Shown here piece by piece: positions 1 to 64,000 of a DNA stretch of 64,000 bases. How positions within the stretch are numbered: position 1 is the first letter of the stretch; each line of letters starts with the position of its first letter. Source of the DNA: a virus; IMG/VR virus record IMGVR_UViG_3300018080_000009, positions 32,001-96,000 of that record; one strand, given 5' to 3'. Under the pieces are notes generated by a model. That model did not search any database. It saw only the letters and a list, made by a program, of their open reading frames with translations, and had not been told where the DNA came from. The translations under genes were made by a program, and so were the position numbers.

Positions 1-348
1 AGTCCAGTATCAGCAACATTCAAGATCAAAAGACATGCTCGTAGACCATATTTACGATTGTTGGTGAAGGACTCTGATGGAAATCCTTTTGACTTCACAG
101 GGGCTTTGAGTGCAAAATTTCAGATGAAGAATTCAGATGGAACGATGGTGATCACTGATGGTGCTGGAGAGATAGAATCACCAGCTACTTCGGGAGTCCT
201 GAGATATGAATGGGAGCCTGGTGACACCGATACTGCTGGTGACTATTATGCAGAATTTGATGTGTCATATGCTGCCAGTGATAATCTGACTTTACCGATT
301 GATGGGGATTTGCTCGTTAAGATAAAAGAAGACGTGAACGATGCGTAA
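1..348 (+). CDS. BppU-like baseplate/virion protein (5'-truncated by window edge)
   Basis: Frame is open from position 1; LVKDSDGNPFDFTG...GVLRYEWEPGDTDTAGDYYAEFDVSY pattern is typical of BppU N-terminal-like domains. Confidence 0.6.
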   Translation, partial: SPVSATFKIKRHARRPYLRLLVKDSDGNPFDFTGALSAKFQMKNSDGTMVITDGAGEIESPATSGVLRYEWEPGDTDTAGDYYAEFDVSYAASDNLTLPIDGDLLVKIKEDVNDA

Positions 349-360
349 TTGGAGGGATAT

Positions 361-1155
361 ATGCCTAGTGTAAGTATTGTCATTGATGTAGCTGGGAAGC
401 CTCCAGGAGTTCCAGGTGTAGGCAGGGAATTTCCCTTTTCGGATATAGAAAGCTCGCCTCCAGAAGTTACACTTTCGTTAGACGATAATACTGGGATCAC
501 AGAGTATTATTGGGAGATTGTATATCAAGAGCCAGAGTGTTCTGCTGTTCTTGATGATCCGACTTCAGCTACTCCGAAATTTACTCCGACAGCAGGGTTT
601 CCAAGCACATATTTAATCCGGTGTGAAGTGAATGGTGGACCAGTATTTGGTACCAATGCTATTGGGTTTTGTACACAGGATCTGGGTATACGGCTTCTTG
701 CTGCTGGCGAGGGATTGGAGTTTGGTTCTGCAGGATGGGTAGCTGCGTACAATGCAGCCATGAAGGTTCTCGATGGATATGGTGGAGCATCCTATGACCA
801 TACGTTTGAATCCGGTTCAGTTCCAGCTCTTGATGAGTGGGTTCAAGAAGTAGATATGGAGAATTCTGTTCTTTCGGGAATCTTTTTGTATATCGAAGTA
901 GTTTTAGACTCAGGCTCGAGTACGAGCACTGATATTGAAGTATGGAATGGTGATCCTAGTGGTAGTGGAGAACTGATTTATCAGAAGTTAGCGAAGGATT
1001 TAGTGGCATCGGATCATGAAGATCCGAATATTTGGTGGAGTACTAAGGACTTTTTAGAAGCAGGAAAATTTTGGTTAAGGCTAGACAATCATGGAGCTGG
1101 AGCTTGTGAGTACAGTTTCAGAGTCAGGTTTAGAGGAGACGTTCCGTCTTCATAG
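361..1155 (+). CDS. Virion structural protein (Ig/PKD-like N-terminal part)
   Basis: ATG at 361 after GGAGG; YYWEIV...LDDPTSATPKFTP PKD-like pattern; tail-module context. Confidence 0.45.
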   Translation: MPSVSIVIDVAGKPPGVPGVGREFPFSDIESSPPEVTLSLDDNTGITEYYWEIVYQEPECSAVLDDPTSATPKFTPTAGFPSTYLIRCEVNGGPVFGTNAIGFCTQDLGIRLLAAGEGLEFGSAGWVAAYNAAMKVLDGYGGASYDHTFESGSVPALDEWVQEVDMENSVLSGIFLYIEVVLDSGSSTSTDIEVWNGDPSGSGELIYQKLAKDLVASDHEDPNIWWSTKDFLEAGKFWLRLDNHGAGACEYSFRVRFRGDVPSS

Positions 1156-1164
1156 GAGGAAGTT

Positions 1165-1365
1165 ATGTCCTTTGGTTTCATAGTAGGTGATACGGTTGAG
1201 GTTGCCTTCACGAACAAAACGATTCAGGGCGAAGTAACACGTATTTCGTCTAAGACTGAAGACGAAGTAGAATGTGGTGTTGTTGAGATTAAGCGTCCTG
1301 GTGGAAGTCATATAGAGATACAGGCCATTGAGGGTAATTTCGATCATATAACAAAGGTGGTGTAA
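1165..1365 (+). CDS. Small hypothetical protein
   Basis: Strong RBS AGGAGG; fills the gap between structural genes. Confidence 0.55.
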   Translation: MSFGFIVGDTVEVAFTNKTIQGEVTRISSKTEDEVECGVVEIKRPGGSHIEIQAIEGNFDHITKVV

Positions 1366-1366
1366 G

Positions 1367-2386
1367 ATGCCTCTACCAACAAAGCTAAAGACCTATAATT
1401 ATCATGTCAATAATGTTTGCACAGAGGCTACGGCTGAGGAGACTGCTGAACATGCTGTGTGGCAGCTGAAAGAATCTTTAATTTCTTTTAGTCAGTGGTC
1501 TGGTGTAGCTTCATGTGATTCGACAGCAGTAAAGAACATAGGTGATGGTGGAGATCTAGATCTATGGGATGATTGGGCTAGTGATATTGTTCACGGTAGC
1601 GGTGCTCACTCATGGATCGTTCTTGAGAATAGTGTCACTGGCGAACAGCTTTGCATAGATTGTCTTGCTACTTGGCCTTACTTGGATGTTGTTTATTCTG
1701 CTACAGGTTCGTTTGCAGCAGATGGAACTACGTCTTCTCGTCCTACTGATACAGAATCTGTCTACATTATCGATGGTAAGCAGTATGTTCCAACGTCAGT
1801 TGATGGAGTAGTTGTTAATGCCATGTGTTCTACTGATGGCAAAATAACTAGAGCCTGGATGTACATGATTGACGGGTCCACAAAGGGTAGTTTTTTCTTT
1901 GGACTTGAAGAGCCAATAGGCGTACCTACTCAATGGAATGCATCAATTCCACGAGCCCTTTTATGCATAGATAGTGCTACTGGGCTTTCGGCTGTTCCAA
2001 CAGCACAGTCACCCAAGCTTTCAGATATAGATGGGACTTCAGAAAAGGTTCCGATGTATTTAACTGACAGCACGCCATATGAGGGTTGGAACTATGCCTA
2101 TTTGACTACGGAGTGTTATCATCAGTGGACTGGCGATCAAGGCAATGCGTGTTATGAACCGAATGTCAACATGGATTGGAATGAGGGCTTTCCGATGACA
2201 GCTTTGGGCATGTTTAGAACAACGTCACCCAGGCAAGGTGGGATGGGTGCGTTTCAAGATGTTTATGCAGGACCAGAACAGCATCAGTCGATAACGACAT
2301 ATCCAAATGACTCGACATATCTTTGGATAAAGATTGGCGGTTTGGTTCTGCCATGGAATGGTTCGGTACCAGTGGAGTCACCGTAA
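1367..2386 (+). CDS. Putative virion structural protein
   Basis: 339 aa, beta-rich, Trp/Gly/Thr-rich; tail-module context. Confidence 0.45.
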   Translation: MPLPTKLKTYNYHVNNVCTEATAEETAEHAVWQLKESLISFSQWSGVASCDSTAVKNIGDGGDLDLWDDWASDIVHGSGAHSWIVLENSVTGEQLCIDCLATWPYLDVVYSATGSFAADGTTSSRPTDTESVYIIDGKQYVPTSVDGVVVNAMCSTDGKITRAWMYMIDGSTKGSFFFGLEEPIGVPTQWNASIPRALLCIDSATGLSAVPTAQSPKLSDIDGTSEKVPMYLTDSTPYEGWNYAYLTTECYHQWTGDQGNACYEPNVNMDWNEGFPMTALGMFRTTSPRQGGMGAFQDVYAGPEQHQSITTYPNDSTYLWIKIGGLVLPWNGSVPVESP

Positions 2387-2565
2387 TGGCACAGAGTGAA
2401 GCAGGAAAAGTAAGTAATATAACAATGGGGCAGCCCCTAGGTGGAACTAAAGATCTTGGTCCAGGCAAGGAGGCCGGTTTGAACCAAGGGATTACCGGTA
2501 TAGTTCCTCCAGCCACAGAGCCAATACGAGATCTTCCGTTGTTGACGAGAAACGAACCAGCGTAG
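2386..2565 (+). CDS. Small hypothetical protein (MAQSEAG...)
   Basis: ATG overlaps the upstream TAA (TAATG coupling); GGAG upstream. Confidence 0.5.
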   Translation: MAQSEAGKVSNITMGQPLGGTKDLGPGKEAGLNQGITGIVPPATEPIRDLPLLTRNEPA

Positions 2566-2572
2566 GAGTAAG

Positions 2573-3814
2573 ATGCCAGGAGCAGGAATAGGAAGATGGG
2601 GTCCAGCAGGTGGTGTTAGTGGTCCGCCTACTGGATATTCATTGGCAGATTTTGACTTTCAGGTGAAAGCTTTAAGTATTGGTTCATCTATCAAGATTAC
2701 TTTCACTACTCCAGCTTTGTCTTATGCTCCTGAATGGGATAGACGACTTAGAATTCTGAGGAAGCAAGGTGAATGGCCAAGGTCTTGGGATGATGCAGAT
2801 GCAGTGGTATCGGTTGACGATGTTTTTCCAGGCCCGGCAGAAGCTGATCATGAATATACAGAGACTGATTTAGTTCCAGGTCAGATTTATTACTATGCTA
2901 TGTACGAGCTGAGAACAGATGGAGCTTGGATTTTAGATACTGTTGAGGGCAGGAGATCAGCATATCCCTATGATCGATGGGGTTTTGCTGAATATTTGTA
3001 CAATTCATTTCCCCGTGGTTGGAGAAGAGCAGATTCTCGTAACGACAATCATTTTCTGAAATTCATTAGTATTTTTGGAGCTCTATTAGACAATATGAAG
3101 ACAGATACTGAACATCTGCTATCTCTCTTCAGTATTGATGATATTCACATTGATTTGCTTCCGCTTTTGGACCAGAAGTTAGGTTGGCCTACGTGGTTTG
3201 CTGCACCAGGATTACAGCAGAGGCAAGATACATCCAGAGCAGTAGGTTTATACAAAATTTTGGGGCGTACTCTTGCTTATGAGAGAATTTTTGAATGGCC
3301 TACGTCTTGGGATTGTGAGGTAGTTCAAGGCTGGAAGTATGTTTTCTTTAGCAATGGCAAGTATGGGAGTACGACTCCTGATCTGTCTACAGTAGCGAAA
3401 CAAGATGAAATAAAGTCCAAGATGGGCCATATAGATGACTTGTTGAAATATACGAACCACAATACTTTTTGGCATTCTGTCAGTGGTTTAGGTTTTTTCT
3501 TGACCAAGATTCCTGGAGTCTCCGCTGAAATAACGATGGAAATGATTTATCGTTGTTGGGAACTTCTTAATTTTGGTATGGCCACGTATGTGAATCCTCA
3601 TTTGATGCTGGTCATGTATGATGAGGAGGTAATGGGACCTCCAGTTGATGATTGGGAGGGTTCAGTTTCCTATGCCGAAGGTCCGTTTGAGTTTACTGAA
3701 GAAGACTTGGGGTATACTACGGGAAGTGTTAGACTATTCCAGAGCAATGATGCTCTTAGTGTTTCGACAGATTTGGGTGATCGGACATTTCACAAAGATT
3801 TGGAGTATGTGTAA
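2573..3814 (+). CDS. Baseplate wedge / phage tail protein (P2 gpI-like domain)
   Basis: LYNSFPRGWRRAD...FLKFISIFG...LLPLLDQKLGW...AVGLYKILGRT resembles the Tail_P2_I-type wedge domain. Confidence 0.6.
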   Translation: MPGAGIGRWGPAGGVSGPPTGYSLADFDFQVKALSIGSSIKITFTTPALSYAPEWDRRLRILRKQGEWPRSWDDADAVVSVDDVFPGPAEADHEYTETDLVPGQIYYYAMYELRTDGAWILDTVEGRRSAYPYDRWGFAEYLYNSFPRGWRRADSRNDNHFLKFISIFGALLDNMKTDTEHLLSLFSIDDIHIDLLPLLDQKLGWPTWFAAPGLQQRQDTSRAVGLYKILGRTLAYERIFEWPTSWDCEVVQGWKYVFFSNGKYGSTTPDLSTVAKQDEIKSKMGHIDDLLKYTNHNTFWHSVSGLGFFLTKIPGVSAEITMEMIYRCWELLNFGMATYVNPHLMLVMYDEEVMGPPVDDWEGSVSYAEGPFEFTEEDLGYTTGSVRLFQSNDALSVSTDLGDRTFHKDLEYV

Positions 3815-4425
3815 TGGGAAAGATTTTGACAGAAAATGGTCCTCGAATCCTTGATTGCCATCAGGGCATAGTTCGTCAGGTATTCAATGAAAAATGCCTT
3901 CGTATAGTTGGGGAGTGGTTTGATAAAATTCGGTATCTAGATGGATCTGTGGAGTATGGAGAACATGGTGAGTTTGAGTGGGGAGACAATCAGATTCAGA
4001 ACACTTTTGCTACGTTGATAGCGTGTTGGGCTAGGGCAGAGTCCGGGTATGATCGTATTAATTATTTTGCAGTAGGTTCAGGTCTTGTATCTTGGGATAC
4101 GACCCCGCCTACTCAGCCATATACAGATACAACTTTGACTATGGAATATTTCCGTAAGGCTATAGCTCAGTCGAGCATCATTTTTATTGACCCGTCTACG
4201 AATATTCCAACTGGTGGAGTTCCAAGTTCTAAGATAGAGATCGATGTGACTTTGCTTACGACTGAAGCAAACGGTACGATGCGTGAGTTTGGGTTGTTTG
4301 GAGGAACAGCTACAGCAACTTTGGATTCGGGAGAAATGGTAGACTGGATTGTACATTCTAGAATTGATAAAGATTCTTCGATGGAAATCGACAGGAAAGT
4401 ACGAATCGAGTTTGAGACAAACTAG
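3814..4425 (+). CDS. Tail fibre attachment / baseplate protein
   Basis: INYFAVGSG...EYFRKAI...EANGTMREFGLFGG...RIDKDSSMEI motif of tail-fibre N-terminal/attachment domains. Confidence 0.6.
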   Translation: MGKILTENGPRILDCHQGIVRQVFNEKCLRIVGEWFDKIRYLDGSVEYGEHGEFEWGDNQIQNTFATLIACWARAESGYDRINYFAVGSGLVSWDTTPPTQPYTDTTLTMEYFRKAIAQSSIIFIDPSTNIPTGGVPSSKIEIDVTLLTTEANGTMREFGLFGGTATATLDSGEMVDWIVHSRIDKDSSMEIDRKVRIEFETN

Positions 4426-4435
4426 GAGATAAACA

Positions 4436-6718
4436 ATGGCAGGCAATACACCGAACGTAAGTTACACCAGTTTTGATTGGTCAAAGCTGAATGATTTGGT
4501 TGTGCTCCAGCAGGGAGTTCCGATTCCAGATAATGATTGGAATGAGGCGGATGCGATAGCTTTAGCCAATATGACCATGTTGATTGCCGATGTATTTGGT
4601 GATCTCCGAATACAGCCTCATTCTGGAGGCAAGTCTACGGGTTTGCCATACGGAATAGCTGAAGCTACTTCACCGTCATTGAATTTTGAAATTCAAGCTG
4701 GATGGGCTTTAGTCAAGGGTGTTTTGGTCCCTACAGTTATGGGAGACCCACCTACAGCGCATGATTATGAAGACGATACCAATTATATCTGTAGTGGTAC
4801 GATTACGACAGTTTCGTCTCCAAATATTACGGATACAGATAAGAATTGGACTACAGATTATAGTCTAGCAAACTGTCGTATGAAGATGACTTCGGGAGCT
4901 GAAAGTGGGAATACATTTACGATTGTTTCCAGAGTATCGGCAACAGAATTGCAACTTTCGAGTGTAGGTTCAATAGCTCCTACGGATACGTACATCATAA
5001 AGCCACCTGTTCTGACCACAGCAGGTTTGTTGGGAAGAACTGATGAAGTCTATCTAGCCGTATGGTGGGAAGACATCAATGAGAATGAAGATTCGTCCAT
5101 AGTAAATCCAGGTCTTGGTGTAGAAACTACTCACAGATCTAGACGTCGATGGTGTGTACGTGTTGCTGAAGGTGGGAGTACTCCGACATCGAGTACCAGG
5201 CATGGATTTGGTTTCCGTTATATGACATTGGCTACTCTTGTTAGAACGGGTCTGAATATCACTGAGGCCATGATTACGAATGAAGATAACATCCTTGGCC
5301 GAATAGACATGATTGGTCCAGATATTAAGACGTGGCTGGATGAGTATTATGCTGAGCCAGTAGCAATAGACCAAGCTGCTTTGACCCCAGCAGAAACTGG
5401 TACTCATACAGGTTTTAGTAGTTCAGATAATCTAGTTGATAGTACTAAGTCATGGACTACAGATGAATGGGTTGGTCGTACGATTGTAAATGTTACTGAT
5501 GGATTCACTGCTAGAATTACAGCAAATACGGCTACTGGTGCTACGACTGAGAATAAGAAGGGTGGTTCTGAACGTGATTGGGATAATGGAGATAGCTATC
5601 AGATCTTCGAGAATGAATTTCAGCTCACAGGAACTTTTTATGTAGGAAAAGGCCCGTCAGGTACTGCGGGAAGATATTTCTCAGCCAGAGATGCGAATGA
5701 TCCTGGTGAAGGTTTCTACGAAGGAGTTGTTCGTGGCAAAGGTAGTGGAGTTTATTTCGATGTGTATGATAGCACTAATACGACTCTTTTGAATCCTGCT
5801 GTAGATGCAGATGATAATGGATTCTATACAGATCCGTATCTCAGGGCTTATCGTGATGATCGTCCAGCTTCAAATTATGAAGCAGTTATCAATACTGGTA
5901 CAAAGATAGTCTGTTATCAGAGGAAAGCTCGAAATTTACTGTCTAATGAGCCAGCATATGCTTTCCCTCTAGCTGGATTGACTCAAGAGTGGATGGTGTG
6001 TTCCGGCATGGCCATGCGTCAGTTAGATGGAGATCCAGATACGATTTCAACTGGTGTTTTAGCTACAGTTCTTGAAGATTTGCTTGCGGTTGCGAATGAT
6101 CGTGTTCGCAAAGATTTGGCAGATACAATAACAGCTTCTCATACGTTTGATAGTGTTTCAGATAGTAAAGGCCAGCTTTGGGTATCAAAATGGGTAGGTA
6201 TGGAGGCGAGTACTCCATATGATGGATTTGGTACAGAATACTATCCAGATGCGACATCAAAATATGACTATTCAAATAATAATTTTGGATTCTTGTTAGA
6301 TGAAGTTGGGGATTTCGTTTTCTTCAGTGAATTTTTGCCCTCGGAGTATGAGTCTGGAGAACGTTTAGTTATTCATTCGTATTTCAGGCTGAAAAATGCA
6401 GAGACTGCTTCTAATAAGATTTATGCTCGATTGCATGCTGATATTTTTTCAGACCATGACACAGCTGCTTCTGTAAGTGATACTCGTTCTGTACCTCATA
6501 ACATCGGTAGTAATAATGCTGCGAATACCGTTCATGAAGTAATTTTCGTAGTGAATAATTCAAATCTACGTCCACTAGATGTATGTAAATTCAGGGTAAT
6601 GCTTTACGATGTGATCTCTGGAGATGCAGTCACAGAAGCGATATATCTTGGTTCCAGGGTTAGATATAGGGCCAACAAAATTGCTCAAGCGTTCACTTCC
6701 TGGCCATCAGAGGGTTAG
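4436..6718 (+). CDS. Tail fibre / receptor-binding protein
   Basis: 760 aa; N-terminal VVLQQGVPIPDNDWNE and VYLAVWWEDI...GVETTHRSRRRWCVRV (DUF6519-like); two internal D-x-x-K-x-WTTD repeats. Confidence 0.65.
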   Translation: MAGNTPNVSYTSFDWSKLNDLVVLQQGVPIPDNDWNEADAIALANMTMLIADVFGDLRIQPHSGGKSTGLPYGIAEATSPSLNFEIQAGWALVKGVLVPTVMGDPPTAHDYEDDTNYICSGTITTVSSPNITDTDKNWTTDYSLANCRMKMTSGAESGNTFTIVSRVSATELQLSSVGSIAPTDTYIIKPPVLTTAGLLGRTDEVYLAVWWEDINENEDSSIVNPGLGVETTHRSRRRWCVRVAEGGSTPTSSTRHGFGFRYMTLATLVRTGLNITEAMITNEDNILGRIDMIGPDIKTWLDEYYAEPVAIDQAALTPAETGTHTGFSSSDNLVDSTKSWTTDEWVGRTIVNVTDGFTARITANTATGATTENKKGGSERDWDNGDSYQIFENEFQLTGTFYVGKGPSGTAGRYFSARDANDPGEGFYEGVVRGKGSGVYFDVYDSTNTTLLNPAVDADDNGFYTDPYLRAYRDDRPASNYEAVINTGTKIVCYQRKARNLLSNEPAYAFPLAGLTQEWMVCSGMAMRQLDGDPDTISTGVLATVLEDLLAVANDRVRKDLADTITASHTFDSVSDSKGQLWVSKWVGMEASTPYDGFGTEYYPDATSKYDYSNNNFGFLLDEVGDFVFFSEFLPSEYESGERLVIHSYFRLKNAETASNKIYARLHADIFSDHDTAASVSDTRSVPHNIGSNNAANTVHEVIFVVNNSNLRPLDVCKFRVMLYDVISGDAVTEAIYLGSRVRYRANKIAQAFTSWPSEG

Positions 6719-6807
6719 TCAGTAGTTGTACCCTTCCGATCTTTAGTGTAAGCTTTAGTTATTACGCCATTGTCTCAGGCTAATGGGACGGAAGGAGGTT
6801 AGAGCGG

Positions 6808-7335
6808 ATGGGCCAGATGCTACGAAAACTGGACATCATTGCACTGACTGCAAGTAAATCTGCAGCAGACAAGCTCGCAGAATTTTTGCAGAATGCAAAA
6901 GCAGACATAGTGTCTGCAATCGCAGGTGATACGATTTATCATCAAGGGACTTTAGATGGGGACACGACCACATTAGCGGATGCCACAGTTCTGGCCTCTG
7001 TTATAGCCTTAGCGAATGAGCTCAAGGGTCTTTTGAATACTCACTTGCCTTCGACAGGTAATGGGGGTGTTCATAGAGCTGCCAGTGCGGAGGAAATCAC
7101 GTCTCCAGATGCAGACGATCAAGCAAGTGCGAATCTGCTTCTTAACGAAATGAAGGCAGATTACAACACGCATTTGTCGGAGTCTGGGGTTCACGTTAAT
7201 GATGATACGACCAATACAGTTACAGCAGCAAATGCAACTGATTTGGGTACATCAGTAACGTTAGTGAATGACATCAAGGCAGTTTACAATGCTCATGTTA
7301 TCGTGAGTATATCAATGGGCTTTATTCAGTCCTAG
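6808..7335 (+). CDS. Repeat-containing putative virion protein
   Basis: Three ~41-aa repeats ending NELKGLLNTHL / NEMKADYNTHL / NDIKAVYNAHV; RBS AAGGAGG. Confidence 0.5.
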   Translation: MGQMLRKLDIIALTASKSAADKLAEFLQNAKADIVSAIAGDTIYHQGTLDGDTTTLADATVLASVIALANELKGLLNTHLPSTGNGGVHRAASAEEITSPDADDQASANLLLNEMKADYNTHLSESGVHVNDDTTNTVTAANATDLGTSVTLVNDIKAVYNAHVIVSISMGFIQS

Positions 7336-7357
7336 AAGGTAAGGAAGGAGAAATAAA

Positions 7358-7747
7358 ATGGCAACTTTGCAAGTTGGTTACAACATTTTCAAAGCCCCGA
7401 CTCAGGCCGGGACAGATGATGGCACTCCGGGTGTTCTGCAGGCAGAAACCGCAGTAACCGGAAAGCACAAAGTCAGAGTTCAGAGAACTTCAGACAGCAA
7501 TTATTGGAATAATTCGACTCCAGGTTGGCAAGCTGGTGCTCCTGCCGAAGCTGATGAGCTGGATTTTGTGGGTTCTTATTCTCCCAGTGGAAGAGGAATC
7601 GAGAATTCAGTCCGCAGGTTGGAGATGAGATTGCCCCAAGCAGTTCTGGACGGTATTACCAGTGATGCAGCAATTCTAACTGTGTACGGAACTGGTCTTA
7701 CGCCAGCTGGTGGTAAGGCTATTACAGTAGATTTCGCTTCTCTGTAG
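7358..7747 (+). CDS. Hypothetical (possible virion) protein
   Basis: RBS AAGGAG; 129 aa. Confidence 0.5.
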   Translation: MATLQVGYNIFKAPTQAGTDDGTPGVLQAETAVTGKHKVRVQRTSDSNYWNNSTPGWQAGAPAEADELDFVGSYSPSGRGIENSVRRLEMRLPQAVLDGITSDAAILTVYGTGLTPAGGKAITVDFASL

Positions 7748-7801
7748 ACATTCTGTAAGTTAGACATTCCTTAGACATTCTTTTAGACATTTCTAGACAT
7801 T
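7745..7801. repeat. Five direct copies of TAGACATT
   Basis: Copies start at 7745, 7761, 7772, 7784, 7794. Confidence 0.85.
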
Positions 7802-7843
7802 TGTCCGATAATAGGTGTGTAATTTCAGCAGGAAGGATGGGCT

Positions 7844-8119
7844 ATGGCTGAGAAGAAAAAGAAACAAGTCACAAGGGGTGGTAAGCTATCCCAAGCTACG
7901 AGGAAGCAAATTAGTAATAGGGAAGACATGCCTGCATCGGCTTTTTTGGTTCCGAGTGAAAAGAAATATCCGGTCAAGAAAAAGAATCCAAAGACAGGAA
8001 GATGGGAATTTGATCCGAATCTGTTATTAGCTGCAAAGAGGAGAGCAGTTACCCAGAGAGATCCTGCCATAGCTTCCAAAGCAGGAGCTTTATTGACCAG
8101 AGTTACAGGAAAGAAGTAA
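7844..8119 (+). CDS. Small basic phage protein
   Basis: Lys/Arg-rich; REDMPASAFLVPSEKKYPV motif of a type seen in phage head-associated proteins. Confidence 0.5.
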   Translation: MAEKKKKQVTRGGKLSQATRKQISNREDMPASAFLVPSEKKYPVKKKNPKTGRWEFDPNLLLAAKRRAVTQRDPAIASKAGALLTRVTGKK

Positions 8120-8167
8120 TTTTTCGATAATTCTTGTGTTAGACTATCTTGTAGTGGATACTAGGTG

Positions 8168-8275
8168 TGTCCTGAAGATTTGAGTGGGCCAATGATTACC
8201 AGCCGATTTGGAATAATCTTGATGAGTCCTCATCGCCCCAAGAAGGATTGTTCTGTCACTTAAATCTTCGGGATA
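8168..8275 (+). ncRNA. Candidate structured RNA upstream of holin-like gene
   Basis: 17-bp stem 8170-8186/8257-8273 with two G-U pairs; nested 10-bp stem 8211-8220/8244-8253; GATGAG/CTCATC hairpin. Confidence 0.5.
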
Positions 8276-8291
8276 GCTTTTAAAGGAGGAA

Positions 8292-8666
8292 ATGATGGAA
8301 GAGACATGGACGTTCGTACAAGAGAAGTTGTTGGTTCATTGGCCATTTTTGGCATTCGTCATTGTGAATTCAGTTCTTGCCCAGATTTTGAAGACACAAG
8401 TTCTGACTAAGGACCTCGCAGCCAAAAGCAAGACCGTCTTCTGGCTCCGTAGAGTCATGCCTTTACTTCTCATACTCCTGGGCCTAATAGTCGGGGTACT
8501 GTGGCCTGGAAGCCCGTCTCCAGGGGTTACAGAGCCCATGCACAAGGCTTGGTACTTCATGGGAGCTGCTTGTGTGTCGATAGCTGGGTACAATGCTTTC
8601 CGAAATTGGATAAAAAGGAAGTACGACATTGATCTTGGAAGTAATACTGAACCACCTAAGGGTTAG
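8292..8666 (+). CDS. Holin-like membrane protein
   Basis: 124 aa, three hydrophobic segments, charged C-terminus; RBS AAGGAGG. Confidence 0.55.
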   Translation: MMEETWTFVQEKLLVHWPFLAFVIVNSVLAQILKTQVLTKDLAAKSKTVFWLRRVMPLLLILLGLIVGVLWPGSPSPGVTEPMHKAWYFMGAACVSIAGYNAFRNWIKRKYDIDLGSNTEPPKG

Positions 8667-8673
8667 TCACTGC

Positions 8674-8702
8674 TTGACAAAACCTTAAGTATATATTAAT
8701 TT
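8674..8702 (+). promoter_or_regulatory. Sigma70-type promoter, phage consensus copy 1
   Basis: TTGACA-17-TAATTT; shares the TTGACAAAAC start with four other intergenic sites. Confidence 0.7.
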
Positions 8703-8753
8703 CTCCTCATGCCTTATTTTCGGGGCAAATTTTCCATAGAAGTAGGTATGTAA

Positions 8754-9233
8754 ATGGTGACGAAAGCCCTAAGAGGTGCACCGGTACCACGTGACAAGGC
8801 TGAGAATATTGGCCAAGATTTCATGATCAATTGCCCAACGTCTTGGTCTTTTGCTGGTTCCATTCGAAGGAAGAAAGAAGAAGTAGGGAATATTGATATT
8901 GTGGCAATCCGTGGAGATTGGATACTTGAGTGGTTACTCATAAAGTTTGGCATGTCAGTAAAGGATACTCCAAAGACTTATGGAAAAGTAGAGGGTGTGT
9001 ACATAGATGTCTATTTGGCTGAAGATGAAGATTGGGGATCTCAGATCCTACGATGGACAGGACCAAGATCTTTCAATTCCAAATTACAGCTTAGAGCCAA
9101 GCATAGGGATCTTGTTTTAAATCAATATGGTCTGTTTAGCATCCGTGACAGGAAAATGATTGCCGGCCAGACTGAAGAAGGAATATTCCAAGCATTAGGG
9201 ATGTCTTGGATCCGACCAGAGGATAGGGAATAA
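8754..9233 (+). CDS. Minimal family X DNA polymerase-like protein (palm + thumb only)
   Basis: AGSIRR...GNIDIV, IDVY, WTGPRSFN, LNQYGLF, TEEGIFQALGMSWIRPEDRE are PolX motifs; first catalytic Asp is Asn. Confidence 0.8.
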   Translation: MVTKALRGAPVPRDKAENIGQDFMINCPTSWSFAGSIRRKKEEVGNIDIVAIRGDWILEWLLIKFGMSVKDTPKTYGKVEGVYIDVYLAEDEDWGSQILRWTGPRSFNSKLQLRAKHRDLVLNQYGLFSIRDRKMIAGQTEEGIFQALGMSWIRPEDRE

Positions 9234-9667
9234 TGAGATTATGGCATCAGTCATTGATACCTTTTCTTCCTAGACAGCAGCTTTTAGGGCAGCATAGAGA
9301 ATGCTGTGCTCTTAGGGGAAATGGGTGGGACAAGAAACATTCGACTGTAGATTATGCTTTTAAGTATTCTCCGTTTCGGTTGTTTGAGTTTCATCTTGTT
9401 GTCATGTATGAGATGTTGAATCGTAATTATAATGTTGAAGCTGCTTGGTTCAGTCCATATTACCGCGGAAAGAATTGTTATCCGTGGTTACCCAGAGAAT
9501 GTTGGGCTGCTGATGGTGCTTGGATAGGGCCAGGTAAAACGGTTTATTTAGAACATGATGATGAGTACCTTAAAGAATGTTTAGAGAATCTTAAAGGTAA
9601 AGGGATAAATATTTGTGCTGCTGAATTAGAGGACAATAATGAGATCCAGATTCAGGATGTGGGATAA
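9233..9667 (+). CDS. TIGR02328-family protein (pyrimidine-dimer glycosylase/DenV-like superfamily)
   Basis: MRLWHQSLIPFLPRQQLLGQHRECCALRGNGWDKKHSTVDY signature. Confidence 0.85.
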   Translation: MRLWHQSLIPFLPRQQLLGQHRECCALRGNGWDKKHSTVDYAFKYSPFRLFEFHLVVMYEMLNRNYNVEAAWFSPYYRGKNCYPWLPRECWAADGAWIGPGKTVYLEHDDEYLKECLENLKGKGINICAAELEDNNEIQIQDVG

Positions 9668-9941
9668 GACCTTTGGTATCAAAGCTGCTGATAAGACTCC
9701 TTTGCAGAAGGAGCATCGAGCACAGCTTAGAATTCCTTATTGGGATTGTGAAGAAAACTATGAATTCAATTTTTTACCGAAACCCAAGGAGAGGGAGAAG
9801 ATTCGGTGTGAAATAGAAGTTATTTATACCAGTAGAATTGAATATGTTTCAGAAACAAATTCCAGTACAGTACCAACATGTACAGAGGGATATCCGATTT
9901 ATAGGTATGCCCAAGATGTGACTATTGGAGCAACAGTGTAG
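9639..9941 (+). CDS. Hypothetical protein
   Basis: ORF with GAGG upstream, within operon. Confidence 0.45.
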   Translation: MRSRFRMWDKTFGIKAADKTPLQKEHRAQLRIPYWDCEENYEFNFLPKPKEREKIRCEIEVIYTSRIEYVSETNSSTVPTCTEGYPIYRYAQDVTIGATV

Positions 9942-9949
9942 GAGTAGAT

Positions 9950-10270
9950 ATGAATTTATTTGAGTTGCAGGTTCGTATTCATGATATTGCCAAAGCTCAT
10001 GGGTGGTGGGAAGAACCCTGTGAAGATGGTACGCTTATATCTCTAATGCATGCTGAACTTTCTGAAGCTCTTGAGTGGCTGAGGAAAGACCCAGAAGCTA
10101 AGTCAGATCACATCCCAGAATTTTTAGGTGTAGAGGAGGAATTAGCTGACTGTATTATTCGTATTTTAGACTTCGCTGGAGCCAAGAGGCTAAAGGTTAT
10201 TGGAGCTATGTTGGCTAAGATACAGTTCAATGATACACGTTCTTATAGGCATGGTGAGAAGAGATTTTAA
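9950..10270 (+). CDS. MazG-like NTP pyrophosphohydrolase
   Basis: LMHAELSEALE...VEEELADCIIRILD (ExxE...ExxD motif). Confidence 0.8.
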   Translation: MNLFELQVRIHDIAKAHGWWEEPCEDGTLISLMHAELSEALEWLRKDPEAKSDHIPEFLGVEEELADCIIRILDFAGAKRLKVIGAMLAKIQFNDTRSYRHGEKRF

Positions 10271-10382
10271 CTGATTTCTTTACATCAAGGATTTAATACT
10301 CTATTATCACCGAATCATTTCATTCTAAGAGCAATAAGAATGATGTGGTTGCAAGGAAGAGGAAACATGTTATTATCTCCAG

Positions 10383-10457
10383 ACCCTATCGTATCTGTTA
10401 ATAGTTTATCCATTCCTTTTCCGCTATTAATAGATGATGCTCCGGTAGGGTTTTTTA
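10383..10457 (+). terminator. Long hairpin plus T-run upstream of initiator gene (terminator/attenuator-like)
   Basis: ACCCTATCG/CGGTAGGGT and ATCTGTTAATAG/CTATTAATAGAT stems, then TTTTTT. Confidence 0.5.
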
Positions 10458-10479
10458 TTCTCAAAATTCGGAGGATATC

Positions 10480-11418
10480 GTGTCAGATCTAGAGATGATC
10501 TTGTCGAATCCACAGCTCAATGACCGAGAAGTCAGGATATTGATGATCATATATTTGAGGCAAGAAGATGGAGAGTTTGTCACCAGATCTCAGATTTCAG
10601 AGAAAACAGGGATCAGCATTTCAACTGTTCAGAGATGTATCAAGTCACTTCGTGAGAGAGATTTGATTCATGTAACTAGGTGTAGCTCACAGAATTGGTT
10701 CCACGATCTAGGCCCAGTACTGGAGAGAATACGTTCTGTGCCCATTCAACATGGTGACCGGGCAGAACCGATGGAAAAATCTTGTCTGACCATTCAACAT
10801 GGTGACCATTCACAGCCTATTAGAGATATATCTATTATTAAGAACATTGAGAGTGGAGAAATAAACTATAGAGATAACGTATGTTTCTCCGAAGGAGAAA
10901 CCCCCATGCGCGTGAAGAATAAGAATAAAAATCTAAGAAAAATCATTTCGGATGAAGAGACTTCTTTCCAGAAAAAGAAAGAAGAGAAGCAGAAAAAGAG
11001 GATTGTTGAAGGTGGGGGTAAAGAACGTACAGTAGCCAAGAGTAACCAGAAGATCAGCTTTGAATCCAAAGAACCTTCGGAATACAATGGCAACGATTTG
11101 TATTATCTTATCCAGAAATTATGGAGGAGAAACAGATGGAGGGGGAATCCTACGCCATTCACCAGGAAAGATAGAAAACAAGCCAAAGGATTAATAGAGG
11201 AGCAGAGCCCAGAAATAGTTGTGGAGTATTTTCAGTATGTGTTCAATAATTGGAATGACATCAGCCGGAGGTACAGATTTAAGGGCATGCCCAGTTTAGG
11301 ACTGCTATATGGATTCAGACGACAGCTTCTTCCAGAGGCTTTGAATCAAACTGAAGTAGCAGTAGGTTGGGGAGCAGAATACACAGGTTCCCAGGAAGAT
11401 CCTGACGCTTGGGAATAG
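10480..11418 (+). CDS. Replication initiator-like wHTH protein
   Basis: N-terminal HTH (TRSQISEKTGISISTVQRCIKSLRERDLI); internal DNA repeats; DnaC-like loader nearby. Confidence 0.6.
   Translation: MSDLEMILSNPQLNDREVRILMIIYLRQEDGEFVTRSQISEKTGISISTVQRCIKSLRERDLIHVTRCSSQNWFHDLGPVLERIRSVPIQHGDRAEPMEKSCLTIQHGDHSQPIRDISIIKNIESGEINYRDNVCFSEGETPMRVKNKNKNLRKIISDEETSFQKKKEEKQKKRIVEGGGKERTVAKSNQKISFESKEPSEYNGNDLYYLIQKLWRRNRWRGNPTPFTRKDRKQAKGLIEEQSPEIVVEYFQYVFNNWNDISRRYRFKGMPSLGLLYGFRRQLLPEALNQTEVAVGWGAEYTGSQEDPDAWE
10742..10812. repeat. 18-bp direct repeat CCATTCAACATGGTGACC x2 plus partial third (putative iterons)
   Basis: Exact copies at 10742-10759 and 10790-10807; partial CCATTCA at 10806-10812. 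Confidence 0.75.
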
Positions 11419-11431
11419 AAAGGCAAGAGAA

Positions 11432-11869
11432 ATGGGATTGAGTAAAGCTACGCTAGAAAGATGCAAGCATCTGACTATTGTTACAAACGAGGATGGAAGC
11501 TTTCAGATCACCGTTACAGATCCGAGATTTGATCACAGGGTTATGGATACTTATCGTGCACGTACACCGGTAGACTGTGAGAGAGTAAAACGTGCATGGA
11601 CAGTTAAGTTCAATATTCCGAAGGAACTTGTTTTTGACAAGACCAAGGAAGATCCCTCAGAATACGAGAACATGAAAGATACATCTCCAGGAATTAAGAG
11701 ACCAAGCCAAGTTCCAGATGAGAATTCAGATGATACATTGAATATTAAGTTACCGAAATCTGGTGAAGGGGGGATGTCAACGCCCACAAATGTTGATTAT
11801 GAGAAAGGTACGGTTGAAGAAGTAGTTGAGGTTGAAGATGAAGCCGATATTCGGAGTGAGACTGAATAA
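11432..11869 (+). CDS. Hypothetical protein
   Basis: 145-aa ORF with acidic tail. Confidence 0.5.
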   Translation: MGLSKATLERCKHLTIVTNEDGSFQITVTDPRFDHRVMDTYRARTPVDCERVKRAWTVKFNIPKELVFDKTKEDPSEYENMKDTSPGIKRPSQVPDENSDDTLNIKLPKSGEGGMSTPTNVDYEKGTVEEVVEVEDEADIRSETE

Positions 11870-11944
11870 GTTTGGTCTAAGTTGGAAGGAATATTTGGTT
11901 CTAGGTGGAGTAGTCATAATACTAGTCCTTTTATGGAGGAAAGA

Positions 11945-12319
11945 ATGGCAGAAGTCCATTGGTCAATCAAAGAATTAGATGATCAACTTTATACCTATAA
12001 GGCCAATGTTGTTCGTGTTGTAGATGGAGATACTTTAGTACTCGACATAGATTTAGGCCGACATATTTGGGACCATGGTGTGAGGTTGAGAGTATTGAAT
12101 ATCAATACTCCAGAACCTCGTGGTGATACTAAGGCTGAGGGTTTAGCTGCTAGTGAGCGTACAAGACAATTGGTGGAGTCTTCGAATAACAAGGTATATG
12201 TGAAGACTCGTAAGGACGACAGCTTTGGTAGAGGATTGGGAGAGGTCATTCTCAGCAATGGAATGAGTCTAGGTGAGGTTCTTTTAGAAGAGGGATTTGC
12301 AGTCCCGTATATGAAGTAA
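11945..12319 (+). CDS. Thermonuclease (SNase-like) family nuclease
   Basis: VVRVVDGDTL...RLRVLNINTPE...DSFGRGLGEV...LLEEGFA; ATG at 11945 after GGAGG. Confidence 0.85.
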   Translation: MAEVHWSIKELDDQLYTYKANVVRVVDGDTLVLDIDLGRHIWDHGVRLRVLNINTPEPRGDTKAEGLAASERTRQLVESSNNKVYVKTRKDDSFGRGLGEVILSNGMSLGEVLLEEGFAVPYMK

Positions 12320-12321
12320 AC

Positions 12322-12909
12322 ATGCCAATAGAACTAAGTAAGAAGCATCTTTTGTACATGAATATCGGAGAGAACTTCTGGGGAGCTTCTCTTGAGAAGT
12401 TTAATCATGCCCAGAATGATGCAGTAAAAGTTTATTTGTCTGATATTGAGCAGAATATTTCCAAAGGTAAGGGATTGTTTATCTGGGGGAATAATAGCGT
12501 TGGGAAGAGTTTTGTTTCTGCAGCAGTGTGCAAACATGTTTGGAAAGAGTTTCGAGTAGCTTCATATTGTGTTTTGTCCACAGAATTGGCGGAAGCATGG
12601 CTTCCGAATTCATTCTTTCCAGCACACGAAGATTCAGATGAGCTGATGGTTGATAGAATAGAAGACATTAGGTTTTTGGTTATTGATGACATTGGCAAGG
12701 AACACAGGGCAGGAACCGGATATTTTGAGACGAAGCTTGGAGCTTTGTTGAGATATAGAGCTCGGCATAAGAGGGTAACGTTTCTTACAGCCAATATGGG
12801 TCCAATAGATTTTGGCAAGATTTATGGAGCTTCAGCAGCGCAATTGGCAATGGAATGTATGAGGCCACGTGAATTAAAAGGACCTAACATGAGAAAAGGC
12901 AGAATCTAG
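12322..12909 (+). CDS. DnaC/IstB-like ATPase (helicase loader)
   Basis: Walker A GNNSVGKS, Walker B FLVIDDIGKE, TFLTAN. Confidence 0.8.
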   Translation: MPIELSKKHLLYMNIGENFWGASLEKFNHAQNDAVKVYLSDIEQNISKGKGLFIWGNNSVGKSFVSAAVCKHVWKEFRVASYCVLSTELAEAWLPNSFFPAHEDSDELMVDRIEDIRFLVIDDIGKEHRAGTGYFETKLGALLRYRARHKRVTFLTANMGPIDFGKIYGASAAQLAMECMRPRELKGPNMRKGRI

Positions 12910-12920
12910 AAGGAGATGAC

Positions 12921-13796
12921 ATGGAAGAATTTGCTACATTGAAATTGACACGACCCTATATGCACGGATCAGCAGTAAAACGACTTCAAGAATTCGGGGA
13001 TCAACTTGGATTTGATTATGGAGATAATGACGGAATTTTCGGTTCAGATACCAAGGATTCTGTTGTTGCCATGCAGGAGAATTTTGGTCTAGAGGCAGAT
13101 GGGGTATGTGGACCGAAAACGTGGAAGGCAATACTGAATGCTTTAGACAGCAATTACACTGGTTTTGATGAGAATGATTCAAATGCTCTGATAGTAGATA
13201 TTCGTGGTATGCATCCGCATCCGAAGTTGTACAAGTGTTCCAGGGAATGGAGTGATATTGAGGGGGTTGTCATTCATCAGACTGGATGCAAAATGCCTCT
13301 GAACCCAGAGAAATGGGGCCGACTCAATGCTCATATAGGAGTAACCAGGGAAGGGCGTGTTGTTTTAGTAAATGATTTTAAGGATTGGATTTGGCATGCT
13401 CAAGGTTTAAGTAAGAGGAGTATTGGTATTGAGATAGCAGGAAATTTCCCAGGTATTGAGGGAAATATGAAAACACTGTGGAAGGGCGGTGGAGGTCCCC
13501 ATGCTTTGACAGCAGGTCAGATGGAAGGTCTTGAAACAGTCCTTCATTTGATTAAGGCTGAGTTCATGCTGGCAAGGGTTCCCTGGAAATATGTCAATGT
13601 TCATAGGCAGAGTGCACCGTCTAGGGTAGCTGATCCAGGCAGTGAGATTTACAAGAAGATTGTCATTCCTTGGATGGAATTTTTAGGTGCTACAGACGGA
13701 GGTCCTGATTTCTTTACAGGCAAAAAGAAGAAAGGAAATCCGGTTCCGAAGGAATGGAACCCTAATTACAAATATGGATACTTTCAGAGATTATAG
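12921..13796 (+). CDS. Endolysin: peptidoglycan-binding domain + N-acetylmuramoyl-L-alanine amidase
   Basis: DGIFGSDT / DGVCGPKTW PG_binding_1 repeats; VVIHQT, AH, SIGIEIAG, HR...DPG amidase_2 motifs. Confidence 0.85.
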   Translation: MEEFATLKLTRPYMHGSAVKRLQEFGDQLGFDYGDNDGIFGSDTKDSVVAMQENFGLEADGVCGPKTWKAILNALDSNYTGFDENDSNALIVDIRGMHPHPKLYKCSREWSDIEGVVIHQTGCKMPLNPEKWGRLNAHIGVTREGRVVLVNDFKDWIWHAQGLSKRSIGIEIAGNFPGIEGNMKTLWKGGGGPHALTAGQMEGLETVLHLIKAEFMLARVPWKYVNVHRQSAPSRVADPGSEIYKKIVIPWMEFLGATDGGPDFFTGKKKKGNPVPKEWNPNYKYGYFQRL

Positions 13797-13803
13797 GTGA
13801 AAC

Positions 13804-14370
13804 ATGTCCAATTTATTACAGCTAAATAGTGAACATTTTGATAACGAGATTCAGATGGATCTTGTTGAGATAGGTTGTGCCCATAAGATTGGTGCATTTT
13901 CTATGGAGAGGATGAGGTATGAGAAGACCAAGTCTGCTATAGGAGATGAGATTATTTATCGATTAGTTACTCAGATGGTTGCAGAAGCTTTGACTCCTAA
14001 GACTGAGACAAATACCTTGGTTGAGTTTGATAAGACTGTAGAGGTAGACCTCCATATGGAAACTGTTGTACCCTTGTCTTGGTGGCAGCATTTTAAGAGG
14101 GATTGTTTTCCCCAATGGATGCTGAAAATTTGGCCAGTGAAATGGGAAGTGAAGAATTCTGTTGAAAGGAAGAAGTTCATATTCAAAGGCAGAAAGAAAG
14201 TAGATGTGAAAGTGTTAGCAACGTATCCCAAGTTCAATCAAGTAGTTCCGGATTTAGGTCATTCTGTAATAAAGGCACATGTTTTAGGCTGTAGTGATGT
14301 TCCGATGAATGGAACGTGTGATGTCGAGGTCACAGAAATAAAAGAAGGAGAGACAAATGGCAAAGAGTGA
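13804..14370 (+). CDS. Hypothetical protein
   Basis: 188-aa ORF in operon. Confidence 0.5.
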   Translation: MSNLLQLNSEHFDNEIQMDLVEIGCAHKIGAFSMERMRYEKTKSAIGDEIIYRLVTQMVAEALTPKTETNTLVEFDKTVEVDLHMETVVPLSWWQHFKRDCFPQWMLKIWPVKWEVKNSVERKKFIFKGRKKVDVKVLATYPKFNQVVPDLGHSVIKAHVLGCSDVPMNGTCDVEVTEIKEGETNGKE

Positions 14371-14671
14371 GAAGAAAGCACCAGTAACGGTTAATAGAAA
14401 TGTATCCCTGACTTACGTCGAGGGTAAGGGATACGACATCGACATGGGGAGCATGAGTACTATGGACTTTATTAAGTTCATAGGTACCGCTTCTGCCTCG
14501 ATAGTTAAGATCAAGGATCTAGCCGAAGCCGAGAGAGAGTTAGTGCTTTCTTTCCAGAAGGCCAGGGCAAATGCTCTAGAGGAAAAAGAGAAGGATTCTG
14601 CTTCCCGCTCTGCAAAACCGAAGGCAAAGGTTACAGAGAATTCTGGCAAGGATACTCCGAAGAATGACTAG
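14357..14671 (+). CDS. Hypothetical protein
   Basis: RBS GAAGGAG; overlaps neighbours. Confidence 0.5.
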   Translation: MAKSEKKAPVTVNRNVSLTYVEGKGYDIDMGSMSTMDFIKFIGTASASIVKIKDLAEAERELVLSFQKARANALEEKEKDSASRSAKPKAKVTENSGKDTPKND

Positions 14672-15245
14672 ACCTAAACGCTACCTATTGACCTACTTGT
14701 GGACGATTCCTTGTGATGTCATCGTGTGGCTTATGCTTCTGATCATGTGGGGTTTATGGGGAACGAGGTTGCACTGGCTTGAAGGTGTTTGGTTTGAATT
14801 TAAAAGCAATTCATGGCCTACCAGAACATGGTACAGAAAACGTGACAAGAATAGCCACTTTCAGACCAATCCGGTAGAGGATCAGCCCCTATTAGGTCGA
14901 TGGAAAACTTGGGGAGGTACGACACTAGGCCACGGAGGATTTTTAGGCCCTGGCAGAGCTGGAGGTGAAGGCATAGATACCAAGATAGAGGGTCATGAAC
15001 ATACTCATACAGAACAGTATGAGGTGGCTATGCTTGTGAACTTTCTTACCCAGCTCATATTGGTTTCTGCACTTCTGATTACAAAGCAAGATCCGGTTTG
15101 GATAGTACATCTTGTTTTGTGGATCTCTGGTGGGATATTTTCCTATGTGTGCAGCATGTTCCAAGCAGTGCTTCGTGGAGAGGATGCGTATCGGGGTAAT
15201 ATCAATGAGGAGTCGGCATATGCTCAATGGAGAGATAACCAATGA
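14664..15245 (+). CDS. Membrane protein with HExxH motif (possible metallopeptidase-like)
   Basis: Hydrophobic segments; GGTTLGH...HEHTH...EESAY. Confidence 0.5.
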   Translation: MTRPKRYLLTYLWTIPCDVIVWLMLLIMWGLWGTRLHWLEGVWFEFKSNSWPTRTWYRKRDKNSHFQTNPVEDQPLLGRWKTWGGTTLGHGGFLGPGRAGGEGIDTKIEGHEHTHTEQYEVAMLVNFLTQLILVSALLITKQDPVWIVHLVLWISGGIFSYVCSMFQAVLRGEDAYRGNINEESAYAQWRDNQ

Positions 15246-15591
15246 GCCAGCCCCGATATTCTTAGTTGATTACAGACTTCTGCTTGAGACGAAGACTCGG
15301 TTCTTTTTTTCGAGAAAGCTCACTTTGCATCCAGAAACTCCTGCTTGGAGCAGAAGAAATTGGGAACACAATATTGTAATTTTTTCTGTAGGGTCTAAGG
15401 ACAAAGATGTTGTCGAAAGATTATTGAGTCCATACTTCAGAGAATTCATGCATTTTAGGTCGAGCACAGAATTTTTTGTTTGGGTTCAGCTATCTAAGTA
15501 TATCCGTAGAGTCATCACTGATGATCCAGCTTTATTGGGCTTGGATAATGTTTACAAGAGTTTTGGTGGTTGGAGGGAGAGAATAATCTAA
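15220..15591 (+). CDS. Hypothetical protein coupled to helicase
   Basis: ATG at 15220 after GAGGAG; stop overlaps the helicase start. Confidence 0.5.
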   Translation: MLNGEITNEPAPIFLVDYRLLLETKTRFFFSRKLTLHPETPAWSRRNWEHNIVIFSVGSKDKDVVERLLSPYFREFMHFRSSTEFFVWVQLSKYIRRVITDDPALLGLDNVYKSFGGWRERII

Positions 15592-16838
15592 TGGACTTGG
15601 AACGAGCACTGATCTCTAAAGTTCTTTTTGATAAATGTTATTCAGATGCAGTTGACGAACATATTGTAGAGGAATTGTTCGTAGAACATAGGGAAGTATG
15701 GAAATGGGTAGTTGAAGAATACAAGAAACATGGAGATGAACCTCCGGTAGACTTCCTAGAAGAAAGATGGCCCCAATTTGAATTTGGTATGTCAGAAGGT
15801 TCAGTTCCTTTTCTAGTGGAGGAATTGAAGAAGAGACGTGTTAAAAGTCTTATTATTGACAGTATTCGTAAGCAAGGTGATTTGATAAAGGCTAAAGACC
15901 CGATGGCTGCCCTTGATGAAGTCAGGACTTTGCTTATCAAAGCCGATATGGAGACCAGACCATCGAGAGATGTAAATTTGACTGAGAATCCCCTTGATAG
16001 AAGGAAGAAGTATGATGAGATAGTCAATGCTGGTGGTGTTACGGGAATGCCTTCACCGTGGCCGCCTTTAGACGAAGAGACGCAAGGATTTCACCCGGAA
16101 GACTTGATTATGTTTGCTGGTAGAGCTGGAGTTGGTAAGACATTTACAGAAATGGTTCTTGCCAGGTATCATTGGTCTTTAGGATATGTACCTCTTGTGT
16201 TTTCTCGTGAGATGGCAGTTTGGCAAATTATTCGTAGAATTGATGCGATAAATGCAGAACTGCCTTACAAGAGATTTAGAGGAGGCCAGCTATCTTCAGA
16301 TGAGCTTGAGAGATGGATGCAGGCCCTGAAAGATATGGAAGGAGGTACTCCATTCTGGGTCAGTGGAGATGATGATGTTTTAGGGGTATCGGGAATTGAG
16401 GCCAAGATAAAGAAATACCGTCCACATGGTGTGTACATTGATGGAGCTTACTTAATTGGTGACGAACGAGGAGCCAAGGCGGTTTGGGAGAAGTTTCTAA
16501 ATGTCTGTTGGGATTTGAAGAAATTGGCCCGTCGAGTAAAGCTACCGATATTTGTTACTCATCAATTTAATTTATCGGGTTTAGGTGAGAAGGGAACGGC
16601 AGACACCATGAAATTTGGTGATGTCAAGATGTGGTTCGATTTAATGATAGGTCAGTACCAAGATGAGAGCATGAAATTGAATAAGGAAATGCTCTTCAAG
16701 ATTATAAAACAGAGAGAGGGTGACGAGGTTCAGTGGGTATCTGAATGGGACTTAGACAGGATGTGTTTTGGCCATAAGAAATCAGGGCATGATGACATCC
16801 CAGATGAAGCAGAAGAAGATCCGGCAGTAAGATATTAG
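15591..16838 (+). CDS. dnaB: DnaB-like replicative helicase
   Basis: AGRAGVGKT, FSREM, VYIDGAYL, THQFN, KQREG motifs. Confidence 0.9.
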   Translation: MDLERALISKVLFDKCYSDAVDEHIVEELFVEHREVWKWVVEEYKKHGDEPPVDFLEERWPQFEFGMSEGSVPFLVEELKKRRVKSLIIDSIRKQGDLIKAKDPMAALDEVRTLLIKADMETRPSRDVNLTENPLDRRKKYDEIVNAGGVTGMPSPWPPLDEETQGFHPEDLIMFAGRAGVGKTFTEMVLARYHWSLGYVPLVFSREMAVWQIIRRIDAINAELPYKRFRGGQLSSDELERWMQALKDMEGGTPFWVSGDDDVLGVSGIEAKIKKYRPHGVYIDGAYLIGDERGAKAVWEKFLNVCWDLKKLARRVKLPIFVTHQFNLSGLGEKGTADTMKFGDVKMWFDLMIGQYQDESMKLNKEMLFKIIKQREGDEVQWVSEWDLDRMCFGHKKSGHDDIPDEAEEDPAVRY

Positions 16839-16846
16839 GAGGAGCT

Positions 16847-17116
16847 ATGGGACGTGTGATAGATAAACGGTTAGAGTATTTGTCGAGAATAGGTCCGGCC
16901 GAGGTAAAGAGATCTCAAATTCTAGAGATAGGCATGTATGATCCTGTTGTAGACGAGGCTTTAAGTGTGTGGAGAAGAGGAAGTGCAACATGGGATCAAG
17001 TCATGTCTTGGTTAGTTTTGGTGATTACTAGGGAAAATACTGTTTTGTCAGACAGGTTGTTGAGGGCATTGAAGATGGTTAATGAAGATCAGTATAAAGA
17101 AATCATGGGTGAGTGA
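16847..17116 (+). CDS. Hypothetical protein
   Basis: RBS AGGAGG. Confidence 0.5.
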   Translation: MGRVIDKRLEYLSRIGPAEVKRSQILEIGMYDPVVDEALSVWRRGSATWDQVMSWLVLVITRENTVLSDRLLRALKMVNEDQYKEIMGE

Positions 17117-17355
17117 TGGCTAAGTATGTAGAAGTAGAAGAAAAAGATCTGCAGATTCTCATAGAGTGTATCGAGTATGTGATAACTCGATATGAAAATG
17201 ATGATCCAGAGATGTGTGAATATCTCAAGGAACAGTTAAGTGAAGTCTTGCGGCATGTCGATAATGAGACTCGTGGAGGTAAAGTTGCTTCAGAGATCGA
17301 TGTGGTTCTAGGTGTTATTGGAGGACATGTAGATGGAGAAGGAGAACGTGATTGA
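17113..17355 (+). CDS. Hypothetical protein
   Basis: Overlaps both neighbours. Confidence 0.45.
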   Translation: MMAKYVEVEEKDLQILIECIEYVITRYENDDPEMCEYLKEQLSEVLRHVDNETRGGKVASEIDVVLGVIGGHVDGEGERD

Positions 17356-18304
17356 GGTTCTCAGACGTTTAGGCGTGTCTAATATCCAAGTTCATTCGAA
17401 AAATATTCAGTGTTCATGTTTCTTGGCTAGGTGGAAGGCCGGACACGATTCCAATGCTTCTGGGAATAAGTCTTCAATGGGTATATCTATATCGGAAGGT
17501 GATGTGTCAGTAGTACATTGTTTTAGTTGTGGCTTTAGTGGGACTTTGCTCCATGCAATTACTATGTATGGAGCTTATTCTGGTGAAGACATTAAGGAAT
17601 TGGCCAAGTATGTAGTCTCTTTGGAAAAGGGAGACATTGATGCAGTACTTGATAAGATAGATCGATTAGAGGAGGAGAAGAAAATTCAGATAGAGGTATT
17701 AGATGAGTCATTTTTAGATGATTGGCCTCCGATGGCTCATAAGTACTTAGTGAATAGGGGTATTTCAGTAGAAACCCAAAAAGCATGGGGTTCTAGATGG
17801 GATACTAATCAGAAGAGAGTAGTCATTCCAGTAAGGCTGTATGATGGTGCTCTTATTGGGGCCGTAGGACGACAAGTAGTGAAAAGAGGGCCGAAATATT
17901 GGAATTATGGGAACTTCAAAAAGGCTCAAGTATTGTTTGGAGAGCATTTGGCTAGGAAAGGGGATCCCTTAGTCATAGTAGAAGGGCCTCTGGATGCCGT
18001 TACAGTGTGGCAAAGCTTGAGAGGAACTGAGTATAGCGTTGTAGGTTTGATGGGGTCTGAGGCTTCACGAGTGCAGGTTCAGCGTATAATGGACCTGACT
18101 GATGAGGCTCTGCTGTTTTTTGATAATGATCCAGCAGGGATTACGGGTACGAGGAAGCTGTCTAAGGTCTTGGAGAAGAGAATAGATGTACGATATGTAA
18201 GATATGGTCGGGATGAATATTCAGCAGATCCGGCCTCGCTGATTTTGTCAGGATGTAGTATTATAGACCGATTAAAACAGGCTTCTGTTGTGGTATGGAG
18301 GTGA
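17333..18304 (+). CDS. dnaG: DNA primase (Zn-binding + TOPRIM)
   Basis: C...H...HCFSC zinc site; YLVNRGI; PKY; IVEGPLDA; FFDNDPAG; DP. Confidence 0.9.
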   Translation: MEKENVIEVLRRLGVSNIQVHSKNIQCSCFLARWKAGHDSNASGNKSSMGISISEGDVSVVHCFSCGFSGTLLHAITMYGAYSGEDIKELAKYVVSLEKGDIDAVLDKIDRLEEEKKIQIEVLDESFLDDWPPMAHKYLVNRGISVETQKAWGSRWDTNQKRVVIPVRLYDGALIGAVGRQVVKRGPKYWNYGNFKKAQVLFGEHLARKGDPLVIVEGPLDAVTVWQSLRGTEYSVVGLMGSEASRVQVQRIMDLTDEALLFFDNDPAGITGTRKLSKVLEKRIDVRYVRYGRDEYSADPASLILSGCSIIDRLKQASVVVWR

Positions 18305-18308
18305 AATT

Positions 18309-19292
18309 ATGAAAGTACCAACTGTCTTGATGATCTTGACTGTGCTGTTGCTTTGTCTAGCAGCATATACAGCCTGGGGTGAAGGTAGGAGGAAGACTAT
18401 GATTGATCTGGTCTTCGATGGAGCTCAGATTGAGTCAAGGGAAAAAGCCAAAGAGGAGGTAAAAGACGTAGACATCAGATCTATAGTGGATCTCGAAAAT
18501 TTATGGTCAAAAGATGATGGGGATACAGATCTTTGGATACGATTTGTTAGAGGGATTTTGAGATCCCGTCAGAAGGAGAGGATAAACGGAACAAAGTACA
18601 TTGATTGGGAAGCGTGTGGAGAGGACATTCCAGATGAAGAGCTATACGATAGAGCTACCACATGGGCATTGTCCATAGTGACTTCTTTAAAGGAAGTTGA
18701 GGAGCAGTTTGGAGTAAAGATTAATCCTTGGGGAGCATTTGCAACTACGGCCAATGAAGGTGGATTTAATGAATGTAGTTTGAACTATGCAGCCAGAAAA
18801 TGGGCTTCTCAGCATGTAGGCCGAGAATTAATTGAGGAAACGTGGAAGGGAAAAACGGTAAAAAGAAAGGTCAATAAGAAAGTAGTAGAGAGATTTCGAT
18901 TGACCTATGACCGAGATACAGTCTGGAAGATTATCAATCATGAGGATTATGCGGATGCTTATGTTTGGATAACGACTAAAGGCAATATCAGAAAAAAGGT
19001 CTATCTGAAGAATAAGTTTGATGGTGGTCCGTATCAAATGAGGTTTTCAGTTAAGACAGTTTCGAGAGAGCAATTTGATTACCTGCTGTCGATACATCCT
19101 GGAGTATATTTGGGTTTGAAGGAGATGGCCCGTAGAGCAGCAGAAGCTCAGAGATGGCATAGATTAGATGATCCTCATGCAAGACCGTGGGCTATGTGGC
19201 CAGGATATAAGTCACCAGCAATAAGTCATAGGTATGACAGAAAAATCAGAAGTGTAGCAAGATGGCTTGGTGCCAGAAAAAATGAGATCTAG
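18309..19292 (+). CDS. Membrane-anchored/secreted lysozyme-fold (SLT-like) protein
   Basis: N-terminal hydrophobic segment; ATTANEGGFN (cf. ESxFN) and DGGPYQM (cf. GLMQ). Confidence 0.4.
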   Translation: MKVPTVLMILTVLLLCLAAYTAWGEGRRKTMIDLVFDGAQIESREKAKEEVKDVDIRSIVDLENLWSKDDGDTDLWIRFVRGILRSRQKERINGTKYIDWEACGEDIPDEELYDRATTWALSIVTSLKEVEEQFGVKINPWGAFATTANEGGFNECSLNYAARKWASQHVGRELIEETWKGKTVKRKVNKKVVERFRLTYDRDTVWKIINHEDYADAYVWITTKGNIRKKVYLKNKFDGGPYQMRFSVKTVSREQFDYLLSIHPGVYLGLKEMARRAAEAQRWHRLDDPHARPWAMWPGYKSPAISHRYDRKIRSVARWLGARKNEI

Positions 19293-19303
19293 AATAACCT
19301 TGC

Positions 19304-19332
19304 TTGACAAAACTCTTTAGATCTATTACCTT
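19304..19332 (+). promoter_or_regulatory. Sigma70-type promoter, copy 2 (ssb-polA operon)
   Basis: TTGACA-17-TACCTT. Confidence 0.7.
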
Positions 19333-19392
19333 TGATGTATCCCTAGTATACTATTGTAGGGACAAGAAGCGGAATACCCGCAGGAGGAAACA

Positions 19393-20106
19393 ATGCCTGA
19401 TTGGTGTAACACAGGAAAAGATGGAGAAGCAGCTTTAGAAGAGGCACAGAAGAAGGCCGCAGCAGCTAGAGAAGGTCTCTTGAGGAGACTATATCTACCA
19501 GCAGATGCGTCATGCTACATAACCATGTTGGATGATCTAGTATCACCGTATGATTATGAAATGCCTTTTACATTTTGGGAGCATCAGCTTTACCGAAATG
19601 GTAGTTGGAAGAATTGGTATACTTGTATTCAGGGAATGAAACATCCTGATACAGGTAAGTCGATGTCATGCCCATTGTGTGAGAGTGGTGACAAGCCTGC
19701 TTTTATGGCAGCTTACACGGTGATTGATCATTCCAAGTGGTCGGATAAGCAGGGCAATGAACATGAGCATGAGGTGAAGTTGTTTGTTGCCAAGTCTGCT
19801 GTACAGAAAATACTCCTTCGTAGAAAAGAGAAGTTTGGGGCTTGGAAGGGTTGGTATGGGGAAGTTATGAGATTAAGTTCAGATTCTCCCAATACTGGAG
19901 ATCAATTTGAGTGGGAAAAGCAATTGAAACCTGCTGATCTCAAGAAATTGACCGGGGGTAAGTTCAAAGACTTTCCAGAACCTCCAAATTACATCGATGT
20001 TTTTGCTCCGAAGACTTTCGAAGAACTACAGAAGGTAGTCAGTGGTCAGCCAGAAGAAGATTTTGGTGATGGTGGAGAGGCTGACGACGATACGATTCGA
20101 TACTAA
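19393..20106 (+). CDS. Single-stranded DNA-binding protein (gp32-like)
   Basis: H...C...CPLC zinc ligands; acidic tail ending DDDTIRY; directly upstream of polymerase. Confidence 0.7.
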   Translation: MPDWCNTGKDGEAALEEAQKKAAAAREGLLRRLYLPADASCYITMLDDLVSPYDYEMPFTFWEHQLYRNGSWKNWYTCIQGMKHPDTGKSMSCPLCESGDKPAFMAAYTVIDHSKWSDKQGNEHEHEVKLFVAKSAVQKILLRRKEKFGAWKGWYGEVMRLSSDSPNTGDQFEWEKQLKPADLKKLTGGKFKDFPEPPNYIDVFAPKTFEELQKVVSGQPEEDFGDGGEADDDTIRY

Positions 20107-20119
20107 GTAAGGAGAAATA

Positions 20120-21967
20120 GTGTCCGATTTTGTACTCAAGAAGGAAGAGTTGCGTCCTTTGATTGAGAGAGTAGTCAATTCACAAGAATTGGGACTTGAT
20201 TATGAAACGACTTCTGTTCATCCGAGTGAAGAAGCTCCGAAGCATCATGACAAATTGATGGCCACGGGGTTTGGTGTAGCTTTTTCTGATGGGTACAGAA
20301 AATATGTTCCGATGATGCATGTTGATAGTGAGTGTTTCACTAGGGAGGAAGTAGATTCACTGTTGAGAGCAATTCTGATGGATAAAGATAAGCAAGTTTG
20401 GGCACATAATGCCAAATTTGAGCAGATGGTATCGAGATCCCTTGGATATGATTCAGAAGCAGCGTGGAGATGTTCCATGCTTCTGCAATTTGGTGTTGGG
20501 TGGAAGCTTCCTGGCAATGATGGATTGAAATTGAAGTCTGCTGTAAAGCATTATCTGAATCATGACATGAAATTGTTGAAGGATGTGATTCCTCTAGGTC
20601 TCAGGGCTCATGATATTCCAGCTAGAAATATTGCTGACTATTGTAGCGATGATGCTTTTCAGTGTTTGAGATTAGGCCATAAGGCTATGGAACGTGCAGA
20701 AGAATTGAATGTAGTAAAGCCATTTATTGATCTAGAGTGTGCGTTTACTCCAGTTCTTGTTCATATGTTGGAAGTCGGAATAGGTTTGGATCAGTCTATG
20801 TTGGATGAGATGCATATTAGACTGAAGACTAGAGTAGATGAGATTTCAGAACTGTTTCTTCAGTTGACTGGTGCTGAAGTTGGTTCGAACAAACAGGTTT
20901 CTAAGAGATTGTATGAGGAGTTGAAATGGTGGCCGAGTCATGGGTTCAAAAAGGGTAAAGGTGGTTGTTACAGTGTAGATGTAGGTCATAGGGAGAAAGT
21001 TAGAAAATGGTTAAGGCCAGGAGATGGTCTAGCAGCTATGGATCTCAAGGATGAGCATGCAGAGCTTTCTAAATTGGTTTCGACTTTTACTGGCAAATTG
21101 AATGGACATGCTCTGAAATATGATGATGGAAGAATAAGAACAGATATTCGTCAAGTTGGTGGTGACACAGGAAGAATGTCATCATCGAATCCGAATCTTC
21201 AGCAGATACCCAGTCATGGTTTAGGATTTGAAGTTCGTAGAGCATTTGTTTCAGAAGAAGGGTGGACGATAATAGATGCTGATTATTCTCAGATGGAATT
21301 GGTGTTGATGGGGCATCTCTCTAGGGATGAGAATTTACTCAAGGCATATCGTGAAGGGTTAGATCTTCACCAGATGACAGCAGATGCTTGTGGAGTAGCC
21401 AGACCAGCAGGAAAAGTCATAAATCTTGGTTTGATTTATGAGATGGGTCCACGGACTTTAGCCCAGAATTTGAAAGTATCTTCTTTTGAGGGGAAGAGAA
21501 TATGGACTGCGTGGCATGCAAAATATCCAAGGGTAAGGCAGTACTGTAATAGGATGCACGCATATGCCAGGAAGCATGGCTTTGTTAGGACTATTACAGG
21601 AAGGATACGGATGATTCCGCAAATTGATTCTAATGTTCCAGCAATACGAGCATATGGTGAGAGACAAGCTAGCAATAGTCCAGACCAAGGTTCAGGAGTA
21701 GACATTTTGAAATTGGCTATGAGAAATCTATATCGTGAATGGAAAGAACGAGGAGTTCTATTCGATTATTGGACTGGTGAAGGTAAGGTGAAGATACCGT
21801 TGTCAGTACATGATGAGATTCTTCTAGAAGCAAGAGATGATTTCAAAGAAGAAGCCAAAGCAGATCTCAAACGTCATATGGAGAATGTTGTTGAGTTAAG
21901 GGCTCCTTTAACAGCTGAAGTAGGAGAGGGTCCGAATTGGGCATTTGCGAAGGAGATAGCAGCCTAG
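20120..21967 (+). CDS. polA: Family A DNA polymerase with 3'-5' exonuclease
   Basis: LDYET, HNAKFE, YCSDD exonuclease motifs; TGRMSSSNPNLQQIP, ADYSQMEL, KVINLGLIY, VHDE. Confidence 0.95.
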   Translation: MSDFVLKKEELRPLIERVVNSQELGLDYETTSVHPSEEAPKHHDKLMATGFGVAFSDGYRKYVPMMHVDSECFTREEVDSLLRAILMDKDKQVWAHNAKFEQMVSRSLGYDSEAAWRCSMLLQFGVGWKLPGNDGLKLKSAVKHYLNHDMKLLKDVIPLGLRAHDIPARNIADYCSDDAFQCLRLGHKAMERAEELNVVKPFIDLECAFTPVLVHMLEVGIGLDQSMLDEMHIRLKTRVDEISELFLQLTGAEVGSNKQVSKRLYEELKWWPSHGFKKGKGGCYSVDVGHREKVRKWLRPGDGLAAMDLKDEHAELSKLVSTFTGKLNGHALKYDDGRIRTDIRQVGGDTGRMSSSNPNLQQIPSHGLGFEVRRAFVSEEGWTIIDADYSQMELVLMGHLSRDENLLKAYREGLDLHQMTADACGVARPAGKVINLGLIYEMGPRTLAQNLKVSSFEGKRIWTAWHAKYPRVRQYCNRMHAYARKHGFVRTITGRIRMIPQIDSNVPAIRAYGERQASNSPDQGSGVDILKLAMRNLYREWKERGVLFDYWTGEGKVKIPLSVHDEILLEARDDFKEEAKADLKRHMENVVELRAPLTAEVGEGPNWAFAKEIAA

Positions 21968-21973
21968 GAGGTT

Positions 21974-22180
21974 TTGATGGCCAAATGTAAGACATGTAAA
22001 GCACCAATAATTTGGGCAGTAACTGATAAAGGTAAGTCTATTCCTTTGGATATGAAGGGTGAGAAGAGATATGTATTGGTTCCAGCACAAGGTGATAGAG
22101 ATCCAGTAGTTGAATTGAGAACTACGTATGCAAGCCATTTTGTTACGTGTCCTGATGCCAAAGAACACAGGAAGAAATAA
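21974..22180 (+). CDS. Small zinc-finger protein
   Basis: CKTC...IIW...GKSIPLD...HFVTCP. Confidence 0.7.
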   Translation: MMAKCKTCKAPIIWAVTDKGKSIPLDMKGEKRYVLVPAQGDRDPVVELRTTYASHFVTCPDAKEHRKK

Positions 22181-22359
22181 TGAAGACTTGGTACAAAACA
22201 GGTAAGGAAGCTGAGGAGGAGTTATGGTCTCTTATAGCCAAAAGATTGAAGCGACAGCAGGAGTATTGGAATATGCTGGAAGATTCTGCCTATAGTTGTC
22301 CACCGCAAGGCTACGATGATTTAGATATTGATGATGATTATTGGTATGGGAGTTTATAG
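22180..22359 (+). CDS. 59-aa acidic protein (below ORF-track cutoff)
   Basis: MKTWYKTGKEAEEELW...YDDLDIDDDYWYGSL*; coupled to both neighbours. Confidence 0.6.
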   Translation: MKTWYKTGKEAEEELWSLIAKRLKRQQEYWNMLEDSAYSCPPQGYDDLDIDDDYWYGSL

Positions 22360-23691
22360 ATGGTTTGGACTCTAGATAGTACGTTGAATGTACCAGAATC
22401 TTTTATGACTCCCGATCTGTTGGAGAAGTTTCAAATAGGTAGGGGAAAAGACAAGGTACTTTTGTACGATCACGATGAAGAAAGGGAAGAATATAGACTT
22501 GCAAGAGCAAGGGGACTGAGTGTTTTAGGGCATTTTGGATATGAAAATAGGAGTACTTTGGGAAGGGATATTCAGTCGAGCTCTAGCTTCAGTCCAAGAA
22601 CTGGCCAAGAAGATTCTGTTAATGGGATATTGAGGAGTGTCCATGAATATGGAGGAGGAATCTTAGTTGCTCCTTGTGGTCAGGGTAAGACAGTAATTCT
22701 TGCCGAGACGATACTTCGTATAGGCAAAGCAGCTTGTATCCTAGTCCATAAGAATTTCTTAGCACAGCAATGGGAAGAAGCTTTCAAGATGCTTGATTCA
22801 GGGGTGCGTGTAGGAAGATTACAAGGGGATAGATGTGATACTGGTGAGACGCATGATGTAGTAGTAGCTATGGTACAGAGTTTGACATCTTCCGCACGAG
22901 AATATCCTGACGAGCATTTCAAGTCATTTGGTGTACTGGGATTAGATGAGGTGCACAGATATGGAGCAGATGTATGGAAAACAGCTATAGTTAAGTATCC
23001 CTCTAAATTGAGAATAGGTCTGACAGCTACTCCACGTAGGTCAGATGGGATGTGGGATATGATGGAAGCCCATATTGGTCCAATACTTCACACGATGCAG
23101 GGGGAGAAGATGTCTCTCAAGATCTATATGGTGTCTACAGACGCTTGGGTAGATCCGAAGAAGTACAATCATAAATGGCTTGATGATCATGGTAAGAGAG
23201 CTAAGTTGATAACTGCTCTGTCTGAGTTACGTGGAAGGAATAAAGTTCTTATAAGAAATATTCGTAGAGCTTGGGATGCTGCTAGAAAGATCTTGGTGAT
23301 TTCTGAAAGAAGAAAACACTTAGATACTTTATGCAAAGGACTATTGGATACAGGAGTACCCGAATCAGATATAGGGTTTTATGTAGGTGGTATGAAACAA
23401 AAAGCTTTAGATGATGCTGCAATGAAAGATGTCATATTCAGTACTTACCAGATGGTGAAGGAAGGTCTTGACATTCCAGCTTTAGATACTCTGATGATGG
23501 CTACGCCTCAGTACTCGATACAGCAATCTATTGGAAGACTTCTTAGAAAATACGAAGGCAAGTCTGATCTAGTTGTTTTAGATTTAGTAGACAAAGAAAT
23601 TGGTATGTTTCTAGGCATGTCGAAGGGAAGAAGGAAACAATACAGAAGTTTGGGATATGATGTGGCCATAAATGACAACATAAAGAAATAG
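22360..23691 (+). CDS. Superfamily 2 DEAD/DEAH helicase
   Basis: APCGQGKT, DEVH, GLTATP, KEGLDIP, QSIGRLLR. Confidence 0.9.
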   Translation: MVWTLDSTLNVPESFMTPDLLEKFQIGRGKDKVLLYDHDEEREEYRLARARGLSVLGHFGYENRSTLGRDIQSSSSFSPRTGQEDSVNGILRSVHEYGGGILVAPCGQGKTVILAETILRIGKAACILVHKNFLAQQWEEAFKMLDSGVRVGRLQGDRCDTGETHDVVVAMVQSLTSSAREYPDEHFKSFGVLGLDEVHRYGADVWKTAIVKYPSKLRIGLTATPRRSDGMWDMMEAHIGPILHTMQGEKMSLKIYMVSTDAWVDPKKYNHKWLDDHGKRAKLITALSELRGRNKVLIRNIRRAWDAARKILVISERRKHLDTLCKGLLDTGVPESDIGFYVGGMKQKALDDAAMKDVIFSTYQMVKEGLDIPALDTLMMATPQYSIQQSIGRLLRKYEGKSDLVVLDLVDKEIGMFLGMSKGRRKQYRSLGYDVAINDNIKK

Positions 23692-23700
23692 GAGAAAGAC

Positions 23701-24330
23701 ATGTCAGAAAAATCAATGGTGTTGATGAGTGCCGAGAATCTAGTTGATTCGGATTTGATACTAAGGACTCCACCGGAAGAAATGTTGGAGTCTGATGTGA
23801 TTGCGGTATGGAGTTTTTTAGACCTGGTTGAGAAGGAGATGGTCAAGAAGAGGAAGGTAAAGCTTCGTGATCATCTGATGAAATTGGCAGAAGAGAAGGG
23901 TACTGTAAACAAGAATGGATCTTTTGTCTGGAAATCAAAGGATTCAGATGCCAAGGTTACGAAGCAGCGTAGAGAAGCCAAGCCTTCTTTAGATGCAGAC
24001 AAATTTGTAGAGAGATTCGAAGATATACCAGGGGTTTGTGGGAAGGCTTTGCGTCGCCAAGTATTCCTTACGGAGAGGGATTACCGCCTTTTGATAGATT
24101 TGTTTAATACTTTGATTTCTGAAGATCCCGAGGATGTCTTTGTTTCAAGTCTGTTGGAGAAAGTCAAAGATGCTTCGATTACTGTAGATGAAGATGTAGT
24201 CGAGGGAATGGTGAAACTCGGTATGATTGATCTAGAAGATCTTAGGGAGATAAGTACTCCAGGGAAAGTGTCATGGGCTTTGACTGTTAAGAAGCCTTCA
24301 GAAATCGAGGAATTAAAGAAGAGGATGTAG
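23701..24330 (+). CDS. Hypothetical protein
   Basis: RBS AGGAG; 209 aa. Confidence 0.55.
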   Translation: MSEKSMVLMSAENLVDSDLILRTPPEEMLESDVIAVWSFLDLVEKEMVKKRKVKLRDHLMKLAEEKGTVNKNGSFVWKSKDSDAKVTKQRREAKPSLDADKFVERFEDIPGVCGKALRRQVFLTERDYRLLIDLFNTLISEDPEDVFVSSLLEKVKDASITVDEDVVEGMVKLGMIDLEDLREISTPGKVSWALTVKKPSEIEELKKRM

Positions 24331-24918
24331 ATGGCAAGGCCAAAGTTACCAGAAGATGAGAAAGCCGTAAGAGATCCGATCAAGCAGTCAGAATATAATC
24401 GGCAATACTACGAGAGAAACAAAGAGAGGATCCAGGCTAGGAAGAAGAAGCGGTACCATAATGATGCTGGTGTTAAGGAAGCCTATATCACTCGTGCAGT
24501 CGAGAGAAAACGACGACTGTCTAAGGAAAAGGCTGCTCTAAAGAGAATGGGTAAGCTTCCTTTGAAACGGGAGTGGGCAGAATACAACGTCCAGCACAAT
24601 GGGAGATGGTTTGTAGTTGAGATGACTACGGCTGGAATACTTGCCAGAATGTTTAGTAGATCTATTCAGACTCTACGTATTTGGGAGAGTCGATGCATAC
24701 TTCCGAAATGCGTATGGAGGTCTCCAGCAAGTGATCGATTGTATACTCGTCTTCAGGTAGAAGGTTTGATGAAGATCTACAAGGATCAGATCAGGAAATA
24801 CGGCAAGCATATAGTAAATACCCGTATTGGAAGTACGGAATTCTCGTCCAGAGCCCATGAATTATGGGTCCAATATCCATTGGGGTTTGATCTATCGAAG
24901 GTCAGGAAAGAGGTTTAG
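24331..24918 (+). CDS. DNA-binding protein with MerR-like HTH
   Basis: TAGILARMFSRSIQTLRIWESRCILP...RLYT; basic N-terminus. Confidence 0.65.
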   Translation: MARPKLPEDEKAVRDPIKQSEYNRQYYERNKERIQARKKKRYHNDAGVKEAYITRAVERKRRLSKEKAALKRMGKLPLKREWAEYNVQHNGRWFVVEMTTAGILARMFSRSIQTLRIWESRCILPKCVWRSPASDRLYTRLQVEGLMKIYKDQIRKYGKHIVNTRIGSTEFSSRAHELWVQYPLGFDLSKVRKEV

Positions 24919-24922
24919 GGAC

Positions 24923-25234
24923 ATGGTAGAGAAAAAGAAAAAGGCTAAGATTTCAGGTCAAGGCAAGCTTTGGGTATCGAGGAGGTATCCCGATAAGTCT
25001 GAGGATAGTGAAGAATACAAGCTTGGAGTTCGTGAGTTTGAAGTAGAGCCTGCTTATGTGAAAGCAGGATATGCTTTGACTTTGAATCTTGGGAACTACG
25101 AGAGTGCCAAATGTGAAGCTGGGGTTACGCTTCCCTGTTATGTTGAGGAGATCAAGGAAGCGTTTGATGAAGCATGGAGAATTGCTGAAGAGGAGATTCA
25201 GGAGCAAGTAGCCAAGGTACGTAAAGGAAAGTAG
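24923..25234 (+). CDS. Conserved-type phage hypothetical protein
   Basis: TLNLGNYESAK motif; ATG at 24923. Confidence 0.55.
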   Translation: MVEKKKKAKISGQGKLWVSRRYPDKSEDSEEYKLGVREFEVEPAYVKAGYALTLNLGNYESAKCEAGVTLPCYVEEIKEAFDEAWRIAEEEIQEQVAKVRKGK

Positions 25235-25419
25235 TTTGCCAAAAAGAAGCAAGAGAAAGAAGGTTTGGTATCCAGAAAATCTGTTTCATGAGGTTATGGA
25301 ATATGATGAGCCTGAGTTCGAACGAGCTGTGTACAGGTACAATGAGAAATTTAATTCAAATTTTTTACCTGAAGAAGTAGCCAGGGCTCTTAAGAGATGG
25401 AAGAAAGTGCAGGGTAAGA

Positions 25420-26565
25420 ATGAGTAAAATCGACAAGATCCTTGCTGATGTTAATAAGATGTTTGGTAAGGGTACGATGCTCCGTGCAGCCGAGGCAGAT
25501 AGTTTAGTTGTAGACAGAATTCCTACGGGTATTTTTGATTTGGATATGAAGATTGGTGGTGGGATACCTCGTGGACGTATTACCATGTTTAAGGGTGAAT
25601 ACAGTACAGGTAAGTCTTCAGTAGCTCAGAAGGTAGTAGTCAATGCTCAGAATACATGCAGATTTTGTGGCGAAATGTTTGAATGGGTAGACTTGTTGGG
25701 TGAGGTACACGAGAAGAAATGTTCCTGTGGAAAGAGGGAGCCCATGAGGGTAGGTTGGTTTGATGTAGAGCATTGTTATGATCCAGTTTGGGCTTCCAAG
25801 TGGGGGGTTAGAGTAGAGGATCTGATTCTATCTCAGCCAGAATCTGCTGAGATGGCTGTTGATATATTTGAGAGGTGTTTAGATTCTCAGGAATTCGATT
25901 TGTTGGTTTTGGATTCAGTAGCAGCATTGACCCCGATTTTAGAAATTGAATCCTCCGCTATGGATGCGAATGTTGGAGTCATGGCTAGATTGATGAATAG
26001 AGCTTTACGTAGTTGGACTTCCCGCATGAATGCTCAAGGACTTTTGTCCAAAATTAAGACAACGATAATTCTTATCAATCAGATGCGTGTAGGTATTGGT
26101 CCGTATTCTGGAGTAACTTCACCAGGGGGAAAGGGTTTAGATTTTTTTGAGTCTTTAGAAATTCGGTTCAAGAAGAAAAAGGTGTTGCTGTCTAAAGATA
26201 AGCCCATAGGTAATTTGGTTGAGTTTACTATTAAGAAGAACAAGACAGCCCCGCCATCGTCTGGTGGAATGTTCAATATGTATCTTGTTCCGGTTCCAGG
26301 CAAATACAGTATTGGGGATACAGACTTAGATACTCAGGTTTTGAGAGCCGCCATTGCTTGGGGAGCAATCCGTAGGGGAGGAGCGTGGTATTATTTTCCA
26401 GATGATACGAAAGCACAGGGTGAAGAGAAGGCTTCAGAGATATTGAGGAATAATCCCAAGATGTTTGAAGAGCTAAAGAAGATGGTTATTGCTAGAGAGC
26501 TTGCTTGGCAAGATACAGGGGAGGGTCTAGATACAGAAGAATCTGATGAAGAGGAAAGTGAATAA
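25420..26565 (+). CDS. recA: RecA recombinase
   Basis: GGGIPRGRI, GEYSTGKS, FDVEH, VLDSVAAL, ARLMNRALR, INQMR, GGKGLDF, KNK, GAWY. Confidence 0.95.
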   Translation: MSKIDKILADVNKMFGKGTMLRAAEADSLVVDRIPTGIFDLDMKIGGGIPRGRITMFKGEYSTGKSSVAQKVVVNAQNTCRFCGEMFEWVDLLGEVHEKKCSCGKREPMRVGWFDVEHCYDPVWASKWGVRVEDLILSQPESAEMAVDIFERCLDSQEFDLLVLDSVAALTPILEIESSAMDANVGVMARLMNRALRSWTSRMNAQGLLSKIKTTIILINQMRVGIGPYSGVTSPGGKGLDFFESLEIRFKKKKVLLSKDKPIGNLVEFTIKKNKTAPPSSGGMFNMYLVPVPGKYSIGDTDLDTQVLRAAIAWGAIRRGGAWYYFPDDTKAQGEEKASEILRNNPKMFEELKKMVIARELAWQDTGEGLDTEESDEEESE

Positions 26566-26945
26566 TGTCTAACTGGAAGCCGAAGATGTGGGATAAGGAG
26601 GAAGATTCCGTATCGATGAAGTCCAGAAAGAACGAAAAGAGATTGTCTAAAGAGGTAGGATTTCAGCTTACCAAAGGGTCTGGAAATCAGCCCTGGGTGT
26701 CAGATAAGGGGGATGGTAAATCAGATGATTTTGTATTTGAACTTAAGGAAACGAAGCATAAGAAGATCTCAGTCAATTCGAGAGTGATTGAGAAAATTTG
26801 TAAAGAAGCTGCTGCAGTAGGCAAGTCTCCTGTTTTGATACTCTCAGCTTATGGGTTGCCCGAGTATTTACCCAATGAATGGGCAGTGATGCCTGTTGAA
26901 GTATTTACAGAATTGTTTGAAGTATGGAAGAAGTGTAGATCATGA
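26565..26945 (+). CDS. PD-(D/E)xK nuclease, Holliday junction resolvase-like
   Basis: E...GSG...KGD...FELK; follows recA. Confidence 0.65.
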   Translation: MSNWKPKMWDKEEDSVSMKSRKNEKRLSKEVGFQLTKGSGNQPWVSDKGDGKSDDFVFELKETKHKKISVNSRVIEKICKEAAAVGKSPVLILSAYGLPEYLPNEWAVMPVEVFTELFEVWKKCRS

Positions 26946-27101
26946 TAGTGGATTTCATTTTAGATCTTCCGTATTGGACAGCTAGACTATTCATCCCGGA
27001 GTGTATTTGGGAAGATTGGTTGTGCGACTGTGAATTGAAAAAGGCTTCTTGGATTGTGAGATATTTCATTAAGCATAGATGGCCGTTGAGTTGTAGATGG
27101 G

Positions 27102-27482
27102 ATGAGTACGATGCATGATTCTGAGACAGCTGTCCTGATGGAGTCTTTTGATAAGCATATAGCTGAAAAGAAATTAGGTATTAAGAAAAGTGTTGGTAAT
27201 GCCTTCATGAATATAGAAGCTTTGTGTTTTGATATAGTCAGTGAAATAAATGATCAGATTGAATCTGAATTGATTAAGAAATTTCCTACGGATTTAGAAC
27301 AGGCCGAGGCTAAGTTTGGTGGCATGTATATTGAAGTGCTCAGACCAGAATTTAAGGTAGAAGTTACAAAGATGATGGTATTTCAGGGTTTTAAGTATAG
27401 ATACCAGGATGAAGGCCATCCGAATATGTTTGTAGAAGACAACATTAGATTCAGGGAAGTCTATGGATACGAAAACTATTAG
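27102..27482 (+). CDS. Hypothetical protein
   Basis: 126-aa ORF. Confidence 0.45.
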   Translation: MSTMHDSETAVLMESFDKHIAEKKLGIKKSVGNAFMNIEALCFDIVSEINDQIESELIKKFPTDLEQAEAKFGGMYIEVLRPEFKVEVTKMMVFQGFKYRYQDEGHPNMFVEDNIRFREVYGYENY

Positions 27483-27801
27483 AAAATGGTCTACTGATAG
27501 GAAGTTGCTTCGTATAAAGGAGATCTCTGGAGCTTTTGATTCCTATGAAGAACGGAAGAAGAATGAAGTTCTTGATGAGCTTGTAATACTTCTGCTTGAG
27601 ATATTGGCTGCAGTAATAAAGGAGAAGAAGTGTAAATATACTCCTCTAGAATTATTTGAGGGAGTATTCAAGGATTTAGTTGGGGGTCCTATATATAAGA
27701 GGTTTTTGGAAACCAAGGAACTGGTAGGCAGATATAAGTCCAGTAATTCCTCAGATAGATCTCGTCTCCGGCCCAAGTTGGTAGCCAGAGGCATGATTTA
27801 G
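27463..27801 (+). CDS. Hypothetical protein
   Basis: 112-aa ORF. Confidence 0.45.
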   Translation: MDTKTIRKWSTDRKLLRIKEISGAFDSYEERKKNEVLDELVILLLEILAAVIKEKKCKYTPLELFEGVFKDLVGGPIYKRFLETKELVGRYKSSNSSDRSRLRPKLVARGMI

Positions 27802-27831
27802 CTCTATTCTGAAATTATAAGGAGGTGTTCT

Positions 27832-28536
27832 ATGAAAACTTTAATGCATTTGTGTCTTTTGTTTCTTTTGGTTTTGTTTCAGTGTTCAGAAGGAGAAATA
27901 GATAGAGATTCCGATACTGATACGGACACAGATACCTATACAGGAGGTGATGTAGATGGAGACTCTGATACTGATACCGATAATGATACTGATAGCGATT
28001 CAGATATGGACACAGATACTGATACCGATTCCGACTCCGACACGGATACAGATACTGACGCAGATATTGATACTGATAGCGACAGTGACAGTGACACGGA
28101 TGTAGACGGAGATACTTGGGTAGATCCAGATACAGGTTTGATGTGGATAACAAGTCCTTGGAATGCTCTTCCGTCACTTTCTCAAGATGATGCCATCTTG
28201 TATTGTCAAAATTTGGATTATGCTGGAAATACAGATTGGAGACTTCCTGATATTGAAGAAATGAGGACGGTAGTAGTAGATTGTCCAGATATTGAGCCAG
28301 AAGGTGATTGTGGAGTGACTGAAGACTGTCTAGAATCTTATTGTGTAGAAGGATGCATTTTTTGTGACGACGGGAATTCTCATCAAGAAGAAGTTTTTGG
28401 AGGACCGTTTATGTACTTGTGGTCTTCGTCTCCAATTCCCGATTGGCCAGAATATGGTTGGACTATGAGCTATGCAAATGCTGGTATTGTTGCTGTAATT
28501 TCTGAGAACCCTTGGTACGTGAGATGTGTCCGTTAA
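27832..28536 (+). CDS. Lipoprotein-like DT/DS-repeat protein with DUF1566 (Lcl C-terminal) domain
   Basis: Signal peptide ending in Cys; (DT/DS)n tract; VDPDTGLMW...AILYC...DWRLPDIEE...WSSS...YVRCVR. Confidence 0.8.
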   Translation: MKTLMHLCLLFLLVLFQCSEGEIDRDSDTDTDTDTYTGGDVDGDSDTDTDNDTDSDSDMDTDTDTDSDSDTDTDTDADIDTDSDSDSDTDVDGDTWVDPDTGLMWITSPWNALPSLSQDDAILYCQNLDYAGNTDWRLPDIEEMRTVVVDCPDIEPEGDCGVTEDCLESYCVEGCIFCDDGNSHQEEVFGGPFMYLWSSSPIPDWPEYGWTMSYANAGIVAVISENPWYVRCVR

Positions 28537-28555
28537 AAACAATTGGATAAAAAGT

Positions 28556-28583
28556 TTGACAAAACTCTAGTATATAATATACT
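28556..28583 (+). promoter_or_regulatory. Sigma70-type promoter, copy 3
   Basis: TTGACA-16-TATACT. Confidence 0.65.
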
Positions 28584-28644
28584 TGCCGTATGAACTGTAA
28601 CCGTAAAATTCTCAGTCCAAATGACGGAAGGAGATTCAGTAGAC

Positions 28645-29391
28645 ATGCCAAAGACACAGCAGTCAGACAAAGAAAAATTTGGGGTTACGAAGGAGATGAG
28701 AGAAACATATGAACGCATAATGCGTCGAAGACTCTCTAGTCCTACATTCCATTACAGAGTTGATGAAAACGGTGAAGAGGTGAAAGTCTATCATCGAGAC
28801 AGATCAACGAATTGGAATGATTCCAATGAAGGCACTGTCCGAAGAAAACAGCCGTATATGATGGGAGAGGGATTAGGTAACAATCTAGGGATTGATAAGC
28901 CTAAGTATACGTATTCTGAACGAGTCGAGGAGGTAGATGAAGAAGAAAGAGATTTCCAGAGGAAGGTACGTAGACTCAAGACTCAGTTGACTCGTAGGAA
29001 AAATAAGGTAAGAGTTGAATCCCAGAAGAAGGCTGAAGAGGACGGAAGGTGGATGACAGGACAACGTATTTTTGCTCTCAAGCGTACGTATGATCAGAAT
29101 TTGAATCATGGTCGTGATTTTGAGACTCGTTCAAAACGCTTGAAGATACAGATTCCCGATGGAGTAGATGTTGCCCAGACAGAATTTGGTATGCTCCTCA
29201 TTATTCCAGTAATAGAAGCAGAAGAGGGTTGGAGCAAAGGTTTAGGCAATCCGAAGAAAGATCCATATGGCAGGAATTTTTGGGTCAGTACCGAAGTCAA
29301 AGAGGCAGTCCAGAATTTATTTGGATATGTTAATTGGGAACGACCCCTAACTATTCCAGAAGCAGAGCAGTTTGGAGTAAAGGTGTTGTAA
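28645..29391 (+). CDS. Hypothetical protein
   Basis: ATG at 28645 after GAAGGAG; first gene after promoter. Confidence 0.55.
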   Translation: MPKTQQSDKEKFGVTKEMRETYERIMRRRLSSPTFHYRVDENGEEVKVYHRDRSTNWNDSNEGTVRRKQPYMMGEGLGNNLGIDKPKYTYSERVEEVDEEERDFQRKVRRLKTQLTRRKNKVRVESQKKAEEDGRWMTGQRIFALKRTYDQNLNHGRDFETRSKRLKIQIPDGVDVAQTEFGMLLIIPVIEAEEGWSKGLGNPKKDPYGRNFWVSTEVKEAVQNLFGYVNWERPLTIPEAEQFGVKVL

Positions 29392-30104
29392 TGATAAGGC
29401 ATGTAGTTTTGATGTCTGGCGGACCAGATTCTTTGATTACGCTTCAGTTTGTGAAGAATAATTATTTGCCTGGGTTAGTGATTCCGATACATGTGAGCAT
29501 GAATCATCTGTATGATACTGCTGAGAAGAAAGCTCTAGGCAAGATAGAAGCCTTGATGCAGATTGAGATTCAAGAATTCAAGGGTAGATTTGATTTCTCC
29601 AGGATAGAAGAGTCAGATGCCAATATCTATGGCAGGAATGCGTACTTATGTATCGCAGCAGCTTCAGTAGTACCAAAAGGTGACGATGCCTATATTTGGT
29701 TGTCGGTTCAAAAAGACGAGAGATCTATTCCAGATAGAAGTGATGCGTTTTTTGATAAGATGAGTAGGGTTTTGGCAGTTTTGAATAAGCCAAATGAGTT
29801 GGTAGTGAGTACTCCGTGGACGAATAAAGACAAAACAGATATGGTGAGGTATTTCCTGAATGAAGGAGGGAGTACAGGAGTACTTAGGTCTAGTTGGTCT
29901 TGTTACAAGGATACGTCAGTACAGTGTGGAAATTGTCCAGCTTGTATTCGAAGATACATAGCATTCAGTTTGAATGGGATTGAAGAAGAGTATTTAGAAA
30001 ATCCGAAGAATTCAGCTACTGCACTGGATTACATTAATAGAGCTAGAGTTGGTGAGTATTATTCAGAAGAACGTAACCAAAGGATTTTGGCTGCGTTGAC
30101 ATAG
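29391..30104 (+). CDS. queC: 7-cyano-7-deazaguanine synthase
   Basis: SGGPDS PP-loop, GRN, SWSCY...CGNCPACIRR. Confidence 0.85.
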   Translation: MIRHVVLMSGGPDSLITLQFVKNNYLPGLVIPIHVSMNHLYDTAEKKALGKIEALMQIEIQEFKGRFDFSRIEESDANIYGRNAYLCIAAASVVPKGDDAYIWLSVQKDERSIPDRSDAFFDKMSRVLAVLNKPNELVVSTPWTNKDKTDMVRYFLNEGGSTGVLRSSWSCYKDTSVQCGNCPACIRRYIAFSLNGIEEEYLENPKNSATALDYINRARVGEYYSEERNQRILAALT

Positions 30105-30172
30105 GTCAATAAACAAGGGCAGTATGCCCACGATGTGTGAAGCTAAAATGGCTGAGGACACAGGAGGAAGAT

Positions 30173-31258
30173 ATGTCAATAAAAGTCGAAGAAGTGAGTA
30201 TTGATAACTGTCGAGTAGATCCGGAGTTCAATACTCGTACACATGGTTTGGGAGATCTCACAGGATTGATTGAGAGCATCAAGTCCGGTGGTATTGAGCA
30301 GCCGTTGTCAGGCAAAGTCAGTGACTCAGGTATGGTTGATATTTTTGTCGGATTCAGACGATTTGCTGCTGCACAAGAAGCCGGTCTGTCCAAGATTCCG
30401 ATAAAGCTGTATCCCCGAAGGAAAGTGACGTTGAAGCAGATGCTCTTGAAGAATGTCATTGAGAACGTTCATAGGGAGAATTTGAACCCAGTTGATGAAG
30501 CGCTTGCTTTCCAGAGGATGCAGACAGATCATAAGATGTCCACGGACGAAATATGTGGGGAATTAGGTCTAAAGAAGTCTTATATCCAGAATAGATTTAG
30601 GCTTTTAAAGCTTGAGGAGATAGTACGGGATGCAGTGCATCGAGGACGTATTTCAATTACTTCGGCTTTGGATATAGATCGTCTTCCAAAAGATAAGCAG
30701 AAGAGATTCGTGGACATTGCTGAAGACATGGGGGGCCAGAAATTAACCGATTTGATAGACAAGGAATTGAACAAGATTCAGAAGAAGATTGATACGAAAG
30801 ATGGCCCTGAAGATACATCGCCAGAGAGTCCAGTAGACCCGAATGATGTTGCAGAATGTGTCAGAAGCTCTAAGAGGTATGTCTCCCATTTGACTGATGC
30901 ATTGAAATATTCTTCAGAGGAAAGTGAAGGCATCAAGGGAGTGAACCTTCGGGTTTTAGAACTAGATGATCTCAAAGCAGTGACCAAGTTCTACGGAGAT
31001 CTCTGTGACATTGTTGAGCCAGAGATTGAATTCAATGAAAAGGCTCAGAAGGAGATCATTTCCACAGTCGAAGGTCAGTTGAATGTAGAGTTGGATCTTG
31101 AGGCTCCGGTAGTAAGGCAGTCTTTGATTCGTTCAGTAAGTGAACGAGCTCAAGAGATAGCCAGGGTTCAAGCTGGAGAGGGAAAGCGTCCTAGAGTTAC
31201 GTATCAAATTGCCAAAGAAGCAATTGATGAGTTCTACGATCCAATAGAGTCCGAATAA
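30173..31258 (+). CDS. ParB/Spo0J-like protein
   Basis: LIESIKSGGIEQPL, GFRRFAA, ENVHRENLNPVDEA, HTH. Confidence 0.85.
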   Translation: MSIKVEEVSIDNCRVDPEFNTRTHGLGDLTGLIESIKSGGIEQPLSGKVSDSGMVDIFVGFRRFAAAQEAGLSKIPIKLYPRRKVTLKQMLLKNVIENVHRENLNPVDEALAFQRMQTDHKMSTDEICGELGLKKSYIQNRFRLLKLEEIVRDAVHRGRISITSALDIDRLPKDKQKRFVDIAEDMGGQKLTDLIDKELNKIQKKIDTKDGPEDTSPESPVDPNDVAECVRSSKRYVSHLTDALKYSSEESEGIKGVNLRVLELDDLKAVTKFYGDLCDIVEPEIEFNEKAQKEIISTVEGQLNVELDLEAPVVRQSLIRSVSERAQEIARVQAGEGKRPRVTYQIAKEAIDEFYDPIESE

Positions 31259-31331
31259 TACACTCATACAGGGAAGATTGGCGCTGTCCAGATAAGATGT
31301 CTGGTAGTAGTCGATAGAAATAGGAGGAGAT

Positions 31332-31805
31332 ATGGATAAGACAGACAAAGAGATAGTTTGGCTTCCTATTGATTTAGCTAAGAAAGTTAAAGATGCTGAA
31401 TCAACGAAGGAATTAGATGCTTTGATTATCGGCTATCTTGATGAGTCCAGAGGAGAAGTTAAAGCAAATCTTGAGAGTTTGGATGCGGATTTGTTGCAGT
31501 ATCGTGCAATGATGACCAAGGCTAAAGTTGCTTTTAGAGAAGCCAAGGATGAGCAATGTACTGCATCCTATGAGCTTTGGGAGAATTTCGATAAGGAATT
31601 GCCTAAAGTAAAGGAGAAGATTATGAGGATTGTTCGTATCTTGAATCCTTTGTCCAAGCAACTTAAGGAAATTGACGATCTCATGAGGAAGATAAACACA
31701 TATCAGTTAGAGAAAGTAGCTGAATTGCTTTCCAGGATTGAGAATGCGAGTCCAGCTCTTTTGAAGGCCATAGGTCTTTTTGTCAGTGAAGAAAGGGGAG
31801 AGTAG
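31332..31805 (+). CDS. Coiled-coil hypothetical protein
   Basis: RBS AGGAGG. Confidence 0.5.
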   Translation: MDKTDKEIVWLPIDLAKKVKDAESTKELDALIIGYLDESRGEVKANLESLDADLLQYRAMMTKAKVAFREAKDEQCTASYELWENFDKELPKVKEKIMRIVRILNPLSKQLKEIDDLMRKINTYQLEKVAELLSRIENASPALLKAIGLFVSEERGE

Positions 31806-31806
31806 T

Positions 31807-33840
31807 ATGGAGTTCAAGGAATTTAATGCTTTATTGAAAAGACATTTTCATGAAATGTCGAGTGGAGAGCAGTATCTGTTTGTAACGGATGTGACTCCAG
31901 ACGATATGTGGGATGTTTATATGGAGAGCTTTCCCCCAGGAACGAATGAAGTTTTCAGGGAGAGGAGAGAATTTGATTGTGCCTGTTGCAAGCAATTCAT
32001 TCGAGCATTTGGCAATGTTGTTGCTATCAAGGGATTGAAAGCGGTGTCGATTTGGGATTTTGATGTCTTGGAGCCTAAGTACAAGGCTGTAACAGAATCA
32101 ATGTCTGAGTTCGTCAAGTCCAAACCGGTTCGAGATGTATTTCTTCCGATAGCCAGAGCCTATGGTACTGAAAAGAATCTTGAAACAAAGGACAGTAAAA
32201 ATATTCTGACATGGCATCATTTTCAGATTCAGATACCGGAATCGGTAAAGAGGTTTAAGGAGATCGATGTTGGTACTGTTCGTGGACGAATGAGAGATGT
32301 ACGGAATGTGCTCAAACGTTCTTTCAAAGAACTGTCCACAGATTCCATTGATACTGTTCTGGATTTGATAGCTCAGAAGTCCTTGTACAAGGGTGAAGAG
32401 TGGCAGAAGCCTTTGCAGAAGTTTCGTTTGATGCATGAGGAATTTCATCAGATGGAATTCGAGTCAGATCAGGAGAATTATTGCTGGGTAGCTTCAATAG
32501 AAGCTGGTGAAGCCATAAGTAAGATCAAGAATCATTCAATAGGTGTTTTGCTTACGGATCTTTCTGGAGATATGGATCTGAATGATGCTGTCAGGAGGTA
32601 TGAAAGTATTGTAGCTCCGACCAACTACAAACGACCAAAGGCTATCTTCACTAAGAAGATGGTTGAGAAGGCAAAAGCCACGGTAGAGAAGATGGGATTT
32701 GGAGATTCTTTAGGAAGGAGATTCGCTACCCTAGAAGATATTACAGTAAACAATATTCTTTTTGCTAATCGAGATGCGATGAAGCAGATGTCGGGGGATG
32801 TTTTCGAAGATCTAACAGATTCAGTTCCAGATAAACCAAAGAACTTCGAGAAGGTTGAGGAAGTAGCTATTGAGACGTTTATTAAAGATGTACTTCCAAC
32901 GGCCAAAGAAATAGAAGTACTGTTGGAGAACAGCCATAAGTCCAATATGATGTCGTTATTGGCACCAAAAGTTCCTGATAGTAAGACTATGTTCAAATGG
33001 AATAATGGTTTTTCATGGGCTTATGCTGGGAATATTACTGACAGCATGAAGGAAAGGGTGAAGTCTTTTGGTGGTAAAGTAGATGGAGTACTTAGGTTCT
33101 CTATTCAGTGGAATGACAATGATGATAATCCAGATGATCTGGATGCTCACTGTGTAGAGCCGAATAGGAACAGAATTTATTTCAGCAATAAGAGAAGTCC
33201 AGTTTCTGGTGGTGAGCTTGATGTGGACATCATTAGTCCCGATGGAGTAGCGGTGGAGAACATAACATGGCAAGAAACACGTCGTATGACCAAAGGAAAG
33301 TATGAGTTTATGGTTCATTGCTACACCAGTAGAGGAGCGAAATCAGGATTCACTGCCGAGATTGAATTTAATAATAGAATATTCTCTTTTGCTTATCCTA
33401 GGCCATTAAGACAAGGGGAGTACATCAATGTTGCAGATGTTTCTTTCGATGGCAAGGAATTCAAGATGGTTAAAGAGCATCTGACCTCGTCTGAAACTTC
33501 TGTCGAGATCTGGAATTTGTATTCGAATAAGTTTCATCCGGTATCGGCGTGTATGTATTCCCCCAATTATTGGGATGATCAAAAGGGTATCGGACATCGA
33601 CACTACTTCTTCTTGCTCAAAGGATGCAGAAACGATGAGAATCCAAATGGGTTTTTCAATGAGTTTTTGAATGAGGAGTTGATGCCCCATAAGAGAGTGT
33701 TTGAAGCTCTAGGTTCTAAGATGAGAGTAGAGGATTCTGAGAATCAGCTCTCTGGTCTTGGATTTAGTTCAACGAAACGTGCTTCCCTTGTTTGTAGAGT
33801 GAAGGGAAGTTTTGAAAGAGTCATCAGACTCACTTTTTAG
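31807..33840 (+). CDS. Large conserved-type phage protein (YfaP/DUF2135-like C-terminal domain)
   Basis: CACCKQF; LRFSIQW...DLDAH...LDVD...VENITW. Confidence 0.55.
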   Translation: MEFKEFNALLKRHFHEMSSGEQYLFVTDVTPDDMWDVYMESFPPGTNEVFRERREFDCACCKQFIRAFGNVVAIKGLKAVSIWDFDVLEPKYKAVTESMSEFVKSKPVRDVFLPIARAYGTEKNLETKDSKNILTWHHFQIQIPESVKRFKEIDVGTVRGRMRDVRNVLKRSFKELSTDSIDTVLDLIAQKSLYKGEEWQKPLQKFRLMHEEFHQMEFESDQENYCWVASIEAGEAISKIKNHSIGVLLTDLSGDMDLNDAVRRYESIVAPTNYKRPKAIFTKKMVEKAKATVEKMGFGDSLGRRFATLEDITVNNILFANRDAMKQMSGDVFEDLTDSVPDKPKNFEKVEEVAIETFIKDVLPTAKEIEVLLENSHKSNMMSLLAPKVPDSKTMFKWNNGFSWAYAGNITDSMKERVKSFGGKVDGVLRFSIQWNDNDDNPDDLDAHCVEPNRNRIYFSNKRSPVSGGELDVDIISPDGVAVENITWQETRRMTKGKYEFMVHCYTSRGAKSGFTAEIEFNNRIFSFAYPRPLRQGEYINVADVSFDGKEFKMVKEHLTSSETSVEIWNLYSNKFHPVSACMYSPNYWDDQKGIGHRHYFFLLKGCRNDENPNGFFNEFLNEELMPHKRVFEALGSKMRVEDSENQLSGLGFSSTKRASLVCRVKGSFERVIRLTF

Positions 33841-33849
33841 GAGGAAGCA

Positions 33850-34221
33850 ATGTTTGAGAAAGCATCGAGAATGAAATTACGGTTTGCCTATAAAGGGCAG
33901 TGTTCGGTCGAGGATTTGTGGGATCTGTCTGTGGAGGAGTTGGATAGCATCTATCAGGAGATGCGGAAGAAGCAAAGGGAAAGTAATACCGATTCCTTAC
34001 TGGAGAAGAGGGACGAAGGGGATAGGCTTCTAGATCTTCAGGTCAATATCGTGAAGCACATTGTTCAGGTGAAATTGGCTGAAGCAGAAGCCCGTGAGAG
34101 AGCTGCTGAGAACAAGTTGCGTAGAGAGAAAATCGCAGCAATAATGGCCGAGAAGCAGGATGAGGGTCTGAAGAATATGTCTCTAGAAGAGCTTCAGGAG
34201 GAGATGGAAAAAACGGTTTAA
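33850..34221 (+). CDS. Conserved-type phage coiled-coil protein
   Basis: MFEKASRMKLRF..KG..SVEDLWDL N-terminus; directly follows the large ORF. Confidence 0.55.
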   Translation: MFEKASRMKLRFAYKGQCSVEDLWDLSVEELDSIYQEMRKKQRESNTDSLLEKRDEGDRLLDLQVNIVKHIVQVKLAEAEARERAAENKLRREKIAAIMAEKQDEGLKNMSLEELQEEMEKTV

Positions 34222-34272
34222 TTTTCGTTCATTGACACAACAATTTTTATGACTAAGAAATAGGAGAAAGAT

Positions 34273-35427
34273 ATGCAAGAGTCAAATTCGGCTGCGGCAA
34301 GAGTAGCCAGACAAAAATTCGAATCCAGAATAGAAAGAGGTAGAGCTTCAGGAGCCCGCATTATCCAGAAGATCATGGAGGAAGTTCCTACGGACTATAT
34401 AGCCAAGGGAAAAATTCTTAATTTCAATGGTAATGAGGAAGAACGTGAACCAGGATCTCCCTGGGGTCTTCTGATGTCTGTTCCGTCCATATTGGTAGGG
34501 GAGGAATCTTCGGTATTTTCGGTCCATAAGTGGGCAGAACAGCAGATTTGTGGAAGAGCTAGTCTCCCCTGGAAATATGCTCAGTACTTGGAGCAAGGAG
34601 ATATTCGTTCCTGGGGCCTGCCTTTATTGGCCACGAATCTAAATACCCTCTATTCGAAAAGTAGGTCTAAGTACCTCCTGCGTACGTACAAGGGTACTGT
34701 TAGAGGGTTTTTATCCGATCGATACAAGAGATTGGATTCACGGCCTCTGATAGAGTCCTTTTCAGGTGCTTGCAAGGATGTAGGGGCTGTACCCATAGAT
34801 GGATTTGGAACAGATACCAAAGTGGGTTTGACTGCTGTTTTGCCTAAGATCTACGAACCGGTTGAGAATGAGCCAATTTCTATGGGGGTAACTTGGGAAA
34901 ATTCGGATTATGGCAATGGTCGGCACATGATAAACGGGTTCATAGATAGAGCTTGGTGTGCCAATGGAATCATCATGTCTATGGGATTTGCCCAGGTACA
35001 CTTAGGCAAGCGTCTGACTGATGACATTGTTCTTTCGGAACGTACACATCAATTGGATACGATGGCTACAGCCAGTGCTATTGATGATGTTGTGAGAAAG
35101 TCCTTGAGTCAGGAAATGGTGGATCTTTTCTGTGAGACAGTGAAAACAGCCCACGAAGAGAAGATCGATGTAGAAAAAGCTCTGAAGAACATACGGAAGC
35201 AATTGACCAAGGGTGAAGTAGAGTTGATAAAGAACAAGTTCAATTCACCAGATGTAGAAATGCTTCCTCCAGGGAATACCTCATGGAGACTGTCCAACGC
35301 TATAAGCTGGGTGGCCGGCAATGATATTGAAGATGAAGAGAGAAAGAATGATCTCCAGAAAGTTGCTGGACAGGTAATTGCTGCAACGATGGCAGTAGTT
35401 CAGAGAAGGAGAAGTAGATTACTCTAA
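34273..35427 (+). CDS. DUF932-like phage protein
   Basis: RGFLSDRY, ENSDYG, RAWCANG, H, WRLSNAIS. Confidence 0.6.
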   Translation: MQESNSAAARVARQKFESRIERGRASGARIIQKIMEEVPTDYIAKGKILNFNGNEEEREPGSPWGLLMSVPSILVGEESSVFSVHKWAEQQICGRASLPWKYAQYLEQGDIRSWGLPLLATNLNTLYSKSRSKYLLRTYKGTVRGFLSDRYKRLDSRPLIESFSGACKDVGAVPIDGFGTDTKVGLTAVLPKIYEPVENEPISMGVTWENSDYGNGRHMINGFIDRAWCANGIIMSMGFAQVHLGKRLTDDIVLSERTHQLDTMATASAIDDVVRKSLSQEMVDLFCETVKTAHEEKIDVEKALKNIRKQLTKGEVELIKNKFNSPDVEMLPPGNTSWRLSNAISWVAGNDIEDEERKNDLQKVAGQVIAATMAVVQRRRSRLL

Positions 35428-35527
35428 GCTGATTTTGGAGTAATTAAGTTATTTGCATAAAAATGGGTAGACCGGTATTTTAGGTGTAGTGATGAGATTG
35501 CTGTTTCACATCTTGTCCCTGTATATT

Positions 35528-35600
35528 GCCTCTGTAGCTCAGTTGGTAGAGCACCTGACTTGTAATCAGGGGACCGAGGGTTCGATTCCTTCCAGAGGCT
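35528..35600 (+). tRNA. tRNA-Thr(TGT)
   Basis: Full cloverleaf; GCCTCTG/CAGAGGC acceptor, CCTGA-CT TGT AA-TCAGG, TTCGATT T-loop. Confidence 0.92.
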
Positions 35601-35716
35601 TTGGGGTCATACCAGTGAGTGGACCTCTAGATGCATTTATGATTTATCGTGAACCCGAGCCTAGAGGTATTCCTCCTTGAGGTGGGTTATTGATTGTTGA
35701 TGCATTTTAGAACTTT

Positions 35717-35784
35717 TCGGTAGGTTTGGTATGCGCAGGGTTGAAAATTACCCTAATTGCCGATGACAGCCGGGAAAGACCGGC
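35717..35784 (+). ncRNA. Candidate structured RNA between tRNAs
   Basis: TCGGTAG/TTGCCGA enclosing AGGGT/ACCCT, then TGACA-GCCGG GAAAGA CCGGC hairpin. Confidence 0.4.
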
Positions 35785-35787
35785 ATT

Positions 35788-35858
35788 GGGACATTAGCCA
35801 TCGGGGAAGGCACCAGATTGTCGATCTGGCAAGGTGAGTTCGAGTCTCATATGTCCCG
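35788..35858 (+). tRNA. tRNA-Asp(GTC)
   Basis: GGGACAT/ATGTCCC acceptor, CCAGA-TT GTC GA-TCTGG, GTGAG TTCGAGT CTCAT. Confidence 0.85.
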
Positions 35859-35860
35859 CA

Positions 35861-35998
35861 GGAAATGTTTCTGAGGTGGAGGTAAATCCAGGATGAGATT
35901 CCTGGGAAAAACTTGGAGGCAGAGGGGCGATGAATGTACTAAGGTCGCTGTGTAAGAAGCATTTTCTATTAGGACGTGGGATGTCCGAAAACATTTCC
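35861..35998 (+). ncRNA. Candidate multi-stem ncRNA (~138 nt)
   Basis: Perfect 10-bp closing stem GGAAATGTTT/AAACATTTCC; internal CCAGGA/TCCTGG, GCGAT/GTCGC, GGAC/GTCC. Confidence 0.5.
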
Positions 35999-36021
35999 CG
36001 ACCTGTGACCAGTAATTTAGG

Positions 36022-36084
36022 GGGTCTTTAACAGGGATCGAAACCTTGCAGGTGATGCAACCTGGGCATGTTCTAAAAAGGCCC
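36022..36084 (+). ncRNA. Candidate small three-way-junction RNA with T-loop-like hairpin
   Basis: GGGTCTTT/AAAGGCCC; CAGGG-ATCGAAA-CCTTG; CAGGT/ACCTG. Confidence 0.4.
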
Positions 36085-36094
36085 ACGCTTATAT

Positions 36095-36174
36095 GGACCG
36101 ATAGCTCAGTCTGGCAGAGCACTCCCACCAGTTACACGCGGGAGAGGTCGTATGTTCAAATCGTACTCGGTCCA
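36095..36174 (+). tRNA. Atypical tRNA (Val TAC-like) with 13-nt anticodon loop
   Basis: Normal acceptor GGACCGA/TCGGTCC, D and T arms; CTCCC/GGGAG stem encloses ACCAGTTACACGC. Confidence 0.65.
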
Positions 36175-36187
36175 CTAGGGAGGAGTA

Positions 36188-36445
36188 ATGTTTACAGCAT
36201 ATCCTAAATGTAAAGATTGTGGGGGTCAGATGCATCCGATGGCTGGTCCTGGCAGTAATCCTATTTGTTATGATTGTGCTCGTAAGGAAAGAGAAAAGCT
36301 TGAGGAGGAAGTTAAGGAGATATTGAAGGCGCTTACGATAGAGAAGAGATTGTCTATTGTTGAGGCTACTTTGGTACGTAAGGCTGATGACTATTGGCTT
36401 TATGATTTTGTTCAGGGGTATCGTGCAGAAGATGATAACTCATAA
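36188..36445 (+). CDS. Small zinc-finger protein
   Basis: CKDC...CYDC; RBS GGAGGAG. Confidence 0.55.
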   Translation: MFTAYPKCKDCGGQMHPMAGPGSNPICYDCARKEREKLEEEVKEILKALTIEKRLSIVEATLVRKADDYWLYDFVQGYRAEDDNS

Positions 36446-37247
36446 TGAATTAAAGAAATCTCTTAGGAATAAGTATCCTTGGTCTCATTGGATTTTGTTG
36501 AATGAGGTAAGGGATGCTTCTGGGTATGAAGGTAATAGGTCAATAGATGCAGTGGCTTTTGGTCTTTATGCAAGCCGTGGGTATGAAGTTCATGCTTTTG
36601 AGTGCAAAGCTCATCGTACAGATTGGTTGAGTGAACTTAGACAACCAGATAAAGCAGATGAATTTGCAACAATAGCCGATAAGTTTTGGATAGTAGCGAG
36701 TAAGGGAGTGGTGAAGAAAGAAGAATTGCCGAAGGGGTGGGGATTAATACTTGTATCTAGGAAGGGAGATGATTTTGTTACTCGAATAGTTGTCCAAGCT
36801 GAAATGAGTGAGCAAAGGGATTTGCCCAGACCATTTGTAGCCTCGATGTTAACTAAGCTTAGAAAGAAGATTGAGAAGTATCAAAGGGAATCCGTTTTAA
36901 AATCAGAGATCTATGACCAGATTAAGGAAGCCCAAGAGCAAGGTAGAGAATGGGGTAAACGGTCTTCTGATTGGGATAAGAAAGATTATGATGTGCTCAA
37001 GAAAATAGTAGAAGATTTCGAGGAAGCTAGTGGTATACGTTTGAATACTTTTAAAGGAGCCGATGTGATTGGGAAGGAAGTAGCTCTAGCCAGGTCTTTA
37101 TTCAGTATTGGAAAGGATCAGGGATTAATTAATAGAGCCAAGGGTTTTGCAGGTAAGCTAAGAGGATTTGCGGATTCTATTGAGGAAAAAGCAGAGAAAT
37201 TGTCCATTGTATGTGAAGAGATGACTAATACAGATGAAGAACTCTGA
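36432..37247 (+). CDS. MmcB-like PD-(D/E)xK nuclease-fold protein
   Basis: EV...RSIDAV...FECKAHRTDWLSEL..PDK...FWIV...ELPKGWGL. Confidence 0.7.
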   Translation: MITHNELKKSLRNKYPWSHWILLNEVRDASGYEGNRSIDAVAFGLYASRGYEVHAFECKAHRTDWLSELRQPDKADEFATIADKFWIVASKGVVKKEELPKGWGLILVSRKGDDFVTRIVVQAEMSEQRDLPRPFVASMLTKLRKKIEKYQRESVLKSEIYDQIKEAQEQGREWGKRSSDWDKKDYDVLKKIVEDFEEASGIRLNTFKGADVIGKEVALARSLFSIGKDQGLINRAKGFAGKLRGFADSIEEKAEKLSIVCEEMTNTDEEL

Positions 37248-37420
37248 GAAGCTTCACATAGTTTATCGTTCTCCAAAGGGAAGAGTTGTAGGATATAATG
37301 GATACGGGATTAGACTTTTTCTAGAGGAGAATGGCCCTAAGGCATATTGGTTATGGTCTATGAATGTAGATAAGGATGTGAATTCAGATAAAAAAGCTGA
37401 ATGGGTTGACGATATAGAGA

Positions 37421-37822
37421 ATGCAGATGCCCAGAACCCTGACACTGATTAATGTTGATTCGAAGATTTCTCGTAGTGGAGAATCTGTTGGTGTTGTTAT
37501 TAAGGTTGATTTAAAAGGTAAAGTCGATAGGTATGATATGACTGCCAGTCAATTGGTTCAGTTTCTTGAACCTTACGAGATATTGGGTATTGCACCCCAA
37601 GAAAATGGTCAGATTGTTATTGTTGGCAGGAAGAAGTTGCGATGTGTTAATTGTGATTTTTGGGTTCGTGACAGTGTTCATGGTGGTGAGTGTATTAATG
37701 ATAATTTTCGAAATGCTAGGACTTTAGGTGATCCTGACAAAGAATACTGTCATTTGACCAGTGAATACAGTGGAGAGAATTGTAACTTTCATTCCTATTA
37801 TAAGACGGGAAAGAGGGGTTGA
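37421..37822 (+). CDS. Hypothetical Cys-rich protein
   Basis: CVNC...C...C. Confidence 0.45.
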   Translation: MQMPRTLTLINVDSKISRSGESVGVVIKVDLKGKVDRYDMTASQLVQFLEPYEILGIAPQENGQIVIVGRKKLRCVNCDFWVRDSVHGGECINDNFRNARTLGDPDKEYCHLTSEYSGENCNFHSYYKTGKRG

Positions 37823-37825
37823 AGT

Positions 37826-38335
37826 ATGCTGAATAAACGTGTGTTGAATGCATTGATAAAATGTCGTGAGGAATGTCATCAGAGGATGAAGGACATTGAG
37901 AAGGATAGGGTTTCTTTGAGAGAAGAGGAATTAGCCCTCGGTGAGAAGTTGGAACAGCTTAATAGGACGATTAGCTTATTTGCTTATGATGAAGATACTC
38001 CAAAGAAACGTAAGGGCAGGAAACGTGGTCCAAAAGGTATTAGATTCAAGAATACCGATCCGTTAGACATCCCGATTGAGATGTTCGCTTCTGTACGGAA
38101 TCCGAGTCAAGCTGCAAAAATATGTCAAGATGTCAGGAGTATTTTGGGAAGTCAAAAAGGATACCTTACATTAGATGATATAATTCCCCTGCTGGCAGCC
38201 AAGCATTCGTATGCTAAGGGGATAGCGTTTAAAAGTACCCTTTCTAGGGTTATGAAAGCAGCCAGAGAAGCTGGAGGAAAGAACTGGCTAGTCTACAGTA
38301 AGGAAGGACAGAAGAACCTGTATAAGCACATTTAG
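37826..38335 (+). CDS. Basic coiled-coil, putative DNA-binding protein
   Basis: Coiled coil, KKRKGRKRGPK linker, wHTH-like C-terminus. Confidence 0.4.
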   Translation: MLNKRVLNALIKCREECHQRMKDIEKDRVSLREEELALGEKLEQLNRTISLFAYDEDTPKKRKGRKRGPKGIRFKNTDPLDIPIEMFASVRNPSQAAKICQDVRSILGSQKGYLTLDDIIPLLAAKHSYAKGIAFKSTLSRVMKAAREAGGKNWLVYSKEGQKNLYKHI

Positions 38336-38343
38336 GGTTTGAA

Positions 38344-39105
38344 ATGGGAAAAAAGAATCTGTATGTGGAGTTGAGGGAGTTGGAGGAGGAACGTTGGAGA
38401 CATGTACTGGCTATGGGATATTTTGTTTCTTCGAATGGATATGATGCTTCAAAATTATGGGAAATAGATTCGAGCAAAAATATAATCAATGAGATTCTGA
38501 TGGAGAGAAGCGATTTTGTTTTAGACCAGTTGTCCAAAAAGATTCAAATTATCAGAGATGCTTTGGTGGTAAAGAATCAAGGTCTTGTATATAGAATAGT
38601 CAAGCATAGGGTTAAGAGATCAGTGGGAATATTGGATTTAGAGGATTTTCAGATTTATGGTACTCTAGGTCTTATGGTGGCTCTGGATAGATTTGATGTG
38701 AATAGGAAACTTCAGTTCAGTACTTATGCTTCGTCTTGGATTGTAGCTTATGTTCTAAGAGCACTTGGAAAACATGGTTCAGCAGTCAGGAATCCATTGC
38801 GTAAAGGTGTTTTGGCCAAGGTCATTTCGATAGAAGAACGTGTCAATGATGTTCAGACTATTAAAGATACTTTGGTATTGGAAGAGAAAGAGGATACAAG
38901 TCATCATTCAGGTATAAGCGAAGATCAGGTACGAAAAGCAATGCTCAAGCTACCCAGCAGACATAAGAAAATATTGATGGAGAGATTCTATGAGGACAAG
39001 ACGTTGAAGCAAGTTGGAGAAGAGATGGATCTTAGTAGAGAGAGAATCCGACAGTTGCAAAATGATGCTTTAAATGAACTGAGATATGACTTGGGGGTGA
39101 ATTGA
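38344..39105 (+). CDS. Sigma70-family RNA polymerase sigma factor
   Basis: Region 2 NQGLV...GLMVALDRFD..R..QFSTYASSWI; region 4 TLKQVGEEMDLSRERIRQL. Confidence 0.9.
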   Translation: MGKKNLYVELRELEEERWRHVLAMGYFVSSNGYDASKLWEIDSSKNIINEILMERSDFVLDQLSKKIQIIRDALVVKNQGLVYRIVKHRVKRSVGILDLEDFQIYGTLGLMVALDRFDVNRKLQFSTYASSWIVAYVLRALGKHGSAVRNPLRKGVLAKVISIEERVNDVQTIKDTLVLEEKEDTSHHSGISEDQVRKAMLKLPSRHKKILMERFYEDKTLKQVGEEMDLSRERIRQLQNDALNELRYDLGVN

Positions 39106-39473
39106 TGATTATCGATGAGAAATTACGTGAGATTCAGGCTAAGGTTTTGGAAGAGTCTTTATGTACTGCTACTGAAGGAGAATCTTGGGAAACAGACTCA
39201 AGGAGTTTGGCTGAGGTAATAAAGGAGCTTGAGTCTCTGATGACTAGGAGGAGTAATCTAGAGAAATACTTACGCGAATATGTTAAGACCAATCCCAAGG
39301 GGTATTTCTTGTTAGAGCATTATGGATTTAATCCGTTTCCGTTAGAGATGCAGGAAATTAAATTAGAACCGTCTGAGTGGAAGAATTCATTGTTTCCGAT
39401 GTTTGTTCTTCCAGGTCCAATAGGAGTAGACGATGATAAAGAGAGAGAAGGGTGGATATGTAGTGTACTCTGA
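39102..39473 (+). CDS. Hypothetical protein
   Basis: Coupled ORF. Confidence 0.45.
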   Translation: MMIIDEKLREIQAKVLEESLCTATEGESWETDSRSLAEVIKELESLMTRRSNLEKYLREYVKTNPKGYFLLEHYGFNPFPLEMQEIKLEPSEWKNSLFPMFVLPGPIGVDDDKEREGWICSVL

Positions 39474-39570
39474 TGATGGCAAGAAGAAGTTATCGAAAGT
39501 GTACAAGAAAAAATCCGAAGCTGATAAGAGACTCAAGCAGATCGAATGGTTCAAAAACAAAGGTAAGTAG
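39433..39570 (+). CDS. 45-aa basic phage protein (not in ORF track)
   Basis: RBS AGGAG; MIKREKGGYVVYSDDGKKKLSKVYKKKSEADKRLKQIEWFKNKGK*. Confidence 0.55.
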   Translation: MIKREKGGYVVYSDDGKKKLSKVYKKKSEADKRLKQIEWFKNKGK

Positions 39571-39585
39571 TAGAAAGGATAGGCC

Positions 39586-40485
39586 ATGGCGCTTGCGGAC
39601 TTATTGAAGAAAGTCCATGGGCCAGATAAGTTGTCTCCGTCTCTAGATCTTTTCATTCATAGGAGAGATGCAGATTATAGAGAACCTGGATGGCATCCGT
39701 CTAGCTTTTGTGGAGTATGTGTACGTCGATTGGTTTTAGAAAGACTTTTGGGTAATGCAATTAAGTCAAAGAAAACAGATCCAAAAAAGCAACGTATTTT
39801 CGATGTAGGTAAGGCTCTGCATAGGTGGTATCAGGAGGAATACTTTGGGAAGATGGGAATTCTCTGGGGTATGTGGAAATGTTCAGTTTGTGGGTATGTT
39901 TCTTGGGGGTTTCAGCCAAAGGAATCGTGTGATTGTGTAAAGCGCATATCTCAGATGTCTAAGTTTCCACCGATGAAAATGGTATGGGAATATAAGGAAG
40001 TGCCTGTTAGAGGAAACTTGCCCGGGTTTGAAGAGAGGGTAGTGGGTCATGGTGATGGTTTAGTTTTTCTGAAGAATAAATGGTATCTATTGGAATTGAA
40101 GACAATTAACTCATGGGGATTCGGTAAGCTTCAAGGTCCTATGCACAGTCATTTTCTTCAGTCTCAGATATATGGTGAATTGATAACACAAGGCATGGTT
40201 CCAGTACCGGTAGGAATTACGATTCCGAGGCCGAGTGGTATTATTGTCTTTTATATCGACAAGAATACTTCCAGTGAGAAAGAATACCTTGTTGAATTGG
40301 ATTCTAAGATAGGTATTCAGGAACTTTCCCGACCTTTGAGAGTAGAGCAGGCTATGGCTAGCAGATTGTTTCCAGAAAGAGAAGAAGCATGTGTAAATGC
40401 TTTGAAAAATCCAGCCAAGTCATGTCCAGTTGGTTCATACTGTTTTGGGTCTAAGACTTGGGATGAATTAGAACACGTAGTATAG
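39586..40485 (+). CDS. Cas4-like PD-(D/E)xK exonuclease (solo phage type)
   Basis: HPSSFCGVC, GKALH, GHGDG, LELKT, QSQIY, C-terminal Cys cluster. Confidence 0.75.
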   Translation: MALADLLKKVHGPDKLSPSLDLFIHRRDADYREPGWHPSSFCGVCVRRLVLERLLGNAIKSKKTDPKKQRIFDVGKALHRWYQEEYFGKMGILWGMWKCSVCGYVSWGFQPKESCDCVKRISQMSKFPPMKMVWEYKEVPVRGNLPGFEERVVGHGDGLVFLKNKWYLLELKTINSWGFGKLQGPMHSHFLQSQIYGELITQGMVPVPVGITIPRPSGIIVFYIDKNTSSEKEYLVELDSKIGIQELSRPLRVEQAMASRLFPEREEACVNALKNPAKSCPVGSYCFGSKTWDELEHVV

Positions 40486-40689
40486 GAGGAGAAAATGCAT
40501 AGTGATCCTATCACTTTGAACGAGAAATTGAGTAAAATGGGATATACTCACAAACGAGCTGAGAACCACAATAAAACGGGTAAGCATGACATCCTGGATA
40601 AGGATGAGAAGATTTTGTTCACCGGTACAGCCTCCCAAGTTTGGGAATGGTTGAAGGGGTTAGAGATTAAGAAGAAACAGGAGTAAGAC

Positions 40690-41196
40690 ATGTCAGAATC
40701 GGTTGTGAAGGATTCGAAGACTCTGAAGAGAGCTCGTACAAAAATGAAGGAATTGGGGATTCCTTTGCCCGAGAAGGGCGATCCAAAAGCACATGTTTCA
40801 TGGCCAGGGAATGTCGGGGACTTGAGTTCTGAAGAAATTGCTCAGCATATGACTTGGTGGACTGCATGGTCGGGATTTGTTCGATATGAGTTGGCTGAGG
40901 TTGAGACAAACGTTGCTGCCCTAACTGCTGAGTTAGAGTTGGTCAAAGGTGAAGCCATGCATAAGTCTGAAGGAGATTACAAAACAGTTACTGAGTTGAA
41001 GGCTGCTGTAGCACAGATGTCTTCGGTCCAGACTGCTGAGGCTATGGTATTAGAAGCTTCGGCCACGAAGAGGATGCTGAAGGCATTGTTGGTAGGGTAC
41101 GAGGAGAAATATCAGACGATCTCCAGAGAAGTATCCAGGAGGCAGGGAGACAGGGAAGAAGCGAATTCTGGCAACAGCAGAAGGTTTCAAAGATGA
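40690..41196 (+). CDS. Helical protein, possible recombination mediator
   Basis: Coiled coil between exonuclease and resolvase. Confidence 0.35.
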   Translation: MSESVVKDSKTLKRARTKMKELGIPLPEKGDPKAHVSWPGNVGDLSSEEIAQHMTWWTAWSGFVRYELAEVETNVAALTAELELVKGEAMHKSEGDYKTVTELKAAVAQMSSVQTAEAMVLEASATKRMLKALLVGYEEKYQTISREVSRRQGDREEANSGNSRRFQR

Positions 41197-41630
41197 AGTA
41201 TTATCTAGGAATAGATCCAGGATATTCTGGGGCAATGGCAATAGTCAATGAAGAGGGTATAGCTACTGCTTCAATTAAGCTCTCGGAAACTGAGACGGAT
41301 CTGTATGATTGGTTGAAGTATAGGATTAAGGAACATGGCATTCGGTTTGCTTACCTTGAAAAAGTTCATTCAATGCCACGTCAGGGAGTATCTTCAAGCT
41401 TCAAGTTTGGCAAGTCTTTTGGATTTTGTATCGGTCTGATTACTGCCATGTGTGTTTCTTGGGATTTTGTATCTCCTCAGAAATGGCAGAAAGAATTGGG
41501 ATGCCTGACTAAAGGAGATAAGAACGTGACCAAGAAATTAGCCCAGAGATTGTGGCCAGATATGAAAATAACTCATGCCATTGCAGATGCTTTGTTAATA
41601 GCCGAATATACAAGACGAACAAGAGCTTGA
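41193..41630 (+). CDS. RuvC-like Holliday junction resolvase
   Basis: LGIDPG, YLEKV, SSFKFG, VSPQKWQK, ADALLIA. Confidence 0.85.
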   Translation: MKYYLGIDPGYSGAMAIVNEEGIATASIKLSETETDLYDWLKYRIKEHGIRFAYLEKVHSMPRQGVSSSFKFGKSFGFCIGLITAMCVSWDFVSPQKWQKELGCLTKGDKNVTKKLAQRLWPDMKITHAIADALLIAEYTRRTRA

Positions 41631-41703
41631 TTAGTTTCGGTTCCTGTTTTAGGATAGATCAGATACTAAGTAGACAGGGAATTGACACAGGAGGAGCTAA
41701 AAC

Positions 41704-41985
41704 ATGGACCAACAACAAGAGAAATTTATTTCTTTGAAGGTTGCCGGTAAGTCTGAAGCCGCTAAAGTAGCGGGATCAATCGTCAAGAATATGCAGGAAG
41801 GCAAGAGGGTAGAGCTTTTGGCTATGGGAGCTGGTGCAGTGAATCAAGCTGTAAAGGCGATTTGTATAGCCAGGGGTATGGTAGGATCTCACGGGTGGAA
41901 TTTGTATACAATTCCGGGATTCAAAGACGAGGTAGTGAAGGGGATTTCCAAGACAGCTATCCGATTCAGTATTGTAAAGGAATAG
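41704..41985 (+). CDS. spoVS: SpoVS-family (Alba-like) protein
   Basis: LKVAGKS...VAGSI...AMGAGAVNQAVKAICIARG...PGF. Confidence 0.9.
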   Translation: MDQQQEKFISLKVAGKSEAAKVAGSIVKNMQEGKRVELLAMGAGAVNQAVKAICIARGMVGSHGWNLYTIPGFKDEVVKGISKTAIRFSIVKE

Positions 41986-41987
41986 TC

Positions 41988-42440
41988 ATGGGGAAGTGGA
42001 GAGTAACAAAGCGTATCGAATTTGATGCTGCACACAGGCTTTGTAATTATGTAGGAAAATGTTCAAATGTTCATGGACACCGGTATGCAGCAGAATTCAC
42101 TTTTTCTAGTGATAGGTTAACTGATCAGGGTTTTGTCGTAGATTTTGGTGACATCAAGAGATTGATTGGTAATTGGATCGATGAGTATTGGGATCATGCT
42201 TTGATACTTAAAGAAGGTGATGAGGCTGTGAATATATCTTTGTCAGATGCCAAAGTTTATTACATGGATAAGTCTAATCCTACGGCTGAAAATATGGCTG
42301 AATATCTGTGGAATAAAGCTTTCGAGCTTTTTGATAAGGAGAGCATAATCGACTATACGCGTGAGCATGAGTATAGAATTCGGTTAGAGAAGGTTCGGGT
42401 ATATGAGACTCCTACGAGTTGGGCGGAGTATATGAGATGA
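41988..42440 (+). CDS. queD: 6-carboxytetrahydropterin synthase
   Basis: FDAAHRL..Y.GKCSNVHGH, VDFG, WDH, PTAEN, ETP. Confidence 0.92.
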   Translation: MGKWRVTKRIEFDAAHRLCNYVGKCSNVHGHRYAAEFTFSSDRLTDQGFVVDFGDIKRLIGNWIDEYWDHALILKEGDEAVNISLSDAKVYYMDKSNPTAENMAEYLWNKAFELFDKESIIDYTREHEYRIRLEKVRVYETPTSWAEYMR

Positions 42441-43138
42441 AGACATATAACGTAAGTGAGATATTTCTGTCCATTCAGGGTGAAGGTAGATCCGTAGGGT
42501 CTCCCGCAGTATTTGTTCGATTAGCTGGTTGCAACAGAAAATGTGAATTTTGCGATACTGATCATATGGTTCAGGAAGAAATGTCTTCAATGACTATCCG
42601 AAGGCGTGTCAGAGAATTAATTGAAGATTGTGAAGACATGTTGATAGTTCTGACTGGTGGAGAACCTCTGATGCAGATGGATCAGGAATTGCTGCATTAT
42701 TTGTCAGGCATGGGCAAGGTATGTCTTGAGACAAATGGCGAGCTATGTGAAAATTTTTCAAAAAGGTTTGATGCCAAGTTTTATGACATTGTATTAAGCC
42801 CTAAGTCTCAGAAGATAGATTCAGAATTTTTGCAAATGGTGGATACATTTAAGTTACTTGTCCCGTATCCGAAGGAGTTGGATGAGGAGAAGGTCAGAGC
42901 CATGATTACGATGGCTCAAAGGGGTGGTCCCAAAGAATTAATACTCCAGCCTCAAACGCATCCAGGATTGTTTCAGCTGGACGATACGAGGTCTATTCGT
43001 CTAGTAGGTGGAGATGTCTTGGTTAAGTGGAGAATGAACTGTGAAAAGGCACTGAAGCTGTCTCTCAGGTGGAGACGACAGTACAATGAAAATTGGAGAG
43101 TAATACCTCAAACACATCGATTCATGGAAATGAGATAA
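42437..43138 (+). CDS. queE: 7-carboxy-7-deazaguanine synthase (radical SAM)
   Basis: EIFLSIQGEG, FVRLAGCNRKCEFCDT, LTGGEP, ETNG, SPK, QTH. Confidence 0.92.
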   Translation: MKTYNVSEIFLSIQGEGRSVGSPAVFVRLAGCNRKCEFCDTDHMVQEEMSSMTIRRRVRELIEDCEDMLIVLTGGEPLMQMDQELLHYLSGMGKVCLETNGELCENFSKRFDAKFYDIVLSPKSQKIDSEFLQMVDTFKLLVPYPKELDEEKVRAMITMAQRGGPKELILQPQTHPGLFQLDDTRSIRLVGGDVLVKWRMNCEKALKLSLRWRRQYNENWRVIPQTHRFMEMR

Positions 43139-43147
43139 GGAGAAGTC

Positions 43148-43534
43148 ATGACAGATGAGAAGATCATGGTAGATACGTATAGAGAAGGAGATGAGGAACC
43201 GACTCAAGCTCAAGAACCTAAGCTAACAGACGTTTCAGAAGAGGAGCAACAGGAAGAAGAGATTCCTTTGTCGGCAGTATTACTTCTCAAGTACAAGGAT
43301 CGGGTAGAAATAGCCCCAAAAGGATTGGGAATCGAAGTAGATCATGAGGCATCTGCACGGGAGATCCGTGACATAGTTCATTCAGTGTACTGTGATTTCG
43401 ATACCATGATTAAGGGCAAGGAAGCAGCTAAGGCTATGGCAACGACTCTTGTCCAGGCTTCGAGGGTTATTCAGCCTCCGAAAATGGCTATGACTAACTT
43501 GATGAAAGGTATGCCAGGAGGGAGACCAAGATGA
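43148..43534 (+). CDS. Hypothetical protein within que cluster
   Basis: RBS AAGGAG. Confidence 0.5.
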   Translation: MTDEKIMVDTYREGDEEPTQAQEPKLTDVSEEEQQEEEIPLSAVLLLKYKDRVEIAPKGLGIEVDHEASAREIRDIVHSVYCDFDTMIKGKEAAKAMATTLVQASRVIQPPKMAMTNLMKGMPGGRPR

Positions 43535-44091
43535 ATGAAGCCAAGCCACTGGTTGAGCTTTCGAAAGCCGTTGATATGATTCTGGAATCTGTTGGTGAGA
43601 ATACGGTTAGAGAGGGTTTAAGAGAAACTCCAGCTCGAGTAGCAAACATGTATCTGGATTTGACCAGGGGATTGAGAGATCCAGCTCCAGAAATGACTAC
43701 CTTTGATAAAGGGGATAACGATCAGATGGTGACCATTATGGGCATAGATTATTGGTCTATGTGTGAGCATCATTTGATTCCTTTTTATGGACAGGTTCAT
43801 ATTGGGTATTTGCCTAACGATAGAATAGCTGGATTGTCTAAGTTTGCCAGAATAACAGATTGGTATGCAAAAAGACCACAGATTCAGGAACAGATGACGG
43901 CCCAGATTGCTGGACATCTGATGAGACAATTAGAACCCAAGGGTGTGATAGTGGTAGTAGAGGGTACGCATTTGTGTATGGCAATGCGTGGGGTTAGGAA
44001 GCCCAATCATGTTACGATGACTTCAGCTATCCGAGGAAACATACCTAAGTCTGAGTTTCTTGATCTGCTCAAGATTCATAAAGGTAAATAA
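43531..44091 (+). CDS. folE: GTP cyclohydrolase I
   Basis: REGLRETPARV, SMCEHHLIPF, GLSK, RPQIQE, HLCMAMRG. Confidence 0.95.
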   Translation: MNEAKPLVELSKAVDMILESVGENTVREGLRETPARVANMYLDLTRGLRDPAPEMTTFDKGDNDQMVTIMGIDYWSMCEHHLIPFYGQVHIGYLPNDRIAGLSKFARITDWYAKRPQIQEQMTAQIAGHLMRQLEPKGVIVVVEGTHLCMAMRGVRKPNHVTMTSAIRGNIPKSEFLDLLKIHKGK

Positions 44092-44492
44092 TGCGTGATT
44101 GGGGAGGCAAGAAGCCGATAGCTGTCGTAGATATCGATGGAGTATTGGCTACAGGCACAGTGGAAGATGTTTATTCAGAAGATGCTGGATGGGCATTTGG
44201 TAAATGTAGTCCAATTTTTGAAGGGATCGAAATCTTGAATAGGCTTCGTGAGCAAGATGTGAAAATAGTGCTTCATACGGCCAGATGGGAAGATGACAGA
44301 GCAGTTACCGAGCATTGGTTGAGTTCACATGAAGTAGCTTATGATGAGTTGATAATGGGCAAGCCTAGTGCAGACATCTATATTGATGACAAGAACTTTC
44401 CAGTTCCTTTCATTCCGGAGGATTGGGATTTAGATCGGGCCATTAATTACATTTTAGATGAAATCGAAAGCAATCGTGGGAAGAGAACATAA
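44091..44492 (+). CDS. HAD-superfamily phosphatase
   Basis: DIDGVL, HTAR, MGKP, YIDDK. Confidence 0.85.
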   Translation: MRDWGGKKPIAVVDIDGVLATGTVEDVYSEDAGWAFGKCSPIFEGIEILNRLREQDVKIVLHTARWEDDRAVTEHWLSSHEVAYDELIMGKPSADIYIDDKNFPVPFIPEDWDLDRAINYILDEIESNRGKRT

Positions 44493-45637
44493 TGGAGAGA
44501 ACAGTTCCAGACGTTTCTAAGCAGGAAGGTAAGTTCGAGAAGAGGTGGTCTAAGAGTTTTGAGAAGATGCAAGTACTCAAGGCAGAATGGCTTATTACCA
44601 GAAAATGCGATTTGAAATGTTCTTACTGTAGGATTATAGATTCGTCTTCTTTGCATGGTAGGCCGGAATTGACTACTCAGCAATTGATCGATGTAGTCAA
44701 GATGTTTGCAGATCAATGGCCTGGGGCACCGCTGGTAGTTTATGGTGGAGAACCTTGTACTAGGGATGATTTGCCTGAGTTGATTAGTGCTGGTAGGGAG
44801 TATGGTGTAAAGCTTCCTGTCATTTCGAATTCTCTGAGGATTATGAGGGATGAAGATTTTCGTGAGAGGCTAGTACGTTCTGGCCTAGAAAATTGGTCTG
44901 TTTCGTTTGATGGAGCTTGGGAAGATCAAACTGTGGATAAGGCTTCGTTTTTGAAATCTGATAAGGGATTCAAGGCTCTTCAGATGTTCAGAGATAAGTA
45001 TGGTATTAGGGATTTGGTAGCATGTGTTACAGTGACAAATAGGAATATAGATAATCTTCCTCAGATTCTTCAGTATCTGACGAGGGAAGGTATTCATGCC
45101 ATATTTACTCCCTTACATATTGGGGGCCCAGAGTATGAATATGGTCAAGGAAATCCAGATGACTTGCCTTCTCAGAAACAATTAGATGAAGTGTCTCCAC
45201 AACTTTATTCGATGGTGAAGTCGGGTAGGTATCTTTGTTCTAATGATGCAGCGTGGTTTAATGTGTAGCCAGAGCATTTTCGGAAACAAGATTGGATGTG
45301 TAATGATAAAGGTCTGGTGACCATAGATGCCGATGGTTCGTTGAAGTATTGTGTAGACATTGCATTTAGGGAAGAGGATACGATGTTTGTCTGGGAGCTT
45401 TCTACGGAAGAAGGTCAGAGAAAGTTTCTGAAGACCATTCAAAAAGGTCCTGTGTGTAAAGGGTGTTTGTGGAATCCAGCTTACGAATGTATTAAGAGAG
45501 CAAGGGATCCTGAAATAGGTATCGATGAAGGGAGAAAGCGTTCACGACATTACGTTGATGAAAAGAGGATAGATATTTTATATGGGGGTGCTGGTAAGTA
45601 TTTCAAAGGTAATCCTGAGTTGAAAGTATGTAGATGA
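44492..45637 (+). pseudogene. Radical SAM protein with SPASM/Twitch-like tail, interrupted by in-frame TAG at 45266-45268
   Basis: CDLKCSYC, GGEP, SFDG; same frame continues PEHFRKQDWMC...IDADGSLKYC...CKGCLWNP. Confidence 0.7.
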
Positions 45638-45855
45638 GTGAGAAGGACGATAAAAAAGTTTTTAATCTAGTTAAAGGTGGTGGAAAACCAAATAAGCTCA
45701 AAAAGCTTCTGGAGGATTTCAAGGAAAATTTACCTATCTTGATTGAATATTCAGAACCGAATGCAAAATTATGTATGGCTAGGTATAAAGCTTTCTTGGC
45801 CGAAGGATTTGATTCTGTCCAAGCACTGTCCTTAACCATGAAAATGTTAGAGTAG
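45634..45855 (+). CDS. Small hypothetical protein
   Basis: ATGA-coupled ORF. Confidence 0.5.
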   Translation: MSEKDDKKVFNLVKGGGKPNKLKKLLEDFKENLPILIEYSEPNAKLCMARYKAFLAEGFDSVQALSLTMKMLE

Positions 45856-45868
45856 TTTAGGAGAGATT

Positions 45869-46708
45869 ATGCCCAAGAAAAAGACATTGTCGTCTGTCGT
45901 TGTTGAGGAGCCAGGCATTACAGTTGCGATTCCAACGATAGGTAGGGTAGAAACGCTTCCTGCTGTAATAACGTCGGTGTGTTTCCAGACGTATTCTGTC
46001 GGTGAAATAATCATTCTTGATGAAGCTAAGACTCCAATTATGGAATCGTATGCAGTGAATCAAGCGTTAGACGTATTGTCTATCAGGAATGGTGTAGAGA
46101 TAAAGGTCATTCGAAGTCGTAGAAGGGGAGGTATTGGTGCAGCTAGATTGAAGTTGGCTGAAGAAGCTTTGAATGATCGTATTATGATGATTGATGATGA
46201 TGTGGTTTTGAATCCGGCATGTATAGAACATTTGTATAATGCACTTCAGGATTATGAGGTTCCGTGGGCAGTACCGACCTGTTTCTTAGTACCGGCTAAT
46301 TTAGAGTTGGATGGATACATAGATACTTTGGTTGATGCTGAAGATCCGAAGGTGGTATCATGGACAGAAAAGTATCCGTGGTTTGTTCCGTATTTTCGAT
46401 ATTTGGGATCCATAGAGAGGAAGATACCTGTAGCTGGTACGCAAAGCATTATGCTTTCTAAAAGAGAATTGCTTTCTAAAGCTGGGGATATGTGGAAGCT
46501 AGGCAATCTTCCGAGAGAAGATACCTATATGACTAAGAAGATGGGTCCAGGCATGTTTATTTCGAGAGCAGAATGTCTACATTATGAACACCCTTCTCAA
46601 TTGGATAGAGGAAATTGGGGTAAGTCTACGTTTTATCGTCTACATGAAGCTATAATGACAGATCCAGATGGGTTTCTGTCCATGATGAAGAAGAATGGTG
46701 TAGATTAG
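45869..46708 (+). CDS. Glycosyltransferase family 2 (GT-A)
   Basis: ITVAIPTIGR, EIIILD, GIGAAR, MIDDDVV, RED. Confidence 0.8.
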   Translation: MPKKKTLSSVVVEEPGITVAIPTIGRVETLPAVITSVCFQTYSVGEIIILDEAKTPIMESYAVNQALDVLSIRNGVEIKVIRSRRRGGIGAARLKLAEEALNDRIMMIDDDVVLNPACIEHLYNALQDYEVPWAVPTCFLVPANLELDGYIDTLVDAEDPKVVSWTEKYPWFVPYFRYLGSIERKIPVAGTQSIMLSKRELLSKAGDMWKLGNLPREDTYMTKKMGPGMFISRAECLHYEHPSQLDRGNWGKSTFYRLHEAIMTDPDGFLSMMKKNGVD

Positions 46709-46717
46709 GAGAGATTC

Positions 46718-47833
46718 ATGAAGGTAGCCCTGATAGCAGATGAGTATCGTACTTCTTATAGTAGGTTTGAAGACTATTATTTGAATTATTCTGCTATGGG
46801 CTATGTTGAAGGACTAAGCAGAGCTCTAGTTGAAGCAGGCCATGAGGTATTGGTCATAGCCCATAAGCCAGAATCTGAGTTTAATAATGGTAGATTTACT
46901 GCCTTGGGATTAGGGATGCAGTCTGATATTGAATTCTCTCAGTCAGTGCATCATATTTTGTGTGAGAAGCCTGTCGATGTTGTTGAGGCTCCGTCTTTCA
47001 AGTATCCCCTGTTGATTGAGCAGCTTGTTGGAGGGACTCCCACGGTAGTACGTGTTGACATTGGTACAATGGATTTGGTTGAGAAGGGTAGATGGGCTGA
47101 TGATGTAAAATATGCTTCAAGGCATAAGTCCTGGTCTAGGCATCTACTTGAATTGAAAACAGTGTCTATGGCTTCTGGAATCATAGCTCCGAAGTCGGTC
47201 CATAGAAGCAGGGCATCTTTGATTACAGATGCTCCGATTTCTGGGATTTCAAATGGGGTAGATATTCTGATAGACAGGGAAGATCTGTTTGAGAATAGAG
47301 AAGGTTTTATTATTCCAGTGTTAGATGTTTCTAGGGAGATGTCTGCTTTAGTCAAAGGGATCTGTTCAGTACTCCAGGGTGAGAAAGTTACTTTGGTAGG
47401 GCATCCGAATATCGGCAGTTTGTTTGATGGGGCTTTTTTGAATACAGTTACTTTAGAGATGGATATAGGACTTCATTGTTGGACTAAGAGATTGCTTTCT
47501 TGTGAAGCTGTAATTCTCCCAGGCATGTTGTCGGAGTATACTCCTATGGTTATGGATGCAATGGTTCATGCATGTCCGACTATTTGTTTCAACTGTGGAC
47601 CAGATACAGCTTCTTGGCCTTTATATTTCATGGGTGAGCAAAATATTCTCTCGGTCAGGAATCTTCCGAAGATTTTGGATTTTATGCGTAAGGAAAAGAG
47701 GGAAGATCAGGTGAATAAGTTCTATGAATTTGCTGAGAAGCATTTGTGGAGTAAATTAATCCCTGAGTACGAGGAAATATATCTCGATGCTATGGCTTAT
47801 TCGGCTAATAGAGGACGTACACGAGGATGGTAG
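46718..47833 (+). CDS. Glycosyltransferase family 4-like (GT-B), divergent
   Basis: MKVALI...LSRALVEAGHEVLVI, ISNGVD, ILPG..E......DAM...CP, W...Y..IY. Confidence 0.7.
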   Translation: MKVALIADEYRTSYSRFEDYYLNYSAMGYVEGLSRALVEAGHEVLVIAHKPESEFNNGRFTALGLGMQSDIEFSQSVHHILCEKPVDVVEAPSFKYPLLIEQLVGGTPTVVRVDIGTMDLVEKGRWADDVKYASRHKSWSRHLLELKTVSMASGIIAPKSVHRSRASLITDAPISGISNGVDILIDREDLFENREGFIIPVLDVSREMSALVKGICSVLQGEKVTLVGHPNIGSLFDGAFLNTVTLEMDIGLHCWTKRLLSCEAVILPGMLSEYTPMVMDAMVHACPTICFNCGPDTASWPLYFMGEQNILSVRNLPKILDFMRKEKREDQVNKFYEFAEKHLWSKLIPEYEEIYLDAMAYSANRGRTRGW

Positions 47834-49473
47834 ACAAAGGCACAGGGCAGGAAAACATTGTCGTCGATGACGATGAAGAGTTTCCATATTGTGGTAGGGA
47901 AGGTGATATAGAAGAGCCACCTGAAGATGAGGAGGATCTTCCTGAGACATTAGAATTGTCTCCAGTTCCAGAGAATACGTCTGAAGATTCTTTAGACTCT
48001 CGTATAGAAGTAGTGAAGAATCCGGCTTTAGAATCATTCTTGAAACGATGTGATAGAGATTTACCTCCAGATAGAAGGTGCTATGGAATAAAGCTTTGTT
48101 TTGCTGGTTGTGAATCAAAAGCTGTAAGGGATGGATTGTATCGAATAGGAGTACGTCAGATTCTGGTTTCGTATTTTTATTTTAGGAAGTATCTCAAGAG
48201 GACGTCCCTTCAGGAGCTTGCCGAAGACCTAGGTAGATTTGATTTTGTGTTTCTTGATTCTGGTGGATTTACTCTGATGCAGGCTTTGCAGAAGAATAAG
48301 GCTACAGAGAATTTGAAGGATTATGCAGAGGAATACTACCGTGAATTGCCTAAGATACATCATTTGTTCTCGATATGTGCTGAAGTTGACGTAGAAGAAT
48401 TAGGCATAGCCTATATGGAGGAGAAGAAGCGTCAGATGCTAGATGCAGGAGTAAATATAGCTCCAGTCATCCAGCAAAAGCCAATATCTCAGTATGAGAG
48501 CTATGGTTGGTTTGATTTGTTTCCCTACATAGCTTTGGGTTCTATTACAGCCAGTGATCCTAAATATGTTTCGTACATTAATCAGCTGTATGAAATCGGT
48601 AAGGAAAAGGGAATTGTCTATCATGGTTTTGGTGTGACCAGAGCTAACACGATTCTTCGTTCTCGATACTATTCAGTCGATTCTACGTCGTGGACTTCTG
48701 GAGCTCGATTTGGCGTGACTATGATTTTTCAGAATGGTCGTATACGTCACTATGACAAAAAGAAAAAAGATGTTCGTAAGAGGTATAAGAGAAGGTTTGA
48801 AGAGGCTGGATTGATCTGGAGTGATTTGGAGCAGGATAAGAACTTCGAGATCAATATGATGAATGCTTTGGCTTGGAAACAATGGGCAGACTATATCAAG
48901 TATTCCGCACATAAATGTTACTGGTTGACACCGAAGGAGTGGGATGAAGCTCTGACCATGAAATCCAAGGCTTTTAATGCCGAAGGTCTGATGGATAGAA
49001 GTGCATCTATTCAGAGGACTATGAGTAGGAGATTAGCTCAGGTAGATGATGCGAGGAAGGATGATAGGACTCAAGAACCCCTGCTATGTAACAATTGCAA
49101 TATGTCTGGTAGGTGTCCCAGATATAAGCCAGAACAACCGTGTGGATATGACATCAATATTCGATTAGAGACTCAAGCTGATCTGAAGAGAGCTATTCAG
49201 ATAGTGTTGGAGTCTCAATTAGGTAGAGTGAATACAGGGATTTTATTTGAAAAGCTGGAGGGAGGTACTTTTGATATGAATCTTTCTCTAGAGGTCCAGA
49301 GATTTATGAACATGGTTGCCCAGGCAAAGAGTATTTTTGAAATACGTGACGATGAGATAGAAATAAAGGCTAAGGGTGGTGGAGCTGTATCCAAGATGAT
49401 GGAAGCTTTGTTTAAAGATTCAGATTCCAAAAAAGAAAAGGGTCCGGTAATTAATATTACGAAAGAAGATTAG
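47827..49473 (+). CDS. TGT-fold base-exchange enzyme (DpdA-like) with C-terminal Cys cluster
   Basis: FLDSGGFT, EVD, APV, HGFG, SVDSTSW; CNNC..C..C; at end of que/folE cluster. Confidence 0.75.
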   Translation: MVDKGTGQENIVVDDDEEFPYCGREGDIEEPPEDEEDLPETLELSPVPENTSEDSLDSRIEVVKNPALESFLKRCDRDLPPDRRCYGIKLCFAGCESKAVRDGLYRIGVRQILVSYFYFRKYLKRTSLQELAEDLGRFDFVFLDSGGFTLMQALQKNKATENLKDYAEEYYRELPKIHHLFSICAEVDVEELGIAYMEEKKRQMLDAGVNIAPVIQQKPISQYESYGWFDLFPYIALGSITASDPKYVSYINQLYEIGKEKGIVYHGFGVTRANTILRSRYYSVDSTSWTSGARFGVTMIFQNGRIRHYDKKKKDVRKRYKRRFEEAGLIWSDLEQDKNFEINMMNALAWKQWADYIKYSAHKCYWLTPKEWDEALTMKSKAFNAEGLMDRSASIQRTMSRRLAQVDDARKDDRTQEPLLCNNCNMSGRCPRYKPEQPCGYDINIRLETQADLKRAIQIVLESQLGRVNTGILFEKLEGGTFDMNLSLEVQRFMNMVAQAKSIFEIRDDEIEIKAKGGGAVSKMMEALFKDSDSKKEKGPVINITKED

Positions 49474-49485
49474 CTGTTTAAATGT

Positions 49486-49513
49486 TTGACAAAACCCCTA
49501 AGTATACTACAAT
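49486..49513 (+). promoter_or_regulatory. Sigma70-type promoter, copy 4
   Basis: TTGACA-16-TACAAT. Confidence 0.7.
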
Positions 49514-49556
49514 GCAGTGAATCAACAGGAATGAAGCTCTGCATTCAAAAGGAGAT

Positions 49557-49958
49557 ATGTTTATGACAAACGAGAAGAATTTTAGCATCCAAGCATGGCA
49601 TGATGAGGGTGAGAAGCACTATGTCAAGCTTGAGACTGAGGTTAATGAATTGAGGGCACAGCTTGAGGCCAAGGAGAAAGAAAAACAAGAACTCGGTATT
49701 CTTTTGGGTAAAGATCAGCCCAGTAATGTCACTAGGATACAGGTAAAAAGACCTGTCATGAGTGCATACAGATCATTGCATTTGAAGGGAGATGATCATG
49801 CCGAGGTTAGGGATTTTGTCCAGGCTGTAATGAAGAACAACAGCGATCTGGATGAGAAGAGGATCATGACATGTTTGCGAGATCTATCTCGATCAGGTGA
49901 GATTGGTTTAGATGTGACTAATAATCGTCTGACTGCTCTTAAGAGTCAAAAGAAATAG
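49557..49958 (+). CDS. Coiled-coil + wHTH-like hypothetical protein
   Basis: RBS AAGGAG; first gene after promoter. Confidence 0.5.
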   Translation: MFMTNEKNFSIQAWHDEGEKHYVKLETEVNELRAQLEAKEKEKQELGILLGKDQPSNVTRIQVKRPVMSAYRSLHLKGDDHAEVRDFVQAVMKNNSDLDEKRIMTCLRDLSRSGEIGLDVTNNRLTALKSQKK

Positions 49959-50345
49959 GGTACGATAAGCTTAGAATTACAGTGTAGTTGCACATAAGAC
50001 AAGGAATGGTTATACTAGATATGTGGAAAGTGGAATTGAAATGTTTGGATCGAGTACAAAAAGCACTGTTGCAATGCAGAAGCTCTATTCTGAAATTGAG
50101 TGGACACTTGTGCAATGCTCAGAGTGTAGCTATGAATGGCGAAGTACTGCTGTCGCCATACATGGAGTGCTTTGTCCCGTTTGCAGTTCCCCGGTTGAAG
50201 TCAAAGAAGATCTGGATCTCGAACTCGTCTAGTTCACAGATTCTAGGTACTGATTGGCTGAAGCTTCTGGCTATCTTTGTCCTTATTGGCAATTTTGTTT
50301 GGATCATTTTTGCTCTAATCCGGTCGGTTTTGTAAGGAGAATTCT

Positions 50346-50729
50346 ATGTATTGGTTGAGCTTTTCTTTTGTCGGAATGTTTAAGAATCTTCCGTGGAGAA
50401 AGATATTAGAATGGACTATAGCTATTGGCATAGTGTTGTCCTTAGTATTTTGGATCAATCGATGCAGGGATTCAGGGGATTTGTCTGGTATTGATGCAGT
50501 ACTTGAACATACTAAGAGAGTCGATGAGTCTTTGAAGAAGTCCATGGATAAGATCGATAGGTTGGAGCAAGAATTGAAGACAATCCGTGGAGCATTAGAG
50601 ATTTTGGCTGAGAGAGAGCTTGAGAGTATAGAAGCTCGGGAAGGTATCGAAAATGAACTTCGTGACGCCGGTACGATTTCTGATATCGATTGTCTTGTGT
50701 ATGGGGATTGTGTTACCAGCATACGCTGA
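50346..50729 (+). CDS. Membrane-anchored coiled-coil protein (spanin-like)
   Basis: N-terminal TM followed by Cys, coiled coil; overlaps next gene. Confidence 0.45.
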   Translation: MYWLSFSFVGMFKNLPWRKILEWTIAIGIVLSLVFWINRCRDSGDLSGIDAVLEHTKRVDESLKKSMDKIDRLEQELKTIRGALEILAERELESIEAREGIENELRDAGTISDIDCLVYGDCVTSIR

Positions 50730-51141
50730 TGATCCAAGGCCAGAGGAACAGTACGAACCTCCGAGGGGTATTACCAAGAAATTTAGTGGTGAAGAGTATA
50801 AATGTTTCAATACGTCTGAGTGGAGAACTCTTGGGATAATCATCAATGACTACAGATGGTTTTGGGTATGGTCAGGCATTGTCCTAGATAGGGAGAATGA
50901 GAGGCTGAAGGAGATAAGTATTCTTACTCAGCAAAAAGAAGAATTGAAGATTGCTCTAGATCGAGTGAATGATAATCGTCAGTTGCTGAAAGATTCTGTT
51001 GTGGGCCAGCAAAAGGCATTGTCTAAAATAAATCAAGATTTTAAGAAGCTTCAGAAGAAGGAATGGATTCGTTGGGGGGTGACTGCAGTAGTTGCTGTTT
51101 TGTTCGGTGTTTATGTGGTAGTAGATAAGTCTAAGGAGTGA
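50653..51141 (+). CDS. Signal peptide + coiled coil + C-terminal TM protein (spanin-like partner)
   Basis: Hydrophobic N- and C-termini; 77-nt overlap with upstream gene. Confidence 0.4.
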   Translation: MNFVTPVRFLISIVLCMGIVLPAYADDPRPEEQYEPPRGITKKFSGEEYKCFNTSEWRTLGIIINDYRWFWVWSGIVLDRENERLKEISILTQQKEELKIALDRVNDNRQLLKDSVVGQQKALSKINQDFKKLQKKEWIRWGVTAVVAVLFGVYVVVDKSKE

Positions 51142-51144
51142 CTG

Positions 51145-51447
51145 ATGTCTACGTATAGTGATTTAGTAGCCAAGATAAAAGCTGCAGCAGACAGTAGTAC
51201 TGATGTAGTCAAGGTAGCCATTGGAAGCACGGGCAACACAGTTACGATAGATGATGTAGAGATGTCTACAGGTAAGGCTTGGCAAGACCCTTCGTTTATT
51301 GCTGTTTTACAAGAAGGTTTGTCGGATTGGTTAGATGATCCGTTGATATCCAAGCTCAATGAATTAATTGGTCAGTACAATCAGCTGAGATCCGATTATA
51401 ACAGTATGACAGTACCTACTTCTGCAAACTCAGTGAGTACGCTTTAG
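51145..51447 (+). CDS. Hypothetical protein
   Basis: RBS AAGGAG. Confidence 0.5.
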   Translation: MSTYSDLVAKIKAAADSSTDVVKVAIGSTGNTVTIDDVEMSTGKAWQDPSFIAVLQEGLSDWLDDPLISKLNELIGQYNQLRSDYNSMTVPTSANSVSTL

Positions 51448-51628
51448 TTTGAATTGAATCAGGGATAGTTTCAGCGAGCCTAAATCGACACCTGACGAGG
51501 TAATGTTCGTAACGCTGTGGTATTTAGTGCACTGAATACCAGAGAGAGTAGGTGGGAGCGGTAGAAGGCCGTATAAGTGATACGTCGCATCAGCCTGTAA
51601 ACTCAAACTATCTCTGATTGAATTCAAA
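51448..51628 (+). ncRNA. Candidate ~180-nt multi-branched structured RNA
   Basis: TTTGAATT-G-AATCAGGGATAGTTT / AAACTATCTCTGATT-G-AATTCAAA closing stem; internal CAGCG/CGCTG and TGGTATTTAG/CTGAATACCA. Confidence 0.6.
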
Positions 51629-51640
51629 AAGGAGTGTAAA

Positions 51641-51889
51641 ATGATACCGCCGTTAGTGAAGAAAGCTATCGATAGGCATGTTTCTCAAGGAATGGTTTGT
51701 GGAAAGTTTGTGACCTCTGTTTTGGAAAATAATCTGCTCATGGCATTTATTCATGCAGATGAGAATAGCCTTGATGCTTTGAGAGAAATTGTAGATTATT
51801 TGTATTATGAAGTTCCTGCTCCAGCCTGGGGATGTAAAGAGAATGTCAAGAAGTGGAGGGAGCAAGGAGGATTAGATGGACTCAGTTAA
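51641..51889 (+). CDS. Small conserved-type phage protein
   Basis: FVTSVLENNL..A...AD..S...PAPAWG; RBS AAGGAG. Confidence 0.55.
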   Translation: MIPPLVKKAIDRHVSQGMVCGKFVTSVLENNLLMAFIHADENSLDALREIVDYLYYEVPAPAWGCKENVKKWREQGGLDGLS

Positions 51890-52536
51890 TGAGGGAATAA
51901 TCGATCTGAGGATTTATAGACAGAATGATGTAGTTGGGGTTTCAGCCGATATTAAAGATGGAGCTACTTTGTTCGATGTTCTGAGTGGACTGGCCTTTGC
52001 TGCTGCTGTATTGATCGTGAATGCAGAGGAAGATTTGAAGGATTTAGATTCTGTTGTAAAGAATTACTGTGGGATTTTTCAGAGTAATGTCAGAGAACTG
52101 AAATCCGAAAAGGATAGAATAGGTACCGGTAAACCTAATTAGGAGGAGTTATGGTTGAGAAGATAGGTCCAGAACTAGTGCATTTGGGAAATCCATGTAT
52201 ATATTGCTTGAAGGAGCATGATGGCAGTAATGAAGAAGCTTGTCCGGTACGTTTGAGGGCTAAAGAAGAAGCTGAGAACAGGATTACGAAGGCCAAGAAT
52301 TTAGAGAAGGTGACTAATGACTAAGGTGAAGAAAATACAGAAGGATGAAGATTCCTGTCTTCCTTTAGAGGGTGGTGGATGGGGAATGCTGACTCCAGCA
52401 GTAGGGGGAATTCTAGTTACACTAGATTTAAGAGGAGTATTCATTTCTGATTCGGATTTAAAGAAGCTTGGGTACATTCGTATGCTAGATGTTGATGTGG
52501 AAACAAAGGTTACGATTGGCGAGAAAGAGAAAGAAG

Positions 52537-53220
52537 ATGAGTTGGAAGTCGAATCTTCGTAAGAATCTTGAGGCTATGAAGTGGTTGTATTCTAAGGTTG
52601 ATGAGACCATGGAGAAAGCTGCTAAGAAGTACAATGCTCCGTGTAAGAGTGGATGCTATGATTGTTGCCATCAATTAGTAACCATGACTCTAGCTGAAGG
52701 GGTATGTATCATAGATGGAATCTATAGATCTTTACCTCGTGGAGGATCTTTGAAGTCTGTTTTGAATCCTATTTTAAAAGAATCTAGCAATCAGTTTAAG
52801 CTCTTGGTTGAAGACCCAGGAATGAATGTAGAAAGATGGTTTTCTAAGAAAACAAGATGTGTTCTCCTGGATTCAGAGGGTAGGTGTAGGGTATACGAAA
52901 ATCGTCCAGTAGCTTGTAGAAGCCATATGGTTACTGAAGGGTCTGACTGTAGCGTGAATAGCATAGGTGCGATGAATCCGCATGTGAATAATCACGATAT
53001 GATTCAGGCTTCTTTAGAGGCTGGAAGACGATTCTCAGATGCGATTAATATTCCTTTGGGGTATGCTCCTTTGCCAGCAGCATTAGTTTGGGCTTCTATC
53101 TTGTACTTGGAGAGTCGTGATGGTTTGATGAGAAAACTGAAGGGTACAGTTTTTGAAGATGATAAAGCTGGAATGTCATTTTGGGTTTTGAAGCTGAAAA
53201 CCATGCAAGAAATTCAATAG
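52537..53220 (+). CDS. YkgJ/FliB-like cysteine-cluster (CxxxCxxCC) protein
   Basis: CKSGCYDCC...CVLLD..GRCRVYENRPVACR. Confidence 0.8.
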   Translation: MSWKSNLRKNLEAMKWLYSKVDETMEKAAKKYNAPCKSGCYDCCHQLVTMTLAEGVCIIDGIYRSLPRGGSLKSVLNPILKESSNQFKLLVEDPGMNVERWFSKKTRCVLLDSEGRCRVYENRPVACRSHMVTEGSDCSVNSIGAMNPHVNNHDMIQASLEAGRRFSDAINIPLGYAPLPAALVWASILYLESRDGLMRKLKGTVFEDDKAGMSFWVLKLKTMQEIQ

Positions 53221-53251
53221 ACGTGGTAAAGTAACTCAAAGGAGGTAGAGC

Positions 53252-53662
53252 ATGAGATTTCAAATGAGTGCAAAATTTGAGCAAGGAGTTGCTGATGTAG
53301 ATCCAGTAACTGCTCCTCAAAATATACTTGTAGAGCATTTCTGTGATCCGGGTGTAAAGGCACCGGATGATCCAGAGGCTTTGTATCTAGCTTTAATGGG
53401 TACTGGTGCAGAGACAGTTACTCTCGATTTGTACCTTTTGATTGAGAGCAAAAATGTAGATGCTAAGGCTGCGGATTACAAAGAGGCAGGAACGAGATGG
53501 TTCCAATTTGCAACAGGTCTAGTAGTAACCAATGGTACATTGGCTTCAGTAACGGCTAATTTGCCTGCTGGTGGAATAATTTATGCTCGTAGAACAGCGG
53601 ATGCAATTACTGTGGGTCAAACTAGATCACTGTTAATGAGCTGGAATCCTGCTGTCCAATAA
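53252..53662 (+). CDS. Hypothetical protein
   Basis: RBS AAGGAGGT. Confidence 0.55.
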   Translation: MRFQMSAKFEQGVADVDPVTAPQNILVEHFCDPGVKAPDDPEALYLALMGTGAETVTLDLYLLIESKNVDAKAADYKEAGTRWFQFATGLVVTNGTLASVTANLPAGGIIYARRTADAITVGQTRSLLMSWNPAVQ

Positions 53663-53687
53663 ATTCAGAAATGTACAAATTCACTGC

Positions 53688-53715
53688 TTGACAAAACTCT
53701 GAAGTATATTACCTT
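53688..53715 (+). promoter_or_regulatory. Sigma70-type promoter, copy 5
   Basis: TTGACA-16-TACCTT; CACTGCTTGACAAAAC identical to copy 1. Confidence 0.7.
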
Positions 53716-53771
53716 TATATGTAGACATAGAACAAAGGGTCGTTAGACCCCGTAAGACACAGGAGTAAGAC

Positions 53772-54422
53772 ATGGCAACCACAAAGAAGAAAACCGTCAA
53801 GAAAACCACAGCAAAGAAATCAGTCAAAAAGACTGTAGCCAAGAAACCAACTGACAAGAAAGTGTCTTCCGAGAAGACAACAGCCAAGAAGGCTGATCCT
53901 AAGAAACCCGTCAAAGAAAAGGTGGCTCCGGTGAAGATCGATATTTTTGCCAAGCACCATTTATTTTCGGTAAAGCTGCCGAAGGGTACAGAGGTTACCA
54001 GAAGAAGCAGAAGGCCGGTAGTAGCCGTTGTTGCTTTGGTTCATGCTGACGGCCATCAAGGAGTTGTTCAGTGGACCAGCAACCTGTCCAGAGCCCGTTT
54101 TGTGGCTAAGGAACATGAGGATCGATCCAAGGATGGCGGAAAAGGTTACGCCAAGGCTTTTGGCAAGAAACCCCCGAAATGGTTTCAAGAGCATGGTGCA
54201 CCGGTTGAGGTGAAGATCCTGACTGAGGTTAAGGATCTCGGTGAAGCTCCAGAGGAAGTTAAGGAGAAAGCTCCGAGAGCAAAGAAAAATAAGAAATCAG
54301 TTCCAGTCGATGACATCTTCAAGACCAAAATTCAAGCCGAGAAAGCAGCAAAGGCTCTGAAGCTGAATCCGGAAAAAGTCATTTCCAAAGTAGACGAGGG
54401 TTGGAAGGTATCTTTGCCCTAG
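53772..54422 (+). CDS. Lys-rich protein with histone H1-like N-terminal repeats
   Basis: TKKKTVKKTTAKKSVKKTVAKK... Confidence 0.6.
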   Translation: MATTKKKTVKKTTAKKSVKKTVAKKPTDKKVSSEKTTAKKADPKKPVKEKVAPVKIDIFAKHHLFSVKLPKGTEVTRRSRRPVVAVVALVHADGHQGVVQWTSNLSRARFVAKEHEDRSKDGGKGYAKAFGKKPPKWFQEHGAPVEVKILTEVKDLGEAPEEVKEKAPRAKKNKKSVPVDDIFKTKIQAEKAAKALKLNPEKVISKVDEGWKVSLP

Positions 54423-55176
54423 GTTTATCCGTCTATATAGGAGTTAGAACATGAAAACATGGGTGTATACTAAGCCTACATACGGAAAAGACAAACCTGG
54501 TTACGTGTATTTTTCTGAAGATCTTAGACCTAAGCTTATTTGGGTTGGTGATGTTCCTCATTTGCTTAGAGCAGGAGATATGATTCAAGTTGTAGAAGGG
54601 TTTTGCGTAGAGACTGTTGATTATGTTTATTATGATTTGAATGAGGACAGTCAAGAAGTCCATTTAGTAACGATGGATTCTGGCAATGAATATGAAGAGT
54701 GTGAGGAAGCAGACTAAGGTATGATTTGTGAATTCTGTAAGAGGGATCAGATGAAGGATCTTACCCAGGGATTGGGTGAGACAAGGAATCTCTATTGTTC
54801 TAGATGCAGAGCTCATTTTTATCTAGGTAGGTGGTATTCCAAAAAAGAATGGGATGAGTATGTGGAGGATATAGATGTGGATTGAGAAAGATAGAGAAGC
54901 TGCTGAAAAGAGGATAGCTGAGCTCATCGAAGAAAGAGATGAGTATGACAAGCGTCGTAGAGAAACGATGGAAATATCTGAGAGATGGAGGACTGCATAT
55001 CATAGTCTTGCAGAGTTAGAGGGGAAGCCGATAATATCTCCAGATGTTGATGTAGTAGTTAAGAATTCTTTGTCTTCAGGAGATCTCTATTTAGTTCGAG
55101 CCCATACTTATGAGATGGATAGTGCATTGAATGAGCTGACAATACGATTCAAAGTTTTGGATATAGGGAAGTATTG

Positions 55177-55526
55177 ATGATCCCTCTTACAGGAAAATTG
55201 CCTCCAGATGGGAACTAGTTGAGACAAGGGCAGACGGGTCTTCTTGGATAAATCGCAAGAAGAAGCTTTATGTCATTGGTTCAATTGCAGTTGAGCAAGA
55301 TGGAAAGAGATGGTTGCACTTGTCGATGTCTCATCAGAAGAGAATTACGAATTATGAAGAGCTTACGTATCTAAAGAGACATTGGGCAGGAGATGACAGA
55401 AAATGTATAATGGTACTTCCAGCTAAGAAAGAGCATGTGAATATCCATCCAAATGTACTGCATTTGTTCTGTTGTCTAGATGAAGACCCATTACCAGATT
55501 TTACTCGTGGATTGGGTATGATCTGA
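55177..55526 (+). pseudogene. Frameshifted conserved-type phage gene (WLHLS...HVNIHPNVLHL family)
   Basis: ATG at 55177 gives MIPLTGKLPPD then stops; a -1 shift near 55208 continues WELVETRADG...WLHLSMSH. Confidence 0.55.
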
Positions 55527-55554
55527 AAATAGCAGAAAGACAAAGGAGAAAGAC

Positions 55555-56202
55555 ATGAAAGTAAGACTTACATTGGTAGAAGAAATGCTGGGAACCTCGT
55601 GTTCGAATCCCGAGGTGCATGAGGAATTCATTGCCAGCAAGAGTGCAGACAAGGTGAAAATCAAAGAGGAGCTTGAAGCTCTTCCAGCCGAAGTGTTGAT
55701 AGAGAAATCCTTGACGATTTTTCCACGAGATGAAAATGGAAATCCATTCCTCTATGATTATCAGATCAGGGGATTCTTGAAGAATTTCCTAGGAACGAAG
55801 GTTGAGTTTGGACCATTGGTGCTGAAGGTAGGTAAGAAGGATTATAAGTTTTCGAAATGGACCTACAAACGTCTTGTTGATAACTATGTCTTTGTCAAGC
55901 CGCGGAGGATCAAGTTGAACATGCCAGAAGGAAGTGAAGTTAGTTTCTGTACACGTCCACTAAGAGCTGAGACAATGAAGGGTGAGAGGGTGGCTTTAGC
56001 TACATCAGAAGCTGTCCCAGCAGGAACGACATTTGAATTCGAGATAAGGTGTCTTCAGCCAGAACTGTATGATTTGATGCCAGAAGCTCTAGACTACGGT
56101 GAATTCAATGGATTGCTTCAATGGAGGAATTCGGGAAAAGGTACCTTCACTTGGGAGGATCTAGATGAGCAAAAAGTCGAGGAAAGCAAGAAATCGGCGT
56201 AA
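55555..56202 (+). CDS. Stand-alone RAMP/Cas7-like (Csm3-type fold) protein
   Basis: MKVRLTL..EMLG, P.LY...IRGFLK, FV.P..I, RPLR, SEAVPAGTTFEFEI, terminal G-rich loop YG..NGLLQWRNSGKGTF. Confidence 0.7.
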   Translation: MKVRLTLVEEMLGTSCSNPEVHEEFIASKSADKVKIKEELEALPAEVLIEKSLTIFPRDENGNPFLYDYQIRGFLKNFLGTKVEFGPLVLKVGKKDYKFSKWTYKRLVDNYVFVKPRRIKLNMPEGSEVSFCTRPLRAETMKGERVALATSEAVPAGTTFEFEIRCLQPELYDLMPEALDYGEFNGLLQWRNSGKGTFTWEDLDEQKVEESKKSA

Positions 56203-56335
56203 AAGAAGACAAGAAAAGGATTTTCTCAAGAATGGTTCCAAACCCAGACACAAATCGAAAAGTGGACGTACTGGAAAGATTCAAAGTACTAAGAACAAGT
56301 CCCTGAATGATAGAGCACAACGAAAAAAGAAGTAA
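56165..56335 (+). CDS. 56-aa Arg/Lys-rich peptide overlapping the RAMP gene 3' end
   Basis: GGAGG upstream; MSKKSRKARNRRKRRQEKDFLKNGSKPRHKSKSGRTGKIQSTKNKSLNDRAQRKKK*. Confidence 0.45.
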   Translation: MSKKSRKARNRRKRRQEKDFLKNGSKPRHKSKSGRTGKIQSTKNKSLNDRAQRKKK

Positions 56336-56340
56336 AAGAG

Positions 56341-56880
56341 AAGTTATGTGCAGTTCTGTAAGGGAACGGTGCTGAATCATCAAGTATGATTCCGTAATGG
56401 TAATGAAAGGAAGAGCATATCAACGTCTTGTATCGGAAGGGTACTGTTCAGCTTAGTTATGAAGTGTATAGGTACTGATGAGTCTTGTGTGATTTTGTAG
56501 GGGAAGAGTACAGATGCGTATTTATGAGAGGGGTAACGTCCAGGTGTAGTTGAGCAGTTTGGAGTTATGGAGTGGCGCGGTAAAGTTGCGTTCTGGTATG
56601 GTCCTGTGAAGTCATGTAAAGGATACGTATTGAACTGTTATATAGGGTCCAGATATGGTCTGGTATGGTGACGAGAATATCCGTAGAGGATGTGAGGCGT
56701 TTGGTAAAGTTATGTCACGTCAAGGAACTGAAAAGTCATGTTTGATTTAGTAGTGGCGTGGTCGGGTCTGGTGCTGGCATGTACGATGGGGTCTAGTGGA
56801 GGCGCTGTGTTATTCGGTAGTGAAGTGTCCCGTTGGGCACAGGAAGAGTGCTGCGTTGAAGTGTGAGAAAGGGACTTGTG
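56341..56880 (+). repeat. Non-coding array with 5-nt periodicity, divided into 5n+1-nt units (candidate guide-RNA array)
   Basis: G (most often GT) every 5 nt; phase advances +1 at 15 GG dinucleotides; no ORF >=60 aa on either strand from 56384 to 57051. Confidence 0.8.
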
Positions 56881-56983
56881 GTTCAATACAGACGTTCCGT
56901 GGGAGGAACAAGGCTTCTGTCTTGTCTCAATTAAAGAAGTCTAGCAAACAAAAGGAGGTAGCAGGGGATAAATAGGTGTGTCC

Positions 56984-57033
56984 GGCATCTGTCTGTGGAG
57001 AGTCAGTAGGTTCGAATCCTACCAGATGCCCCA
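56984..57033 (+). ncRNA. tRNA-like minihelix (acceptor + T arm + CCA)
   Basis: GGCATCTG/CAGATGCC-CCA; GTAGG-TTCGAAT-CCTAC; only 14 nt in place of D and anticodon arms. Confidence 0.65.
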
Positions 57034-57051
57034 GTCAAAAAGGAGAAGACA

Positions 57052-57789
57052 ATGAAATACAGTCCAAGGGATAGGTGTACAGAAGAAGAATTGGCAATAA
57101 CCAGTATTGATAATGATACTGTCTTTACTGATGCAGTAGTATCGAAAGTGCTTCCTAATGATGTGAAATTTGTAGATGGCTTTCATTTGTTTGTTGAAGA
57201 TGCTGAAAAGTATGTTCAGCCAGATGATACGCTTCGATTATATGGCCAAGGTATTGGTCATGTTGTAAGAGGAGTGGCGGTAGTCAAAGAAAATGGGAAG
57301 ATAGAAGTATTGAGATATAAAACTCCTCTAGAGTCTGCCACAGAAGACTGTAAACGGTTTGAGGAAAACGATAGAAAGCGTGAAGAACAAGCTGAGAAGA
57401 TACGTAAACAAGTTGATGTTGATCAGCCTCCCAAGTTTAAGTGTAAGGATCTAGATGCTTGGAAGACCTGGGTGAAGAATAATCTTGAGCCCTATGGTCG
57501 TGCAGTAATTGTGTATGCTGAAAGATGGGCTGTACTGATGGAAAAGAAGATGGCTGAGGGTGCGACTCTAAAAGACATTGCCAAAGATACAAGTCACGAA
57601 GCAGACACAGATGGGATCACTGGATTCATGTATGGTGCAGCCATAGCTACACTTGTTGGAACGTGGGAACATGGAGAAGAGCTGAGAAAATGGCATAATC
57701 TAGATATGCAGATGGGAGACGAGGGTGAGAAAGCCAATGAAGAAGGTGGAGTATTGAATCCTGCTTGTTTGAGTATCAGCAGTTACTAA
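57052..57789 (+). CDS. Hypothetical phage protein
   Basis: RBS AAGGAG; GITGFMYGAA...WEHGEELRKWHN. Confidence 0.6.
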   Translation: MKYSPRDRCTEEELAITSIDNDTVFTDAVVSKVLPNDVKFVDGFHLFVEDAEKYVQPDDTLRLYGQGIGHVVRGVAVVKENGKIEVLRYKTPLESATEDCKRFEENDRKREEQAEKIRKQVDVDQPPKFKCKDLDAWKTWVKNNLEPYGRAVIVYAERWAVLMEKKMAEGATLKDIAKDTSHEADTDGITGFMYGAAIATLVGTWEHGEELRKWHNLDMQMGDEGEKANEEGGVLNPACLSISSY

Positions 57790-58033
57790 GAGGTAGTCAT
57801 GACCAGTGGTGAAAAGATGGTATGGGCAGCAGCTTTTTTAAAGTCTTTTGATCTGAGATTGAATGAGAATCATTTTCGTGATCCGTCAAAGAAAGCAGCA
57901 TTGGCTACAGTAGATGCAATGCATACTGTGAAGAGCCTTAGAGAAGCTGAGGACTATATAATTAAAAGTTGGGGAATAGACAGTGAAGTCTATTCCATGT
58001 ACTGCCAAATGTTCGATAAATAAGGAGAGTAAA

Positions 58034-58534
58034 ATGCAAGATCTTAGAGGAAAAGGAATAACAAAAATAGCTCTGCCCAGTGAGGTAGAAGAACTTAGTA
58101 GACAGGGGTATGAGTTGATAGGCATGTACCAGAATCTGGAGGGTACTGCTATCAGATGTGAAGTTCCAAATGAAACCAGGCCATATGAGACGTATTTTGT
58201 TGATAAGCCTGGAGTTAGTGCTGTCTCATATTTCATCATGAGATTGGATGAGGATTCTGCTATCAAGAAATTAAATGATCAATTGGAATCTAGTGAGAAA
58301 GAATTAAGGCAGTACAAGAAAAACTTTGAAGATGCGCATGAGAGTCTTATTCGTATGAGTAAACATACTGAACAGCAAGAGCTTGTTATTCAGTCATTGA
58401 ATGAGGAGAGAAACAAACTGAAGAAGGATATCACGTCGATTCAGGAGGGTACTTTTAAAGTAGAAGAAGATTTGGGAAAGGTTCGAGAAGCCCTGGGAAC
58501 TGAGAAGATGAATCAGATACTTGCTGGTAAGTAG
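58034..58534 (+). CDS. Coiled-coil hypothetical protein
   Basis: ATG at 58034 after AAGGAG. Confidence 0.5.
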   Translation: MQDLRGKGITKIALPSEVEELSRQGYELIGMYQNLEGTAIRCEVPNETRPYETYFVDKPGVSAVSYFIMRLDEDSAIKKLNDQLESSEKELRQYKKNFEDAHESLIRMSKHTEQQELVIQSLNEERNKLKKDITSIQEGTFKVEEDLGKVREALGTEKMNQILAGK

Positions 58535-59700
58535 ATATGGATTTCAAGAAATTCATAGATGCGTTTAATGAAAACTTTGGAGACAATGTGTTTCCAAAAG
58601 GATTCATTGAAGCTAGGTTCAGAGGAAGTGATGTCTATATCCGTATTGGTGATAGAGATCTTACTCTGTCTCCAGATGGAGAGTTTTTGGAAGCAAGTAG
58701 AGTCGAATTTGGTGTGAGTGATTGGATAATCAGAGAAAATCATGCTGGGTGTTAGGAGCAGTCATGGAAGACAAGAAAAAAGAAATAGTGAGTAAAATGA
58801 GAGAATCCTTAGCCATAGCTGGATATGATACCTCTGTAATGACTGATGAAGAGGTATTTCAATGGGGATTGGGATTTTTCGATAAGTTGGCCAAGATTGG
58901 TGAAGGACTTGTAGAGGCATTGTCTAAGATATTCGAAGCTGTAGCAGAATGTGGATGTTCACTGAGTGAATTTGGTGAAGGGTGAGATTGAGTGGGTAGA
59001 TAAAGAGTTGGAATTGTATGTAGTTCATTTTACTGAATCTGAAGACAATGTTTTGTACAGAATATCTGATGATTCCAGAGGATATTCAGTAGACTTGTGG
59101 AAAAAGGTTCTAGTAGATATGAAATCCAGGTATGAACCGCCAGAGATAGATGAATTTCCTACAGGGACTAAGTACATAGTAAAGAGCTTTACAGAAGAAC
59201 AAAATAACGATTCTGATCAGGTGTAGTTTGTACTTAGCGATGTGGAGTATCAAAGGAGTAGATATGAAAGAAGATGTTGATTACAGTAAAATGAAGGACG
59301 AAGAATTTCAGGAAATCCTTGAAGAGATTGTCAATGAGGAGGGGGCCAATATTCTTTCGATTGGCGATGTGTACTCTGAGTTAAGTGAGCATTTTAATAA
59401 TGATGTATTGGATAGATGGGCAGAGAGGAATCCAGATAAAGCCTATCCAGATGCTTCTAAGGACTAGATTATGTGCAAAGATAATTCGATACCGTTGTCT
59501 GAGTTTATCAGCAAGCAAGTAGCTGGGATGGAGAAGGTAATAGAAAATTACGAACATATCTTGGGAGAAGTTTTAGCTACGCTGAAAGTCAATATGGAGA
59601 GGGGTTCTCTAAAGGTAGTTGGAGAAGGTACTGAAGAGATCTTCATTCAGTTGATAGCTAATTGGGAGAAGCAGTATAAGCTCTTGAAAGGTAAGTAATC

Positions 59701-60210
59701 ATGACTGTTTGGTATCAGTTGGTTTTGCTTGAGTTTAAGACTCAATTTTTTCCGAAGATGCTTCTGAACGAAATGATGGAGAAGTATGGTAAGGAGAAAG
59801 AAGCTTATAAGATAGAAAAGCTCAAAGAAGTTCCTGAAATATTCCTTGATTATGGTGGAATGTGTCAGGAGGGTATGGTTGACATGGAATTTGAGCTTCC
59901 GGGATGTATCTTGAAGATACCGGCCAGAGATGTAGAATTGTTTTTCAGGCAATTGAATAGTGTAGAGCCCAGGAATGATTTTTCAGTACTTTATTATAAG
60001 TACATAAGTCATTGGACGTGCATTATTTTGCTCCCAAGTCAGAGAGATATTCTATTGCCGTTGGTAGCTGATAAACTTCAAGAAGCTTGTGAAATAGCGG
60101 AGAAAGAGTGGGCAGATCTACGCAAAGCTACGGAGGATATTAATAAGAAGGCGGGAAGGATTGCAGTAATTCCTCCGTCTAGAGCTTTGAGGGAAGAAGA
60201 CATTAATTAG
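59701..60210 (+). CDS. Hypothetical protein
   Basis: 169-aa ORF in a run of small genes. Confidence 0.45.
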   Translation: MTVWYQLVLLEFKTQFFPKMLLNEMMEKYGKEKEAYKIEKLKEVPEIFLDYGGMCQEGMVDMEFELPGCILKIPARDVELFFRQLNSVEPRNDFSVLYYKYISHWTCIILLPSQRDILLPLVADKLQEACEIAEKEWADLRKATEDINKKAGRIAVIPPSRALREEDIN

Positions 60211-60221
60211 AGGAGAACACG

Positions 60222-60824
60222 ATGGATAGGGATGATGCAGTGACTCTGAATAGAGAACATTTGAAGAGAATGGGTGAAGTAGACTCCAAATTGACTGAGG
60301 AGGAGCAGAAGCATCTTGATGATCTCGATGATGATCAGTCTGAGTTTTTAGCCTATACAATGTATAATTTGGGCCAGATAGGATTGGTGGGAGGAAATAT
60401 TCTAGATATTGGTGCTGGGAATGCTTTTAGAAGAGATCTCCTGCTAGAGGTATTCAAAGGGACCTATACTGGTATTGAGATGATACCCGAGGTAGCCTTT
60501 GCAGGACGACGTAAGGGGATTGTTCATGGGTTCATAGAGGACTTGTCAGAGAGCCGTCTGGGGCCGTTTGAGTGGGGGTTTGCATATCACGTTATGGAGC
60601 ACGTCAGGAACCCGAGGAGAGCCTTGGAAGCAGTCCATGCTGTTTTGGTGCCCGGTGGAACATATGGCCAAGCCACACCTGCTGAGATACCAGATGATGA
60701 GCCTGCCCATATAACGGAATTGCACTCGTATGAATGGGCTGCTTTGTTAGAGGAATGTGGATTTGAGGTTTTGTTTTCAGGTATTCATCTGAAATCGAGC
60801 ATTGTTGTAGGGAGGGCTAAGTAG
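60222..60824 (+). CDS. Class I SAM-dependent methyltransferase
   Basis: ILDIGAG, YTGIE, HVMEHV.NP, LVPGG. Confidence 0.85.
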   Translation: MDRDDAVTLNREHLKRMGEVDSKLTEEEQKHLDDLDDDQSEFLAYTMYNLGQIGLVGGNILDIGAGNAFRRDLLLEVFKGTYTGIEMIPEVAFAGRRKGIVHGFIEDLSESRLGPFEWGFAYHVMEHVRNPRRALEAVHAVLVPGGTYGQATPAEIPDDEPAHITELHSYEWAALLEECGFEVLFSGIHLKSSIVVGRAK

Positions 60825-61356
60825 AGATGAGGTTCATAGCCAATACTGTTGGAATTATTTGTACTTGTGAAGACAATCAGGTTGAAGAGGCTTTGGAGAA
60901 GATTGGTAAAAAGAACAATGAATTTTGGGATAAGTATGAAGAAAAGTATGGTCCAGGCAATAAGCCTTATGGAGCATTGCATTTTAGAGTAATTCCGACG
61001 TTGGAAGAGTATTTAGATCAATATGAAGACTTTGGTTTATTTGATAAGGAGTAGAAAATGGCAGGGTCATTGAGTCATATTGTGGGTAGTGATGGCAAGT
61101 TCACGATGGATCTTCTCGATCATATGGGAGATGCCAGGGAAGCTTTGGAAGAGTGTTTTGAAATAATCTACGGCTTGGCCAAAGGAAATAGCAAGAAGAT
61201 CTCCAAAATATGTAAGAAATTAGGTTATCCAGATCCATGGAGAGATAGGTATGGAGATGATCCTACGGAGCCAATGAAGAGTTCTAGAAAGATCAAGTGG
61301 TAGATTTGGAGGGATCTGATGGAGTGTAATAGGGGATCAAGAAAGGGGCAAAGGCA

Positions 61357-62322
61357 ATGAAGATCGAGAATGTTTTGCATCTTCCTAGTGGAAGGATCTT
61401 TTTGTTGCGTACAGATGATGGCTATCTAATTGAATCAACTGAGATGAGAGATGTTTCAGTAGGTGGAAAAGAACATCAAGAAGTACGTCAATCCAATGAT
61501 CCTCATGTTATTTGGAAGCACCTTGTTCCATTTAGTGAAAAGTGGCTCCTGACTGTAAGTACACAGAAGGGATGTACCCATAAGTGTAGGTTTTGTGATG
61601 TTGCTGCATTGCCTTTTAAAGGAAACATTTCTCAGTATGAGATTGAGAAGCAGGTGACAGAGATTCTGAAAAGTACTCCGTATGTGAAGAAATGCCAAAA
61701 GGTCAAAATAGGGTTTGCCAGAATGGGAGAGCCTGCATGGAATCTTAATGCAGTATTGTCAACGATACGTAGGTTGCCAGACATAGCTGAAAGTCTTTCC
61801 AGAGAATTTAGATGGCTTCCGTGTTTCAATACGATTTTGCCGAAAAAAGCACCATGTTTAAATCAGGTGATAGAACTTAAAGAAAAAGACTACAAAGGAT
61901 TTCTGCATTTGCAGATAAGCTGTAATTCTACTGATGAAGAGATGAGGTTAGAGCTGTTCGGGGGAGCATCTGTTCTTAGTTTAGAAGATGTTATTAATGA
62001 GGTATCGAAACACAAGATTACCAATAGAACAGTAACACTCAATTTTATTGTCATGAAGGGGGTAGAAGTCAGTATTGACAAGTTGAAGAAAATGGGTCTG
62101 AACAAAGATAAGTTTATGGTCAAGCTGATTCCCCTTAACGATACTCTAAATGCACGTGAGCATGATTTGGAAACAGTTGCTAACTACAGTAATTATGAGG
62201 ATCTGCTCGAGCTCAAAAATGAATTCGAAAAAGCAGATGTCCCGGTAGTTGTAGATGTAATTGCTAAGTGTGAGGAGGCTGGTTTATGTTGCGGACAGCT
62301 AGCCCAAATATTTCAGTCATAA
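61357..62322 (+). CDS. RlmN/Cfr-like radical SAM enzyme
   Basis: IES, VSTQKGCTHKCRFC, RMGEP, LQIS, KLIPLN, C-terminal CCGQL. Confidence 0.8.
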   Translation: MKIENVLHLPSGRIFLLRTDDGYLIESTEMRDVSVGGKEHQEVRQSNDPHVIWKHLVPFSEKWLLTVSTQKGCTHKCRFCDVAALPFKGNISQYEIEKQVTEILKSTPYVKKCQKVKIGFARMGEPAWNLNAVLSTIRRLPDIAESLSREFRWLPCFNTILPKKAPCLNQVIELKEKDYKGFLHLQISCNSTDEEMRLELFGGASVLSLEDVINEVSKHKITNRTVTLNFIVMKGVEVSIDKLKKMGLNKDKFMVKLIPLNDTLNAREHDLETVANYSNYEDLLELKNEFEKADVPVVVDVIAKCEEAGLCCGQLAQIFQS

Positions 62323-62948
62323 CTAATTTTGGATGTGGAGCAGGGTGTTGGTATTGTATTTGGAAAGGACATCCGTTAGAGAACGTTCGATTAGAGACTG
62401 ACTGGGATAAGTTAGATTCTTTCTTATATGAATACAAGGACAGGGAGAAGGTTTCTGTTTCTGGTGGTGGTGATTGTCTGTATAAGTACGATCAGTATGT
62501 TGGATGGTGGATAAAGTTCTTTGAACTGACAGAGCATCATGGGTTATTGGTAGATGTCCATACGAGGGAGCAATTTACGCATCAGTCTTTTTGGAGAAAG
62601 CATATCAATAGATGTGTTTTCAGTTCAGATAGGTTGTCAGAAGATATTAAGTTTCTGAGATATGTCTCAAAATTGTGTAAGGTCAGAATAACTCATTTGG
62701 TAACAGCCGATACTACGATGGAAATGATTGAGGAATATCTTGAGTTTCAGGGAGAAATTAGCTGTCAGTTTACAATAAAAGAACTGATAGGATTCAGTGA
62801 TAATGGGATGTACGGACGTATTCGAGAGAAGTATCCAGAGATATTCAGTTTAGATGCTGGGGATTACAATGTGTATTACATGCCAGATAATACAATAAAA
62901 GAGCAGTTTTATTTGAGCATTAATTTGTCTCTATTGAAGGTGGAGTGA
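62286..62948 (+). CDS. Short radical SAM protein
   Basis: TNFGCGAGCWYC, SVSGGGD; overlaps the RlmN-like gene. Confidence 0.75.
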   Translation: MLRTASPNISVITNFGCGAGCWYCIWKGHPLENVRLETDWDKLDSFLYEYKDREKVSVSGGGDCLYKYDQYVGWWIKFFELTEHHGLLVDVHTREQFTHQSFWRKHINRCVFSSDRLSEDIKFLRYVSKLCKVRITHLVTADTTMEMIEEYLEFQGEISCQFTIKELIGFSDNGMYGRIREKYPEIFSLDAGDYNVYYMPDNTIKEQFYLSINLSLLKVE

Positions 62949-63280
62949 TGAGACCATGTGATTGTAAAGAACGTTATACCGCCATGACTCAATTAAACGA
63001 GCAAGGCATCCGATTAGCTGATGCGGGTATTGGTCTAAGTGTAGAACCGGCAGTTGTCATTTTGGAAGTTGGCTCATGTACATTGAAAATACCCATGAGG
63101 CATTTTAAACGATTAGCCGAGTGGTACTTAGAAGACCAGGAGAAACCATTGAAAAAGTTAGTGCCGCCAAAGATTTTTGAATGTGAAGAATGTGGCACAC
63201 AATACGAAACAGATCAAGAGCAGTGTTTGATTTGTGGATGCGAATATATCATTGAAATAAATGAGGAAACCGATGATTGA
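62945..63280 (+). CDS. Zinc-ribbon hypothetical protein
   Basis: CEEC...CLIC. Confidence 0.5.
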   Translation: MMRPCDCKERYTAMTQLNEQGIRLADAGIGLSVEPAVVILEVGSCTLKIPMRHFKRLAEWYLEDQEKPLKKLVPPKIFECEECGTQYETDQEQCLICGCEYIIEINEETDD

Positions 63281-63510
63281 AAAAATACCCAAGTGGAGAC
63301 GTCGGATACAGTCTGAATATAGTGTTGTAGATAGAGAAGGTGAAATTGTTACCGCCAGAGAATTGATAGAAACCCGTGAATCACTCCAAACCGAGCTGGC
63401 AAAGTACAAGAGGGAAAACAAGCGGTTGAGAAAAGATCTGGAAGAGTGGAAAAAACCCTCAGTAGTGGTACGGGAGGAGAATGGGAAGAAGATGTTGGAG
63501 AAACACGAAA

Positions 63511-63915
63511 ATGATTTCTAAGCCTGAAAGATGTTGTCCGGTTGGTTCTACTGAACATCAGGTGCCTATGGCTGTTAGCGGTAAGAGAGTAGATGTTGAT
63601 TTTTGTATTGCTGACATAGTAGCAGCTCTCAATGCGGCTGGTATTTACACAGCTATGAGCTGTTGTGGTCATGGAGAGAAACAAGGATGGGTGACGTTGC
63701 GAGATGGGCGATTGTTGAACGTTAATTATCCACAGAAGACACATGATCAATATACGGTTTGCAAGACTATCAGTAGTGAAGAACTTGCTCGACAAGGGTA
63801 TTGGAAATGTAACTCTTGTGGAGTTATTAGAGATCGCGAAGAAGAATTGTGGTGTTGGCGATGTGGTAGAGGACAAATGATTTATCATAAGATATTGGAG
63901 AAAACCAATGAGTGA
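63511..63915 (+). CDS. SCCGH-motif phage protein with C-terminal zinc ribbon
   Basis: VDFCIADIVAALNAAGIYTAMSCCGHG; CNSC...CWRC. Confidence 0.55.
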   Translation: MISKPERCCPVGSTEHQVPMAVSGKRVDVDFCIADIVAALNAAGIYTAMSCCGHGEKQGWVTLRDGRLLNVNYPQKTHDQYTVCKTISSEELARQGYWKCNSCGVIRDREEELWCWRCGRGQMIYHKILEKTNE

Positions 63916-64000
63916 CACCACCGAAAGTAAACTCTTTTTGTTCTATTGGAAAATTAGGTGGGCGTTGCGTAGATTACGACGTAGATTGAAGCCATCGATA

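What the first reader, a model, noticed from the sequence alone, without database searches (positions are those of the whole stretch)
55555..56880. Solo RAMP/Cas7-like gene plus a pentamer-periodic non-coding array: candidate non-CRISPR RNA-guided system
Seen: the 215-aa protein has the RAMP layout (N-terminal strand, IRGFLK helix, EAVPAGTTFEFEI strand, terminal G-rich loop GLLQWRNSGKGTF). No cas1/2/3/5/6/10 genes and no CRISPR direct repeats occur in the window. About 140 nt downstream lies a long ORF-free gap in an otherwise densely coded window, filled by a 5-nt-periodic array (next finding). Established: Cas7/Csm3 RAMPs polymerise along guide RNA with a fixed nucleotide step per subunit. 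Inference: each pentamer is one subunit footprint, the constant G(T) is protein-bound, the variable bases encode a gapped target, and each 5n+1 unit is one guide. A plausible role is against competing phages or host loci. I recall a recent report of phage RAMP plus GGY/NN-repeat RNA systems (VIPR), which I cannot verify here. This locus would be a divergent NGT-type relative with concatenated units.
Basis: partly seen in the sequence, partly recalled or inferred. Interest (0 to 1): 0.97.

Follow-up and report, generated by a model that had tools for sequence, protein, structure and literature searches.

The report
Phage VIPR system with staggered guides
A complete 104-kb uncultured phage carries a lone Cas7-like protein gene followed by sixteen abutting guide units written in a five-base code. 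It is a well-supported new example of the VIPR RNA-guided DNA-silencing systems first described in 2026 preprints, and what its guides target is still unknown.

Summary
Both halves of the observation hold.

- **Array:** 56338-56882 (+) lies in the largest ORF-free gap of the window. It has a strong 5-nt G periodicity (z = 8.1 against dinucleotide shuffles, + strand only). It parses into 16 abutting units of 5n+1 nt (26-46 nt), and every register change is +1 at a GG junction.
- **Synteny:** 78 of 80 homologous viral loci (42-60% identity) carry the same kind of array beside the gene, on the gene's strand. No other neighbouring gene is conserved.
- **Context:** the genome has no Cas1 gene, and the window has no CRISPR repeats.

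This matches the VIPR systems of bioRxiv 10.64898/2026.04.26.720920. That preprint already describes YNNNG repeat variants and 'staggered' arrays whose guides overlap by 1 nt. A later preprint reports WGT/NN motifs. The sequence link to the validated SUSP1 Vipr is weak (hhalign about 77%, E 2e-5), but G-loop motifs, topology and nearest structural neighbours are shared.

Verdict: new member of a known kind. Targets, processing and reading rule remain untested. The scan has noted VIPR loci before on other DNA (161 notes, at least 112 genomes).

The parts
55555..56202 (+). vipr gene: stand-alone Cas7-like RAMP, 215 aa
56203..56337 (+). A-rich linker or leader between vipr and the array; no terminator-like site on the + strand
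   Evidence: Sequence. The promoter and terminator scan finds nothing convincing on the + strand. A 56-aa, very basic ORF (56165-56335) with a GGAGG 6 nt before its ATG lies here. It has no relative in 87 related loci and no Pfam hit, so its reality is uncertain.
56338..56882 (+). staggered vrRNA-like array: 16 abutting units of 5-9 pentamers (N-G-Y-N-N), each 5n+1 nt, joined at G|G
   Evidence: Unit starts: 56338, 56364, 56400, 56436, 56472, 56503, 56544, 56570, 56596, 56622, 56658, 56689, 56725, 56756, 56802, 56843. In a 53-pentamer subset taken from uninterrupted chains of 5 or more periodic G, the base after the fixed G is T in 57% and C in 9%. The last pentamer of each unit is semi-constant: T at the next position in 13 of 15 and A after it in 9 of 15.

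Best explanation
This is a VIPR (Viral Interference Programmable Repeat) module of a complete 104-kb phage with direct terminal repeats. It consists of a vipr gene for a minimal Cas7-like RAMP and, 136 nt downstream on the same strand, a staggered array of 16 short guide units.

The mechanism is inferred from the characterised SUSP1 system. The array is transcribed with or after vipr. One Vipr protomer binds each pentamer and flips out the fixed G and the pyrimidine after it. The variable bases are then presented to pair with double-stranded DNA in a gapped register. The resulting filament blocks transcription of a competitor element or host gene.

Three features are particular to this family. 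Only one G of the canonical GGY is fixed (N-G-Y/NN). The guides are short (5-9 pentamers). Each guide is delimited by a +1 register shift at a conserved junction rather than by a long structured tail. That junction reads GYAAnG|G in the family and GTAwwG|G here. No accessory (vap) gene travels with the module.

Shown here: the fold, the periodic grammar, family-wide synteny and strand bias, and the absence of Cas1, of a Pfam-detectable RAMP and of CRISPR repeats. Inferred: transcription, RNP formation, DNA targeting, the skip rule and the biological target.

For: 2. Array. The 5-nt G periodicity has z 8.1, is + strand only and slips only by +1.

3. Synteny. Of 80 IMG/VR loci encoding 42-60% identical proteins, 78 have at least 2 chains of 6 or more periodic G within about 1.5 kb of the gene on its strand. 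The counts are 916 chains near the gene, 85 elsewhere on that strand and 87 on the other strand. Human-faecal phage records show the same pattern.

4. Grammar is family-wide. The register shift between successive chains is +1 in 637 of 832 cases. The junction motif is GCAAnG|G[C/A]A, and units have 4-9 pentamers with a mode of 6.

5. Only vipr is conserved across 88 loci.

6. Literature. VIPR is a Vipr RAMP plus pentamer vrRNAs, mostly in phages. Repeat variants NNNGG, YNNNG and NNNNG, and staggered arrays of guides overlapping by 1 nt, are described. WGT/NN and TGH/NN motifs next to Vipr-like folds are also reported.

7. Link to a validated Vipr. The SUSP1 locus was recovered in KT454805 with its GGY/NN tracts. 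hhalign of our family against SUSP1 Vipr gives 76% probability and E 2e-5 over the full length. Profile against profile gives 79% and E 1.7e-5 on the G-loop. The aligned motif is G..G..[D/Q]-W-R..G.F. The SUSP1-type model (pLDDT 95) has the same order of elements. Its five best BFVD neighbours are the same five proteins as ours, including a 44%-identical member of our family.

8. Protein and repeat vary together. The two SUSP1 residues that read the first G (H17, D177) align to T14 and Q189 here. The residues that hold the second G and the pyrimidine (W178, R179) are kept as W190 and R191. This matches a repeat in which only the second G and the pyrimidine are fixed.
Against: 1. The sequence relation to validated Vipr is weak. 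hhalign probability is below 80%. The best cross-family HMM hit is 17.8 bits, E 4e-5, in a set of 386 proteins. The middle of the alignment, including the thumb, is unreliable, so residue equivalences outside the G-loop are tentative.

2. I could not confirm that this family is among the preprint's 667 typed systems, because no supplement is held. The VIPR type therefore stays unassigned.

3. There is no structured 3' tail or pseudoknot and no vap gene, so it is not a type II system.

4. Guides of 5-9 pentamers would specify only 10-18 bp under the published NN rule. That is little for unique targeting.

5. The pyrimidine after the fixed G is only 66% Y in the window, and 12 of 106 pentamers lack the G, so some units may be decayed.

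6. No promoter-like site lies between vipr and the array, and no + strand terminator-like site was found in the region.
Confidence: 0.85

Rival explanations
1. It is a Vipr-like RNP with the same parts but a different reading rule or substrate. For example, three variable bases may be read per pentamer because the first G is not sequestered. The skip length may differ. Several abutting units may act together. Or the target may be RNA, as for Csm3 and type VII Cas7.
For: The residues that read the first G in SUSP1 are replaced. The position before the fixed G is nearly unconstrained in the family (A 32, C 15, G 33, T 21%). Units are short, with a mode of 6 pentamers. The closest solved folds are RNA-targeting Csm3 and type VII Cas7. 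Staggered arrays were not among the architectures the preprint says it confirmed by sRNA-seq.
Against: No rule gave more matches than shuffled guides, so nothing favours an alternative rule either. W and R of the G-loop are kept and the two-helix insertion is present in the model, as in the DNA-binding SUSP1 Vipr. All tested VIPR types are reported as DNA-directed.
Confidence: 0.1
2. The tract is a DNA-level element, such as curved DNA, iterons, an origin or a packaging signal. Its position next to the RAMP gene then has no RNA-guide meaning.
For: No expression data could be obtained. No promoter or terminator was found.
Against: The periodic G lies on the gene's strand in 78 of 80 loci, with about ten-fold fewer chains on the other strand. 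Pentamer content is hypervariable while the G, the pyrimidine and the junction are kept. The array lies upstream in some relatives and downstream in others, but always in the same orientation. The homologous SUSP1 tracts are experimentally RNAs bound by Vipr.
Confidence: 0.03
3. It is a decayed or orphaned fragment of a CRISPR-Cas type III or VII effector that has no function.
For: The best solved matches are CRISPR Cas7 proteins. The window's repeats are less regular than those of relatives.
Against: The ORF is intact. The family has about 1,600 clusters at 50% identity with invariant G-loop and thumb residues. There is no Cas1 gene and there are no CRISPR repeats. The gene plus array is conserved as a module across at least 78 viral contigs.
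Confidence: 0.02

Closest known systems
VIPR systems with staggered vrRNA arrays and YNNNG/NNNNG repeats (bioRxiv 10.64898/2026.04.26.720920, methods and fig. S17-S18 legends)
   Same: A lone small RAMP in a phage. Pentamer repeats with a reduced consensus (here N-G-Y-N-N, which equals YNNNG). Abutting guides where the end of one marks the start of the next with a 1-nt overlap (here the G|G junction and 5n+1 units).
   Different: I cannot tell which of the seven types it is, or whether this exact family was in their set. The preprint text does not say that staggered arrays were confirmed by sRNA-seq. The junction motif (GYAAnG|G) and the 4-9-pentamer unit size are measured here and are not taken from the paper.
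Type II VIPR of Escherichia phage SUSP1 (Vipr, vap1 and four vrRNAs; same preprint, plus the structures in 10.64898/2026.04.26.720927)
   Same: A RAMP of about 200 aa with RRM core, two-helix insertion, thumb hairpin and G-loop. The G-loop motif G..G..x-W-R..G.F. One protomer per pentamer is expected. Phage-borne with flanking non-coding arrays on the gene's strand.
   Different: The sequence relation is only remote (hhalign about 77%). The repeat is GGY/NN there and NGY/NN here, and the residues that read the first G are replaced (H17 to T, D177 to Q). SUSP1 vrRNAs have 9-16 repeats plus a roughly 40-nt pseudoknot tail and are spaced apart. Here there are 5-9 repeats, no tail, and the units abut. 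SUSP1 has vap1, and no partner gene is conserved here.
Non-canonical VIPR array clusters (WGT/NN, TGH/NN) found by a genomic language model (bioRxiv 10.64898/2026.10.21.760802)
   Same: Period-5 arrays with one degenerate position in the fixed trinucleotide, next to a Vipr-like fold. The window's motif ([G/T/A]-G-T/NN) is of this sort.
   Different: That paper describes motifs that 'repeated 10 times'. It does not, in the text I read, describe 5n+1 staggering.
Csm3 and type VII Cas7 (CRISPR-Cas type III-A and type VII backbone subunits; e.g. PDB 9ash_F, 6xn3_F, 8z4j)
   Different: 12-19% identity. A 6-nt step and contiguous pairing there. They always sit in cas operons with CRISPR arrays, and neither is present here. 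This locus is not a member.

Membership tests
VIPR (Vipr + vrRNA) | Not linked to cas genes or a CRISPR array | tested here: met
   No Cas1 and no Pfam RAMP match in the complete 104-kb genome. No CRISPR-like repeats in the window. No conserved neighbouring gene in 88 loci. Only two cas families were searched directly.
VIPR (Vipr + vrRNA) | Adjacent tandem pentanucleotide repeats (GGY/NN or the published variants), at least 4 units, on the gene's strand | tested here: met
   106 pentamers in 16 units, N-G-Y-N-N (= YNNNG), z 8.1. 78 of 80 homologous loci show the same.
VIPR (Vipr + vrRNA) | Homology to an experimentally validated Vipr | tested here: inconclusive
   hhalign 76-79%, E about 2e-5. 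Cross-family HMM at best 17.8 bits. Shared G-loop motif and topology. The same five nearest BFVD structures. This supports homology but falls short of a phylogenetic placement.
VIPR (Vipr + vrRNA) | Encoded by a virus or provirus (typical, not obligatory) | tested here: met
   G000 is a virus record with direct terminal repeats and 100% estimated completeness. More than 560 IMG/VR stretches encode relatives.
VIPR (Vipr + vrRNA) | vrRNAs are expressed and co-purify with Vipr | not testable with these tools
VIPR (Vipr + vrRNA) | Variable bases match natural dsDNA targets under a gapped (1-nt skip) rule | tested here: inconclusive
   No excess over shuffled guides in the own genome plus 88 loci under nine rules. 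Exact scans gave 0, 2, 25 and 15 IMG/VR hits and 28 prokaryote hits. Their flanks were unrelated, which is consistent with chance.
VIPR type II (SUSP1-like) | GGY/NN repeats, 9-16 per vrRNA, conserved structured 3' tail, vap1 partner | tested here: not met
   Only one G is fixed. There are 5-9 pentamers per unit and the units abut without a tail. There is no conserved partner gene. hhalign of the SUSP1 vap1 protein against the Vipr-family profile finds nothing.
CRISPR-Cas type III / VII Cas7 (Csm3) | Part of a cas operon with a CRISPR repeat-spacer array | tested here: not met
   Fold similarity only.

The most novel reading that the evidence does not exclude
In this very large NGY-type family the first G is no longer read. 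Guide boundaries are set purely by register. A +1 slip at a GYAAnG|G junction ends one Vipr filament and seeds the next, so a single unprocessed or minimally processed transcript could carry 16 short guides. If the freed position pairs with the target, three bases per pentamer would be read. That would be a different gapped code from the published xNN rule.
Probability: 0.2. Interest if true: 0.7.

Novelty: new member of a known kind. Interest (0 to 1): 0.45.

Why it matters
VIPR is a months-old class, proposed as a viral forerunner of CRISPR effectors and as a minimal programmable DNA binder. This locus adds no new principle. It does document, with family-wide statistics, an architecture that the preprints mention mainly in figure legends.

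- The arrays are staggered, with 5n+1 units and a conserved junction.
- Only one G is fixed in the repeat, and the guides are short.
- No accessory gene travels with the module.
- The family is very large: about 1,600 clusters at 50% identity and hundreds of viral contigs, many from gut samples.

The match between the lost first G of the repeat and the replaced G-reading residues gives a direct, testable handle on how Vipr proteins set their repeat code. The neighbouring Tad4-like anti-Thoeris gene suggests that the module sits in a conflict island of the phage.

Tried and rejected
**Family and structure searches**
- Pfam and PHROGs on the protein gave no hit.
- A PDB sequence search gave only a marginal Cas7 G-loop match, E 0.64.
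- No VIPR structure is in the PDB copy, so no direct structural comparison with a solved Vipr was possible.

The nearest relatives (69-66% identity, P0002-P0006) could therefore not be fetched. The metagenome scan returned nothing closer than 59%.

**Accessory gene**
- tblastn of 10 flanking ORFs against 87 loci, and all-against-all ORF clustering, found no conserved partner.

**tRNA-like minihelix as a family processing signal**
- ARAGORN found no tRNA in the 87 loci, and the T-arm motif occurs in one. I rejected it as a family feature.

**Target searches**
- Best-hit mismatches for the 16 units under eight rules, against the own genome plus related loci, were no better than shuffles.
- Gapped seed counts for 529 unique family guides under nine rules showed no excess.
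- IMG/VR exact scans:
  - The 9-pentamer unit gave 0 hits.
  - The same unit without its last pentamer gave 2 hits, in unrelated high-GC contigs.
  - Two 8-pentamer units gave 25 and 15 hits. Their flanking proteins are not homologous apart from near-identical contigs. One apparent cluster split into an HNH protein and a RecA-like gene, the latter read out of frame.
- The prokaryote scan of the 9-pentamer unit gave 28 hits, mostly in high-GC genomes. The only in-frame, wobble-consistent pair is an Alistipes/Rikenellaceae aldose 1-epimerase gene, which I judge a chance match.

**Rejected readings**
- Reading the tract as coding was rejected. A period of 5 is incompatible with codons, and only 42-59-aa ORFs occur there.

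**Not sent**
- No complex-prediction job was sent, because an RNA-dependent filament is a poor case for it.

Full report
**Observation**

The ORF at 55555-56202 (+) encodes 215 aa. The sequence that follows it up to the next long ORF (57052) is the largest stretch of the window without a + strand ORF of 70 aa or more. That stretch is 849 nt, and such ORFs cover 91.6% of the window.

Within it, 56338-56882 shows a strong 5-nt periodicity of G.
- G-G at lag 5 occurs 105 times, against 62.7 +/- 5.2 in 1000 dinucleotide-preserving shuffles (z 8.1). Lag 10 gives z 5.7 and lag 6 gives z 0.7.
- GT-GT at lag 5 occurs 29 times, against 10.7 expected.
- The power spectrum over the whole tract shows nothing at period 5, because the register keeps changing.
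- A Viterbi parse that allowed any slip placed only +1 slips.
- A full parse gives 16 abutting units of 26-46 nt. Fifteen are 5n+1 with n = 5-9. The fixed G is present in 94 of 106 pentamers.
- All 15 junctions read G|G. The last pentamer of each unit is semi-constant (GTAww), and the next unit often starts GA.
- Chains of 6 or more periodic G occur 17 times on the + strand of the window. Seven of them lie here, and none lies on the - strand.
- The complete genome has no second array.

**The protein**

Pfam and PHROGs give nothing. The family is nevertheless very large. There are 980 hits in the 90%-clustered collection, and 1584 clusters at 50% identity with E <= 0.001.

They are the N-terminal strand, the helix starting at YQIRGFLK, the strand TFEFEIRC, and the G-rich loop 186-197 before the last strand. 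A long beta-hairpin (130-154) sits where RAMP thumbs sit.

The genome has no Cas1 and no Pfam-detectable RAMP, and the window has no CRISPR-like repeats. It is a virus record with direct terminal repeats, estimated complete.

**Synteny**

Human-faecal phage records and IMG/VR contigs encoding 42-48% identical proteins carry the same kind of tract. In some it lies upstream of the gene and in others downstream, always on the gene's strand.

A wider scan with the alignment found more than 560 viral stretches.
- Of the 80 loci kept, 78 have at least 2 chains of 6 or more periodic G next to the gene on its strand.
- The counts are 916 chains near the gene, 85 elsewhere on that strand and 87 on the opposite strand.

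The grammar is shared across the family.
- The base after a chain's last G is G in 84% of cases.
- The junction consensus is GCAAnG|G[C/A]A.
- Successive chains differ in register by +1 in 637 of 832 cases.
- Units hold 4-9 pentamers, with a mode of 6.
- In the 60%-identical relative L009, more than a dozen consecutive units end in GCAAAG|G or a close variant.

Only the RAMP gene is conserved across the 88 loci. None of ten flanking ORFs of the window recurs, apart from one 70-aa ORF in a single locus. The mobile unit is therefore the gene plus its array.

**What is known**

VIPR is described in bioRxiv 10.64898/2026.04.26.720920.
- It pairs a minimal RAMP (Vipr) with vrRNAs made of YNNGG repeats, mostly in phages and proviruses.
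- The GGY is sequestered, and the NN pairs with dsDNA while skipping every third base. The result is transcriptional repression of competing elements.
- The methods mention variant repeats NNNGG, YNNNG and NNNNG.
- The fig. S18 legend describes 'staggered' arrays in which vrRNAs derive from 1-nt overlapping positions, so that the end of one marks the start of the next.

The companion structure paper shows one protomer per repeat. G1 is read by H17 and D177, G2 is held by R138 and W178, and Y3 is held by R179 and others. The skipped target base sits between the thumb and the helical bundle.

A later preprint reports period-5 arrays with WGT/NN or TGH/NN motifs beside Vipr-like folds. Another shows the SUSP1 system deciding the competition between the phage and a satellite.

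The window's N-G-Y-N-N pentamers, G|G junctions and 5n+1 units are what these texts describe.

**Link to a validated Vipr**

I recovered the SUSP1 locus in KT454805. A 195-aa gene and a 146-aa gene lie on the - strand, flanked by GGY/NN tracts.
- hhalign of our family profile against the 195-aa protein gives 76% probability and E 2e-5 over the full length.
- hhalign against the 146-aa protein gives nothing.
- Profile against profile (A2) gives 79% and E 1.7e-5, but only over the C-terminal 47 residues.
- Plain HMM cross-hits are weak.

The aligned G-loop reads G182..G186..Q189-W190-R191..G196.F198 here and G170..G174..D177-W178-R179..G183.F185 in SUSP1.

A model of the SUSP1-type protein (pLDDT 95.2) has the same order of elements. 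The order is strand, two-helix insertion, strand, helix, strands, thumb hairpin, strand, helix, G-loop, strand. Its five best BFVD neighbours are the same five viral proteins as for our model. They include a 44%-identical member of our family, annotated in UniProt as a RAMP superfamily protein, and two archaeal-virus proteins.

I read this as remote homology within one viral RAMP group. It is short of a phylogenetic placement. No supplement of the preprint is held, so the VIPR type stays unassigned.

**A consistency argument (inference)**

The two residues that read the first G of GGY in SUSP1 align to T14 and Q189 here. Both are conserved in our family. The residues that stack on the second G and cap the pyrimidine are retained (W190, R191). 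The repeats of this family have lost exactly the first G. The position before the fixed G is A 32, C 15, G 33, T 21%, whereas the next position is C or T in 63% of cases. The middle of the alignment is unreliable, so I do not assign the equivalent of the thumb arginine.

**Mechanism proposed**

The array is transcribed in the sense of vipr, and no + strand terminator-like site separates them. Vipr protomers coat each unit, one per pentamer. The fixed G and the pyrimidine are flipped out, and the variable bases read a gapped DNA target. The bound filament represses transcription.

The +1 junction puts the next unit out of register. This would end one filament and start the next, with or without RNA cleavage. 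All of this is inferred from SUSP1. Staggered arrays are not among the architectures the preprint says it confirmed by sRNA-seq.

Under the published rule, guides of 5-9 pentamers specify only 10-18 bp. This is why the reading rule of this family deserves a direct test.

**Targets**

I found none.
- Neither the 16 units of the window nor 529 unique guides of the family match the own genome or the 88 loci better than shuffled guides, under any of eight or nine rules.
- Exact gapped scans of IMG/VR gave 0, 2, 25 and 15 hits. The flanks were unrelated, or the hit was out of frame.
- A scan of one genome per prokaryote species with the 9-pentamer unit gave 28 hits, mostly in high-GC genomes.
- One homologous pair of those hits is in frame and differs only at the skipped positions. 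It lies in an Alistipes/Rikenellaceae aldose 1-epimerase gene.
- With this many chance hits expected, I treat that pair as a coincidence worth a note, not as a target.

**Verdict**

The locus is a new member of a known, very recent class. It lies in the staggered, reduced-consensus part of that class, which has been described but, as far as the texts I could read show, not tested at the bench.

The scan itself has noted VIPR loci many times on other DNA: 161 notes in at least 112 genomes. The same stretch was also noted in overlapping windows of this genome.

Noticed in passing
window 56985-57033 (+): tRNA-like minihelix just after the array. It has an acceptor stem, a perfect T-arm (GGTTCGAATCC) and an encoded CCA, but no D or anticodon arms. 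Rfam tRNA scores 23.3 bits, below the 29-bit cut-off. ARAGORN does not call it. The fold is -18.2 kcal/mol, z -1.8. It is not present next to the arrays of 87 related loci, so it is not a family feature of the VIPR module.
   Followed up: partly
window 57052-57789 (+): The first gene after the array (245 aa) has a C-terminal domain matching Pfam Tad4, a type I Thoeris inhibitor (E 1e-32, 113 bits, cut-off 25). A likely anti-defence gene therefore sits beside the VIPR module.
   Followed up: no
window 55314-55526 (+); L029 5031-5240: The 70-aa ORF directly upstream of vipr is a DUF7694 protein (E 6e-16). Its only relative among 88 loci (57% identity) lies just beyond the array of L029. Two co-occurrences are too few to call it an accessory gene.
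   Followed up: partly
window 56165-56335 (+): A 56-aa, extremely basic ORF overlaps the end of vipr and fills the linker up to the array. A GGAGG lies 6 nt before its ATG. It has no relatives in related loci and no Pfam hit. It could be an artefact of the A-rich linker or a small nucleic-acid-binding peptide.
   Followed up: partly
L154 3243-3268 (-) and L167 7114-7139 (-): The 9-pentamer unit (56756-56801), read as NNx, matches residues 33-41 (VRLAHTGLG) of an aldose 1-epimerase gene exactly and in frame. The match occurs in a Rikenellaceae genome and an Alistipes genome, and the two sites differ only at the skipped positions. It is probably chance, given 28 hits in 596 Gb.
   Followed up: partly
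window 27883-28113 (+): A 12-nt-period coding repeat that spells runs of Asp-Thr and Asp-Ser.
   Followed up: no
window 35528-35600 and 35788-35859 (+): tRNA-Thr(TGT) and tRNA-Asp(GTC) lie in the second-largest ORF-free gap of the window.
   Followed up: no
window 53772-54422 (+): A 216-aa protein with a Lys/Ala/Thr-rich N-terminus weakly resembling histone H1-like HC2 (E 4e-4, below cut-off). It may be a DNA-binding protein.
   Followed up: no

What the first reader, a model, noticed from the sequence alone, without database searches (positions are those of the whole stretch)
56341..56880. Hidden grammar of the array: G every 5 nt, with +1 phase slips always at GG
By manual count with phases fitted by eye, 93 of 105 expected positions are G, most often followed by T. 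Eight of the 12 misses are A (transitions). The phase always advances by exactly +1, at GG dinucleotides starting at 56363, 56399, 56440, 56471, 56502, 56543, 56574, ~56595, 56621, ~56657, 56688, 56724, 56755, 56801 and 56842. This gives 14 units of 36, 41, 31, 31, 41, 31, 21, 26, 36, 31, 36, 31, 46 and 41 nt. An example unit is GG ATGT GAGGC GTTTG GTAAA GTTAT GTCAC GTCAA GG. The intervening bases differ in every unit, so this is not a simple slipped microsatellite. A conserved frame with free payload suggests information storage. Standard CRISPR or tandem-repeat finders would probably miss it.
Basis: seen in the sequence. Interest (0 to 1): 0.9.

Follow-up and report, generated by a model that had tools for sequence, protein, structure and literature searches.

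The report
Phage VIPR guide-RNA array
The "G every five letters" pattern is real and is the guide-RNA array of a VIPR system, a phage-borne relative of CRISPR first described in 2026 preprints, so it is a new example of a known kind, not a new kind.

Summary
Window 56338-56878 holds 106 phased positions: 94 G, 8 A and 4 T. They are linked by 90 steps of 5 nt and 15 steps of 6 nt, and every 6-nt step lies at a GG. The fit scores about 10 SD above shuffles, and the array is unique in the 104-kb phage genome.

The gene just upstream (55555-56202) encodes a small Cas7/Csm3-like RAMP protein. More than 150 related viral and proviral loci carry the same pairing: a lone RAMP gene with a G-periodic array of period 5.15 beside it, on the same strand.

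This matches the published VIPR systems (Vipr protein plus vrRNAs made of pentanucleotide repeats; bioRxiv 10.64898/2026.04.26.720920 and .720927). In those systems one Vipr protomer binds each 5-nt repeat, and the variable bases guide DNA recognition.

This locus belongs to a divergent, vap-less branch, probably type I. Its repeat consensus is N-G-H-N-N, it has no 3' tail, and its modules are 5k+1 nt long and joined at GG. That probably corresponds to the paper's "staggered arrays".

Expression, processing and targets could not be shown here. Other agents of this scan had already found VIPR loci on other DNA.

The parts
55555..56202 (+). vipr gene: 215-aa single-RRM RAMP protein, Cas7/Csm3-like, with the C-terminal glycine-rich loop G-L-L-Q-W-R-N-S-G-K-G
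   Evidence: AF2 model has mean pLDDT 79.9. Foldseek against PDB: type VII Cas7, E 1.6e-7, prob 1.00, followed by Csm3, Cmr4 and Cas7-11. BFVD top hit is a 'Cas system-associated RAMP superfamily protein' of a siphovirus, E 4e-22. There is no Pfam or PHROG family. At least 980 homologues exist. Profile-profile match to the SUSP1 Vipr family covers the G-loop: prob 56%, E 1.1e-4.
56338..56878 (+). vrRNA array: 105 repeats (90 pentamers, 15 hexamers) with consensus G-[T>A>C]-N-N-N, arranged in modules of 5-9 repeats (26-46 nt, always 5k+1) joined at GG
   Evidence: The array is non-coding. Its predicted RNA structure is no stronger than shuffles, z = -1.1. No terminator-like site lies on the + strand between the gene and the array.
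56363..56843 (+). the 15 GG junctions, with the first G at 56363, 56399, 56435, 56471, 56502, 56543, 56569, 56595, 56621, 56657, 56688, 56724, 56755, 56801 and 56842
   Evidence: Pooled over 80 related arrays, the 6-nt step reads G-C-A-A-N-G with G at position 6 in 92%. Position 5 of the hexamer is the least constrained position (17% substitutions), while position 6 G is as conserved as the phase G (3.6%).
56985..57030 (+). tRNA-like minihelix with a 7-bp acceptor stem, a T arm and an encoded CCA, about 105 nt after the array. It may be a lineage-specific 3' processing element. Whether it belongs to the system is unproven.
   Evidence: Rfam tRNA model scores 23.3 bits, below the gathering score of 29, and only the acceptor and T arm are matched. 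ARAGORN does not call it. Among about 165 related loci only this one has such an element next to the array.

Best explanation
Window 55555-56878 is a VIPR (Viral Interference Programmable Repeat) locus of a 104-kb phage with direct terminal repeats. It consists of a vipr gene for a small Cas7-like RAMP protein, followed on the same strand by a 541-nt array that is transcribed into vrRNA.

Inferred by analogy with the solved SUSP1 and P. fulva complexes: one Vipr protomer binds each 5-nt repeat, and the protomers stack into a right-handed helical filament. The thumb and the glycine-rich loop (W190 and R191 here) hold the invariant G and the base after it. The variable bases are exposed to pair, in a gapped register, with double-stranded DNA of a competing mobile element and silence it.

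The +1 slips are module boundaries. Each module is 5k+1 nt long. It starts with a canonical-looking G-G-H, continues with k-1 repeats of N-G-H-N-N, and ends with one spare nucleotide. The array is therefore a head-to-tail string of about 16 short tail-less guides. This is most likely what the discovery paper calls a 'staggered' vrRNA array.

Shown here: the grammar, its selective conservation, the RAMP fold, and the gene-array linkage in more than 150 loci.

Inferred from the literature or by analogy: transcription, protein binding, DNA targeting, and cutting at the GG junctions.
For: 1. The grammar is far beyond chance and unique in the genome.

2. The neighbouring protein has a Cas7/Csm3 fold with a thumb hairpin and the G-loop pattern GxGxxxxxGxG.

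3. In the 80 best IMG/VR loci encoding a relative, the strongest 4.6-6.6-nt periodicity of any base is almost always G. Its period is 5.10-5.26, it abuts the gene upstream or downstream, and it lies on the gene's strand.
   - The same holds in 73 of 80 loci from bacterial and archaeal assemblies of GC 32-67%.
   - The opposite strand scores at background.

4. Pooled over 80 arrays:
   - Steps are 5240 of 5 nt, 941 of 6, 25 of 4 and 13 of 7.
   - Position 1 is G in 94%; position 2 is G in only 5%.
   - The 6-nt step ends in G in 92%.
   - Modules peak at 26, 31 and 36 nt.
   The period per array is 5.151 +/- 0.021.

5. Related arrays keep the G while the other positions diverge, and they gain or lose 5, 10, 26, 31 or 36 nt.

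6. No other gene is conserved beside it.

7. The published description of VIPR fits on each point:
   - a phage-borne minimal RAMP flanked by long intergenic regions;
   - vrRNAs of tandem pentanucleotide repeats, including YNNNG and NNNNG variants;
   - staggered arrays (10.64898/2026.04.26.720920, read);
   - one protomer per repeat, with G-loop W178/R179 contacting G2 and Y3 (10.64898/2026.04.26.720927);
   - non-canonical WGT/NN and TGH/NN arrays next to Vipr-like folds (10.64898/2026.10.21.760802).

8. The G-loop aligns with that of SUSP1 Vipr, G-x-G-[D/Q]-W-R. The two SUSP1 residues that read the first G of GGY (H17, D177) are T14 and Q189 here. In keeping with that, the corresponding RNA slot is G in only about 23% of repeats.
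Against: - Sequence similarity to the experimentally studied type II Vipr is remote. It reaches hhalign prob 56% over only 55 C-terminal residues, and 5% with a single sequence.
- The array lacks the conserved 3' tail or pseudoknot of type II vrRNAs.
- Modules of 5-9 repeats are shorter than the 9-16 repeats of characterised vrRNAs.
- A is tolerated at the 'pyrimidine' position in 26-29% of repeats.
- Whether the paper's Fig. S18 shows exactly this GG-junction architecture could not be checked, because figures are not held.
Confidence: 0.9

Rival explanations
1. The system is VIPR, but the array is not cut into short guides. It acts as one long scaffold: a single filament of about 105 protomers, or a decoy or sponge RNA. 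The spare nucleotide roughly every six repeats would be a register correction, one per helical turn of the filament.
For: The SUSP1 binary filament has six subunits per turn (10.64898/2026.04.26.720927), and the modal module here is six repeats, 31 nt. No tails, ribozymes or hairpins separate the modules. Natural vrRNAs of up to 30 repeats are reported. Satellites use stand-alone vrRNAs as decoys (10.64898/2026.10.15.759431).
Against: Module lengths vary from 21 to 46 nt. Successive lengths are uncorrelated (r = -0.02), and phase variance keeps growing with distance. That fits independent units, not a geometric lock. Whole modules of 26, 31 and 36 nt are gained and lost between relatives. Characterised 12-14-repeat vrRNAs of SUSP1 need no spare nucleotide.
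Confidence: 0.12
2. The array is a DNA-level element: a protein-binding or bending array read on double-stranded DNA, such as a centromere-like or origin-like site. The 5.15-bp period would be half a helical turn.
For: 5.15 x 2 = 10.3 bp is close to the B-DNA repeat. Arrays sit beside the gene of their presumed binding protein, as iterons and parC/parS sites do. In relatives the neighbourhood holds SSB, RecT, ERF and SbcC-like genes.
Against: The signal is strictly strand-specific and always on the gene's strand in more than 150 loci. The period comes from discrete 5-nt and 6-nt steps with a fixed GG rule, not from a smooth phase. The partner has an RNA-binding RAMP fold. Published structures show Vipr bound to RNA repeats, one protomer per 5 nt.
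Confidence: 0.03
3. The pattern is a chance product of G/T-rich composition, or a decaying pentanucleotide microsatellite without function.
For: The whole phage strand is G-rich and C-poor, with GC skew of 0.2-0.5 throughout.
Against: Shuffles fitted with the same freedom reach at most 11, against 54.5 for the array. The rest of the genome reaches 8.5. The phase G is selectively conserved across diverged relatives. The same grammar recurs at GC 32-67%.
Confidence: 0.01
4. The region is translated as a repeat protein, possibly with frameshifts at GG.
For: None beyond the regularity itself.
Against: No ORF longer than 58 aa overlaps the region on either strand. A period of 5 is not a multiple of 3. 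Indels of 5 and 10 nt are tolerated between relatives.
Confidence: 0.005

Closest known systems
VIPR systems (Vipr protein + vrRNA), bioRxiv 10.64898/2026.04.26.720920. By architecture the best fit is type I, the only type for which no vap gene is listed, with 'staggered' arrays.
   Same: It is a phage-borne, minimal single-RRM RAMP gene flanked by intergenic arrays of tandem pentanucleotide repeats. Each repeat has one or two fixed G's followed by a non-G, and the remaining bases are hypervariable. The array is on the same strand as the gene, there is no CRISPR array, and there are no other cas genes. The paper lists YNNNG and NNNNG repeat variants, as well as arrays in which one vrRNA ends where the next begins.
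   Different: The type assignment is inferred: the paper's tree and figures could not be consulted. The paper says experimental confirmation by small-RNA sequencing covers the ribozyme and single-vrRNA architectures, not the staggered one. Processing of this kind of array is therefore still open.
Type II VIPR of Escherichia phage phiSUSP1 (KT454805: vipr 28474-29061, vap1 28031-28471, four vrRNAs), the experimentally and structurally characterised case
   Same: The protein is of similar size (195 aa against 215 aa) and has the same G-loop core, G-x-G-x-W-R. It has a thumb with an R-P motif (R138-P139 in SUSP1, invariant R134-P135 here). The RNA repeat is 5 nt, and the arrays lie beside the gene.
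   Different: - SUSP1 repeats are strict GGY/NN, in runs of 9-16 with no phase slip. Each run ends in a conserved tail with a hairpin or pseudoknot.
- Here the first G is free, A is allowed after the G, and runs are 5-9 repeats separated by one spare nucleotide. There is no tail and no vap1.
- H17 and D177 of SUSP1 are T14 and Q189 here.
- Profile similarity is only E 1e-4.
Class 1 CRISPR Cas7 backbones (type III Csm3/Cmr4, type VII Cas7)
   Same: It shares the RAMP fold, thumb and G-loop. The subunits form a helical filament along a guide RNA and periodically displace bases.
   Different: CRISPR backbones have a 6-nt period, with sequence-independent binding to a contiguous spacer, and are capped by a repeat-derived handle and by Cas5/Cas6. 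Here the period is 5 nt, the protein-binding bases are interleaved with the guide bases, and there are no repeat-spacer array, Cas5/6/10/11 or adaptation genes.
TRAP (trp RNA-binding attenuation protein) binding sites
   Same: An RNA with a short motif recurring every 5-6 nt, each copy bound by one subunit of an oligomer. This resemblance comes from my own knowledge and was not tested.
   Different: TRAP has an unrelated fold and forms an 11-mer ring. It binds 9-11 GAG/UAG triplets and has a regulatory role. It carries no guide function.

Membership tests
VIPR | Small Vipr protein: single RRM core, glycine-rich loop and thumb, with no second RRM | tested here: met
   AF2 model. Foldseek hits to type VII Cas7, Csm3 and Cmr4 with prob 1.00. 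The G-loop GxGQWRNSGKG is invariant in the family. The long beta-hairpin 130-154 carries invariant R134-P135.
VIPR | Detectable homology to an experimentally characterised Vipr (phiSUSP1) | tested here: inconclusive
   Family profile against the single SUSP1 sequence: E 0.0077, prob 5%, full-length alignment. Family profile against SUSP1-family profile: prob 56%, E 1.1e-4, covering only the last 55 residues including the G-loop. SUSP1 Vipr is not among the BFVD or PDB hits.
VIPR | Intergenic array of at least 4 tandem pentanucleotide repeats with fixed G(G)Y and variable N's, beside vipr | tested here: met
   There are 105 repeats. Position 1 is G in 94 of 106 phase positions; position 2 is T 68, A 27, C 9, G 1; positions 3-5 are near-uniform. 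The consensus is the YNNNG / WGT-NN variant rather than canonical GGY/NN.
VIPR | Conserved repeat frame with hypervariable guide positions among relatives | tested here: met
   Substitution rate is 3.8% at the phase G, against 9.9-12.8% at positions 2-5. The alignment of 10 related arrays shows invariant G's every 5 columns.
VIPR | Gene-array linkage conserved across relatives, in viral or proviral DNA | tested here: met
   The record is a complete virus genome with terminal repeats. Arrays lie next to the gene on the same strand in about 80 IMG/VR loci and in 73 of 80 assembly loci.
VIPR type II | vap1 accessory gene, and vrRNAs of 9-16 repeats each ending in a conserved structured tail | tested here: not met
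   No neighbouring gene is shared by more than 26 of 82 loci. No conserved sequence follows the arrays. Modules are 5-9 repeats.
VIPR | vrRNA is expressed and co-purifies with Vipr | not testable with these tools
No cultured phage carries this branch: only 4 uncultured faecal phage records were found in GenBank phages.
VIPR | Natural DNA targets that match the variable dinucleotides under the 1-nt skip rule | tested here: inconclusive
   The 9-repeat module at 56756-56801, written as NN-x (18 specified bases), has 0 exact matches in IMG/VR. For 120 modules of 7 or more repeats, searched in 2.1 Mb of own genome plus related loci, no skip rule beat shuffled-order controls. The exceptions were the period-5 rules, which pick up homologous arrays. 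The databases searched and the exact-match limit make this a weak test.
CRISPR-Cas | Array of identical 25-40-nt direct repeats separated by unique spacers, with further cas genes (Cas5/6, large subunit or Cas1/2) | tested here: not met
   No tandem or direct repeats were found in the array. Rfam has no CRISPR direct-repeat match. No conserved neighbouring genes were found.

The most novel reading that the evidence does not exclude
This large gut and environmental vap-less branch may use a vrRNA architecture and reading rule that differ from the characterised type II systems.

- Its guides would be tail-less, 5k+1 nt long, and only 5-9 repeats each. Each would start at a canonical G-G-H that serves as a nucleation or processing mark.
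- Three rather than two free bases per repeat may be available for pairing, because the first-G pocket residues H17 and D177 are replaced by T and Q.
- The array would be processed at the GG junction by an unknown activity. In this phage, the end of the array may be defined by a tRNA-like minihelix cut by RNase P or RNase Z.

The preprints did not test staggered arrays experimentally.
Probability: 0.2. Interest if true: 0.6.

Novelty: new member of a known kind. Interest (0 to 1): 0.35.

Why it matters
VIPR is a very recently described, phage-borne form of RNA-guided DNA recognition. It has been proposed to predate CRISPR and is of interest as a minimal programmable DNA binder.

This locus adds a well-delimited member from a branch that is very large: at least 980 proteins, at least 567 IMG/VR loci and 159 species-level assemblies. 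According to the preprints, the array architecture of this branch has not been examined experimentally.

The quantitative grammar derived here could be used directly to annotate such arrays and to design the first processing and targeting experiments for this branch. It comprises:
- 5-nt steps, with a 6-nt step only at GG;
- 5k+1 modules peaking at 26, 31 and 36 nt;
- the spare nucleotide as the least constrained position;
- unit-wise indels.

It changes nothing fundamental, because the kind of system and its mechanism are already published.

Tried and rejected
1. Known RNA families: Rfam at gathering and at permissive thresholds gave only a sub-threshold partial tRNA match after the array.
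2. Strong RNA structure: the array folds no better than shuffles, z = -1.1.
3. DNA similarity to GenBank phages: none.
4. Half-helical-turn (dsDNA) reading of the 5.15 period. I set this aside because the steps are discrete, successive module lengths are uncorrelated and the signal is strand-specific.
5. Conserved accessory gene: none found by clustering + strand ORFs of 70 aa or more around 82 loci. Minus-strand and shorter ORFs were not clustered.
7. Target prediction: one exact pattern scan of IMG/VR gave 0 hits. A mismatch-tolerant local search under ten pairing and skip rules showed no excess over shuffled guides.
8. Codon signature in the three free bases. TAA, TAG and CTA are depleted about twofold, but TGA, TCA and TTA are not. 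This cannot be told apart from general TAG/CTA avoidance.
9. Covariation between the G-loop residue before W and G at the first repeat slot. The branch is almost uniformly Q (133 of 152 loci), so there is no contrast to test.
10. Conservation of the tRNA-like minihelix and of the basic 56-aa ORF in relatives: neither is conserved.
11. The supplementary files and figures of the VIPR papers are not held. The type assignment and the identity with the 'staggered arrays' of Fig. S18 therefore remain inferences.

Full report
**1. The observation**

The stretch 56341-56880 is non-coding. No ORF of 60 aa or more lies on either strand. It is G-rich and C-poor: G 183, T 161, A 133, C 63.

The G positions are strongly periodic. 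Autocorrelation is 1.69 at lag 5, 1.46 at lag 10 and 1.63 at lag 26. A sharp Fourier peak lies at 5.14 nt, with its harmonic at 2.57. A sliding-window scan shows this is by far the strongest period-5 signal in the 64-kb window.

I fitted the phase by dynamic programming with steps of 4 to 7 nt allowed. The fit scores 54.5, against -2.5 +/- 5.7 for shuffles given the same freedom, and it never uses a 4-nt step.

The locally optimal array is 56338-56878. It has 106 phase positions (94 G, 8 A, 4 T), 90 steps of 5 and 15 of 6, and every slip is at a GG. The other two are displaced by one pentamer.

Tandem Repeats Finder sees nothing in the array. In the complete 104,014-bp virus record (direct terminal repeats) no other place on either strand scores above 8.5.

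**2. What sits next to it**

The gene ending 135 nt upstream (55555-56202, + strand) has no Pfam or PHROG family. It ends in a classic RAMP glycine-rich loop.

An AlphaFold model built from 22 homologues (pLDDT 79.9) matches type VII Cas7, Csm3, Cmr4 and Cas7-11 with Foldseek probability 1.00. It also matches a viral protein annotated as 'Cas system-associated RAMP' in BFVD.

The family is large. At least 980 proteins were found in the clustered protein collection, at least 567 loci in IMG/VR, and 159 hits among species-representative assemblies. These are mostly gut Clostridia, Coriobacteriia and Bacteroidales, but also environmental lineages. Only four uncultured faecal phage records, and no isolate, carry it in GenBank phages.

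**3. The linkage**

In the 80 best IMG/VR loci, the strongest 4.6-6.6-nt periodicity of any base is G in nearly every case. The period is 5.10-5.26, and the signal lies directly upstream or downstream of the RAMP gene.

Local phase fitting finds arrays of 180-870 nt on the gene's strand in essentially all of them, often on both sides of the gene. The opposite strand stays at background. The same is true for 73 of 80 loci from bacterial and archaeal assemblies with GC from 32 to 67%.

No other gene is conserved. The next most common neighbour occurs in 26 of 82 loci. The varying neighbours are SSB, RecT, ERF and SbcC-like ATPases, that is, early recombination modules.

**4. The grammar, pooled**

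These figures come from 80 non-redundant arrays.
- There are 5240 steps of 5, 941 of 6, 25 of 4 and 13 of 7.
- Position 1 is G in 94%. Position 2 is C 48%, A 29%, T 18%, G 5%. Positions 3-5 are loosely A-rich.
- The 6-nt step reads G-C-A-A-N-G, with G at its last position in 92%. 'GG at the slip' is therefore a general rule.
- Distances between slips are 5k+1 and peak at 26, 31 and 36 nt.

The period per array is 5.151 +/- 0.021. Successive module lengths are uncorrelated, and phase variance keeps rising with distance. The non-integer period is therefore a by-product of independent modules, not a helical phase lock.

Between related arrays the phase G changes in 3.8% of aligned sites and the junction G in 3.6%. 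The other positions change in 10-13%. Position 5 of the hexamer changes in 17%, which marks it as the spare nucleotide.

Indels are 5, 10, 20, 26, 31 and 36 nt, that is, whole repeats or whole modules. A module is best written as G-G-H-N-N, then (N-G-H-N-N) repeated k-1 times, then one free base.

**5. Identification**

A literature search, and in parallel the scan's own earlier notes, led to the VIPR preprints.

The discovery paper (10.64898/2026.04.26.720920) describes phage-encoded minimal RAMP proteins (Vipr) flanked by intergenic arrays of pentanucleotide repeats.
- The canonical repeat is GGY/NN, with variants NNNGG, YNNNG and NNNNG.
- The arrays are transcribed into vrRNAs that co-purify with Vipr.
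- The vrRNAs guide binding to double-stranded DNA through the variable bases, skipping one target base per repeat, and silence competing phages and satellites.
- Seven types are defined. Six vap genes are assigned to types II-VII, so type I appears to be vap-less.

The structural paper (10.64898/2026.04.26.720927) shows the following.
- One protomer binds each repeat in a right-handed filament of six subunits per turn.
- G1 is read by H17 and D177.
- G2 is held by thumb R138 and G-loop W178.
- Y3 sits in a pocket that includes R179.

A third preprint reports non-canonical WGT/NN and TGH/NN arrays next to Vipr-like folds (10.64898/2026.10.21.760802). This window's repeat (G followed by T in 65%, preceded mostly by A or T) is of that kind.

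**6. Membership**

I fetched phiSUSP1 (KT454805) and confirmed the vipr and vap1 genes and the GGY/NN vrRNAs with their tails.

Sequence similarity between that protein and this family is remote. It is E 0.0077 against the single sequence. Profile against profile it reaches probability 56%, E 1.1e-4, restricted to the C-terminal 55 residues. The glycine loop aligns as G-x-G-[D/Q]-W-R.

W and R, which hold G2 and Y3, are kept here as W190 and R191. Both residues that read G1 are replaced, by T14 and Q189 (low-confidence alignment). In agreement, the G1 slot is G in only about 23% of repeats across the branch.

The type II hallmarks are absent: vap1, a structured tail, and uninterrupted runs of 9-16 repeats. 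The locus is therefore a VIPR member outside type II. By architecture it is most likely type I with a staggered array. I could not check this against the paper's figures or tables, which are not held.

**7. What remains unshown**

- Transcription and processing could not be tested. According to the discovery paper, small-RNA sequencing confirmed the ribozyme and single-vrRNA architectures, not the staggered one.
- No target was found. An exact 1-nt-skip pattern from the longest module has no match in IMG/VR. A tolerant search of 2.1 Mb under ten rules shows no excess over shuffled guides. Both are weak tests.
- Whether this branch reads two or three bases per repeat is open. Positions 3, 4 and 5 are equally variable.

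**8. Verdict**

The thing is a VIPR vrRNA array with its vipr gene. It is a real and recently published kind of system, and other agents of this scan had already found it on other DNA. It is a new member of a known kind. The residual interest lies in the untested module architecture of this very large branch.

Noticed in passing
window 56985-57030 (+): A 46-nt tRNA-like minihelix: 7-bp acceptor stem, 14-nt linker in place of the D and anticodon arms, perfect T arm, then C and an encoded CCA. It lies about 105 nt after the array and 20 nt before the next gene. It scores below threshold in Rfam (23.3 bits) and ARAGORN does not call it. It is not found next to the arrays of about 165 related loci. 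It could be an RNase P/Z processing signal or a remnant of a tRNA or attachment site.
   Followed up: partly
window 57052-57789 (+): The gene directly after the VIPR locus carries a C-terminal Tad4 (type I Thoeris inhibitor) domain: PF25186, E 1.1e-32; also phrog_9822. An anti-defence gene therefore sits beside the inter-phage weapon.
   Followed up: no
window 56165-56335 (+): A very basic 56-aa ORF overlaps the 3' end of vipr and stops just before the array. tblastn finds no counterpart in about 165 related loci, so it is probably not a conserved accessory gene.
   Followed up: yes
related loci L004/L061, L014, L070, L091 (arrays next to the vipr homologue): In a few relatives whose repeat is G-C-N-N-N, the complementary strand also shows a period-5 G signal of similar strength, because G and C alternate in phase. 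Strand assignment from the array alone is ambiguous in those loci.
   Followed up: no
pooled arrays of L002-L165, positions 3-5 of each repeat: The triplets TAA, TAG and CTA are about twofold depleted relative to position-wise expectation, while TAC, TAT, TGA, TCA and TTA are not. This may reflect in-frame coding targets or merely general TAG/CTA avoidance.
   Followed up: partly
window 55314-55526 (+): A small ORF just upstream of vipr matches DUF7694 (PF24746, E 5.9e-16). It is not conserved beside vipr in other loci.
   Followed up: no
whole window, 53000-60000 sampled: GC skew is strongly and uniformly positive (0.2-0.55) on the coding strand throughout. The G-richness of the array is therefore partly a genome-wide trait, while the periodicity is not.
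   Followed up: partly

What the first reader, a model, noticed from the sequence alone, without database searches (positions are those of the whole stretch)
56984..57033. Natural tRNA minihelix with a His-type acceptor stem just after the array
Seen: a perfect 8-bp stem GGCATCTG/CAGATGCC directly followed by CCA, and a canonical T arm (GTAGG TTCGAAT CCTAC). Only 14 nt replace the D and anticodon arms. Established: an extra G-1:C73 pair is the tRNA-His identity element, and acceptor/T-arm minihelices can be recognised by RNase P and some synthetases. Inference: a processing signal that defines the 3' end of the array transcript, a decoy for tRNA-targeting defence enzymes, or a deleted tRNA/att remnant.
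Basis: partly seen in the sequence, partly recalled or inferred. Interest (0 to 1): 0.7.

Follow-up and report, generated by a model that had tools for sequence, protein, structure and literature searches.

The report
tRNA-derived minihelix after a VIPR guide array
A 50-base copy of the top half of a tRNA (acceptor stem, T arm, encoded CCA) really does sit between a phage's VIPR guide-RNA array and an anti-defence gene; it most likely marks where host tRNA-trimming enzymes cut the transcript, but it occurs in this phage only, so it may be just a leftover of a deleted tRNA gene.

Summary
A perfect Watson-Crick element of this design turns up in only 0.0025 of shuffled genomes. The tRNA covariance model aligns it end to end with the D and anticodon arms deleted (23.3 bits, below the cut-off of 29). 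It is therefore tRNA-derived.

The "array" before it is a staggered guide array of a VIPR system (Cas7-like Vipr gene at 55555-56202, array at 56338-56880). VIPR systems were described in 2026 preprints. About 100 non-periodic bases separate the array from the minihelix. Eighteen bases after the CCA a Tad4-domain (anti-Thoeris) gene starts.

None of 84 other VIPR loci has a tRNA-like element beside its array, and the closest relative genome has none at all. No integrase is present, and no cellular tRNA has this acceptor stem, so an att core is unlikely.

My best reading (about 0.4) is a t-element-like RNase P punctuation signal between the guide array and the downstream mRNA. A functionless, internally deleted tRNA gene is almost as likely. 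This scan has noted similar armless tRNA-like "punctuation" elements on other DNA. Interest is moderate to low.

The parts
56984..57033 (+). Whole tRNA-like minihelix (G-1 to CCA), 50 nt
   Evidence: Sequence; fold; tRNA model alignment at 23.3 bits; chance estimate
56984..56991 (+). 5' strand of the 8-bp acceptor-type stem (G-1 plus positions 1-7, GGCATCTG)
   Evidence: pairs perfectly with 57023-57030
56992..57005 (+). 14-nt linker replacing the D arm and anticodon arm. Its 3' part, GAGAGTCA, resembles the anticodon-stem 3' side plus variable loop of phage tRNAs that share this acceptor stem
57006..57022 (+). T arm: GTAGG / TTCGAAT / CCTAC, carrying the GGTTCRANYCC consensus
   Evidence: The same T arm occurs in many ordinary phage tRNAs
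57023..57030 (+). 3' strand of the acceptor stem (CAGATGC) plus C73, which pairs with G-1
57031..57033 (+). Genome-encoded CCA. The phage's three other tRNA genes do not encode CCA
56881..56983 (+). Non-periodic spacer or tail between the array and the minihelix. It holds a small hairpin (56893-56910) and a near-copy of the acceptor 5' strand (GGCTTCTGTCT, 56912-56922)
56338..56880 (+). Staggered VIPR guide (vrRNA) array: G[T/A]NNN pentamers with +1 slips at GG, period 5.15 nt
   Evidence: the same kind of array lies next to the Vipr homologue in most of 80 loci; preprint read
55555..56202 (+). vipr gene: lone Cas7-like RAMP protein, 215 aa
   Evidence: AlphaFold model with pLDDT 78; Foldseek E 2.6e-6, probability 1.00, to Csm3 and type VII Cas7; 980 homologues, none with a Pfam domain
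57040..57045 (+). Ribosome-binding site AAGGAG, 6 nt before the ATG and 6 nt after the CCA
57052..57789 (+). Downstream gene, 245 aa. Its C-terminal half is a Tad4 domain (inhibitor of the type I Thoeris ThsB protein)
   Evidence: PF25186 at 1.1e-32, 113 bits against a cut-off of 25; phrog_9822; Tad4 function from PMC13728456

Best explanation
The element is a tRNA-derived minihelix. Most simply, it is a phage tRNA gene that lost about 28-30 nt (the D arm and most of the anticodon arm) in one internal deletion. It kept a perfect acceptor stem, T arm, C73 and CCA. It lies in one co-oriented transcription unit: vipr, then the staggered vrRNA array, then a 100-nt spacer, then the minihelix, then 18 nt with a ribosome-binding site, then the Tad4-type gene. 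I propose that it works like a plant-mitochondrial t-element. Host RNase P would recognise the coaxial acceptor/T-arm stack and the CCA and would cut 5' of G-1, at 56983|56984. That cut would create the 3' end of the guide-array transcript and uncouple it from the downstream anti-defence mRNA. Because the CCA is encoded, RNase Z should not cut directly after C73. The minihelix would then either be trimmed off by other nucleases as a ~50-nt CCA-ended RNA, or stay on as a structured 5' end of the Tad4-type mRNA. Shown here: the structure, its tRNA ancestry, its position and the identity of its neighbours. Inferred: co-transcription, cleavage by RNase P, and any benefit to the phage.
For: The structure and its non-random nature are established. 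All 13 stem pairs are Watson-Crick and the T loop is the consensus TTCGAAT. The phage's genuine tRNAs contain G-U pairs and lack an encoded CCA. No intrinsic terminator and no sigma-70-like promoter is predicted on the + strand between 55758 and 57091. The CCA lies 18 nt before the ATG, with the ribosome-binding site in between. A second tRNA-like gene of this phage (36095-36174) likewise ends 13 nt before the ATG of an ORF with a strong ribosome-binding site. The array is a VIPR guide array, that is, an RNA that must be matured. The VIPR preprint reports hammerhead-ribozyme-interspersed arrays, so RNA-cleaving punctuation in such arrays has a precedent. Bacterial RNase P tolerates extensive truncation of the tRNA body and cleaves tRNA-like parts of mRNAs and ncRNAs (PMC4919922). 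t-elements with the same GGTTCRANYCC T arm define mRNA ends (PMC1920247).
Against: The element is not conserved. None of 84 other VIPR loci has a tRNA or minihelix beside its array. The closest relative genome (97 kb) has no tRNA-model hit at E <= 1. No other copy exists in IMG/VR. VIPR arrays therefore do not need it. In a 191-nt context the minimum-free-energy fold does not keep the minihelix, although that fold is itself not significant (z -0.8). A recent neutral deletion would look the same.
Confidence: 0.4

Rival explanations
1. It is a functionless relic: a phage tRNA gene that recently lost its central ~30 nt and has not yet decayed. It may be cut by RNase P incidentally, but nothing depends on it.
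For: The tRNA model aligns both ends with the two central arms deleted. The linker's 3' part resembles the anticodon-stem 3' side plus variable loop of phage tRNA-Arg(UCU) genes with the same acceptor stem and a nearly identical T arm. It is a single occurrence with no homologue in any collection searched. Other VIPR loci lack it.
Against: All 13 pairs, the T-loop consensus, C73 and CCA are intact, whereas the phage's working tRNAs do not encode CCA at all. The position, exactly between a ncRNA array and the next ribosome-binding site, is what a punctuation signal would need. Neither point excludes a very recent deletion.
Confidence: 0.35
2. It is a released small RNA with a function of its own: a 50-nt G-1:C73, CCA-ended minihelix that HisRS can charge, or that serves as a decoy substrate for defence toxins acting on the tRNA acceptor end (CapRel-type pyrophosphokinases, MenT-type nucleotidyltransferases).
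For: G-1 and C73 are the bacterial His identity set, and HisRS efficiently charges a 13-bp minihelix carrying G-1:C73 (PMC9976931). This element has 8+5 = 13 bp. Anti-phage toxins that modify the acceptor end are known (discussion of bioRxiv 10.64898/2026.07.10.737580). The next gene is an anti-defence gene.
Against: There is no conservation and no known RNA decoy of this kind. G at -1 has about a 27% chance from composition alone. None of the phage tRNAs that share this acceptor stem has C73 or is tRNA-His. No tRNA-related enzyme gene was identified next to it. Most known defence tRNases cut the anticodon or variable loop, which this element lacks.
Confidence: 0.1
3. It is a structural cap rather than a cleavage site: a stable 5'-terminal structure protecting the Tad4-type mRNA, or a 3' boundary that stops Vipr polymerisation on the last guide.
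For: The encoded CCA should block RNase Z (established knowledge of RNase Z anti-determinants), so the helix could stay attached to the downstream mRNA, 6 nt from its ribosome-binding site. Type II vrRNAs carry a structured 3' tail that caps the repeat tract.
Against: vrRNA tails are conserved within a clade and follow each guide. This element is single, lies 100 nt from the last periodic unit and is absent from 84 VIPR loci.
Confidence: 0.1
4. It is an attP core or integration scar copying the 3' end of a host tRNA gene.
For: Phages often integrate into tRNA 3' ends, and the T arm sequence is common among tRNAs.
Against: The complete 104-kb genome has direct terminal repeats and no tyrosine or serine recombinase. 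Both strands of the acceptor stem are present, which an att core does not need. The 21-mer from the T loop to the acceptor end has no exact match in 185,579 species genomes. All 35 genomic matches to the 8-bp stem plus T-loop pattern are non-tRNA chance hits.
Confidence: 0.03

Closest known systems
t-elements of plant mitochondria (Forner et al. 2007, PMC1920247)
   Same: They are non-decoding tRNA-like structures with a conserved GGTTCRANYCC T arm and an acceptor-like stem. They are embedded in longer transcripts, and their 5' and 3' edges are cut by RNase P and RNase Z to make the ends of neighbouring RNAs.
   Different: Those elements have mapped transcript ends; here nothing is mapped. They sit in organelles, not phages. 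They usually keep a distorted cloverleaf and lack an encoded CCA. This one is a bare acceptor/T-arm minihelix with CCA.
VIPR vrRNA array architectures (bioRxiv 10.64898/2026.04.26.720920): staggered arrays, hammerhead-interspersed arrays, structured 3' tails
   Same: It lies in a VIPR locus, downstream of a staggered array. Like a hammerhead unit, it could provide a defined cleavage that matures the guide transcript.
   Different: The word tRNA does not occur in any of the three VIPR preprints. The element is single, terminal, 100 nt from the last unit, dependent on a host enzyme, and not conserved in other VIPR loci.
Engineered polycistronic tRNA-gRNA arrays, MALAT1-mascRNA, and gammaherpesvirus tRNA-miRNA units (from my own knowledge; MALAT1 also named in PMC4919922)
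   Same: In each, a tRNA or tRNA-like module placed next to a non-coding or guide RNA lets RNase P or RNase Z define that RNA's end.
   Different: Those systems are eukaryotic or synthetic and use full cloverleaf-like modules. No natural bacterial or phage guide-RNA example is known to me.
Synthetic minihelix-His and microhelix-His substrates of HisRS (PMC9976931, section 'Histidine identity')
   Same: It has a 13-bp acceptor/T stack with a G-1:C73 pair and a CCA end.
   Different: Those are laboratory constructs without a 14-nt internal linker. Charging of this natural element is untested.
Precursor of C4 antisense RNA of phages P1 and P7, an RNase P substrate (Hartmann et al. 1995, listed in PMC4919922)
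   Same: It is a phage non-coding RNA whose end is made by host RNase P acting on a tRNA-acceptor-like structure.
   Different: C4 itself is the functional RNA and has no T arm. Here the tRNA-like part would be the by-product.

Membership tests
Canonical tRNA gene (Rfam RF00005) | Cloverleaf with D arm and anticodon arm; score at or above the 29-bit gathering cut-off | tested here: not met
   It scores 23.3 bits with both arms deleted. ARAGORN does not call it. It has no anticodon.
Canonical tRNA gene (Rfam RF00005) | 7-bp acceptor stem, 5-bp T stem, T loop TTCRANN, discriminator base | tested here: met
Bacterial tRNA-His type acceptor end | Encoded G-1 paired with C73, followed by CCA | tested here: met
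   G56984:C57030 and CCA at 57031-57033; identity rule from PMC9976931
Bacterial tRNA-His type acceptor end | GUG anticodon, or descent from a tRNA-His gene | tested here: not met
   There is no anticodon arm. Among at least 118 viral tRNA-pattern matches with the same 7-bp stem, none is tRNA-His or has C73. No cellular tRNA has the 8-bp stem.
t-element-like processing signal | tRNA-like fold with a conserved T arm, embedded between other transcribed features on the same strand | tested here: met
t-element-like processing signal | Element edges coincide with mapped RNA ends; cleavage by RNase P or RNase Z | not testable with these tools
attP core or tRNA 3'-end copy | Identity to the 3' end of a host tRNA gene, plus an integrase in the phage | tested here: not met
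VIPR vrRNA 3' tail or array component | Conserved across related VIPR loci and attached to the repeat tract | tested here: not met
   It is absent from 84 VIPR loci and from the nearest relative genome. It is separated from the periodic tract by 103 non-periodic nt.
VIPR system (context, not the element itself) | Lone RAMP (Vipr) gene next to a 5-nt-periodic non-coding array, mostly in phages | tested here: met
   Cas7-like fold. Period 5.15 with power 8.1, against 1.4 at the 95th percentile of shuffles. An array lies adjacent in most of 80 homologous loci. There is no sequence-level hit to the type II Vipr of phage SUSP1, so this is another VIPR type.
Other curated RNA families (tmRNA, Y RNA-like, hammerhead) | Match to an Rfam model | tested here: not met
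   In 56150-57150 at E <= 10 there are only the tRNA match and, on the minus strand, Plastid-ycf2 (30 bits against a cut-off of 65.7). The latter also hits the reverse complement of the phage's ordinary tRNAs.

The most novel reading that the evidence does not exclude
The minihelix is a working RNase P entry site that matures the 3' end of a VIPR guide array and frees the downstream anti-defence mRNA. That would make it a natural counterpart of the engineered tRNA-guide RNA arrays used for CRISPR multiplexing. The released G-1:C73, CCA-ended 50-mer might also be histidylated or act on acceptor-end-targeting toxins.
Probability: 0.25. Interest if true: 0.6.

Novelty: new member of a known kind. 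Interest (0 to 1): 0.35.

Why it matters
VIPR systems were described only in 2026, and how their long staggered guide arrays are cut out of operon transcripts is not explained in the preprints I read. If this minihelix is a real RNase P signal, it would show that phages borrow the host tRNA-processing machinery to mature guide RNAs. It would also give a simple, portable part for expressing VIPR guides. If it is only a deleted tRNA gene, it is an ordinary genomic scar. With a single, unconserved instance, the second outcome stays nearly as likely as the first.

Tried and rejected
1. Relatives with an intact tRNA at this site. Flanking-gene searches in IMG/VR and JGI metagenomes gave only distant, non-syntenic relatives. 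None has a tRNA or minihelix here. The nearest genome, G001, has no tRNA-model hit.
2. Exact and gapped DNA patterns gave no other copy. The one short-form candidate (L370) is an internal match inside a normal tRNA-Val.
3. blastn against GenBank phages. The best hits, Ruegeria phage V13 and Acinetobacter phage At2, are unannotated ordinary tRNA clusters that share the T arm.
4. The parent tRNA type could not be assigned. The acceptor stem GCATCTG/CAGATGC is used by phage tRNA-Gly, Arg, Leu, Lys, Thr and others, and the phages carrying them are unrelated to this one.
5. The Plastid-ycf2 match on the minus strand is a generic reverse-complement-of-tRNA effect.
6. The att core reading was rejected.
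7. Before reading the VIPR preprints I considered that the array might be a DNA-level element (a replication origin, with 5.15 x 2 = 10.3 bp) or a TRAP-like protein sponge. I dropped both after the fold search and the preprint.

Full report
**The observation.** The window is bases 32001-96000 of a complete 104,014-bp uncultured phage genome with direct terminal repeats. At 56984-57033 the + strand reads GGCATCTG / TCTGTGGAGAGTCA / GTAGG TTCGAAT CCTAC / CAGATGCC / CCA. Both stems are perfect Watson-Crick helices of 8 and 5 bp. The T loop is the bacterial consensus.
- Folded alone, the 50-mer adopts exactly this structure (-17.9 kcal/mol, z -2.6).
- The Rfam tRNA model aligns it from model position 1 to 71 with the D and anticodon arms deleted. 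It scores 23.3 bits, under the 29-bit cut-off. ARAGORN ignores it.
- A purpose-written scanner finds one all-Watson-Crick element of this design in the real genome and 0.0025 per shuffled genome, never with CCA.
- The C-C-C-A tail alone has a composition probability of about 0.001 on this C-poor strand.

**What surrounds it.**
- *Upstream gene.* The 215-aa protein at 55555-56202 belongs to a very large family with no Pfam domain (980 hits). An AlphaFold model (pLDDT 78) matches Csm3 and type VII Cas7 chains (Foldseek E 2.6e-6, probability 1.00).
- *The array.* The non-coding stretch 56338-56880 consists of about 110 G[T/A]NNN pentamers with +1 slips at GG. The period is 5.15 nt. Spectral power is 8.1, against 1.4 at the 95th percentile of shuffles.
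- *Conservation of the module.* In most of 80 IMG/VR loci that encode a homologue of the protein, a G-periodic array with the same 5.1-5.2-nt period lies directly beside the gene on the same strand.
I read the preprint (bioRxiv 10.64898/2026.04.26.720920). A lone RAMP protein (Vipr) polymerises on guide RNAs built of five-base repeats. Arrays can be "staggered", with guides overlapping by one nucleotide, or interspersed with hammerhead ribozymes. The anatomy here fits a staggered array of a VIPR type other than the characterised type II. There is no tblastn hit to phage SUSP1.
- *Downstream gene.* The gene at 57052-57789 carries a Tad4 domain (PF25186, 113 bits). Tad4 binds and blocks the Thoeris ThsB protein (PMC13728456).

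**Position of the minihelix.** It is not flush with the array. The 103 nt from 56881 to 56983 show no pentamer periodicity. The CCA is followed by 18 nt that contain AAGGAG and then the ATG. No intrinsic terminator and no sigma-70-type promoter is predicted on the + strand between the vipr gene and the Tad4-type gene. Co-transcription is therefore plausible but unproven.

**Origin.**
- The 7-bp stem GCATCTG/CAGATGC is common among phage tRNAs (Gly-UCC, Arg-UCU, Leu, Lys, Thr and others). There were at least 118 pattern matches in IMG/VR.
- Some tRNA-Arg(UCU) genes have a T arm one base different from this one. They also have a similar anticodon-stem 3' side plus variable loop (GA GAGTT GTAGG, against GA GAGTCA GTAGG here).
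- A single internal deletion of about 28-30 nt from such a gene would produce the element.
- The phages carrying those tRNAs are unrelated to this one.
- None of those tRNAs has C73 or is tRNA-His.
- No cellular genome among 185,579 species has a tRNA with the 8-bp stem or the 21-mer from the T loop to the acceptor end.

So "His-type" (G-1:C73 plus CCA, the bacterial His identity set, PMC9976931) correctly describes the end. It is not evidence of descent from a tRNA-His. The phage's other tRNA genes do not encode CCA. They are Thr, Asp and a third with a 13-nt anticodon loop at 36095-36174.

**Conservation.** This is the weak point.
- No other copy exists in IMG/VR.
- None of 84 VIPR loci has a tRNA or minihelix next to its array. 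This holds under a strict scan, and a permissive scan stays at noise level (60 hits against 41 in shuffles, none ending in CCA).
- The nearest relative genome (97 kb, about 60% protein identity) has no tRNA-model hit at E <= 1.
- Homologues of the Tad4-type protein (59-66% identity) have other upstream neighbours.

Selection therefore cannot be separated from a recent deletion.

**Mechanism.** Bacterial RNase P needs little more than the coaxial acceptor/T-arm stack, the T loop and the 3' RCCA, and it tolerates extensive truncation of the tRNA body. It also cuts tRNA-like parts of mRNAs and ncRNAs, including a phage antisense RNA precursor (PMC4919922). Plant-mitochondrial t-elements with the same T-arm motif define mRNA ends in vivo (PMC1920247).

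On this basis I propose that RNase P cuts 5' of G-1. That cut would give the guide-array transcript its 3' end and separate it from the Tad4-type mRNA. The encoded CCA should protect the 3' side from RNase Z (established knowledge). The helix would then be trimmed off by other nucleases or stay as a 5' structure on the mRNA.

Two things make this reading natural. The VIPR preprint reports hammerhead-interspersed arrays. And a second tRNA-like gene of this phage also ends 13 nt before a start codon. Against it stand the lack of conservation, the absence of RNA data, and an (insignificant) alternative fold in the 191-nt context.

**Rivals.**
- *Functionless relic of a deleted tRNA gene.* This is almost as likely.
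- *Chargeable or decoy small RNA.* It is conceivable, because HisRS charges 13-bp G-1:C73 minihelices and anti-phage toxins that modify the acceptor end exist. Nothing here tests it.
- *att core.* It is disfavoured. There is no integrase, both acceptor strands are present, and no host match was found.

**Verdict.** The element is a new member of a known kind (tRNA-derived punctuation or pseudo-tRNA elements). Similar armless tRNA-like elements before start codons have been noted by this scan on other DNA. The real novelty of the neighbourhood, the VIPR system, is already in print. Interest is 0.35.

Noticed in passing
window 55555-56880: Complete VIPR locus: a lone Cas7-like Vipr gene plus a ~540-nt staggered array of G[T/A]NNN pentamers (period 5.15 nt, +1 slips at GG every 26-46 nt). 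The second repeat position is T/A here but mostly C or A in homologous loci, following genome composition.
   Followed up: yes
window 36095-36174: A third tRNA gene with normal acceptor, D and T arms but a 13-nt anticodon loop. It scores 50.7 bits in sensitive Rfam mode but is missed by ARAGORN and by the default Rfam filters. It ends 13 nt before the ATG of an 85-aa CxxC-rich ORF (36188-36445) that has a strong ribosome-binding site.
   Followed up: partly
window 57052-57789: Tad4-domain protein with an unexplained ~130-aa N-terminal extension. Full-length homologues (59-66% identity) occur in metagenomes with different upstream neighbours.
   Followed up: partly
window 56912-56922 and 56984-56994: An 11-nt direct repeat (GGCTTCTGTCT / GGCATCTGTCT). 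A near-copy of the minihelix 5' acceptor strand lies 72 nt upstream and could pair with the 3' strand with one mismatch. It may be a trace of the rearrangement that made the element.
   Followed up: no
L313:7427-7501, L281:4966-5039, L328 (minus strand, 8988-9063 of its reverse complement): Phage tRNA-like sequences with the same acceptor stem that ARAGORN does not call. An anticodon-like hairpin follows the acceptor stem directly, and a D-loop-like AATTGGA sequence comes after it, as if the arms were reordered.
   Followed up: no
L142:401-5140 and L002:1496-6659: In typical ~40-80-kb gut phages the Vipr gene and its array sit inside the recombination module, between an SbcC-like ATPase and a RecT-like annealing protein.
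   Followed up: partly
L112 (record G001), 3001-6600: In the closest relative genome the order is vipr, then a phrog_1735 homologue (686-aa family, 60% identical to window 31780-33840), then the array. In this window the two genes are 22 kb apart.
   Followed up: no
window 1-64000: All ORFs of 150 aa or more but one are on the + strand. GC skew is strongly positive throughout (0.15-0.39), so the + strand is markedly C-poor (15.5% C genome-wide).
   Followed up: no
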